In this document: in pieces, positions 1 through 37,284 of the stretch | How the letters are laid out: each line of letters begins with the position of its first letter | How positions within the stretch are numbered: the stretch's first letter is position 1 | From: a virus | Taxonomy: Duplodnaviria > Caudoviricetes | Virus record (IMG/VR): IMGVR_UViG_3300032232_000987 | Coordinates: 1-37,284 of that record | DNA: 37,284 nucleotides | Reading direction: 5' to 3' (one strand) | The notes under the pieces: generated by a model | The model's database searches: none | Told to the model about the DNA's origin: nothing | Seen by the model: only the letters and a program-made list of their open reading frames with translations | Position numbers and translations under genes: made by a program

Positions 1-1
1 A

Positions 2-1840
2 TTCCAACTGTCTATTCAAAAAACACCAGCAGAAGGTGGTAGCGGGTTCTATTGGTACAACAACGGCGGAAATCAAATATTTGTATCAGCGGCATCTGGG
101 ATTCCTGCGCTAGGAAGATGGTCGCATATTGCTGTTGTTCGGTCTGGCACGACCGTTAGTCTGTACAACAACGGAGTCAGGGTAGGAACTACGACAAACA
201 GTTCATCGTTGGGAATGCCAAGCCCATATTTGGGAATGTTTACTGACGGGGTTAATTACCCAATGATCGGTCAAATTTCCAATTTCCGCGTAACCAACAC
301 GGCGGTTTATGATCCAACGGTTGCTTGGCTGACAATCCCAACATCGCCATTGACCGCAATCACTGGCACCCAACTGCTCACGTTCCAGAATGCCACAATT
401 GTAGACAACAGCACCAATGCTCTGACACTGACCAATAACGGTTCAGTCACGACTCAATTGGCAAATCCTTTTGGGGTTCAACTTTCAACCCCAGCAGTAG
501 ACTACCTTGTAGTTGCCGGTGGTGGTGGTTCGTCACAAGGTGGCGGTGGTGCAGGAGGATTACTTCAAGGATCTATACCAGTTACTACTGGTTCTGCTCT
601 CACGGTAACAGTTGGTGGCGGTGGTGCTGCTTATACACAAGGACAAAATTCAGTTTTTTCAAGCATTGCAGCCATTGGTGGCGGGGCAGCGGCTAGTGGT
701 ACAGGTGGCTCTGGTGGTGGCGGGAATAATGCAGCAGGACAACAAGGCACATTCAGTCAAGGCAATACTGGTGGAGCAGGTAGCGCAACAGCAAGTCCGT
801 ATGCCGGCGGAGGCGGAGGCGGTGCTGGAACAGTTGGATTAAACGCAACTTCAACAGTCGCAGGAAATGGCGGTGCAGGAATTGCGTCTGCTATTTCTGG
901 AACTATTACAACTTATGCCGGTGGAGGTGGCGGAGGTGGGCCGACTAATGGTACAGGCGGTGTAGGTGGGGGCGGAGCAGGTGATGCAACCGGCACAGCC
1001 AATACAGGCGGAGGAGGTGGCGGTGGATATGGTGGCGGTCCTAAAGCCGGCGGTTCCGGTATTGTCATCATAAGTTACCCAGACATCTACGCTGGCGCGG
1101 CATCAACCACTGGTAGCCCAACAGTCAGCACCAGCGGGTCTGGCAGTTTAACTGGAAATTCATTAACTGCATCTACTAGTTGGTTTAATTACGCAGGACA
1201 AAGCGCATTTTCGTTTGGAACTGGCGATTTTACTATTGAATTCTGGGCATATTTTACCAATACTTCTGTGCCAGCAAATTATTTAATTGATTTTAGGGGA
1301 TCAAGCGCGCCTACTGGATCTGTATTTGGTATTTATCAAAATAGTGCTGGTTTCTACTATTTCTCTAGTTCTGTTGGAGAATACAGTTTTATGGGAGTCC
1401 CAGCTCAAAATAGGTGGTACAGCGTTGCTGTTACAAGAGTTAGCAACACAGTACGATTATTTATCAATGGTGAATTAAAAAGCACTTTTGTAGATACATA
1501 CAGTTATTCAGTTGGAAATACTGGTCCTTCTATAATGGGTTCAACTTACTATAATAACTACGGGTTTAATGGTTACATATCTAATTATCGGATAATTAAA
1601 GGCACTGGTTTATATACAGCGTCTTATACACCCTCTACTGTGCCGTTAACGGTTGTATCAGGAACTTCACTGTTATTAAACACAGTTTCTGGTGCTTATT
1701 TAACAGATAGTTCCGTTAACGCTCATACTCCTAGTGTAACTAATACAATGGCATGGAATCAAACTAGCCCATTTGCAACCGGCTTAGGATACAAAAATCG
1801 TGTGTACACTTGGACCAGTTCTGGTTCTATAACCTTCTAA
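2..1840 (+). CDS. Tail fibre/adhesin with LamG (ConA-like) and glycine-rich domains; 5'-truncated by the window
   Basis: Frame +2 is open from base 2 (FQLSIQKTP...WSHIAVVRSGTTVSLYNNG), so the TTG at 209 is internal. LamG-like motifs (FTIEFW, WYSVAVTR...LFING, GYISNYRI) flank a VDYLVVAGGGG...GGSGIVIISYP block. Confidence 0.8.
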   Translation, partial: FQLSIQKTPAEGGSGFYWYNNGGNQIFVSAASGIPALGRWSHIAVVRSGTTVSLYNNGVRVGTTTNSSSLGMPSPYLGMFTDGVNYPMIGQISNFRVTNTAVYDPTVAWLTIPTSPLTAITGTQLLTFQNATIVDNSTNALTLTNNGSVTTQLANPFGVQLSTPAVDYLVVAGGGGSSQGGGGAGGLLQGSIPVTTGSALTVTVGGGGAAYTQGQNSVFSSIAAIGGGAAASGTGGSGGGGNNAAGQQGTFSQGNTGGAGSATASPYAGGGGGGAGTVGLNATSTVAGNGGAGIASAISGTITTYAGGGGGGGPTNGTGGVGGGGAGDATGTANTGGGGGGGYGGGPKAGGSGIVIISYPDIYAGAASTTGSPTVSTSGSGSLTGNSLTASTSWFNYAGQSAFSFGTGDFTIEFWAYFTNTSVPANYLIDFRGSSAPTGSVFGIYQNSAGFYYFSSSVGEYSFMGVPAQNRWYSVAVTRVSNTVRLFINGELKSTFVDTYSYSVGNTGPSIMGSTYYNNYGFNGYISNYRIIKGTGLYTASYTPSTVPLTVVSGTSLLLNTVSGAYLTDSSVNAHTPSVTNTMAWNQTSPFATGLGYKNRVYTWTSSGSITF

Positions 1841-1850
1841 GGATTATAAT

Positions 1851-2762
1851 ATGAGTCAATATTTAGGAGGTTTTTTAGCCACTAATTTTAATCCTATGCG
1901 GGATCAAAAAACCAGTACAGTTGAGTACCTAGTAGTTGCTGGTGGCGGTGGAGGCGGCGGAGCAGGTTGTGGCGGAGGTGGTGCTGGCGGCCTATTGACT
2001 GCAACCGGATACTCAGTCTCGCCCGGATCTAGTATCACAGTAACAGTTGGCGGCGGGGGAACTCCTGGAAACCAAGGATCTGGTGCTGGTCAAAGAGGAA
2101 ATAGTTCAGTATTTGGATCAATTACATCAACTGGTGGCGGCGGTGCCGCAAATGCTTTGTATGCAGGTTCAACTGGTGGATCAGGTGCCGGAGGAATGAA
2201 TAGTGGAAATCCCACTGGTTATGCTACAAATGGAACATCTGGACAAGGAAACAACGGCGGAACTTATGCCACAAGAGCGTCTGGTGGCGGTGGCGGTGCT
2301 GGAAGTGTAGGTCAAGATGGAACTCAAATAGACAGTACTTATAATTTGCGTTCCGGTAATGGTGGAACTGGAATAATTTCTACTATTACTGGATTAAAAG
2401 TATTTTATGCTGGTGGCGGTGGCGGTGGTGGAGATGTGTATTTGCGTGCAGATTCAGGAGGATACGGCGGTGCTGGAGGAGGTGGAAATGGTGGTGGCAT
2501 TGGCGGATCCGGAACTTACACTTCAAACACAAGCACGGTAAACGGAGATAATGGTGTAGCAAACACTGGTGGTGGTGGAGGTGGTGCAATTGGCAATGGT
2601 CCTATAGGTGGAGTTGCTGGAACAGGAGGCAGTGGTATAGTTATTATCCGTTATCCACAAAATTTAGCACCTCCTACAAGTACCACAGGTAATCCACAAA
2701 TTTTATATAATTCAGGTTATCAGATTTATGTCTGGACTAGTTCCGGCTCTATAACCTTTTAA
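1851..2762 (+). CDS. Glycine-rich virion/tail-fibre-associated protein
   Basis: VEYLVVAGGGG...GGSGIVIIRYP...WTSSGSITF cassette; paralog of neighbours; TAAGGA SD upstream. Confidence 0.75.
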   Translation: MSQYLGGFLATNFNPMRDQKTSTVEYLVVAGGGGGGGAGCGGGGAGGLLTATGYSVSPGSSITVTVGGGGTPGNQGSGAGQRGNSSVFGSITSTGGGGAANALYAGSTGGSGAGGMNSGNPTGYATNGTSGQGNNGGTYATRASGGGGGAGSVGQDGTQIDSTYNLRSGNGGTGIISTITGLKVFYAGGGGGGGDVYLRADSGGYGGAGGGGNGGGIGGSGTYTSNTSTVNGDNGVANTGGGGGGAIGNGPIGGVAGTGGSGIVIIRYPQNLAPPTSTTGNPQILYNSGYQIYVWTSSGSITF

Positions 2763-2772
2763 GGAGAATAAG

Positions 2773-3135
2773 ATGGCACATTTTGCAAAAGTTGAACATG
2801 GAATTGTTACACAAGTAATTGTAATTGATCAAGAAACACTAAATACAGGTAATTGGGGGGATCCTAAAGATTGGGTACAAACTAGTTATAATACACACGG
2901 TGGAGTTCATACACAAGGTGGTACACCATTACGTAAAAATTATGCGGGGATTGGTTTTATCTATGATATTATAAGAGATGCATTTATTCCGCCTAAACCT
3001 TATGCAAGTTGGATTTTAAATGAAGAAACTTGTTTGTGGTCAGCACCCACACCAATGCCAGCAGATGGTAAGTTGTACCAGTGGGACGAGCCTACTACTA
3101 GCTGGCAAGAAATCGTAATGCCTACACAGGAGTAA
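2773..3135 (+). CDS. Conserved phage protein accompanying Gly-rich fibre genes (possible assembly factor)
   Basis: Strong SD (AAGGAG); MAHFAKV...QTSYN...RKNYAGIG...DAFIPPKPY...W pattern recalled from aquatic phages; function is inferred only. Confidence 0.6.
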   Translation: MAHFAKVEHGIVTQVIVIDQETLNTGNWGDPKDWVQTSYNTHGGVHTQGGTPLRKNYAGIGFIYDIIRDAFIPPKPYASWILNEETCLWSAPTPMPADGKLYQWDEPTTSWQEIVMPTQE

Positions 3136-3138
3136 TCC

Positions 3139-4035
3139 ATGCCTCGATACAGTGGAATCTGGACCCTAAGCCAGGTCAACCAAGCAATTAAAAATTTAGA
3201 CTGGGAAGGTGTCGCGCCCACTGTAGTAGAGTATTTAGTAGTTGCTGGTGGCGGTGGTGGAGAAAATGATCAAGGAGGTGGCGGCGGAGCAGGTGGATTA
3301 CTCCAAGGCTATGTTGGTATTACCAGCGGTACTTCTTATACTATCACAGTTGGTGCTGGAGGTACCGCAACTAGTGGACAGGGAACTCCGGCAACTTCTG
3401 GTGGTAATTCTGTTTTTTCAACAATTACAGCAACCGGAGGCGGGCGGGGCGGAGATTGCGTATCAACTACACCAGCAATTGGTGGTTCTGGCGGTGGCGG
3501 TGGCGGTTATTATGCTATGGGTCAGCAAGCTGGCGCTAGTGGTATTACAGGACAAGGCAATAGTGGCGGAATCGGCCTTTCAAGTGGAAGTAATAATAAC
3601 AGACCTTCAGGTGGCGGAGGCGGGGCCGGAACTGTTGGTGCAAATGCAACTTCCGCTGCATCAGGAAATGGTGGTGCAGGAATTGCATCCGATATTACTG
3701 GAACTAGAACTGTTTATGCCGGTGGTGGTGGCGGTGGAATGGGGCAAGATGGCGGAAGTGTAGGTGCTGGTGGAATCGGTGGTGGTGGTGCTGGTGGAAA
3801 AGATCCGGGAAATGGAACGGCTGGTACTGCAAATACCGGAGGTGGCGGGGGCGGTTGCGGAAACGGTAGTCTTTATAATGGCGGTGCAGGCGGTAGTGGC
3901 ATTGTAGTCATTAGATACCCCGGTTTTATGCAATTTTTTACTGGCGGCACAGTTACTTATGTAGGTAATTATGTGATTCATACATTTACATCGTCTGGCA
4001 CATTAGCGCCAACGACTCCTACTAAATTATCATAA
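3139..4035 (+). CDS. Glycine-rich virion/tail-fibre-associated protein
   Basis: Third copy of the VEYLVVAGGGG...GGSGIVVIRYP...HTFTSSGTL cassette; AGGAG SD. Confidence 0.75.
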   Translation: MPRYSGIWTLSQVNQAIKNLDWEGVAPTVVEYLVVAGGGGGENDQGGGGGAGGLLQGYVGITSGTSYTITVGAGGTATSGQGTPATSGGNSVFSTITATGGGRGGDCVSTTPAIGGSGGGGGGYYAMGQQAGASGITGQGNSGGIGLSSGSNNNRPSGGGGGAGTVGANATSAASGNGGAGIASDITGTRTVYAGGGGGGMGQDGGSVGAGGIGGGGAGGKDPGNGTAGTANTGGGGGGCGNGSLYNGGAGGSGIVVIRYPGFMQFFTGGTVTYVGNYVIHTFTSSGTLAPTTPTKLS

Positions 4036-4053
4036 TCATCAAGTGGAGTTAAA

Positions 4054-5727
4054 ATGACTATTTCACGTAATTTATCTGCACTAGCTCAAAATGTAAGCAG
4101 TACAGGTACCCTAAGTCAGGCAAGTACTTTACCTAGTCAAACCAATAATGGCGGTAAGTATTTAACCACTAATGGCAGTGTAGCTACTTGGGCAGATACT
4201 CCCACGCCTACAACTACTACTTATACAGCAAATAGTATTAGTTTAACTAATGGTGTTTATATTAGTGGTAGCGTAGCCAGTATTCAAACCTATGGTGACT
4301 ATGGGGCTGGTAATTTTTATAATTTTACAGACGGTACTGGTAGCGGACCTGCCTGGATTTTAACTACTACATTTACTGGTGTAGCTAGTTTTAATCGAGC
4401 TGTATTAAATATTAGCTATACAGCTAATTCAGGTCATACAATCTATGTAGACTTATATAATTACAATTCTAGTAGTTGGGATTCTATTGGTAGTTATACT
4501 GGTTTAAGTGGATACTATCAATTTGCACTAGGGGTAATTTCTAGTACTCCGTATATTAGCAGTGGAACTGTACAACTTAGATTATATCATAATAATAGTG
4601 GCAATGCTGCACATGAAACTCGTGTAGACTATATTGCCTTGGAAAATTCCTTGCAAGGACCACAAGGTCAAAAAGGCAATACAGGTGCTACAGGTGCTAC
4701 AGGTGCAACCGGACCAGGCGTGCCCGCAGGTGGCACCTCAGGTCAAGTTCTTACAAAAACCAGTGCTACTGACTATGCCACTAGTTTTTCAACACTAAAC
4801 ACATCGTATCTTAGTGATATAGTAATTACCACCGCCGCCAACGGTCAAATCTTACAGTATGACAGTGCTACCAGCGCTTGGAAAAACGTTACCTCGCCGT
4901 ATGCTCCACTAACTAATCCTACCTTTACTGGCACAGTTAGTGGTATTACCAAATCAATGGTTGGTTTAGGCAATGTGGAAAATACTGCACTAAGTACTTG
5001 GACAGGTAGCACTAGTATTACTAGTTTGGGCACAGTTACAGTAGGCAGTGCACCTGCTAGTGATGTGTACAGTTGGGCTAAAGCCGCTACTAAACCTAGT
5101 TATACTGCTGGGGAAGTTGGCCTAGGCAATGTTACCAATGAAAGTAAAGCAACAATGTTTGCTAATCCTGCTTTTACTGGTACAGTTACTGGTGTTACTG
5201 CTGCAATGGTTGGCCTAGGTAATGTTACCAATGAAAGTAAGGCAACAATGTTTGCCAATTCCGCGCTTACAGGTACAACTACTATAGCTACAGCTACTAT
5301 TACTAATGCTACTGTATCTACAGCACCTAGTGCTAATACAGACGTGGTAAATAAAACTTACAGCGATAGTGGTACACAAACGCTAACTAATAAACGTATA
5401 CAGTCAAGAATTTTGGTTGCTACAAGTGCTACTACTTGGGCTGTAAATGCTGATAGTTATGATGCCACTGAAATGGCCATGACTGGTGCAGCTGGCACAC
5501 TATTAGTAAGTGCACCAACCGGAACACCAGTAAACGGTCAAAAATTGATCTATAAACTGCAAAGTACCTATGCACAAACCTTTAACTGGGCAAGTATATT
5601 TCAAGGTTCTACTGATCTAGCACTACCAACTACCAGTAGTGGAAACAGCAAGTGGGATTTTTACGGATTTATCTATAATTCCACTCCAGCAAAGTGGCAA
5701 CTAGTAGCAAAAGTAGCTGGATTTTAA
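4054..5727 (+). CDS. Tail fibre protein with collagen-like segment and VGLGNV repeats
   Basis: GPQGQKGNTGATGATGATGPG (about 4657-4719); three VGLGNV repeats; Thr/Ser-rich; GGAG SD. Confidence 0.75.
   Translation: MTISRNLSALAQNVSSTGTLSQASTLPSQTNNGGKYLTTNGSVATWADTPTPTTTTYTANSISLTNGVYISGSVASIQTYGDYGAGNFYNFTDGTGSGPAWILTTTFTGVASFNRAVLNISYTANSGHTIYVDLYNYNSSSWDSIGSYTGLSGYYQFALGVISSTPYISSGTVQLRLYHNNSGNAAHETRVDYIALENSLQGPQGQKGNTGATGATGATGPGVPAGGTSGQVLTKTSATDYATSFSTLNTSYLSDIVITTAANGQILQYDSATSAWKNVTSPYAPLTNPTFTGTVSGITKSMVGLGNVENTALSTWTGSTSITSLGTVTVGSAPASDVYSWAKAATKPSYTAGEVGLGNVTNESKATMFANPAFTGTVTGVTAAMVGLGNVTNESKATMFANSALTGTTTIATATITNATVSTAPSANTDVVNKTYSDSGTQTLTNKRIQSRILVATSATTWAVNADSYDATEMAMTGAAGTLLVSAPTGTPVNGQKLIYKLQSTYAQTFNWASIFQGSTDLALPTTSSGNSKWDFYGFIYNSTPAKWQLVAKVAGF
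5116..5259 (+). repeat. Two 51-nt direct repeats (5116-5166, 5209-5259) encoding VGLGNVTNESKATMFAN
   Basis: gttggcctagg(c/t)aatgttaccaatgaaagtaa(a/g)gcaacaatgtttgc(t/c)aat; 93-nt offset. Confidence 0.9.
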
Positions 5728-5739
5728 TGGGTACTAACA

Positions 5740-8700
5740 ATGGCAAATAAAACTTGGAATGGAAGTACTGGTACTTGGGCTACTGCAGCTAGTTGGAGTC
5801 CTGCTGGTGTTCCAGCCACTACTGATGATGTATTTATTAATGGTGGAAGCGTTACTGTAGCTGCTCAAACTTGTAGAAATTTAACTATTGGCGGCACTTG
5901 TACTATAGCCGGTACTAGTTTAACTGTTACTGGTCCTCTTACTATTAATAGCGGAACTTTTAATCTTAATACTACTGCTGCATTTGTTGTTCAGGGTAAT
6001 ATTACTAACTCAGGCGGCAGTTTTATACAGAATGGTGCAGGACAGCTTACTTTAAGTGGTACAACTAGTGTAGATGCAAATTTTGGCGACAATAATTTAA
6101 GGCAGATGACAGTTGTTAAAACAGGTTCAGGTGGCGTTACTTTTACTGGTTCGCAAGTTAACATACAAGGTACCAATAGTAACAGCTCTATTTTTACTTA
6201 TACCAGCGGCGCAATTATTCAAAACGTAGTTATTGTATGTGGCGGTATAGTTAATACTAGCGCAACAGCTAGAATTTGGGCAATGAACGCTGACCTTATT
6301 CTTAGTGCTGGTGGTAATGCAATTGGTTGCAGCATGAACAGTGCAGCTGCTTGCACTTTTAGTAGTAGATCCGGTACTGTACGAATCAGAAGTCTTACAA
6401 ATGGCGGTAATAATACCATAATTTTTCCTGCTCCTACGGTATCAACAACTGCTGCATCATCATATACACCCAATGTTAGTTTAGAGAGTAACACAAACTG
6501 GAGTATTAGTGGATCTGTTAATAATATAGCTATTGATGGGCAACACACGGGCACAGCAGGAACTCTAACTGTTTACGGAACAATTACTAGTAATAGTGGT
6601 GACAGGACTTGGACAACTTGTACACTTCTTATTTATAATGCTACTAACGGCGGTACAAGTACTATAAGTGCTGGTTATACTACTTTTCTTGCTGCTACTA
6701 TAGCTAATATAAGCGGCACCAATGCTACGTTTACAATAAATTCACTTAAAGCTGTAAATATAACCTGTAGCGGAACAACCTGTACTTATAATTTAGGTGT
6801 ACAAAATGATGATAATCAAATTGTAACACTGTCTACTAATGCTACACTAACATTAAGTGGTAATACTAGCACGTTTAATTTATATAACGTACGAAGCTAT
6901 AATACTACAATGAGTAGTAATGGTAGTTATAATGTATATAAATTAGAGCCCAACTATTATCTTGTTAATCCACCAACTGCAGGAACTACCACACATAGTG
7001 CTGGTACTTTAACTATTAAAAGTGGTTATACACTAACTACTTATGCATTTACTAGTAATAGTGGTACTCGTACTCTTAATTTTGAAGATAATAGTTATAT
7101 TACTACACTAAATACTGGTCCACTGCTTATTGGATACACAAGTCTTACTAGTTATTGTCCATATGATAACGCCGGATTTTTGCATCAAAGTACTGGTCAA
7201 TTTACATTTACAGGTACACCTAGTGGTTCCCAGACATATAATGTCTTTAACCTTTCACTTTATAAAGTAAATAATAGTACTGGTGCCACTACTGTTAGAA
7301 ATCTTACCATTAATGACGGTGCTGGTATGACTACCGTAGCTGCTGTAACTTTTTGTTATAAGTTTACAGGTGCTACTAATACTACAATAACTGGTTTAAA
7401 TTTAACTAGATCTACCACTATTGGTGCTGGTAGCTATGTTAACTATACTGGTGGTACTATAGGTACATTTACCAATAGTGAGACTTCAGGAGCTAATCAA
7501 TACATATATAATTTAACTGCTCAAACTATAACATTAGGTTGTACTAATGGTGCTTGGGTTTATATAGGTGGGGATGGTACCAATACTAATGGTACTGTTA
7601 AAATAAATACTACCAATACTGTTACTTTAGGTGGCGCCTGTACTTATTACATATATAATCTTAGAGCATACAATTTAACACTAAGTAATTCTGGTAGGTA
7701 TGATTGTTATTATTACGAGCATAATTATGCAACTAATCCGCCTACTGCCGGAACTGTTACACATACTGCTGGCACATTAGTTTTAAAAACTAGAACTGCT
7801 GGTTACACAATGACAACTTGGAGTTTTACTAGTACTACTGGTACTCGTGGTATTACTTTTGAAACAGATAGTTATATTAATACTGTTAATAACGGAACTT
7901 GCAGTTATCAATATGGTCCAGCACTTACTTGTAGCCGACCAGAAACAATGTGGTGTGGATTTATTCATGATGGTACCGGAGCATGGCAGGCTGACTTTGT
8001 TACCACAGCACCTACTGCTAGTCAATGTTTTAACTTTTACTGGTCGCAGATTATTGCCCTAGCTGGCACTGGCGTTTTTTACGCTAGAAATTTGGGAAAT
8101 CAAGGTTCACGATTAACAAGTCATGTTAACTATACTTTTGATCCAGGTTGGGGGCAGGGAAGTGGTGCTTTTACTAATACTAGTGCTAGAACCATATTTA
8201 TTGCTGGCGATGTAACTTTAACTGGCGGCGTATGGTACGATACTACTATTAGTGGTAGAACACAATGGTTACAGCTATATCTTACTTATTTTGCTACTGA
8301 TAGTAGAACGCAAAAAATAAGTACACTTGCAAACTGGTATAATGGTAGTAATAGTCTTAAAATTGGTACAATTACCTTAAATTCCAGTTTTACAGGTACT
8401 CTGCAATTAGGTTACGATAATTACGATGCTAATAAAGTTTTTTCTGATAGTGGTGATGGTGCTGCTATATTTAGCAATTTTGTACACAATAACGGAACTC
8501 TAGATGTAAGAGGCCGTCAAATGTACTTAGAAACAAGCTATAGTCACACGGATACAGTAAATCTTAAGTATATTATTAATTCAGCCGCTACTTACTCAGA
8601 TCCTAGTATTTACATTAATGCTACTACAGGTACTCCTTGGAGTATTGAATATACCAGTATACTTTATAGTAATTGGAAAATCTGGGTTAAAATTAGGGGT

Positions 8701-11004
8701 GGAACAGTAAGACACGGATCTAGTGGTCCTAGTGTTGATAGGCAACCTAGTTTTGATTTAAGTGAACGTGCAGCAGCATATACCATACCTAATCGTTTAG
8801 ATTCTAGTCCTGCTGCGCCAGATTTTTGTGTGGGCAGTTTACGTATCAATAATTATACTGTACCTAATTACAGTAATTGGACTATTGGTGGCCCTGAGTT
8901 TAAGTTTTATACTGGTGGGCTTTCTGCTCCCGCCAATTTTACCGTAAACATTTATAATGCTGTGCAATATAGCAATACTGCTGCAAAGGGCAGTACTCAA
9001 ATGTATGTGGATAACAATACCTTTGCTTGGCCACAAGTTAATATTGGCACAGATGCTACAATAACTTGTGCCAATTTCAAATTTAATAATATTAATATAG
9101 ACGGTGGTACTACTACTTCTTCAGGTCAATTTGTTGAAGTTGTTGGAACTTTAGGTTCTAGTGGTTATGGTGGTGGTACCTTAAATATTAGCAATAGCGA
9201 GTGGGTATTTAGGGGGTCAGGAACTGTTATTAAGTATATTTTTCAGGCCTATGGATTTAATATGATTAGTGATTCCACAGGTACTGCAACATTTGAGGGA
9301 CTTAATGGCACTAATCAAGGAGATCAGTTCGCGGGATTTCTTACTAATTTTGGCGGCAAAATAGTTAATAAAATTGGCTATAATACTGGTACTGGCATTG
9401 GTACTTTATACCTTACAGCTGGAGTAAACACTGATACCACTGTACCACTAGCTAGTCAAATTGATTTTAACTATAGTACATCTAGTATAACGTTTATTCT
9501 TGATAAACCTAGTCAAAGTGCGTATGGGTTCCCCATTAAAGGTTCTACTTTTAATATAGGCACAAGTAGTGCTGGCTATAGGTATCTTAGTTCACAAGGT
9601 GGCAACTGGGATAACTGGGGTATTTATAATACTGAAAGTACTACAGTAAGCGGAAATTATCTTAACCTAACCAATTGCCCGGCAAAAGGCGGTGGCGGTT
9701 GGTATGCTGGTGCAAACAGCGTTGATAATGGTGGTAATACTGGTTGGTATTTTTATGCCCCAGCAACTTTTAGTTTAAATCGTAGCGCTGCTACAGTAGA
9801 CGAGGGCGGTAGTGTTACAATTACACTAACTACTAATGCGCCTAACGGTACTCTTGTACCATATACTATTACTGGTATAACAAGTGCTGATATTAGTGGT
9901 GCTAGTTTAACTGGTAATTTTACCGTTAGTGGTGGTACTGCTAATGTTGTGCTTAATATAGCCAATGACTATAACACTGAAGGCAGTGAAACACTTACGC
10001 TTGCATTAAATAATGGTGCAGCAAGTATTGCAGTTGCTGTTAATGATACTTCATTATTACCTACTTATAGTTTACAACGTAGTGCAGTTAGTGTAACAGA
10101 GGGTGGTAGTTTTACTATTACCTTAACAACAACTAACTTGCCAAATGGAACAACTGTACCCTACACAATAACTGGCGTAAGTAGTAGTGATATTAATAAT
10201 GCTAGTTTAACTGGTAATTTTACAATTAGTAGTAATAGTGCTAGTTTAGTAGTTAATACTACTTGGGATTATGTAACTGAAGGACAGGAAACATTTACAC
10301 TTACCCTGAACCCAACCTATGGTACAGGCAGTGCAATTAGTGTTGCGATTAATAACTTATTACACCCAACATATGCATTAGCAGCAAGTCCTACTACACT
10401 TAATGAAGGCGGTAACTTTACTATTACCTTAACTACTACAGACGTTCCAGATAATACTACAGTTCCTTATACTATTACTGGAACAGTTAATAGCGCTGAT
10501 ATTAATGGAGCTAGCTTAACGGGTAATTTTACAGTTGTTAGTAATACAGCTAATATAGTATTTACTGCTACAGGTGATTATGTTACTGAAGGCACAGAAG
10601 ATTTTGTAATTACTTTAAATGGAATAGGTACAACTGTATCCGTAGCTATTTATGACTATTATAAAACTCGTACATATGCCTTGAGCACTAATGCAACCAC
10701 CGTTACTGAAGGTGATGTATTTACTATTACCTTGACAACAACAAATGTGTTTGATAGTACCACAGTACCATATACAATAACTGGTGTAAGTAGTAGTGAT
10801 ATTAACAATGCTAGTTTAACTGGTAACTTTACTATTACTAGTAATAGCGGAACGCAAACTTTTACTACTACTGCAGATTTGGTTTCAGAGGGCACAGAAA
10901 CATTCACCATAACTCTAGGTACTCCAGCAAGCGGATCTATTAATGTTAGTATAAAAGATCCTGTTTCCGCCAGTACTGGTAGTTTTTTAAGCTTTTTTGA
11001 TTAG
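5740..11004 (+). CDS. Large beta-rich tail fibre/adhesin (1754 aa) with four C-terminal Ig/Calx-beta-like repeats
   Basis: T/N/S/G-rich; N-terminal W...SWSPAGVPATTDDVF motif; internal duplication; four about 100-aa repeats. Confidence 0.75.
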   Translation: MANKTWNGSTGTWATAASWSPAGVPATTDDVFINGGSVTVAAQTCRNLTIGGTCTIAGTSLTVTGPLTINSGTFNLNTTAAFVVQGNITNSGGSFIQNGAGQLTLSGTTSVDANFGDNNLRQMTVVKTGSGGVTFTGSQVNIQGTNSNSSIFTYTSGAIIQNVVIVCGGIVNTSATARIWAMNADLILSAGGNAIGCSMNSAAACTFSSRSGTVRIRSLTNGGNNTIIFPAPTVSTTAASSYTPNVSLESNTNWSISGSVNNIAIDGQHTGTAGTLTVYGTITSNSGDRTWTTCTLLIYNATNGGTSTISAGYTTFLAATIANISGTNATFTINSLKAVNITCSGTTCTYNLGVQNDDNQIVTLSTNATLTLSGNTSTFNLYNVRSYNTTMSSNGSYNVYKLEPNYYLVNPPTAGTTTHSAGTLTIKSGYTLTTYAFTSNSGTRTLNFEDNSYITTLNTGPLLIGYTSLTSYCPYDNAGFLHQSTGQFTFTGTPSGSQTYNVFNLSLYKVNNSTGATTVRNLTINDGAGMTTVAAVTFCYKFTGATNTTITGLNLTRSTTIGAGSYVNYTGGTIGTFTNSETSGANQYIYNLTAQTITLGCTNGAWVYIGGDGTNTNGTVKINTTNTVTLGGACTYYIYNLRAYNLTLSNSGRYDCYYYEHNYATNPPTAGTVTHTAGTLVLKTRTAGYTMTTWSFTSTTGTRGITFETDSYINTVNNGTCSYQYGPALTCSRPETMWCGFIHDGTGAWQADFVTTAPTASQCFNFYWSQIIALAGTGVFYARNLGNQGSRLTSHVNYTFDPGWGQGSGAFTNTSARTIFIAGDVTLTGGVWYDTTISGRTQWLQLYLTYFATDSRTQKISTLANWYNGSNSLKIGTITLNSSFTGTLQLGYDNYDANKVFSDSGDGAAIFSNFVHNNGTLDVRGRQMYLETSYSHTDTVNLKYIINSAATYSDPSIYINATTGTPWSIEYTSILYSNWKIWVKIRGGTVRHGSSGPSVDRQPSFDLSERAAAYTIPNRLDSSPAAPDFCVGSLRINNYTVPNYSNWTIGGPEFKFYTGGLSAPANFTVNIYNAVQYSNTAAKGSTQMYVDNNTFAWPQVNIGTDATITCANFKFNNINIDGGTTTSSGQFVEVVGTLGSSGYGGGTLNISNSEWVFRGSGTVIKYIFQAYGFNMISDSTGTATFEGLNGTNQGDQFAGFLTNFGGKIVNKIGYNTGTGIGTLYLTAGVNTDTTVPLASQIDFNYSTSSITFILDKPSQSAYGFPIKGSTFNIGTSSAGYRYLSSQGGNWDNWGIYNTESTTVSGNYLNLTNCPAKGGGGWYAGANSVDNGGNTGWYFYAPATFSLNRSAATVDEGGSVTITLTTNAPNGTLVPYTITGITSADISGASLTGNFTVSGGTANVVLNIANDYNTEGSETLTLALNNGAASIAVAVNDTSLLPTYSLQRSAVSVTEGGSFTITLTTTNLPNGTTVPYTITGVSSSDINNASLTGNFTISSNSASLVVNTTWDYVTEGQETFTLTLNPTYGTGSAISVAINNLLHPTYALAASPTTLNEGGNFTITLTTTDVPDNTTVPYTITGTVNSADINGASLTGNFTVVSNTANIVFTATGDYVTEGTEDFVITLNGIGTTVSVAIYDYYKTRTYALSTNATTVTEGDVFTITLTTTNVFDSTTVPYTITGVSSSDINNASLTGNFTITSNSGTQTFTTTADLVSEGTETFTITLGTPASGSINVSIKDPVSASTGSFLSFFD
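9763..10960 (+). repeat. Four tandem about 300-nt Ig/Calx-beta-like coding repeats
   Basis: Unit TY(S/A)L...EG..FTITLTTT...TTVPYTITG.SS.DIN.ASLTGNFT...EG.E.F; repeats 2 and 4 are nearly identical in DNA (about 10160-10225 vs about 10770-10835). Confidence 0.9.
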
Positions 11005-11012
11005 GACTAATA

Positions 11013-11375
11013 ATGGTTAATGATGTAAAAGCAATTGTTGTAATTGCAATTATAGTTGTATTATCTATGTTAGGATATTATGGATATAATGTAGTGTATG
11101 AGCGAGGCAAACAACAAGCAAAACTTGAGTGTTTGGAAGAAAAACAAAAATATGAATTGGAAGTTAAACAAAAAATTCAAGACTTAGAAACAGCACTACA
11201 ACAAACAGCGGCCGAAGGCGAACGTAAAAAACAGGAATTAGGTAAAACTATCAAAGATATTAAATCTAAACTTAAACAGCAGCCAATTACTATTATCGAA
11301 AATGGTAAGTGTATCCCAGCTGTAATTTTTTTAGATAGCATTAACGAAGCAATTTCTAAAGCGAATAATAAATGA
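11013..11375 (+). CDS. Inner-membrane spanin (Rz-like)
   Basis: One N-terminal TM helix, then a coiled coil with a Cys near the C-terminus; precedes a lipoprotein. Confidence 0.75.
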   Translation: MVNDVKAIVVIAIIVVLSMLGYYGYNVVYERGKQQAKLECLEEKQKYELEVKQKIQDLETALQQTAAEGERKKQELGKTIKDIKSKLKQQPITIIENGKCIPAVIFLDSINEAISKANNK

Positions 11376-11662
11376 AAAAACTAGTAATAAGCTTTGGTTT
11401 ATTACTCTTATTGTTAAACGGATGTGGAATTTTTCAGAAAAAAATTCCGGAAGTTCCACCTCCGGCAACCACTGGCAATAGAGTAGTAATAGACCCTAAA
11501 CTGTTGCAACCTTGCGAATTATTGCCAGCCTTAGTTGGCAACACATATGAACAAGTTGCAGATCATTATCTAACAGTCATTAGCCTATATGGTCAATGCG
11601 CTCTTAAACAAATGGATAGTATTGCTACTATACGCAAACTATCTAACCTGGATAAACCATGA
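11372..11662 (+). CDS. Outer-membrane spanin lipoprotein (Rz1-like)
   Basis: Signal peptide with lipobox LLNG-C, Pro-rich segment and LLQPC...C pattern; overlaps both neighbours by 4 nt. Confidence 0.8.
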   Translation: MKKLVISFGLLLLLLNGCGIFQKKIPEVPPPATTGNRVVIDPKLLQPCELLPALVGNTYEQVADHYLTVISLYGQCALKQMDSIATIRKLSNLDKP

Positions 11663-12078
11663 AAGAACATTTACGTTTCCGCAATATTTTTATGATTGGC
11701 GGTACCATTATTGTGATGATTTACTTGTATTTAAGTGATCCCAATGGTGGCAATATGACCATTCCATTTTTAGCTAAATTAGCTACGCCCATTGTGGCAG
11801 TGTGGTTTTCGCACCTTGCACGTAGGGCACTGTTTGATTACGCAGACATGGAATCACTGATGAAAAAGGCACGCGAAACCGCCACTGGCGCAGGCTTGGC
11901 TTTTGTTGGACTTTGCATTATTATCTACGGCTTGTTATCCTTATTCGGCTCGCAGGTATATGCTCAGTCGCCGGAAACCTATATTCCCAAGCAAGCACAT
12001 GAGCATCTGCCTACACTTCAGCAAGAAAAAGATAAGGTATGGTCAACACACCCAAAGCCGCATACCTTGCTAGTCTAA
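11659..12078 (+). CDS. Three-TM membrane protein (holin-like); N-terminal part of a possible frameshift fusion with the endolysin
   Basis: Three hydrophobic segments, then VYA-Q and a soluble tail (IPKQAHEHLPTLQQEKDKVWSTHP) resembling the start of SLT endolysins. Confidence 0.65.
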   Translation: MKEHLRFRNIFMIGGTIIVMIYLYLSDPNGGNMTIPFLAKLATPIVAVWFSHLARRALFDYADMESLMKKARETATGAGLAFVGLCIIIYGLLSLFGSQVYAQSPETYIPKQAHEHLPTLQQEKDKVWSTHPKPHTLLV

Positions 12079-12614
12079 TAGAGCATGAGTCCTGTATATC
12101 GCTTACACACAGTAAGTGTTGGAACTCCAAATCTAGGCTAAAAAGTGCTAGGGAAGAGGGTGCAGGACTTGGTCAGATTACCAGGGCTTTTAAACCAGAT
12201 GGGTCAATTAGGTTTGATGCTCTATCAGACTTAAAACATAAGTACAACAAGGAGTTATCGGAGTTAAACTGGCAAGTAGTTTATGATAGACCAGATTTGC
12301 AAATTCGTGCACTAGCACTAATGATGCGTGATAATTATCAGTATTTTAGTAAATATGTTCAAGACAAACAGGAGGCTTATGCTTTTGCTGATGCTGCCTA
12401 TAATGGTGGTGCGGGTGGTGTAGATCACGAACGTAGAGCTTGTAAATTAGCAAGCTGGTGTGATCCTAACAAATGGTTTGATAACGTGGAGAAACTTTGC
12501 TTAAAATCTAAAGTGGCACTATATGGTAATCGTAGTGCTTGTGATATTAACCGTCATCATGTTAGAGATGTACTCTTAAACCGCAGTGCAAAATATCTTG
12601 CATACGTTAAGTAG
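12039..12614 (+). CDS. SLT-type lytic transglycosylase (endolysin) catalytic domain
   Basis: Motifs IEHES (catalytic Glu), GLGQIT and AAYNGG; lies in the lysis cassette, in the -1 frame relative to the upstream ORF. Confidence 0.85.
   Translation: MVNTPKAAYLASLIEHESCISLTHSKCWNSKSRLKSAREEGAGLGQITRAFKPDGSIRFDALSDLKHKYNKELSELNWQVVYDRPDLQIRALALMMRDNYQYFSKYVQDKQEAYAFADAAYNGGAGGVDHERRACKLASWCDPNKWFDNVEKLCLKSKVALYGNRSACDINRHHVRDVLLNRSAKYLAYVK
12051..12057 (+). promoter_or_regulatory. Candidate -1 ribosomal frameshift heptamer C_CCA_AAG
   Basis: X_XXY_YYZ in the correct register of ORF 11659 (cac cca aag); SD-like TAAGGT at 12033-12038, 12 nt upstream. Confidence 0.5.
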
Positions 12615-12633
12615 TCTTTTAAAAAAGGTCTTT

Positions 12634-13323
12634 ATGGTTGCTCAATCAGGTAAGCGGGCTCGTAAAATAGCTTTATTGGAAAGTGAAAATCCCATTGAAC
12701 ATGGATTTAAAGAGGTAAAGCCACTAAATGAAATTCAAAGTGTGTACTTAGATGCTATTAGAAATAATGAAATTATATTTGGTATTGGCAGTGCTGGCAC
12801 TGGCAAGACTTATGTAGCAGCTAGTTATGCAGCAGGCCAACTGTTTCACCGTAAGATTTCAAAAATTATCTTAACTAGACCCAATGTAGAAACTGGTCGT
12901 GGACTAGGATTCTTACCCGGTAAATTAGACGATAAATACGCGCCATATTTACAGCCATTTGACTCAGTGTTTACCCGTACACTGGGTGCTGGATTTTATC
13001 AATATGCCTTGAAAAACAAAGATATAGATCCTAAACCAATAGGATTTATGCGAGGTATGAGTTTTGACTATGCCGTTATCTTAGTTGATGAAGCGCAAAA
13101 CCTAACCAAAACTGAACTAAAAATGTTACTTAGCCGTGTAGGTAAAAACTGTAAAGTTATACTTAGTGGCGATCCTAAACAAACCGATATTATAGACAGT
13201 GGTCTAGAAGATGCTGTTGGACGACTACAAGGTTTATCTGGAGTTCAAGTAGTTAGATTTGAGGATGATGATATTGTTCGCAGTAAAATGTGTAAACAGA
13301 TTATCTTAGCCTACAACAACTAA
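12634..13323 (+). CDS. phoH: PhoH-like ATPase
   Basis: GSAGTGKT Walker A, LGFLPG, FMRG, DEAQN, GDPKQTD and VRS motifs; ATG 12634 preceded by AAAGGT. Confidence 0.93.
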   Translation: MVAQSGKRARKIALLESENPIEHGFKEVKPLNEIQSVYLDAIRNNEIIFGIGSAGTGKTYVAASYAAGQLFHRKISKIILTRPNVETGRGLGFLPGKLDDKYAPYLQPFDSVFTRTLGAGFYQYALKNKDIDPKPIGFMRGMSFDYAVILVDEAQNLTKTELKMLLSRVGKNCKVILSGDPKQTDIIDSGLEDAVGRLQGLSGVQVVRFEDDDIVRSKMCKQIILAYNN

Positions 13324-13325
13324 AC

Positions 13326-13363
13326 AAAAAGCCCCTAAGCAGCAATGCTTAGGGGCTTTTTTT
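13326..13363. terminator. Bidirectional intrinsic terminator
   Basis: AAAAAGCCCCTAAGCA-GCAA-TGCTTAGGGGCTTTTTTT between convergent genes. Confidence 0.93.
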
Positions 13364-13364
13364 A

Positions 13365-13565
13365 TTATCCGCCGCTCATACGTTCGTCTACGGCAATATT
13401 TTCATCAATGCTGTGATGAATAATTTTACCTTCAATTTGTTGTAGTGCTTGTTTTCTTAGTTTTTCACTTAGAGGATTGCAGATTTTTCCTGGAAGTTCT
13501 TGTAGTGCTACTAAGATAACATTGGCTTCATCTTTGGTTATTGTAAAAATAAATTCTTGTGACAT
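13365..13565 (-). CDS. Small hypothetical protein
   Basis: ATG at 13565 (MSQEFIF...) lies just after the nrdJ stop; ORF ends at the terminator. Confidence 0.6.
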   Translation of the reverse strand: MSQEFIFTITKDEANVILVALQELPGKICNPLSEKLRKQALQQIEGKIIHHSIDENIAVDERMSGG

Positions 13566-13569
13566 ATTA

Positions 13570-15534
13570 TTACCTAATTGGACAGGCTCCAGTTGCACAA
13601 TCCTCACCAATAATTTCATCAAAACTATTAGCATCATCTAGGATAACTGGTCGTAATTGAGCTGCATAGTCTCGGTAAGTACGCTCGTCTACTACTTCTT
13701 GTGGTAGGTAAAGATAACCCAAGTCTTTAGCTGTTTTTGTAGGATCAGTTCTGTAAATAAAACTTACGCCAACATAACAATCCCAGTTGTCTAACAACCA
13801 ATCAATAATGGCATTAATCTCACTAGGATCATAACTAATAGTTACACTAGTATTTTGCTGATTCCATGACGTTTGTAACAGTTTATAACGATCCAGTTGT
13901 GTAACTGCACTTTCCAAGTTAACTTCTTTGCCATCAACTTTATCAAACACTACGCCATCCCAGCATACTGGAAAGGTTACTAGTACACCACTGTCATCAA
14001 CCGGATGATTAATAACCTGATAATTTGCTTCGCGCAGCTTTTCTACGACCGGATCATGTTTTGAAAACTGCACGTTGTTGAAAATGTACTTGCCGAGCGG
14101 TTTATGAACGCCTTCAGTGGTATCCATGATTTTGCTGACTGTACCACTAGGTTTAATACAAGTAATATTCTTAGGACTAGGCAATCCTAATTCTTGAGCC
14201 ATTCCAACAGCAGCACTGGTTGCTGTACGCTTTAAGTATTCATAGTCATAGCTGCCCATATCTGGACGCATTGCAATACCAGTTAAGCCTACTCCACAAA
14301 GACGCATAAAGTAGTTGTTTAAATGCCAACTTTCTTGTAAAATACCATCTTGTAGATCAACACAAGTTTGGCGATAATTAGCGCGGGCGGCTAGGCGAAT
14401 AGCAGCGTGTAAACCAGCACTGTCGCCCTTAAACTTAGCCAAATCAGTTTCTGTTAGGTTACAAAAACTCTTATTGCCCAGCAAAATTTCTACACAAGGA
14501 TTAGCGCCCTTAAACCAAGGTGCTCGGCGTAGTGCCTCAACTTCATTAATAAAACCTGGCTCCGAACCACCTGCTTCCTGCATAAGATTAAAAATCTTTT
14601 CTAAGTCCTCACGCAGTGGCTTCTCTTTAAACACTAGTGAATTATTGCTTTGCGTACGATGCTCATTGTTATGCAGCCACCAGTCTTTTTTAGCTACCGC
14701 AAACTCTTCCCACTCGGGTTGACCATAGTCAAAAAGAGCAATTTCAGCACTTCTACGACTGCTAAGGATAGTCCCGAGATGATTAACAATGTCCAGAATA
14801 TCCATCCTAGTAAGTAGACTATCAGCCCTACCATTAAGAATGTTGGCAATAGCAGTATATGCAACACTAATAGCAGTATCACCTGAAGAAATCCAACCAT
14901 AACCTTTTAACCTTTCACCTGCGGGACGTAATTGGCTAAAATCCAGAACCAGAGTATCAGCGGGATATTTACCAGCCATAAGCTTGCCAATAGACTTAGC
15001 CCAAGCTTCTGCACTGTCACCGATTTGTAGTGTCCAAGTTTTAGTTTCTGCATCCCAAGTTTCCGTATTGTACTCTTTACCGCCTTTGGCTGTGCGTGTG
15101 CTACGAATTGTACGAATATTCTTAATAGGTTTTGAAAAACCATTAAGTGTGCCCACAATAGGCTTAAAGCCTACGCCACAACCCTGCAACAACAGCCACA
15201 ACACATCAACTACATCATATACAGTTTCTACATGAGTAAAGCTGCAATTAAACTGACTAGCTTCACGAGTTTTAGCTACTTGAGTACCGCCCAACCAAAG
15301 TGTGCGTCCACTCATCAAAACTTTACGATCCAGCATAAGCTGTTCCAAATCATAAAGTTCTGCATATTCTTGATCATTAAGTTCGCGATTGAGGGCACGT
15401 TCCCATAACCAAGCTTGGTGATCGATTACTCTAGCAACTGTTTCTTGCCACGTTTCAAATTGTTTTCCGTCGTCTGAAGTTGGCCTGTTATAGGTTCGAC
15501 GTGTAATTACCTGTGCTCTTGTTGAAACTGTCAT
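13570..15534 (-). CDS. nrdJ: Class II (adenosylcobalamin-dependent) ribonucleotide reductase, monomeric RTPR-like
   Basis: SGRTLW, FNC, GCGVGF, NPCVEI, FCNL, TCIKPSGT and C-terminal CATGACPIR; no beta-subunit gene adjacent. Confidence 0.92.
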   Translation of the reverse strand: MTVSTRAQVITRRTYNRPTSDDGKQFETWQETVARVIDHQAWLWERALNRELNDQEYAELYDLEQLMLDRKVLMSGRTLWLGGTQVAKTREASQFNCSFTHVETVYDVVDVLWLLLQGCGVGFKPIVGTLNGFSKPIKNIRTIRSTRTAKGGKEYNTETWDAETKTWTLQIGDSAEAWAKSIGKLMAGKYPADTLVLDFSQLRPAGERLKGYGWISSGDTAISVAYTAIANILNGRADSLLTRMDILDIVNHLGTILSSRRSAEIALFDYGQPEWEEFAVAKKDWWLHNNEHRTQSNNSLVFKEKPLREDLEKIFNLMQEAGGSEPGFINEVEALRRAPWFKGANPCVEILLGNKSFCNLTETDLAKFKGDSAGLHAAIRLAARANYRQTCVDLQDGILQESWHLNNYFMRLCGVGLTGIAMRPDMGSYDYEYLKRTATSAAVGMAQELGLPSPKNITCIKPSGTVSKIMDTTEGVHKPLGKYIFNNVQFSKHDPVVEKLREANYQVINHPVDDSGVLVTFPVCWDGVVFDKVDGKEVNLESAVTQLDRYKLLQTSWNQQNTSVTISYDPSEINAIIDWLLDNWDCYVGVSFIYRTDPTKTAKDLGYLYLPQEVVDERTYRDYAAQLRPVILDDANSFDEIIGEDCATGACPIR

Positions 15535-15542
15535 AATATTCC

Positions 15543-16034
15543 TTATGTTCCGGTACTGCCAAATCCGCCAGTGCCTCGTTGTGTGTCATTCCAAATATCT
15601 GTAAATTCTGCCAGTACCACAGGCATAATTACTAATTGTGCAACTCGCGTTACACCTGCTTCAATTTCATAGGGATCGTCTCCCTGATTTTTTAAAATAA
15701 CCTTAATATTTCCGCGATAATCGCTGTCAATCACACCAACACTGTGTGGAATGGTAATTCCCTGTTTACCCTGTGAACTACGATTAAAAACAAAGCCCGC
15801 ATAACCTTCAGGAATTTTTACAGCTACGCCACAATCTATCATAGCTTGCTCACCGGGGTAAATATTAGTAGTTACACTACTAAACAAATCTGCTCCGGCA
15901 TCTGTGCGATGTTGACGTTTTGGCAAAAATTTAGGATTGCTGACTAGGGTTGGGATTTTAACAGTAGCTGTAACAAAGCCATTTCCACTAGCTGTATGTG
16001 TATAAAATGTGCCGCCATTAATATTAGGTATCAT
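15543..16034 (-). CDS. dut: Trimeric dUTPase
   Basis: AGADL, RSS, GVIDSDYRG, RVAQLV and RGTGGFGSTG motifs. Confidence 0.96.
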   Translation of the reverse strand: MIPNINGGTFYTHTASGNGFVTATVKIPTLVSNPKFLPKRQHRTDAGADLFSSVTTNIYPGEQAMIDCGVAVKIPEGYAGFVFNRSSQGKQGITIPHSVGVIDSDYRGNIKVILKNQGDDPYEIEAGVTRVAQLVIMPVVLAEFTDIWNDTQRGTGGFGSTGT

Positions 16035-16879
16035 GATTTTATGTATTGGTTTAAGATTTGGTCAATTTCTGTACAATTTTCACCTAAAGCATCTCTGCAA
16101 AAGGTGACTAGGTCCATAAGTTGATAGTTGAGTAAGATTCTATCGCCACTCTGATTTAGGGTCTTGATATATTTTAGTTTACTTTCAATAGGCAATTCAG
16201 CAACTATGTCTAGGGCAGTACCGTATTGTTCTACTAATTGTTGTGCACGTTTAGGACCAATACCTTCTACACCTAGCACATTATCTCCAGTATCGCCCAT
16301 TAAACACTTTACACTAATATAGTGTTCGTGCGGAAAACTATAATGAGTATGCCAATTATTGGCAGTAATTTCCTTGCGTGTTACATAACTAAATCTACTT
16401 GTATGTTCATCAATAAGCAAATCCCAGTCTTTATCGCTGGAAATTAGCCAAATGTGATCAACAGCAGGTAAAAGGTTGTGAATACTAGTGATGTAAGCAG
16501 CAATGTCGTCAGCCTCGGTTTGTTTAAATTGAATTACAGGATAATCGGTAGTGTCTCTGATAAGATCTAGGCTTGCTTGATAATCTTCAAAGAACATTTC
16601 AAATGCTGCTTTTTCAGCATCGGTTTGTTCAGCAAATTTATCTTTGCGATTTTGTTTGTATTCAGGATAAATATTCTTGCGATAGCTGCTTGAGCCTTGA
16701 TCTGCCGCAACAACAACCCACTTGGCTTTATAGCTTTTCTTTAGGCTTTCAATAGTACGTTTATAATCTTCTGCAAAATCTGTAGCGCCGCTGTGTTTCC
16801 AGCGAAAAGCTAAGTTAAGTGCATCTACAATTATTAAACAATTTTCATGTTCTGCAACTTGTTGAAATGATTTACTCAT
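16031..16879 (-). CDS. D15: Flap endonuclease / 5'-3' exonuclease (T5 D15-like)
   Basis: IVDALNLAFR, YKQNR, EADD, SSDKDWD and GDTGDNVLGVEGIGPKRA motifs. Confidence 0.92.
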   Translation of the reverse strand: MSKSFQQVAEHENCLIIVDALNLAFRWKHSGATDFAEDYKRTIESLKKSYKAKWVVVAADQGSSSYRKNIYPEYKQNRKDKFAEQTDAEKAAFEMFFEDYQASLDLIRDTTDYPVIQFKQTEADDIAAYITSIHNLLPAVDHIWLISSDKDWDLLIDEHTSRFSYVTRKEITANNWHTHYSFPHEHYISVKCLMGDTGDNVLGVEGIGPKRAQQLVEQYGTALDIVAELPIESKLKYIKTLNQSGDRILLNYQLMDLVTFCRDALGENCTEIDQILNQYIKS

Positions 16880-16880
16880 G

Positions 16881-17177
16881 TTATCCTGTAGTTAGTAATC
16901 TTATAAAGCCAAATGCGTCAATGGAGACAAGCAGGAGGTAGTTAGCCAGCATACCAAATGAACGGCGAGACCAAGCACACCAGGCATAAATAGTACAACC
17001 AGTAATCCAAGCGGGATAAAGAGCCATAAGTGGAGGGTTTGGTACTGTTCCAGCCATGACAATAGCACACCCAATACTAAGAGCCCAAGCAACCAGCTCC
17101 ATAATAAACCGATAACGATTGGATTTGAAATCATGATATATCCAGTCTAAGGTTGGCTTTATTAAAATATTTTTCAT
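16881..17177 (-). CDS. Small three-TM membrane protein
   Basis: Three hydrophobic helices; fills the D14-D15 gap; has its own promoter. Confidence 0.7.
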   Translation of the reverse strand: MKNILIKPTLDWIYHDFKSNRYRFIMELVAWALSIGCAIVMAGTVPNPPLMALYPAWITGCTIYAWCAWSRRSFGMLANYLLLVSIDAFGFIRLLTTG

Positions 17178-17182
17178 TTAAT

Positions 17183-17211
17183 ATTATACTAAAATTCTAG
17201 GTTGCAGTCAA
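17183..17211 (-). promoter_or_regulatory. sigma70-type promoter TTGACT-17-TATAAT
   Basis: -35 at 17206-17211 and -10 at 17183-17188; the ATG follows 5 nt after the -10 box. Confidence 0.85.
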
Positions 17212-17666
17212 GACACAAATTCTGGTCGCTCATATGTTAACCAGTCCTCTAGCAGTGAGACATAAAAACTATAGGGTTCTCTAGATATGTAAAAGTGATT
17301 ATAGCTTTCTGGTATGCAATAATCACTGCTAAACGCTACAAATATTTTACTACGATCGTGTTTAAAGATTAACAGGGGTAGTTTATTAACTTGTTTTGCT
17401 TGACGTAAAGTTTGTTGCCAAAATTCTAGTAATTGTGGTGATTTAGATGTTAATACAGCGCTAGTTAAATGATCATCTGCGTATCCTTTAGCTTCAACAC
17501 AAAATATGTTGTTACAATTAGGGATATAAAGATCGCCTTTTAATCCATGTTTTTCATCTAATGCACCGGAACCAGGAACCCTCTCCCACCCTAATCGAGT
17601 ATATTTACGGAGAAGATCCCTGATTACTAACTCAGTTCTAGCGCCTTTAGCCCTAGAGTCTACCAT
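17208..17666 (-). CDS. D14: Holliday-junction resolvase-like nuclease (T5 D14-like)
   Basis: SRAKGARTE...RVPGSGA...KGD...VEAK PD-(D/E)xK pattern; T5 synteny. Confidence 0.85.
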   Translation of the reverse strand: MVDSRAKGARTELVIRDLLRKYTRLGWERVPGSGALDEKHGLKGDLYIPNCNNIFCVEAKGYADDHLTSAVLTSKSPQLLEFWQQTLRQAKQVNKLPLLIFKHDRSKIFVAFSSDYCIPESYNHFYISREPYSFYVSLLEDWLTYERPEFVS

Positions 17667-17944
17667 TACTCTGTAACTAGTTCGTCAGTAATAGTTGGTG
17701 GAATAGCCGGAGACTCTGGCTCATATGAATGAACTGTTGATGGATGTGATTGATATGCTTCAATATCAATTCCGCAAACTTCTCCAGTACAATTCTGGTC
17801 AATTCTATAGATTAACTTATCACCATAAACTTTTAGTGTAGCAAGTTCATCTGCAGTAAGTTCATCGCCTACAAAAAGCTCTGTTTCCCTGCCCATTTTA
17901 ACAGCAGTAGCTTTAGCGTTGATTACGTGTTCAATTTTATACAT
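17666..17944 (-). CDS. Hypothetical protein
   Basis: Likely start at ATG 17944 (MYKIEH...), just after the D13 stop; TAATG coupling to D14. Confidence 0.6.
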   Translation of the reverse strand: MYKIEHVINAKATAVKMGRETELFVGDELTADELATLKVYGDKLIYRIDQNCTGEVCGIDIEAYQSHPSTVHSYEPESPAIPPTITDELVTE

Positions 17945-17945
17945 A

Positions 17946-19742
17946 CTATCCCTCGATTGTTGAAATGTTGTTGCGTTTAACAACGTGTACCTTTTCCAAT
18001 AAAGGGTGGCTGAATCCGTGACTAACGAGGATAGTATTAAGGGATTCTTCTTTGAGTAAGACTTCAATTAGTTTCTCCTTACCATCTACATCTAGTGCTT
18101 CAATAGTTTCATCTAAGATTAATAGATTTATCCTACTTTGACTTAAGCTTTGCATTAGCTTACGAATTGCTAATAGTGTTGCCACATTAACACGTGCTCG
18201 TTCGCCTCCGCTAAGTGCTAAAATATCAATATCAGTTCCGTTATCAGTAATAACTACATTTAGTTTGTCACTACCACTAATTTGAAAACTAATTTGGAAT
18301 CTACCACCACTAAGTTCGCCTAGATACTCATTACTGATGCCCTCTAGGTCTTTAACAAGATTTTCAATTTTATACGCCACCAATCCTGTTGTACTAAAAG
18401 TTTTCACTAAAGTATTAATAGTATTTAGTTTTGCAGTTAATTGCTTTGCCGTTGCGGTCCACTCACCAAGTTCTACTTGCATCTCAACTATTTGTGATTT
18501 TATCAACTCTAGTCGATTGTTGTGTGCAGTTACTTCTTGATTATGTTTTTCTGCATTAGCAATATCTTGTTTTGTTTTTGCTATTTGTTGTTGCAAACCT
18601 TTTAATTGTTCTTGTAATATTGCCTCATCCAATAGACTTTCGGGCAATTCCGTATCTATTAATTGATGGTACTTTTCCCACTGTTCTTGATTATGAATAG
18701 CAGTTTTCCAAGCATTAAGTTGATCATTGTATACTACAACTTTTGCTGATTCGTGCAACGCCTCAAATTTAGCGTGCGCTATTAGTGCGTCTTGTTCTGA
18801 TATTAGGTTTTGTGTTTTATCCGTATCAATAGTCTGTAAACAGGTAGGACAATTTCCATGAAGTGCTTCCATTTTCTTTTTGAATTGAGTAGCATCTTGA
18901 ATGGTTTTATCGTATTCAGCTTTTCTAGTAATACTGTCGTTTACATTGCCTTCTGGTTTATCAGGCATAGGTAACAGTGTAATTTCAGCTAATAATTGTT
19001 TGTATAGATTATTTTTTGTAATCTTTTTATTAGTTTTTTCAATGTCTTGAATTGTAGTTGATAATCTACTAGCCTCTGCAACTAGACTATCGTCTAAAAC
19101 AGAAACCGGAGCATACCCTTTTGGTTCAAAACTTGTTTTACTATATTTGTTTATCCACTGCTGAATAGTATCTAACTTAGCTTGTGCTTGTGTAAGGTCT
19201 TTACCTACTTCCGCTGCTGCTTGTTTAAATACTTCTCCAGCTTGTGTATACTTGCCTAAGTTAAGTAATTCAATCAAAAACTTTTTTCTAGCCGTATCTG
19301 CACTAGTTAAAAACTCTAAACTACCAGCATGGGATTGATAAACAATTTGTGAAAATGTTTTATGATCAATACCAATTAATTGTTCTATTAGTTTATAAGT
19401 AGTAGTGGCCGTATGTCCACTAATATCCTCAGAACCCTTGTAAAGTTTTACTTGCTGTTGTGCGCCACGTTTTGTTTCAATTTTATATTCACAACCGTCT
19501 TTGTCAAACAACAGCTCTATTTGATAGTGTTTGTCTTTGATATAACGATTTAAAATATCGCCTTTTTTAATGCCTTTGCTATTTTTATTGAATAGGACTT
19601 CTTCTAAAATTAGCGCAACACTGCTTTTACCATGACCGTTTTTACCCACAAGCTGAGTAAGTGGACTTTGCGTAAAATCAATTTTGTTGCCATCGCCATA
19701 ACTAAAAGCATTAGACCAGCGTAGTTCTTTTAGTATAATCAT
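17946..19742 (-). CDS. D13: SbcC/Rad50-like recombination ATPase (T5 D13-like)
   Basis: GKNGHGKS, coiled coil with CPTC zinc hook, LSGGE signature, LLILDE. Confidence 0.93.
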   Translation of the reverse strand: MIILKELRWSNAFSYGDGNKIDFTQSPLTQLVGKNGHGKSSVALILEEVLFNKNSKGIKKGDILNRYIKDKHYQIELLFDKDGCEYKIETKRGAQQQVKLYKGSEDISGHTATTTYKLIEQLIGIDHKTFSQIVYQSHAGSLEFLTSADTARKKFLIELLNLGKYTQAGEVFKQAAAEVGKDLTQAQAKLDTIQQWINKYSKTSFEPKGYAPVSVLDDSLVAEASRLSTTIQDIEKTNKKITKNNLYKQLLAEITLLPMPDKPEGNVNDSITRKAEYDKTIQDATQFKKKMEALHGNCPTCLQTIDTDKTQNLISEQDALIAHAKFEALHESAKVVVYNDQLNAWKTAIHNQEQWEKYHQLIDTELPESLLDEAILQEQLKGLQQQIAKTKQDIANAEKHNQEVTAHNNRLELIKSQIVEMQVELGEWTATAKQLTAKLNTINTLVKTFSTTGLVAYKIENLVKDLEGISNEYLGELSGGRFQISFQISGSDKLNVVITDNGTDIDILALSGGERARVNVATLLAIRKLMQSLSQSRINLLILDETIEALDVDGKEKLIEVLLKEESLNTILVSHGFSHPLLEKVHVVKRNNISTIEG

Positions 19743-20692
19743 AGTTCTAGCTTGTCCGAATAATTGTAAAATTCTTTTAATGTTTCTGCAACTGCGTCTT
19801 CATTAAGTTGTAAGATATAGGTTAAGTATTCCTTGACCTCTTCACCTAATGAAAGTTCTGGATCTAAGATTAGTTGAGTTTCCTGTGCGCGTTTAACAAC
19901 CTTTTTGTCAATAAGATCGCTGTCTTCTAATTGACCCAGTTCGTGCAAGTCACCCTCAATTTCATAGATTGTATGATGAAACGGTGTTTGCGGTTTAGGG
20001 TCATGCACACCTACAGTTTGCTTAATCAACTGTGGAAGTTGAAAAGGCATCCAGATGTGTGTTAAATCATCTCTATTTAATAGAACAGCTCCAGTATTGA
20101 CCTCATTACGGTGAAAACTAGTAGTGTAAGGGCTGCCAGGATAAATAATGTTTCGCTGTGAATTTTCATAACTGTGCAAGTCACCTGCTAATACCTTTTG
20201 CCAACGATCTAGTAGTGCTAAGTCTATTTCCGGTTTAACGTGTGGTGGAATTTCGCCACGAACATGAGTACATAAGATTCTTCCATCAAAAGCGTACTTT
20301 GTTGTTTCTAGCTCTTTTAGTTTATTGTAGGGTATAAAATCAATACGATGACGAGTATAAAAATCATCAATGATTGATACTAGTGGATTAATACGTGTAG
20401 TTGCACGCTTTAAATAACTTAGGAAAGTACTATCTTTTTTAAGCATTTCGTGATTGCCTGGGTAGACAATGCACTCTACATCAATACTAGCCATTAAGTC
20501 AAAATATAATTCAACTTCATCCATAGTTGGAAGTCTGTCAAATATATCACCGCCTAAGACTACTAGGTCAGCATGCCGCTGCATTTTTCTAAATTGCTCA
20601 ATAAATAATTGAAATCTGTTTTTAGCCCATTCAACTGGGACGTTTTTCTGACCCAATTTTATGTGTATATCTGCTGTGAATAATATGTTCAT
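19739..20692 (-). CDS. D12: SbcD/Mre11-like nuclease (T5 D12-like)
   Basis: ADIH, GDIFD, GNHE, GDLH and YPGSP metallophosphoesterase motifs. Confidence 0.93.
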   Translation of the reverse strand: MNILFTADIHIKLGQKNVPVEWAKNRFQLFIEQFRKMQRHADLVVLGGDIFDRLPTMDEVELYFDLMASIDVECIVYPGNHEMLKKDSTFLSYLKRATTRINPLVSIIDDFYTRHRIDFIPYNKLKELETTKYAFDGRILCTHVRGEIPPHVKPEIDLALLDRWQKVLAGDLHSYENSQRNIIYPGSPYTTSFHRNEVNTGAVLLNRDDLTHIWMPFQLPQLIKQTVGVHDPKPQTPFHHTIYEIEGDLHELGQLEDSDLIDKKVVKRAQETQLILDPELSLGEEVKEYLTYILQLNEDAVAETLKEFYNYSDKLEL

Positions 20693-20704
20693 TTTCTACC
20701 AGAC

Positions 20705-20740
20705 AAAATAGCCCGCTAAAGCAAAGTACTCTAGCGGGCT
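20705..20740 (-). terminator. Intrinsic terminator after D11
   Basis: AGCCCGCTA...TAGCGGGCT stem followed by ATTTT on the minus strand. Confidence 0.7.
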
Positions 20741-20746
20741 TGTTGT

Positions 20747-21382
20747 TTAACCTAGCTCTTTTACAGCTTCTTGATCGCTTTGAGAATTCTCTTCTTCTAC
20801 ACCAGCTTGAAGTTTTTCCAGCAGTGCTTTAATTTCATCAGGAGTTGCACGAGGATACTTTTCGTCAATAGGCAGTGCTTTTGCGGCCAGTTCATTTTCT
20901 TGAGCACTAAGAGCACGTGGCTTGCAACGCAAAACTTGCAAGGTATATTCCACGTTATAAGTCAGTGGCCCAGTTTTTACTCGTTTAAATACCACATCCC
21001 AACCAGTTTCTGGATCGGTAGGATCGCCCAGATCTTCTGCTGCTGTGATAATTTGTTCAAACAGTTTCTTTTTCAGATTAAGAACTTTGACTTTTCCGTC
21101 CTTAGGGTCAATGCAGTTAACTGCATAACTCCACGAACATTTAAGATCGCCGTGGAATTCAGGAACCCAATCTTTTTCCAGATTGTCAAACTTCTCTTTG
21201 TCACGGCTAAACGCAAGACACTCCACTGGAATATCTTTGTTGTTAGTACCACGAACCCAATAAACGTATCGGGGCAGTACACCACCAATCAATCGAACGA
21301 CGTTTTCGCCGTCTTTGTATTCGTAGCTTTCAACGGAAGATTTCTGTGCGCGACCTTTTGTTTGCTTAAAGCTAAGTGCCAT
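20747..21382 (-). CDS. D11: Putative ssDNA-binding protein (T5 D11-like)
   Basis: RYVYW, LKKKLFEQI, GDPTDPETGWDVVFKR motifs and an acidic tail; T5 synteny. Confidence 0.82.
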   Translation of the reverse strand: MALSFKQTKGRAQKSSVESYEYKDGENVVRLIGGVLPRYVYWVRGTNNKDIPVECLAFSRDKEKFDNLEKDWVPEFHGDLKCSWSYAVNCIDPKDGKVKVLNLKKKLFEQIITAAEDLGDPTDPETGWDVVFKRVKTGPLTYNVEYTLQVLRCKPRALSAQENELAAKALPIDEKYPRATPDEIKALLEKLQAGVEEENSQSDQEAVKELG

Positions 21383-21384
21383 TT

Positions 21385-21771
21385 TTAAGTTTCCTCGTGT
21401 ATAAATTTAATTTGTTTGTTTGCAATTATTAAAAGCGGGTTTGACTTAATTTTTGCTAAGTCAATATCAGGATATAGTGTTAAATCTAGTGATTTAATGT
21501 CGTGAGTTTTGTATAAACCGTAATTGCGTAATCCGGCTAATCTAATATATTGTGCTCTATATGCTGAATCTATGCCCGTGTGTTTAAAAAACAGTTCAGG
21601 TTTAAGTAAGAAACTACTTCCTGCTTTTAGTCTAGATAATGGCTTGTATTTTTCGTGAACATTTTTTGGTATAGTCACACCCAGATAAAACTTACGCAAT
21701 GCTTCTACCATATATTCGGCATCACATTGTGTGTCTTGTTCTAGGATTTTAAGGTTAAAAAATAAAGTCAT
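21385..21771 (-). CDS. Conserved T5-like hypothetical protein
   Basis: Lies between D10 and D11 as in T5; has its own promoter. Confidence 0.7.
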   Translation of the reverse strand: MTLFFNLKILEQDTQCDAEYMVEALRKFYLGVTIPKNVHEKYKPLSRLKAGSSFLLKPELFFKHTGIDSAYRAQYIRLAGLRNYGLYKTHDIKSLDLTLYPDIDLAKIKSNPLLIIANKQIKFIHEET

Positions 21772-21790
21772 TTCTCTGATCTAAGAATAT

Positions 21791-21819
21791 ATTATATCAC
21801 AGTAAATAAAGATTTACAA
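21791..21819 (-). promoter_or_regulatory. sigma70-type promoter TTGTAA-17-TATAAT (extended -10)
   Basis: -35 at 21814-21819; TGn-TATAAT at 21791-21799; intergenic. Confidence 0.8.
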
Positions 21820-21829
21820 GTGTAAATTT

Positions 21830-23125
21830 TTATACCAGTTCAATGTCCCAGCCTTTACGCATATAGAATCCTAATCTATCCCTATTTTGTTTTTTATCTT
21901 GATAACCTGCAAATTGCATATCTAGTACTACTGGAGTTTGTTTACCTTCATGTTGACGTTGAATCCTGCCAACAATTTGCTCTAGTAAACTATCATTTGC
22001 AATTGGCACTGCTAGGATAACACAACTAAGTGAATTTATGGAGATGCCTTCGCTAAAGATTTGGCGGCTACCAGCAATGCACATTTTTTCTTTTGTGAGT
22101 AATTGTTGTTTAATCTGTTGACGTTGTTCAAAGTTGGTTTCGCCAGTAACCAACACACACGTTTCTCCGACATATTCCTTTACCTTTTGTAAAAATCCAA
22201 TTCTGTCTGCAATAACTAAAACTTGATGCCCAAGTGCAACTTGAATTTTTGCTAAACCTGATATAAATGCCTGATAATCTTCATCCTCTGTAAGTGCATT
22301 AATTTTTTCTACCCAAGTAGCACCCGGTTTAAGTATAATACCTGTTTGTATTAGTTTAACTTCTGGGTTTAGGGTATGTGACTGCGGCGGTTTGTATACT
22401 TTGTGACCAAAAAAATCTGAAAACATTATGTGTTTTCCGTCTTTTCTGTTCATAGTACCACTAAGTGCTATTCTATAACGAGCATGAAAATCGTCTATTA
22501 GCTGTGAAAATGTATTAGCAGGACAATGATGTGCTTCATCCAAGATCACAGTACCAAACTCTTTTGCTAAACGTGCACTGTGCTTTACTAGTGTTTGAAC
22601 ATTAGCCACTGTAATTGCATGATCTTCCCAGTCTAGTTTGCCACCACCAATAACACCGACCGGCATACCAAATAGTACTTCTACTTCTTCAATCCACTGA
22701 TCTCGTAGTGCTGTGGTGTGCGTAACCACCAACGTCTTTTGTCCAAACTTTCTAGCCAAGTGTAGGGCTGTAAAAGTTTTGCCCCAGCCCACAAGAGCAT
22801 TGATAAAACAAGTGTCTGTAACTTCTTCATAAACTGCTAGTTGTGTATCACGAAGTGGAAATTTTGGTGTTGGAAATGGTACTGGTACTAGTACCCGCTT
22901 GTCTACTATTTCATAGTGTTTGGGCACTAAGTCTAGTCTGCCTTGTGGTATGCTTAGGATACCTTTAGGCAATAATTTATAGTTACGAATAGTTTCTACA
23001 GTGCTAAATTGTTTGCTGCCAGTATCCTTATTGATTTTATAGGTAAGTGTTTTTATTATACGCTTAGATTCTTCTACACCTGGATTGTCCAAGTAAATTC
23101 TGTTACTTATAATTGCTTTTGGCAT
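21830..23125 (-). CDS. D10: SF2 helicase (T5 D10 / UvsW-like)
   Basis: GWGKT, DEAHH, SGT and QIVGRIQR motifs. Confidence 0.92.
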   Translation of the reverse strand: MPKAIISNRIYLDNPGVEESKRIIKTLTYKINKDTGSKQFSTVETIRNYKLLPKGILSIPQGRLDLVPKHYEIVDKRVLVPVPFPTPKFPLRDTQLAVYEEVTDTCFINALVGWGKTFTALHLARKFGQKTLVVTHTTALRDQWIEEVEVLFGMPVGVIGGGKLDWEDHAITVANVQTLVKHSARLAKEFGTVILDEAHHCPANTFSQLIDDFHARYRIALSGTMNRKDGKHIMFSDFFGHKVYKPPQSHTLNPEVKLIQTGIILKPGATWVEKINALTEDEDYQAFISGLAKIQVALGHQVLVIADRIGFLQKVKEYVGETCVLVTGETNFEQRQQIKQQLLTKEKMCIAGSRQIFSEGISINSLSCVILAVPIANDSLLEQIVGRIQRQHEGKQTPVVLDMQFAGYQDKKQNRDRLGFYMRKGWDIELV

Positions 23126-23652
23126 TATACTAACCTATGCGTTGTTTTAAATGGTTCATTGTAAAATCCGTATAATATATAGCCTAAGCCCCAGCGAAGT
23201 ATGCCTGCATAGTATTGCTCTGGTTTAGGAGCATACATACACTTAAATCGCTGAGGTAGACCTTCCACTTCTATAATAGCACCCATGCCGTCTAGCGGCA
23301 AAACTTTTTTGATCTTGTGCGCAGCCAGTTTGGCGCGGCTGGTTTTTCTGTACTGAAATACTTTTCCGGTATTATCAATAAACCAAGTGGTTTGTTTGGC
23401 TATTTTGATCAAATCACCTAAAAAGTATATGGCTTGGCGAATAGGAAACAATTTTGCGTCTACTATAACTAGTCTACGTAGTCCTAGATTTTTGCCGGGC
23501 ATAGATTTATCATCTACAATACGTAAACCTACTTTAGTCTCTAGTGACTCCTTATCTACATACTCCTTAGAGTAGTAGATAAGGTCATCTTCTTGTGTAG
23601 GCTTGTGTTCACCCAGTCTAAACACGGGCCAGCTTATCTCCAGTAAATTCAT
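23125..23652 (-). CDS. Conserved T5-like hypothetical protein between pol and D10
   Basis: Likely ATG at 23652 (MNLLEISWPVF) with GAGG upstream; T5 synteny. Confidence 0.72.
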   Translation of the reverse strand: MNLLEISWPVFRLGEHKPTQEDDLIYYSKEYVDKESLETKVGLRIVDDKSMPGKNLGLRRLVIVDAKLFPIRQAIYFLGDLIKIAKQTTWFIDNTGKVFQYRKTSRAKLAAHKIKKVLPLDGMGAIIEVEGLPQRFKCMYAPKPEQYYAGILRWGLGYILYGFYNEPFKTTHRLV

Positions 23653-25900
23653 AAACTGCCTCAAAATCTCCAAAGCTGTAATCTTCGCCAATGTCCTGAT
23701 CAACACCAATGGGCGTACCAGGAATACTACAGCCATGATCGTGCTGAGTATTTAGTTTGAGTATTTTGCAATAATCATCTACGTGTTCGTCTTTTACAAT
23801 TGCTACAATAGAGTCATGTACAAGCATAAAGATTTTTGCATCCAAACCTTCCTGTACAATATGCCTAGCAGTACGCATAGCACCTAGCAAATTAACATCA
23901 CTGGCCAGTGACTGAACTTCGGCATTAATACCGCTGCGTACTTCATGTGCGGCAATACCTTTATCACTACTAAATACATTAGGCAATCTACGTTTACGGC
24001 CAAAAAAGCTGTAAGTAAACCCATTTTGTTCAATAAACGATTTGCGCTCGTCTAACCAACGCTTTAGTTTGCTGAATTTTGTAAAGTAGGCCTTAATATC
24101 TTCTTTAGCTTGCTCTACTGGATATACTTCACCAGTTGCTTTACTCACAGTTTGCGAAACTTTGTTTGGGCCCGAACCATAAAGAATACCAAAACTAATT
24201 GCCTTTGCACTTTGTCGCATACTAGCATAGCGCTTTTTGACTTCTTCCACAGGACAGGGTAGGCTAAAAACCATTTTAGCAATTGTCGAATGAAAGTCGC
24301 CACCACTTGAAAAAACTTGTTGCAAGTTTTTATCGCCGCTGAGTACAGCGGCGTAATACATCTCAGCTGTGGCTAAGTCTTGTGAGACTATTTTATACCC
24401 AGCTGGGGCACGGATACATCCTTTGATGATTGGATTGTCTCGTGGAATTTGCTGAGCATTGAATTTACCACTACTAGACAGGCGGCCGCTAGTGGTAAAA
24501 ATAAGATTAAAATTTGTACGAATTCGCCCATCTTTGTTTAACTCCGGTAAAATCTTTTGAATATAGGTATTCTGAATTTTACTCAACTGCCGAACCTTGA
24601 GAATAGCACCCGGCAATTCGTGCTCTTCGGCAAGTTGTGCCAAAACCTCTGCATCAGTTGAAATAGCACCAGTACCAGTTTTCTTGCCAGTCGGTTCTAG
24701 GCCCAAGTAATCAAACAGCACTTCACGCAACTGCATTACACTATTAGGATTAAAGATTTTACCACTAGCTTGCTCAAACTGTTTAACTGCATCAAAACTA
24801 AATACTACTTCCTTAGCACGTTGAATCTCGTCCTCCAGATACAGGTTAGCTCTAGCCATACGATCTCGGCAGATTGGAATGCCTACCTCTTCCATATCCA
24901 TAAGGAATAAGGTGCCGTCTACTAGCAAGTTTTTATAAACCCACCACAGTTTTTGATTAGCCTGTAGGATTGGCCAGAACTTGTTGAACAACTCATAAGT
25001 TACTGCTGTGTCAATTGAGGCATATTCGCTAATAATATCAAACGGAATCAGGTCATAGCTAAAGTTTTCTTGAAGAATTCCATGTTGACTACAATAGTCC
25101 CGTTTAAACTCATCTAGCGCACTATCATAATCACCGTAGTCTGTGTATTTTAGCGCTAGTTGCTTTAGTCCATGACTATCAGTTTCGTCTAGTGCATAGT
25201 GCATAACCATAGTGTCATGTACTCGCTGACGATTAAAGTCAATGCCAAGGTGATACTTGATCATTTTGTAGTCAAACTTCATGTTATGAAAGATAGTTTC
25301 AAACTCATTGGCAATCTTTTGCAACAACTCAATACAATCTTCATCCATGCAGTCTGTGGTAATATACCTACCCTGCTTAGCCTTATAGGTTAGTGAAACT
25401 CCAAGCACGTATCCATCTCTGGGATACAATGCAGTTGTTTCCGTATCCCAAGCCACGTAACCTTGAGCATTTGCTAAGATTTCTTGCAAGTAGGCTTTGG
25501 CTTGGTTTGTGTCATCAATACCAGCAAAATCACCAGTAGTAGGTGCAGCAACACTATCATTGTAATACTTAAGTATCTTGTCTACAGCTCGTTGAAAGTC
25601 CGGCTTGCCTTCTGGTTTAAATGCTAGCATAGCCGGATTTGTAATACACACAAACTTTTCATTTACCAGCTGACCTGCGTAATTAGTTACACTAGTAACT
25701 TTAGCATACTCTTTAGCGGCTTCTGCACCTACCAAGATGATCAAATCATACGGTTTAGGGTCGAACTCAAGTGTAACGTCTTTTTTCAGTAATTTTGTGA
25801 TAGGAACCTGACTCATATGAAAGTGATCAAATTCAAAAGGAAAATGATCCTGATATCTGGTTCGGTTAGGTGCTTTGTCAATAAGTGCAACTTTTTTCAT
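23618..25900 (-). CDS. polA: Family A DNA polymerase with 3'-5' exonuclease (T5-type)
   Basis: WDTETT, HNMKFD, TTSGRLSS, QDLATAE, RQSAKAISFGILYG and LVHDS motifs. Confidence 0.96.
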   Translation of the reverse strand: MKKVALIDKAPNRTRYQDHFPFEFDHFHMSQVPITKLLKKDVTLEFDPKPYDLIILVGAEAAKEYAKVTSVTNYAGQLVNEKFVCITNPAMLAFKPEGKPDFQRAVDKILKYYNDSVAAPTTGDFAGIDDTNQAKAYLQEILANAQGYVAWDTETTALYPRDGYVLGVSLTYKAKQGRYITTDCMDEDCIELLQKIANEFETIFHNMKFDYKMIKYHLGIDFNRQRVHDTMVMHYALDETDSHGLKQLALKYTDYGDYDSALDEFKRDYCSQHGILQENFSYDLIPFDIISEYASIDTAVTYELFNKFWPILQANQKLWWVYKNLLVDGTLFLMDMEEVGIPICRDRMARANLYLEDEIQRAKEVVFSFDAVKQFEQASGKIFNPNSVMQLREVLFDYLGLEPTGKKTGTGAISTDAEVLAQLAEEHELPGAILKVRQLSKIQNTYIQKILPELNKDGRIRTNFNLIFTTSGRLSSSGKFNAQQIPRDNPIIKGCIRAPAGYKIVSQDLATAEMYYAAVLSGDKNLQQVFSSGGDFHSTIAKMVFSLPCPVEEVKKRYASMRQSAKAISFGILYGSGPNKVSQTVSKATGEVYPVEQAKEDIKAYFTKFSKLKRWLDERKSFIEQNGFTYSFFGRKRRLPNVFSSDKGIAAHEVRSGINAEVQSLASDVNLLGAMRTARHIVQEGLDAKIFMLVHDSIVAIVKDEHVDDYCKILKLNTQHDHGCSIPGTPIGVDQDIGEDYSFGDFEAVYEFTGDKLARV

Positions 25901-25917
25901 AAATTCTCCAATACTTT

Positions 25918-25946
25918 ATTATAGCGTATCTGGCTAGTAAAGTCAA
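25918..25946 (-). promoter_or_regulatory. sigma70-type promoter TTGACT-17-TATAAT for pol
   Basis: -35 at 25941-25946 and -10 at 25918-25923; GGAG SD follows. Confidence 0.85.
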
Positions 25947-25947
25947 G

Positions 25948-26799
25948 CTATTTTTTAATATATTCACTAATGCTTTGTACATCAAGCAGATCTAGTTCGC
26001 CAGGATCTGTATCGTCTGGTAGTTTAATTATTTCTACAATAAATTCCGATTCTTCAATAATTGGCTTTAGGATTTGTGCTGCTTTTCTGCCAGCGTCGTC
26101 ACCGTCCATTAATAAATAGATGTGGCTAACGCCTTGTGCTTTAAAAGGCAATAATTTTAGCTTTGTATCTGCTTGCAGTGTGTTTGTGCCAAATGTACAG
26201 GTAACATTTTTCAATCCCTTGTCATAAAGATTAAGCATATCAAATATTCCCTCTACTAATACCAAGCTTTTATGTCCGGGGGGTACTTGTGGCGGAAATA
26301 GCGGAAGTTGCACTTTACTAGGATAGTTTAGGTATCTAGGATTGCCATTTGATAGTGTATGTCTACCTACATAAGCAACTGTTTTTCCAGTTATATCTTT
26401 AATAGGAAATATAATTCTATCTGCAAGTTTTTCTACTTGATGAGTATAAAAAGCCTCAAAGTGTTTTAGTGTTTGCTGACTAATTCCACGAAAAGTTTTA
26501 GTATAGGGTGTAGCACCTGCTGGAAGTTCTAAACCTGCTGCCCATGTTTTTAAATCTTGCAGCTTTTCTTTTAGCCTGGCAATTTTTATGGGAATGGGAT
26601 TGGTAAAAACCCCATAATATTTAAATATATTGGTTTTAAACCCACAGCTAAAGCAGTGTGCTATTCCACTAATTCTGTCTACGCGAAAACTAGGATTTGT
26701 GTCTGGATGCTCTGGATTTAAACATTTGATCAAGTAATCGCGACCTGATACCTGATACTGCAATCCGTTTTTTTGAATCAAGTCTAAAACAGGATCCAT
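25948..26799 (-). CDS. DNA primase (zinc finger + TOPRIM)
   Basis: CLNPEH...HCFSC zinc finger, LVEGIFD, DGDDAG and DPG motifs; likely start MDPVLD. Confidence 0.92.
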   Translation of the reverse strand: MDPVLDLIQKNGLQYQVSGRDYLIKCLNPEHPDTNPSFRVDRISGIAHCFSCGFKTNIFKYYGVFTNPIPIKIARLKEKLQDLKTWAAGLELPAGATPYTKTFRGISQQTLKHFEAFYTHQVEKLADRIIFPIKDITGKTVAYVGRHTLSNGNPRYLNYPSKVQLPLFPPQVPPGHKSLVLVEGIFDMLNLYDKGLKNVTCTFGTNTLQADTKLKLLPFKAQGVSHIYLLMDGDDAGRKAAQILKPIIEESEFIVEIIKLPDDTDPGELDLLDVQSISEYIKK

Positions 26800-26801
26800 C
26801 T

Positions 26802-28184
26802 CTATGCGTCCCAAGGTAAATCAGTTGCGAGTTCTTGTGTTTGATTATCCGTTTTTTTACCTGCCTTTTTGACAGGTTCTTTTTTAGATGGGCGATCAAT
26901 ACTTTGGGGGGAGATTCTGAGTGTGTCCCAATCAATAGGGCATGTAAAAGCCATCTCTTTTCCTCCCCGAATCTTTGTTGTTTCAAAACTAATTGCTTGT
27001 GCGTCTTTTTCATGTGCCTCCATTACTAATGCTATATCTGCTGCATCTAGGATGCCTTTAGAGTATCTTGCTTCACCATCTTTGTCAATTTGATAAGGAC
27101 TTACTATTACTACTTCGTACTTTCTAGCTAAATTCTTTAGTTTCTTTGATACTTCAATTTGTGGTTGCCAATCATACTGATTGTTGCCCTCTATCACGAT
27201 TTGATTTACATAGTCCACAACTACAACGCCTAGCTTATCTCCAAACTTAGCCTTAGTTTTACCAATATGCAAATCAATAGCCCCTAGGGTCAAATCTCTG
27301 TCATCAACAATAATCATCTGATTATCAGGCTTTAGCTTAAAATTTCTAATTAGTGTTTCTTCAAATTTAAATCTATCTCTATGCCGTAAAAAATCATCTA
27401 CTAAAGATTCTGCACCCTCAAACATGCCAGATCGGGCTTGAACTATTCTTAGTAATTCTGAATCAGTTAGTTTATTTTGCTTGAGATTTTGCAAGTTTAC
27501 ATTAGCTAAGATTGCCAAGTTTCGTTGCATAGTTTCATATGCAGTCATTTCAATACTAAAGTATAAACTGCTATTGCCAGCCTCATACTGATTAACAAAA
27601 ATATTGCTGCTGGTAATACTTTTTCCAGAACCTCGCTTACCGCCAATGAGAATGAGTTCTTGTCTAGCAACACCACCCAACACACTATCAAATGTATTAT
27701 TAAGACCCAAATAAACACGTTCTTTCTCCAGTTCTTCGGGATGTTGAAACATCATAATGTCAGCCATTGTAAAGACTTTTTCACTGGTGTGTGTCTTTTC
27801 CTCAATAGTAAGCGCAATTGAGGCTAAATTTTCTTTGATTTCGTTTGAGTCGTAAAGCGGCAGTTTGTCTATAAACTTGTCTATTAATTTTACAGTTTCA
27901 TTTTGTGTGTACTGATCAATAAGTGCGTCTAAGGCTATTTCAGCACTTACATCTGGAACGTCGGTTAGCTTTAGTGTTGCTAGAGTTTTTGCTGCCGGGC
28001 CTTCTCGCAGTGTAAGTTCTAGGTCATCAAAATTAGGGATTGCATTATATTTTTCATAATGCTTATTGATAACACTGTACAAGGACGAGTAAGCCGGATC
28101 TAAAAACACTAGCTTCAATTTAGCCCAGATATCCAGGCTCTGCTCTTGAAGCAGTTTATTTAAGACTACGGCTGAAACATCCAT
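26802..28184 (-). CDS. DnaB-like replicative helicase (T5 D6-like)
   Basis: GGKRGSGKS, FSIEM, VVVDY, SPYQ and ILDAAD motifs. Confidence 0.9.
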   Translation of the reverse strand: MDVSAVVLNKLLQEQSLDIWAKLKLVFLDPAYSSLYSVINKHYEKYNAIPNFDDLELTLREGPAAKTLATLKLTDVPDVSAEIALDALIDQYTQNETVKLIDKFIDKLPLYDSNEIKENLASIALTIEEKTHTSEKVFTMADIMMFQHPEELEKERVYLGLNNTFDSVLGGVARQELILIGGKRGSGKSITSSNIFVNQYEAGNSSLYFSIEMTAYETMQRNLAILANVNLQNLKQNKLTDSELLRIVQARSGMFEGAESLVDDFLRHRDRFKFEETLIRNFKLKPDNQMIIVDDRDLTLGAIDLHIGKTKAKFGDKLGVVVVDYVNQIVIEGNNQYDWQPQIEVSKKLKNLARKYEVVIVSPYQIDKDGEARYSKGILDAADIALVMEAHEKDAQAISFETTKIRGGKEMAFTCPIDWDTLRISPQSIDRPSKKEPVKKAGKKTDNQTQELATDLPWDA

Positions 28185-28185
28185 A

Positions 28186-28485
28186 TTAACCTACCTTAGA
28201 TTCATTATCTATGATTACTTGGTCTACGATTTCCGTTACCTTATAAATAATTTGATCGCGCAATCGTCTAATATCTTGCTGATAACTAGTACCTTTGTCA
28301 AACAATAAACTTAATTGTTCATGTGTAACAAGCTGTTGTAGCCCAAAATAGATATGATCATAGGCCATTGTAGACTCAGGCATTACTTCAACCTGAGCTA
28401 AACGTCCATAGTTATGTACTGCTTGCTTTACTACTTCTTCGACAGTAAACGACTCAGAGTCGTGATATGTAATTGTAACTTTCAT
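28186..28485 (-). CDS. Hypothetical protein
   Basis: Tightly packed ORF between D5 and the helicase. Confidence 0.65.
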   Translation of the reverse strand: MKVTITYHDSESFTVEEVVKQAVHNYGRLAQVEVMPESTMAYDHIYFGLQQLVTHEQLSLLFDKGTSYQQDIRRLRDQIIYKVTEIVDQVIIDNESKVG

Positions 28486-28502
28486 TTACTGGTTTCCAAA
28501 GT

Positions 28503-28539
28503 AAAAAAGGCCGGGAGCCTATAAAAAACTCCCGGCCTT
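28503..28539 (-). terminator. Intrinsic terminator after D5
   Basis: AAGGCCGGGAG...CTCCCGGCCTT stem running into a T-tract on the minus strand. Confidence 0.85.
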
Positions 28540-28554
28540 GCTGCTTGTGGACTA

Positions 28555-29301
28555 TTAAGCAGCAGCTTTAGCTTCTGCTTTGGCTTTTTTATCAGCGCCT
28601 TTATAGTCAGCAACATTAATGCCACGACGGGTAAGCAGAGTGCGCAGACCGCGCTCAGTTTTATCAACCGCAGCTGCAATTTCTGCAACAGTCATACTGG
28701 CGATACGCTCACCAAGTGCCACGATAGGATCAACCTGATCTTTTGCGTGTGATTCACGCTGAGCAGGAATTTTTGCAATTTGGCCTTTACGGGTCAGACT
28801 AAGCGCCTTACCACGAACCGAGGCAACCGTCTTGCCAAGTGCTTTAGCAATATCCTCGATATAGTTACCACGCTCAGCCATGGAAATGAATTTTGCCTCT
28901 TCAGCATCAGTGTAGCTGCGAGCAACTTCCACTTTTTCAGCGGGCTTAACACTACCAGTCAACTCAAGTGCAAGCAGCTTGCCTTGGATTTGCTTAGCAG
29001 TGAATTTTCCATCGGCAAATGCCTCGGAAATTTGTTTATAAGTAAATACACCAGAATTGTTGGTAACGAAATGAAAGAGTGCGCGGCTTTCTTCGTCAGT
29101 AAAAGCACTGACTTTTTCTTTAGCCATACTAGCAACTTCACGGTCAAGCTGACGCAGTTTGGCAGCTACGCTACGGGTAGACACTTCCAAGGTTTCAGCG
29201 GCCTCCTCAACTTTAGCAACCGATACAGGGGACTCACGTCCTACGATTCCAAGAAGATGAGCAACGGCTTCTTCAGACCACTTTTTAGTTTTTTCAGTCA
29301 T
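28555..29301 (-). CDS. D5: DNA-binding protein (T5 D5-like)
   Basis: Repeated HTH-like units (RSVAAKLR, KQIQGK, SVRGKALSL, RGLRTLLTRRG); follows the split ligase as in T5. Confidence 0.85.
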   Translation of the reverse strand: MTEKTKKWSEEAVAHLLGIVGRESPVSVAKVEEAAETLEVSTRSVAAKLRQLDREVASMAKEKVSAFTDEESRALFHFVTNNSGVFTYKQISEAFADGKFTAKQIQGKLLALELTGSVKPAEKVEVARSYTDAEEAKFISMAERGNYIEDIAKALGKTVASVRGKALSLTRKGQIAKIPAQRESHAKDQVDPIVALGERIASMTVAEIAAAVDKTERGLRTLLTRRGINVADYKGADKKAKAEAKAAA

Positions 29302-30055
29302 ATGTTTTCTCGTTTAAAAATTGTGATAAGTTTTCGATAATTGTAATGCCGAGTTGATCGGCTTTGGTACGTTTTGAGCTGCCTTTATTATCTTCATCAA
29401 CTAGATAATTGGTTTGTTTAGTTACGGTTTCGGTAACTTTAAATCCCATATCTTCTAGTGCTTTAGTGGCTTCCGCCTTGTTTTTAAATGAAGTTAATTT
29501 ACCAGTTATGCAGACGCTTTCGGCACTTACATTGGCTACTGGCTTATTGCTTGTTTTGAAAGAGAATGGCAAAAACTCCTTCATTTCTACGAAATCTGTC
29601 TCTAGCCAAGAGATTAGATTATTAGTAACTTTTTCTCCTAAACCTGCTTGCTTGCACTGTTCCGGGGTAATATCATCAATGGACTCTACTACTTTAGTAA
29701 TTTTTTGTGCAGCAGTGTTTCCTACTAGTGGAATACTAAAAGCAGGTAGGATGGTTGCTAAATCACTGTGTCGAGACCTGTCGATTTCATCTAACAATTT
29801 TACTGCAATTTTTTCACTACCTAATGCCGTAATAATTTCGTCAAGTTCGAGATAGTAAATCTCAGTAATATCAGTTAGCTGAAGTTTCTCTAGTGTTTTA
29901 GCACCCATGCCTTTGATGCCTAATGTCTTGCAAAAATGCTCCAACTTTTTGCCCAGCTGTGCGCTACAGGCTTGATTACGACAAAAAAGTTGGTCATTGA
30001 CAAGCTCTAGTGTATAGTCGCAACACGGACAAGTAGTTGGAATTTTGATTTTCAT
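29294..30055 (-). CDS. ligB: NAD-dependent DNA ligase, C-terminal subunit (zinc finger, HhH, BRCT)
   Basis: PTTCPCC...FCRNQAC, IKGMG and VCITGKL...GSSKRTKA motifs. Confidence 0.9.
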   Translation of the reverse strand: MKIKIPTTCPCCDYTLELVNDQLFCRNQACSAQLGKKLEHFCKTLGIKGMGAKTLEKLQLTDITEIYYLELDEIITALGSEKIAVKLLDEIDRSRHSDLATILPAFSIPLVGNTAAQKITKVVESIDDITPEQCKQAGLGEKVTNNLISWLETDFVEMKEFLPFSFKTSNKPVANVSAESVCITGKLTSFKNKAEATKALEDMGFKVTETVTKQTNYLVDEDNKGSSKRTKADQLGITIIENLSQFLNEKTYD

Positions 30056-30081
30056 TGGGCTTTTTTCAAATTCAATAATGT

Positions 30082-30110
30082 ATTATACAGTATAAAGCAT
30101 TGCGTTTCAA
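30082..30110 (-). promoter_or_regulatory. sigma70-type promoter TTGAAA-17-TATAAT between the ligase halves
   Basis: -35 at 30105-30110 and -10 at 30082-30087. Confidence 0.82.
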
Positions 30111-30121
30111 GTCTAAATTTT

Positions 30122-31075
30122 CTATGCCTCTACCTTGTGCAAGACGCAGGGAATAATTTCTCCAGCCCTAATAATGGCTACGGTATCTCCGATTTCCAGG
30201 CCCAGGGCTTCAATGAATCCTGGGTTATTAAGGGTAGCTCGGCTTACCATAGCATCACCTACTAGCACAGGCTCAAGGATTGCCACTGGTGTTACTTTAC
30301 CGGATTTGCCAACTTGCCACTCAACATCTAGCAATTTAGTCTCCACGTGTTCAGCACGCTCCTTGCGAGCATAAGCACCGCGAGGATGTTTGCTGGTATA
30401 GCCCAGCTCTTCAAACTGATGATTGTTATTAAGCCTAAAGACTACACCGTCTGTGGGATAGATTTTTTCTAAGTCAGTTTCTTGTACAGTGTTAAAACCA
30501 AACCGTTTAAGCATTAGCATATCTGCATCATAAGTTTGACCTACAAATGGCTGAACACCATATGCAAAGAAACTGATTGCACGAGTAGCAAACTCACTTG
30601 TATCCTTAAGATTAAGTGCGCCTGCAGCATAGTTACGGGCATTTGGAATGTGACTTGGAGCCACAATCTCACCAGTAACTTGTAGCACGCCGGTATACCT
30701 AATAAAGTGTGGAACTAGACTAGTACTGCTAAGCAACTTGTCAGTAATTACTTGACCCTCGACTCCATCCCCACGAGTCAGTGCCTGTACTAGTTGGCCG
30801 TCAACATACAGCAGGCTAATAGCTGCACCATCAAGCTTAACGCTCATACTAACGTCACCCATGCCTAGCAGTGGATTGGGCTTGCCCTCGTCCTCGTAGT
30901 GCTTTTGCAGGCTATACATAGGATAATAGTGTCTGGCCTTAGTACCTTGAACCTGTGCGCCTACAGCTGAATACTTTGCAGCTTCAGCTAGGCGATCAAA
31001 CTGCTCGTCACTAATAATAGGAAAGCCAGCGTAATAGGCTTGGCTTGCTGCGTCTAAGTATTGTTTAATAGTCAT
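30122..31075 (-). CDS. ligA: NAD-dependent DNA ligase, adenylation/OB subunit
   Basis: YY...ISDEQFD, KLDG, TRGDG, RNYAAG, DGVV, ATLNN and RAGEIIP motifs. Confidence 0.93.
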   Translation of the reverse strand: MTIKQYLDAASQAYYAGFPIISDEQFDRLAEAAKYSAVGAQVQGTKARHYYPMYSLQKHYEDEGKPNPLLGMGDVSMSVKLDGAAISLLYVDGQLVQALTRGDGVEGQVITDKLLSSTSLVPHFIRYTGVLQVTGEIVAPSHIPNARNYAAGALNLKDTSEFATRAISFFAYGVQPFVGQTYDADMLMLKRFGFNTVQETDLEKIYPTDGVVFRLNNNHQFEELGYTSKHPRGAYARKERAEHVETKLLDVEWQVGKSGKVTPVAILEPVLVGDAMVSRATLNNPGFIEALGLEIGDTVAIIRAGEIIPCVLHKVEA

Positions 31076-31704
31076 AGGTTAATTGCAAAATTACAAAGAA
31101 GATCATTATGCCAACCACCATGCCAGTGATTAAGTTCGTCTAGGTCATACCACCACTGCTCACTTTCTGGATGACAACCAATCAAACCCAAATTACCCTG
31201 ATAGATAGCCATTGCGTCGCCATTTTGATAGGTGGCAACTACATCACAATCTTGAGTCCAGCCAATAAAAGCACACCCGTCATAAAAATACATATCTTCA
31301 TATTCATCGCCCCACAGTACTTCTACCGTGGTAGGACCTTCGCTGCTAGTTTCAGCACCGGGACGAGTAATATACTGTACTGGTTCTACTTCCCACAACA
31401 AGTCAAAGTAGTTTGCACCGGCCCAATAAGCGCCCATGCAAACGCCCAAATACTTGCCGCCAGCATAAACAAAATCACGAACAGTTTTAACATGAGCATC
31501 ATTAAAGATTACATCATATTCATCAGCATCGCCAATGCCGCCAGGAATAGCAAGAATGTCTACTGTATGCAAAAAGTCCCTAGTGAGGTCTTCGATACTA
31601 AATAGCTTAACTATAAAATGCTGCTCAAGTGCGGCCTCCATAGCCAGTGCACATTCAACTTCACATACTGGATCGTGGACAAAAATAGCAACGGTTCGGT
31701 TCAT
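31072..31704 (-). CDS. Stand-alone class I glutamine-amidotransferase-like (BPL_N-type) protein
   Basis: IPGG, GGKYLGVCMGAY nucleophile elbow, and GCHPE. Confidence 0.75.
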   Translation of the reverse strand: MNRTVAIFVHDPVCEVECALAMEAALEQHFIVKLFSIEDLTRDFLHTVDILAIPGGIGDADEYDVIFNDAHVKTVRDFVYAGGKYLGVCMGAYWAGANYFDLLWEVEPVQYITRPGAETSSEGPTTVEVLWGDEYEDMYFYDGCAFIGWTQDCDVVATYQNGDAMAIYQGNLGLIGCHPESEQWWYDLDELNHWHGGWHNDLLCNFAINL

Positions 31705-31729
31705 AGCCTTTCCTCATCAAATATACAAT

Positions 31730-31758
31730 ATTATACCATTTTAACGACTTAGGGTCAA
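31730..31758 (-). promoter_or_regulatory. sigma70-type promoter TTGACC-17-TATAAT
   Basis: -35 at 31753-31758 and -10 at 31730-31735. Confidence 0.85.
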
Positions 31759-32042
31759 GTGTCTTTTTCTAGTATCTGCTTAGCATAGGTTTCTATAATC
31801 TCATGACCTTCAGCCTCGCTACAAATATCTAGCAAACCGTCTAAGAGTGCATAAATATTTTGTAGCGAGGCAGGAATACTTACACCTTCACGACTAGGAA
31901 CCCAATCGCCCTCATAGCTTAAAAAGTATTTTCTAAGCTGTAGGTAGGTAACGTCCTTGAAATCATTTACCACTAGTCTAACCTGAAAACCTTTATCCAT
32001 GTTTTCTTCGATTAGACGTTCATAAAGTATATTTGAATCCAT
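31755..32042 (-). CDS. PC4/Sub1-like ssDNA-binding protein
   Basis: VNDFKDVTYLQLRKYF...WVPSREGVSIP; T5 encodes a PC4 homolog at this position. Confidence 0.8.
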   Translation of the reverse strand: MDSNILYERLIEENMDKGFQVRLVVNDFKDVTYLQLRKYFLSYEGDWVPSREGVSIPASLQNIYALLDGLLDICSEAEGHEIIETYAKQILEKDT

Positions 32043-32665
32043 TATACTCTAACTCCCAATTCACGAATATGTGCTAGGCTGGCTAATTCACTAGCAGGTT
32101 GATATGCATTTTGTAGCCAGCGCTCACTAAGTAGCCATACTCGATAAATCCAACCATAGTCTTGGTGAGTTTGTTCTGCTAGAATCTTAGCCATGGAATC
32201 ATAGCGTGCACTGTAGACTACTTCGCCAACTTCAAACCTGTCACGCATTGCAGCTTCAGGAATCAATTCTGGTTTAAAGTAGTCTGGAGAACTTTTACGA
32301 ATAGGCACACTATAGCGGTCTAGGACTTGTTTAATAAGTTGTGCGCCGCGATAGGTGTTTTCGCCAATAGTGCTAATAGGATCACCAGCAAGATAGCTTT
32401 GAATTATAAACTGCACTTCGTCTTCAGTTATTGGCTTGCCGCGTTTTTCAGCCCTGCGTTTAGCAGTTTTTTCTTTGCGATCCTTGTGGGTCTGAATAAT
32501 CTGATCAAGCCTGGTAGTATTATAACTCATACCCAAGGCTTGGCAAGCATCTTTTTTAGTAATAGGCTTAACGCCCTGCTCTTTTGGTTCAAGCAGTTCA
32601 ATGACTCGCTCAATATTAGCGTCAGTCATACGTTCTTGTTCAAGCTCAGAGCGTTTTCTAGCCAT
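32042..32665 (-). CDS. Conserved T5-like protein (HTH-like)
   Basis: TKKDACQALGMSYNTTRL; GGAG SD; TAATG coupling. Confidence 0.65.
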   Translation of the reverse strand: MARKRSELEQERMTDANIERVIELLEPKEQGVKPITKKDACQALGMSYNTTRLDQIIQTHKDRKEKTAKRRAEKRGKPITEDEVQFIIQSYLAGDPISTIGENTYRGAQLIKQVLDRYSVPIRKSSPDYFKPELIPEAAMRDRFEVGEVVYSARYDSMAKILAEQTHQDYGWIYRVWLLSERWLQNAYQPASELASLAHIRELGVRV

Positions 32666-32667
32666 GA

Positions 32668-32883
32668 TTACTCCAGTTCAATATAACTAATCGTTACTTC
32701 TTGCGTATCATAAACTTCGTCTAGAATTTGATCAGCATAATCATATCCTTCAGTATCACGCCAGCTCATATAGCCCTGATCGCTAACAAAGATTTGAGTT
32801 GCTCGCAACTCGTCTGTTGCCTCCACAACTTCTTGAAAAAGATCGTCGCCGGGATGATAAGCAGCAAAAACAAAAATAGCCAT
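32668..32883 (-). CDS. Small acidic hypothetical protein
   Basis: Strong TAAGGAG SD; fills the gap exactly. Confidence 0.65.
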   Translation of the reverse strand: MAIFVFAAYHPGDDLFQEVVEATDELRATQIFVSDQGYMSWRDTEGYDYADQILDEVYDTQEVTISYIELE

Positions 32884-32898
32884 AATAACTCCTTAATA

Positions 32899-32921
32899 AG
32901 AAAAGGCAGCACTAGGCTGCC
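32899..32921 (-). terminator. Intrinsic terminator after D3
   Basis: GGCAGC-CTAGT-GCTGCC-TTTTCT on the minus strand. Confidence 0.7.
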
Positions 32922-32926
32922 AATTG

Positions 32927-33286
32927 TTATGCTTTAAGCACACTCAAAAAGTAAACTGCTGCTTTACCAGTCAGTTTGCTCAAAATGTCGTCATCAACGG
33001 GGCCGCCTTTGGCTTCAATTGCTGCTTTGAGATCAGCAATACTAGACTCTTTAGACACACGCTTAGGTGCATCGCCACCAGCCTTCTTTTCACCACTGGG
33101 CTTAGCAGCGGTATCTTTTTTAACATAGACACCAGCCTGAACCAAAACCATACGAACACCATTAGGTGAGGCTTCGATTTCTTCGGCAATATCCTTAATG
33201 ATTTCAGTACTAGACTCAGGCGTTGGCTCTGCGTCCTGATACATCTTGATTACTTGCGATTTGAGTTCGTCATTCCATTGCGTCAT
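32927..33286 (-). CDS. D3: T5 D3-like protein
   Basis: MTQWNDE...PNGVRMVLVQAGVYVKK...ILSKLTGKAA resembles T5 D3; synteny agrees. Confidence 0.78.
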   Translation of the reverse strand: MTQWNDELKSQVIKMYQDAEPTPESSTEIIKDIAEEIEASPNGVRMVLVQAGVYVKKDTAAKPSGEKKAGGDAPKRVSKESSIADLKAAIEAKGGPVDDDILSKLTGKAAVYFLSVLKA

Positions 33287-33295
33287 TGCAGTTCC

Positions 33296-33568
33296 TTAAA
33301 TAAGTTCGGTAATTACATTAGTCATTTTACTAGGGGTAAACTGACGATAGTTGTGCTTTAGATCATGCTTGGATACAAGCAACATTAGTTCCTCGTGTTG
33401 ACGATTTTTCAATTCGCGCATTTCACGAGTAAATGCTTCAAATTCTGTTTCAGGCAATTCACTAACATCAATACCGGCTACAAGCTGTGTGGGTTCTTGC
33501 GTAACAAGCACAGCACGCTCACTTTGATCACCATTAGACTTTGTGTACATAAATTGCATAAACTTCAT
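33296..33568 (-). CDS. Hypothetical protein
   Basis: AAAGGA SD; promoter upstream. Confidence 0.65.
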   Translation of the reverse strand: MKFMQFMYTKSNGDQSERAVLVTQEPTQLVAGIDVSELPETEFEAFTREMRELKNRQHEELMLLVSKHDLKHNYRQFTPSKMTNVITELI

Positions 33569-33597
33569 TTGTGTTCCTTTATTGCGACAGAAATAAT

Positions 33598-33626
33598 ATT
33601 ATATCAACGATTGGCTAAAGATTCAA
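33598..33626 (-). promoter_or_regulatory. sigma70-type promoter TTGAAT-17-TATAAT
   Basis: -35 at 33621-33626 and -10 at 33598-33603. Confidence 0.82.
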
Positions 33627-33628
33627 GT

Positions 33629-33886
33629 TTATTTTTCTCTGACTGCTTTTGAGATACCTAAAAATGCAGCACTATAAAGAGGGGGAAATATTAGCAACCA
33701 AATTACTAATGGGGCCAATATAGTGTTTATAACAAAGAAAACAAATAAACTTAATAATGGTGCCTGAGTAAAAGTATTATCTACACCATCTTGTTTGGCA
33801 AGTGCAATAACAGGCCAGAATAGTTCGTAGATAAGTGTTAGTGAAGTTGCTAAGCAAAATATTGCATAATATTCAAATACCCCCAT
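33629..33886 (-). CDS. Small two-TM membrane protein
   Basis: Two long hydrophobic stretches; GGAG upstream. Confidence 0.65.
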   Translation of the reverse strand: MGVFEYYAIFCLATSLTLIYELFWPVIALAKQDGVDNTFTQAPLLSLFVFFVINTILAPLVIWLLIFPPLYSAAFLGISKAVREK

Positions 33887-34253
33887 GCAATCTGTCTCCC
33901 AACTTAAAGCTAACTTTGAGATCGCCTAAAGTTTTGGGATCAAATTGTGTGCGTAAACCAGCCAGTGTTTGATCAGCAATTTTTTGATTTGAATTAAAAA
34001 TTCCAGGAGGACAACTGCCACAAACTCGTTTTAGCAATTGTGCTGTACGAATCTTGGTTTTAGTCCACACCCTAGTTTTTGGAGTTTTACGACGATATTT
34101 AATATTTTTAAGAGCTGCCTCAATTTGTTTATTATTGGGATGCTTTTCCAATGCGCGCAGCAACTTACGCTCACGATTAGTTTTCCATCGTGATTGTGTT
34201 TGATAAAGTTGATATTGTGCTTGTTGCGATTTACTGGAAGTTTTACCTGCCAT
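33873..34253 (-). CDS. Basic hypothetical protein
   Basis: K/R-rich ORF overlapping both neighbours. Confidence 0.65.
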   Translation of the reverse strand: MAGKTSSKSQQAQYQLYQTQSRWKTNRERKLLRALEKHPNNKQIEAALKNIKYRRKTPKTRVWTKTKIRTAQLLKRVCGSCPPGIFNSNQKIADQTLAGLRTQFDPKTLGDLKVSFKLGDRLHGGI

Positions 34254-34497
34254 ATTTATATAATCCAGTTATAGTATAGCTACCATCGCCTTGTGGGCTA
34301 ATAGTAACGCAACCATTTTGTTCTAAAAATTCTAACATTTCAAATACAGCGCCATAGTCATTAAACTCAACCCCATATTTTTTAAACAATACACCTAAAC
34401 TGTGTAAGTATTCTAGTGTAATTGCAATAGTGTCAGTTTGTAGTTCGTGTAGCAGTTCCTTAATAGGATTACCAGTCGTGGTCTTCTTCGTGGTCAT
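34243..34497 (-). CDS. Hypothetical protein (possible winged helix)
   Basis: Co-oriented overlapping ORF; LEFLEQNGCVTI...YTI helix-hairpin pattern. Confidence 0.5.
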   Translation of the reverse strand: MTTKKTTTGNPIKELLHELQTDTIAITLEYLHSLGVLFKKYGVEFNDYGAVFEMLEFLEQNGCVTISPQGDGSYTITGLYKYGR

Positions 34498-34798
34498 GAA
34501 TTGTTACTCGCTCAGCAGTGCAATCTTCCAGCTTTTCCCTGATTTTATCAGCTTCACGCATAGTATCACACTGATCTTGAATCAAGGTTAGTGTGTAAAT
34601 AAGTTCTCCAATAGAGCCAATGTCAATTGGAATCTTGCGATCACAACCGTCAAAGATTACGAACTCGTCTGTACCACCATTATTACTGCCAAACTCAATG
34701 CCGTAGTAAAACAGATGATCGTCAACCCCCTTAGCAGTAAACATACCACTGGTGTCAAGTACCTTTGTGCGCTCTTGTGAGCCGAAATAGTATTTCAT
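34469..34798 (-). CDS. Hypothetical protein
   Basis: AAAGGA SD; promoter upstream. Confidence 0.65.
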   Translation of the reverse strand: MKYYFGSQERTKVLDTSGMFTAKGVDDHLFYYGIEFGSNNGGTDEFVIFDGCDRKIPIDIGSIGELIYTLTLIQDQCDTMREADKIREKLEDCTAERVTIHDHEEDHDW

Positions 34799-34836
34799 TT
34801 TATCCTTTTTTGTTAAAATACTCTGTGAGAAATAAT

Positions 34837-34865
34837 ATTATAGCAAGTTTATGCAGATAATTCAA
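34837..34865 (-). promoter_or_regulatory. sigma70-type promoter TTGAAT-17-TATAAT
   Basis: -35 at 34860-34865 and -10 at 34837-34842; AT tract upstream. Confidence 0.82.
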
Positions 34866-34882
34866 GTAAAAAAATTTACTAG

Positions 34883-34956
34883 TGGCAGGGATACTAGGAC
34901 TCGAACCTAGAATAACGGAATCAAAATCCGTGGTGTTACCATTACACTATATCCCA
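34883..34956 (-). tRNA. tRNA-Gln(UUG)
   Basis: TGGGATATAGTGTAATGGTAACA...ACGGA-TTTTGAT-TCCGT...GGTTCGAGTCC...GCCA. Confidence 0.92.
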
Positions 34957-34961
34957 ACATT

Positions 34962-35036
34962 TGGCTCCCCAGCGTGGGATCGAACCACGGACCAACAGAT
35001 TAACAGTCTGCTGCTCTACCGCTGAGCTACTAGGGA
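34962..35036 (-). tRNA. tRNA-Asn(GUU)
   Basis: TCCCTAGTAGCTCAGCGGTAGAGC...GCAGA-CTGTTAA-TCTGT...GGTTCGATCCC...GCCA. Confidence 0.95.
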
Positions 35037-35041
35037 ATTAC

Positions 35042-35129
35042 TGGCGGAAAGTATAGGATTCGAACCTATGCATCGATTTCTCAACGACGGTTTAGCAAAC
35101 CGTTGCCTTAACCACTCGGCCAACTTTCC
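35042..35129 (-). tRNA. tRNA-Ser(GCU)
   Basis: GGAAAGTTGGCCGAGTGGTTAAGGC...ACGGT-TTGCTAA-ACCGT; long variable arm; CCA end. Confidence 0.95.
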
Positions 35130-35134
35130 AGATC

Positions 35135-35211
<77 letters not shown>

Positions 35212-35216
35212 AGAAT

Positions 35217-35255
35217 AAAAAGTCCCCAGCAGTGCTATACAGCACACATCCGGGG
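35217..35255 (-). terminator. Bulged hairpin with T-tract before the tRNA cluster (terminator or processing site)
   Basis: GTCCCC..GTGCT-GTAT-AGCAC..GGGGAC-TTTTT on the minus strand. Confidence 0.55.
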
Positions 35256-35263
35256 ACACAAAC

Positions 35264-35857
35264 TTAATCGTCGTAGTCGCTGTCTAGTTCCATAAATACA
35301 TTTACTAAGATATCACGATATGGTTGGTCAACCATGTGCAAGTCTAGTAGGTAAATATCTAGATGACAATTTCTTAGTAGTTCAGCGTGGTACATAAATT
35401 GACCAAATGCTTCTAAGCTTTCGCTAATATTTTGGTTTGCATAGTCTTCTAAATACTGCGCTACTACATCTAGCATATACTGTGGCATATTAGATTTTGT
35501 GCTAATGTTGACTAGCCTTAGGGCTTTGCCTTCACGATCGCGCATAATTTGATTGCGCTTAGCTTCTGCCCAAGTTTGACCGCCGTCGCCGCCCCACATA
35601 TCCCAGGCTACTCTTCCCTTGCTGGGAAAGCCTTCTTCGCCACTATTAAATCCAGTTGCACGCTTGTCAACTTCATGACGACTGAAAAAACTGTGCATTC
35701 GCAACACAACACTAGCACTTAGTGGCTCACGATTTTTAAGTTGATTGGCACGAGCCAGGCCTACCAGCGTACCGCCTGGTTTGCCTTCCTCATGCCATGC
35801 TAGTGCACGTTTAGCTGCGCTTGCCATGCCCGTTGTAGGCGTATAGGTTTCTGCCAT
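35264..35857 (-). CDS. Conserved phage protein of unknown function
   Basis: GGTLVGLARANQL...RMHSFFSRHE...AWDMWGGDGG motif set; AGAGGT SD. Confidence 0.7.
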   Translation of the reverse strand: MAETYTPTTGMASAAKRALAWHEEGKPGGTLVGLARANQLKNREPLSASVVLRMHSFFSRHEVDKRATGFNSGEEGFPSKGRVAWDMWGGDGGQTWAEAKRNQIMRDREGKALRLVNISTKSNMPQYMLDVVAQYLEDYANQNISESLEAFGQFMYHAELLRNCHLDIYLLDLHMVDQPYRDILVNVFMELDSDYDD

Positions 35858-35865
35858 AATAACCT

Positions 35866-36429
35866 CTATGGATTGGCCAGGAAAAATGCAAAAGCAAATC
35901 CCAGCGGTGTCATTGATCGTAATTCTTTAGTTCGTTCTGACTTGCCGCCCAACTTCATTATCCACGAATTAGGGTCAGGCTCAATCGGAGACTTAGGCAA
36001 GTCTCGATTAAACTTACCCCATAATCCAGTTTTCTTGGTATAGGCATCGCCAAACCAGTGTGGTTGAAAATACCAGGGATCGCCTAATTCAGGACGCAGT
36101 TTTTGCAATCTGCCAACGGGATTTTCTAGTGCCCAGAATTGTGGGTTGTAGTAGTCTACCATTCGCAAAACTTTGTCTACTAATTTTAGGCTTTGATCAG
36201 TTCTGCCGTCTTGGTCTTTTTGTTTCCAGTATTGTGCACCACTGCCTGCAAAATCTGTGCAAGGTGGAGCAGCTAAAATACCGTAGATTTCATTTGGCAA
36301 ATCTGCTGGTGTCAACTCTAGTATATCAATATCATGTTTAATGTCTACTTGCAAGACATTGTAACCTGCTTCGCGATAGTACTTAGGCCAATTACCGCTG
36401 TAGTCGAACAATGACAAAATCGTTTTCAT
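35866..36429 (-). CDS. Minimal DNA cytosine-5 methyltransferase-like protein
   Basis: ILSLFDYSG (variant motif I), APPCTDF (motif IV), LENPVG (motif VI), and RSMTPLGFA at the C-terminus. Confidence 0.78.
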   Translation of the reverse strand: MKTILSLFDYSGNWPKYYREAGYNVLQVDIKHDIDILELTPADLPNEIYGILAAPPCTDFAGSGAQYWKQKDQDGRTDQSLKLVDKVLRMVDYYNPQFWALENPVGRLQKLRPELGDPWYFQPHWFGDAYTKKTGLWGKFNRDLPKSPIEPDPNSWIMKLGGKSERTKELRSMTPLGFAFAFFLANP

Positions 36430-36574
36430 AATATAATCTCTGCATTACATCAAGTCGTTGTTCGTCACTATAGGCTTGCCAATCAGTAATTTCTTCTCTA
36501 GTCCTGCCACAACCTACACACTTCTCTGATTTAGGGTCAATCCGGCAAATCTGTTGACACGGTGTCATCATCAT
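36392..36574 (-). CDS. DUF1289-like cysteine-cluster protein
   Basis: TPCQQICRID...CVGCGRTREEITDW; start at one of three tandem ATGs (36574, 36571 or 36568). Confidence 0.8.
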   Translation of the reverse strand: MMMTPCQQICRIDPKSEKCVGCGRTREEITDWQAYSDEQRLDVMQRLYYENDFVIVRLQR

Positions 36575-37151
36575 CGGTTTCTTCCTGCTTGCTTCTAGCC
36601 TCACAAAGCGCTTCTACTCTGTTACTTACTTCTTCACTATGCAACCACAAGTCTTTATTTTCTAGGAGACTTTCGATTTCTTTTTCAGTCAAGAAGTCTT
36701 TGTAAATATGTTGCAGGAATTGACGAGACCATTCACGCTCAAACACTGCCTGATCATAGATCTCGCCACCTTTGCCAAACATTCCACCACTATAGTTGTG
36801 AAACATAAACAGGCTATGTGGTGTAATCTCAAATACATCTGCACAAAGAAAAACCATAGTAGCAGCACTAATACAACTGCCCTCAACACTGCATACTACA
36901 GTAGCCTGAGTTTCGGTTAATACACGCATAAATTGTATTGCAGTATTTAAGTCACCACCGCTGCTATTAATGTAAATTTTTACTACATCTTGATCACTAG
37001 CACTACGAATAGTGTTAAACCATTCAATGTAATCTTCTGGGCCTGTAATAAGACCGCTTAGGTAAAATTCATAAAGTGCACTAGTACACTTACGAAACCC
37101 ACGACTAATACCTGTGTCGAGGATAAACTCATCTGTTGCGTTTTTAGTCAT
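36537..37151 (-). CDS. clpP: ClpP-like serine protease
   Basis: IYINSSGGD, CISAATMVF (Ser), FMFHNYS (His) and KDLWL (Asp). Confidence 0.85.
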   Translation of the reverse strand: MTKNATDEFILDTGISRGFRKCTSALYEFYLSGLITGPEDYIEWFNTIRSASDQDVVKIYINSSGGDLNTAIQFMRVLTETQATVVCSVEGSCISAATMVFLCADVFEITPHSLFMFHNYSGGMFGKGGEIYDQAVFEREWSRQFLQHIYKDFLTEKEIESLLENKDLWLHSEEVSNRVEALCEARSKQEETDDDDTVSTDLPD

Positions 37152-37157
37152 AGGAGT

Positions 37158-37187
37158 ATTGTATAAAAAAGCCCCCCTTGGTTACAA
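37158..37187 (-). promoter_or_regulatory. Candidate promoter TTGTAA-18-TACAAT for clpP
   Basis: -35 at 37182-37187 inside the hairpin; -10 at 37158-37163; ATG 6 nt later; no SD. Confidence 0.5.
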
Positions 37188-37196
37188 GGCGGGGGC
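37165..37196 (-). terminator. Terminator-like hairpin ending the tmRNA coding piece
   Basis: GCCCCCGCCTTG-TAAC-CAAGGGGGGC-TTTTTT. Confidence 0.75.
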
Positions 37197-37284
37197 ATAC
37201 CTCGGCACTAGCTTAAGCGGCTAGGGCAAATACCTCATCGTTGGCATTTATATAGTTTGCTTCTTTTGCGGAGATCGCCTACCG
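37165..37284 (-). ncRNA. ssrA: tmRNA (partial; tag-coding region), probably two-piece/permuted
   Basis: ATAAAT-GCC AAC GAT GAG GTA TTT GCC CTA GCC GCT TAA encodes ANDEVFALAA* (37245-37213); the stop sits in the loop of a CTAGC/GCTAG stem; 5' part lies outside the window. Confidence 0.85.

Follow-up and report, generated by a model that had tools for sequence, protein, structure and literature searches.

In a 37,284-nt stretch of a Caudoviricetes virus record (IMGVR_UViG_3300032232_000987, positions 1 to 37,284; hereafter the window), we found a lysis gene that very probably carries a real, conserved and programmed -1 ribosomal frameshift, through which a protein with three predicted transmembrane (TM) helices would be extended into a lytic transglycosylase. 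An initial annotation, made from the letters of the sequence alone, had proposed a programmed -1 fusion of a 3-TM protein to an SLT endolysin, and this proposal is strongly supported by the comparative evidence now available from the slippery heptamer, the selection acting on both frames, the residue register and the fold.

Genomic setting of the lysis cassette

The window is a piece of a virus record whose complete relatives measure 99-105 kb and carry long-tail genes. Its gene set is T5-like, with tail fibres, PhoH, class II RNR, SbcCD, PolA, a primase, a helicase and a split NAD ligase. This NAD-dependent ligase is encoded on the minus strand (29294-31075) as two genes, one for the adenylation/OB part and one bearing the BRCT domain, an arrangement of T5-like phages. 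A series of glycine-rich tail-fibre-like genes occupies 209-11004 (+), together with a 1754-aa ORF without Pfam match and with repeated C-terminal modules.

The gene order of the cassette is i-spanin, o-spanin, ORF1 and ORF2, the stop of the o-spanin overlapping the start of ORF1 (ATGA). Besides the three predicted TM helices, ORF1 encodes the transglycosylase domain's N-terminal helix and then a tail that is not conserved. Directly behind the endolysin lies phoH, on the same strand and ahead of a 16-bp bidirectional terminator-like hairpin (12586-13361).

11013..11375, + strand: i-spanin (Rz-like), opening the lysis cassette; PHROG Rz-like spanin matches, E 2e-4 to 5e-3, weak, backed by position
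11372..11662, + strand: o-spanin (LysC/Rz1-like lipoprotein), lipobox LLNGC; Pfam LysC E 2e-7, phrog_456
11659..12078, + strand: ORF1, 139 aa, 0-frame product; gene call, hydropathy, model, dN/dS
11677..11946, + strand: three predicted TM helices; AlphaFold2 model (pLDDT 88.8), hydropathy, predicted topology
11956..11967, + strand: V-Y-A/Q, predicted signal peptidase I site after TM3, resembling the signal-peptide cleavage region of two-gene homologues
11965..12051, + strand: predicted N-terminal part of the lytic-transglycosylase domain, 0 frame; model of homologue L129, helix 110-126
12033..12038, + strand: SD-like TAAGGT, 12 nt before the heptamer, kept in close relatives only
12039..12041, + strand: ATG opening ORF2 in mechanical gene calls; start not conserved
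12039..12614, + strand: ORF2, 191 aa counted from the ATG; mechanical gene call, -1 frame
12051..12057, + strand: slippery heptamer C_CCA_AAG, predicted -1 shift site; in register within the overlap, conserved
12057..12614, + strand: -1-frame endolysin part, 185 aa; phrog_669 endolysin E 3e-14, 45% identity to YuA gp62, dN/dS, MltF fold
12076..12078, + strand: 0-frame stop TAA, seventh codon past AAG
12087..12089, + strand: predicted catalytic Glu of the HES motif; -1 frame, family motif
13326..13361, no strand assigned: terminator-like hairpin of bidirectional intrinsic type behind phoH, closing the + strand gene run

The frame break in the window

ORF1 and ORF2 overlap by 40 nt, with ORF2 in the -1 frame, and the positions that the initial annotation gave for the overlap, the heptamer, the TAAGGT and the 0-frame stop were all recovered. 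The TAA within TAAGGT doubles as a -1-frame stop. Translation through a slip at the heptamer reproduces the seamless 318-aa product (133 + 185) previously proposed, ...KVWSTHPK/AAYLASLIEHESC, and the junction peptide of this predicted fusion would read ...STHPKAAYLASL. Across 18 window genes, 41 of 8435 codon positions hold an in-register XXXYYYZ and 0 of 8435 a CCCAAAR, the chance of an in-register XXXYYYZ within the 13-codon overlap being about 6%. The heptamer in the window alone is thus modest evidence; its presence in 41 of 41 frame-broken loci (see below) is not chance, though these loci are related.

A one-nucleotide error or mutation, previously retained as an alternative, is refuted by gapless contigs from two sequencing runs and by a break common to 41 loci. 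The check used contigs of runs X1 and X3, not raw reads. The X1 contig (depth 38) is identical to positions 11500-12451, with no difference and no gap, but is not independent since run X1 may be the source of the window record. In run X3, which belongs to another study, two contigs span the junction without a gap and differ from the window by 32 and 57 substitutions. Coverage by the RNA run, X13, does not extend to the junction. Among the indel rows listed for the contigs, no one-base variant restoring the frame was present at 12045-12065, the interval that had been singled out for verification. The frame break is real and no assembly error.

Conservation of the site and of both frames

The comparison started from 285 records, drawn from six homologue scans, the YuA region and the window. 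We removed 96 exact duplicates, 10 loci with less than 450 nt upstream (the 7 inspected were all in frame), 2 that lacked the catalytic codon and 1 that lacked the enzyme, which left 176 distinct loci. Of these, 41 are frame-broken, 85 are in-frame fusions, 40 have two genes and 10 gave no TM gene nearby, proportions that are not population frequencies since the queries were drawn from the frameshifted group.

An in-register X_XXY_YYZ is present in 41/41 frame-broken loci versus 6/135 in-frame homologues over the same span, so that frame break and heptamer, whose presence in relatives had been proposed as a check, are conserved together. Its codon position is identical in 40 of the 41 and one codon later in the last (L160). 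The heptamers are C_CCA_AAG (28 loci), C_CCA_AAA (8), CCCTTTT (2), CCCTTTC (1), C_CCA_AAC (1) and A_AAA_AAG (1). In the 28 representatives that are less than 88% identical, the codon preceding Pro always ends in C (28/28) and the Pro codon tracks the next one, CCA standing before AAN (25) and CCT before TTY (3), a covariation that tandem tRNA slippage would predict. The 35 in-frame His-Pro homologues are without such constraint (CAC 20, CAT 15; CCA in 4; Lys next in 1). Slipping in E. coli comes most readily with AAR or UUY in the A site (PMC4066793 and PMC5009743, parts available), and the former paper places C_CCA_AAG among the best heptamers and in the best motif class.

In two loci (L023, L024), flanking stops mean that the shift must take place within 16 nt around the heptamer. 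In 10 close relatives, dN/dS is 0.067 in the 0 frame over the 90 codons before the site and 0.078 in the -1 frame after it, the values in the other frames being 6.1 and 1.4; at the heptamer, the frame under purifying selection changes from 0 to -1. A -1 slip also makes the residue count from the conserved Trp to HES equal to that of naturally fused homologues such as L035, and so brings back the register of these 85 proteins. The break is kept down to 59% identity with ORF2, and ORF2 is full length in all 38 loci whose end is on the contig. Among cultured phages 76 records match, all below 60% identity, and YuA, the one examined, has two genes.

Alternative origins of the enzyme frame

Could ORF2 be a gene of its own, initiated or reinitiated at 12039 or at a near-cognate codon? 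The window does have an ATG there with the SD-like motif adjoining, and an NTG occupies this place in 41/41 loci. This NTG is, however, a by-product of a 0-frame Trp codon, and it reads TTG in 18 loci, CTG in 11, GTG in 10 and ATG in only 2. An in-frame stop separates the place from the catalytic Glu in 5/41 loci, and 13/41 have no ATG, GTG or TTG ahead of that Glu. The product would moreover be without the N-terminal helix of the domain and without an export signal, and the heptamer would be left unexplained. We consider a separate gene very unlikely. A transglycosylase fold that is predicted to start some 30 residues ahead of the heptamer, together with the unconserved ATG, makes programmed -1 frameshifting the likely route. 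Transcriptional slippage or a hypermutable DNA run could also restore the frame by inserting a base, and six consecutive A do stand at the site in 2 loci; yet the longest A/T run is 4 in 9 loci and 3 in 30, and runs subject to polymerase slippage are usually longer. A CCC kept in codon register is predicted by tRNA re-pairing and not by polymerase slippage, and the indel rows listed at 12045-12065 hold no one-base ON variant. Although phage contingency loci have been described (bioRxiv 2025.10.21.683753, in the part available), such an origin is highly improbable here. The likelihood of a sequencing error or a decayed (pseudogenised) endolysin is negligible: a second, SleB-like hydrolase could in principle substitute for the enzyme, but the same break recurs in 41 loci at identities down to 59%, with an intact ORF2 (38/38) under purifying selection (dN/dS 0.078) and agreeing contigs. 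Gene callers yield a truncated endolysin at this locus.

A predicted MltF-like transglycosylase spans the site

The fusion is predicted to be an SLT/MltF-like lytic transglycosylase with a family-1 lysozyme-like fold; its endolysin part matches YuA gp62 (45% identity) and phrog_669 (E 3e-14). The model of the in-frame homologue L129 (pLDDT 93) aligns to MltF with Z 18.0 and rmsd 3.0 over 173 residues (model range 101-316), and to MltC with 15.1. As the alignment to MltF starts at residue 101, the enzyme domain would begin about 30 residues before the site. The fold was resolved by this structural alignment; Foldseek gave a best E of 8e-3 for the fused model, and Pfam returned no match at useful E for ORF1, ORF2 or the fused homologues, including none to SLT. 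The residue E143 is invariant in 81 fused homologues and presumed catalytic from the family E-S/T motif, and several conserved Cys lie near it.

The fusion was also considered as the only muralytic gene, which was rejected because a SleB-like hydrolase (PF07486) with a signal-peptide-like N terminus occurs in 4/5 complete relatives (G001, G002, G004, G005); the fusion is thus the cassette's enzyme and not the sole muralytic candidate. The SleB-like Hydrolase_2 gene of G002 (L287:1690-2124, -) lies beside thymidylate synthase, away from the cassette. PF00959, PF13539, PF01464 and PF01510 were found in 0/5 complete relatives, their positive controls being detected, while the 0/5 obtained for PF00182 and PF05838, without a working positive control, is uninformative.

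Membrane domain, export and the holin question

The ORF1 model places helices at residues 7-26, 34-58 and 75-94, with a hydrophobic TM3 segment at 78-96. Loop charges suggest an N-in/C-out topology, under which the enzyme would sit in the periplasm. An A-x-A follows TM3 in 40/41 frameshifted and 82/85 fused proteins (control, 363/2912 windows, 12.5%). Together with the likeness to the signal peptides of two-gene homologues, this motif makes release by signal peptidase more likely than a lasting tether, and cleavage at VYA/Q appears reasonably probable. The 'membrane-tethered' endolysin of the initial annotation is therefore doubtful. The protein also departs from SAR endolysins, having three TM helices instead of a single anchor and an A-x-A in 40/41 loci. 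A Cys is present in the TM3 region of 41/41 frameshifted versus 31/85 fused proteins (Cys86 in the window, 11914-11916); disulfide control, known in some SAR endolysins, is conceivable here.

ORF1 had also been called holin-like. The three TM helices stand, and a small 3-TM protein in a lysis cassette is a class I holin trait, but a holin identity is tentative, the homology being weak and the family only annotated as holin. ORF1 of the window is without a holin-family sequence match, while 14/120 homologues match phrog_8226 (best 4e-5). YuA gp61 matches the TM-domain profile at E 1e-8, the hhalign probability for the holin family is 52%, and Atlas Holin_2-3 scores of 0.84 and 0.81 are a lead only. 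The domain is a separate gene in 40 loci, and in YuA this gene, annotated as holin, lies between spanins and endolysin. No other holin match was obtained among 110 of the 142 G002 ORFs that were scanned. A fold search of the TM domain against viral models gave no match at E <=0.001, a result that does not speak for a new fold. A holin- or timer-like role is slightly favoured for the membrane product, which would be the abundant one.

The same frameshift may serve another function, in which the TM domain anchors or regulates instead of forming holin pores, the fusion remains tethered in a SAR-like manner until the membrane collapses and the short product acts as decoy or inhibitor; this alternative bears on function alone and leaves the frameshift itself untouched. 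The 85 1:1 fusions among 176 homologues fit poorly with the canonical scheme in which a holin lets a cytoplasmic enzyme out, the distribution of the TM3-region Cys agrees with a SAR-like anchor, and the two-gene homologue of Sonora is annotated as SAR endolysin plus class I holin in the available part of PMC9022593. The A-x-A shared with the cleavable signal peptides of two-gene members speaks against an anchor, as do the standing of the TM domain as an annotated holin gene in YuA and the lack of another holin match among the G002 ORFs scanned. Weighing these points, we regard an anchoring function as tenable but doubtful.

Stimulators and expected slip rate

The SD-like motif of the window forms an anti-SD duplex of -6.1 kcal/mol, but duplexes of -3.5 kcal/mol or lower occur in only 17/41 broken loci, mostly close relatives, where the match arises because Lys-Val codons give AAGGT. 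The upstream SD stimulator of dnaX/IS3 type invoked in the initial annotation is thus not conserved and no general feature. The downstream hairpin is weak, as had been noted (-4.6 kcal/mol over 45 nt). No conserved 3' structure was detected in the 28 representatives (alifold 0.0; mean z -0.15 against synonymous shuffles), pseudoknots being outside this prediction, and no synonymous constraint was seen downstream of the site (0/18 invariant residues with an invariant codon). Since no stimulator is conserved and unstimulated E. coli heptamers reach 2.1-10 times a 0.055% background (PMC4066793, available part), the rate may be about 0.5% or less, so that either a tiny amount of enzyme suffices or another stimulator acts.

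As a lead only, the pull on nascent TM3 during membrane insertion is a candidate stimulator. In the Sindbis virus and LepB systems, a heptamer downstream of a nascent TM helix likewise slips by -1 without need for RNA structure, but these systems are eukaryotic and their optimum is 45 codons from the TM edge, 35 being inactive in vitro (PMC12776465, available part), versus 36 here. The C-terminal edge of TM3 lies 36 codons from the site in 32/41 broken loci, and its centre 45 codons away in 30/41 broken versus 11/85 fused loci, all counts coming from related loci. An apparent fit of the 45 codons to the TM-slip rule was downgraded because the paper measures from edges. It is a speculative and rather improbable idea that SecYEG pulling nascent TM3, and not RNA structure, drives the slip, one gene then giving a holin-type timer and a scarce self-exporting endolysin, perhaps having arisen twice (in the C_CCA_AAR clade and at the A_AAA_AAG of L160). 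If true, this would be bacterial translocon-coupled frameshifting, tying enzyme dose to membrane insertion. As no RNA stimulator is conserved, the family offers a natural test of nascent-chain membrane insertion promoting frameshifting in bacteria.

Evolution and hosts

The frameshifted genes group in a single clade, inside which the in-frame L129 is placed (SH-aLRT 96, 65-row tree). L160 falls outside this clade in two trees, its monophyly with the others not being rejected (AU p 0.226), and shared low GC may bias placement. The trees point to probably one old gain of the frameshift, a probable loss (L129) and possibly a second gain (L160), the 41 broken loci then representing about one or two origins. 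At L129:797-1744 the gene is fused in frame and the heptamer is gone; given its nesting, the shift appears dispensable there. The frame break in L160:1291-1432 occurs at an A_AAA_AAG that lies one codon beyond the usual position. Fused homologues are found mostly in Burkholderiales genomes. A frameshifted copy 91% identical to ORF2 (L251, CAYGVZ010000051.1) sits in a MAG labelled Pirellulales; this contig is probably a misbinned phage and thus no host evidence.

Proposed mechanism and known systems

In the mechanism that we propose, most ribosomes would produce the 139-aa three-helix membrane protein, and the few that slip would produce the 318-aa fusion of membrane protein and lytic transglycosylase, the tRNA-Pro and tRNA-Lys presumably moving in tandem from CCA AAG to CCC AAA. 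The enzyme domain would be exported via Sec, with TM3 as internal signal in the N-in/C-out orientation. The slip would keep down the amount of the self-exporting muralytic enzyme during build-up of the membrane protein, its frequency likely setting the ratio of membrane protein to enzyme, and the spanins would complete outer-membrane disruption. In 40 related loci the same division is achieved through two genes, the enzyme gene having its own signal peptide, and 85 others retain a 1:1 fusion.

The shift site of E. coli copA is CCCAAAG, the same heptamer. In that system too a membrane-protein gene gives two products by a -1 slip, and CCCAAAG is present in an ATP7B orthologue oligo (PMC6771820 and PMC9548414, in the parts available); the slip there truncates the protein to the soluble chaperone CopA(Z), whereas here it would extend it by an enzyme. 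The IS1/IS3 transposases and dnaX share X_XXA_AAG and UUY heptamers with this family, and the authors read the low-rate fusion of IS1 as keeping a harmful protein scarce (PMC4066793, same part), but neither a conserved SD nor a conserved 3' hairpin or pseudoknot accompanies the site here. Lambda gpG/gpGT offers the likeness of one phage gene whose low-level -1 slip yields, in a set ratio (30:1 in lambda), a minor product with a C-terminal extension (PMC5009743, available part). Unlike gpG/gpGT, the present gene belongs to the lysis cassette and encodes a polytopic membrane protein in its 0 frame; its site falls within the enzyme domain, and the family also has fused and two-gene members. The complete relative G002 has the usual G/GT pair of tail assembly chaperone genes (L285:13087-13850, -), the first of which holds a G_GGA_AAC -1 site close to its end.

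Frameshifting has been invoked for a lysis gene before, in the passage from coat to lysis gene of MS2 (PMC5009743 and PMC10885494, parts available), an RNA phage with a single lysis peptide whose lysis was later attributed to termination-coupled initiation (Berkhout 1987, cited in PMC5009743). YuA (gp61/gp62) and Sonora have a homologous enzyme (45% to gp62), a weakly homologous 3-TM protein and adjoining spanins, but in two genes with separate starts and no frameshift, their functions being annotations. The lactococcal lysin of Shearman 1994 reportedly involves overlapping genes with separate starts and no slippage fusion. The available part of PRFect names lysins among genes known to frameshift, and its references include Shearman 1994. 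Our search of mainly open-access literature, at the level of listings and abstract openings, turned up no article in which a frameshift fuses an endolysin to a membrane protein, and the first 300,000 of the 449,034 characters of the Atkins review contain neither 'endolysin' nor 'holin'. A known mechanism, the -1 frameshift, is thus met in a role that we did not find described.

Most of the phage frameshifts known so far affect tail chaperones and virion proteins. In a lysis cassette, a conserved frameshift would be a new way to set the ratio of membrane protein to endolysin and to restrain a Sec-exported muralytic enzyme. With three natural solutions side by side, the 1:1 fusion, the frameshift and the two genes, the role of lysis-protein stoichiometry becomes directly testable in this family.
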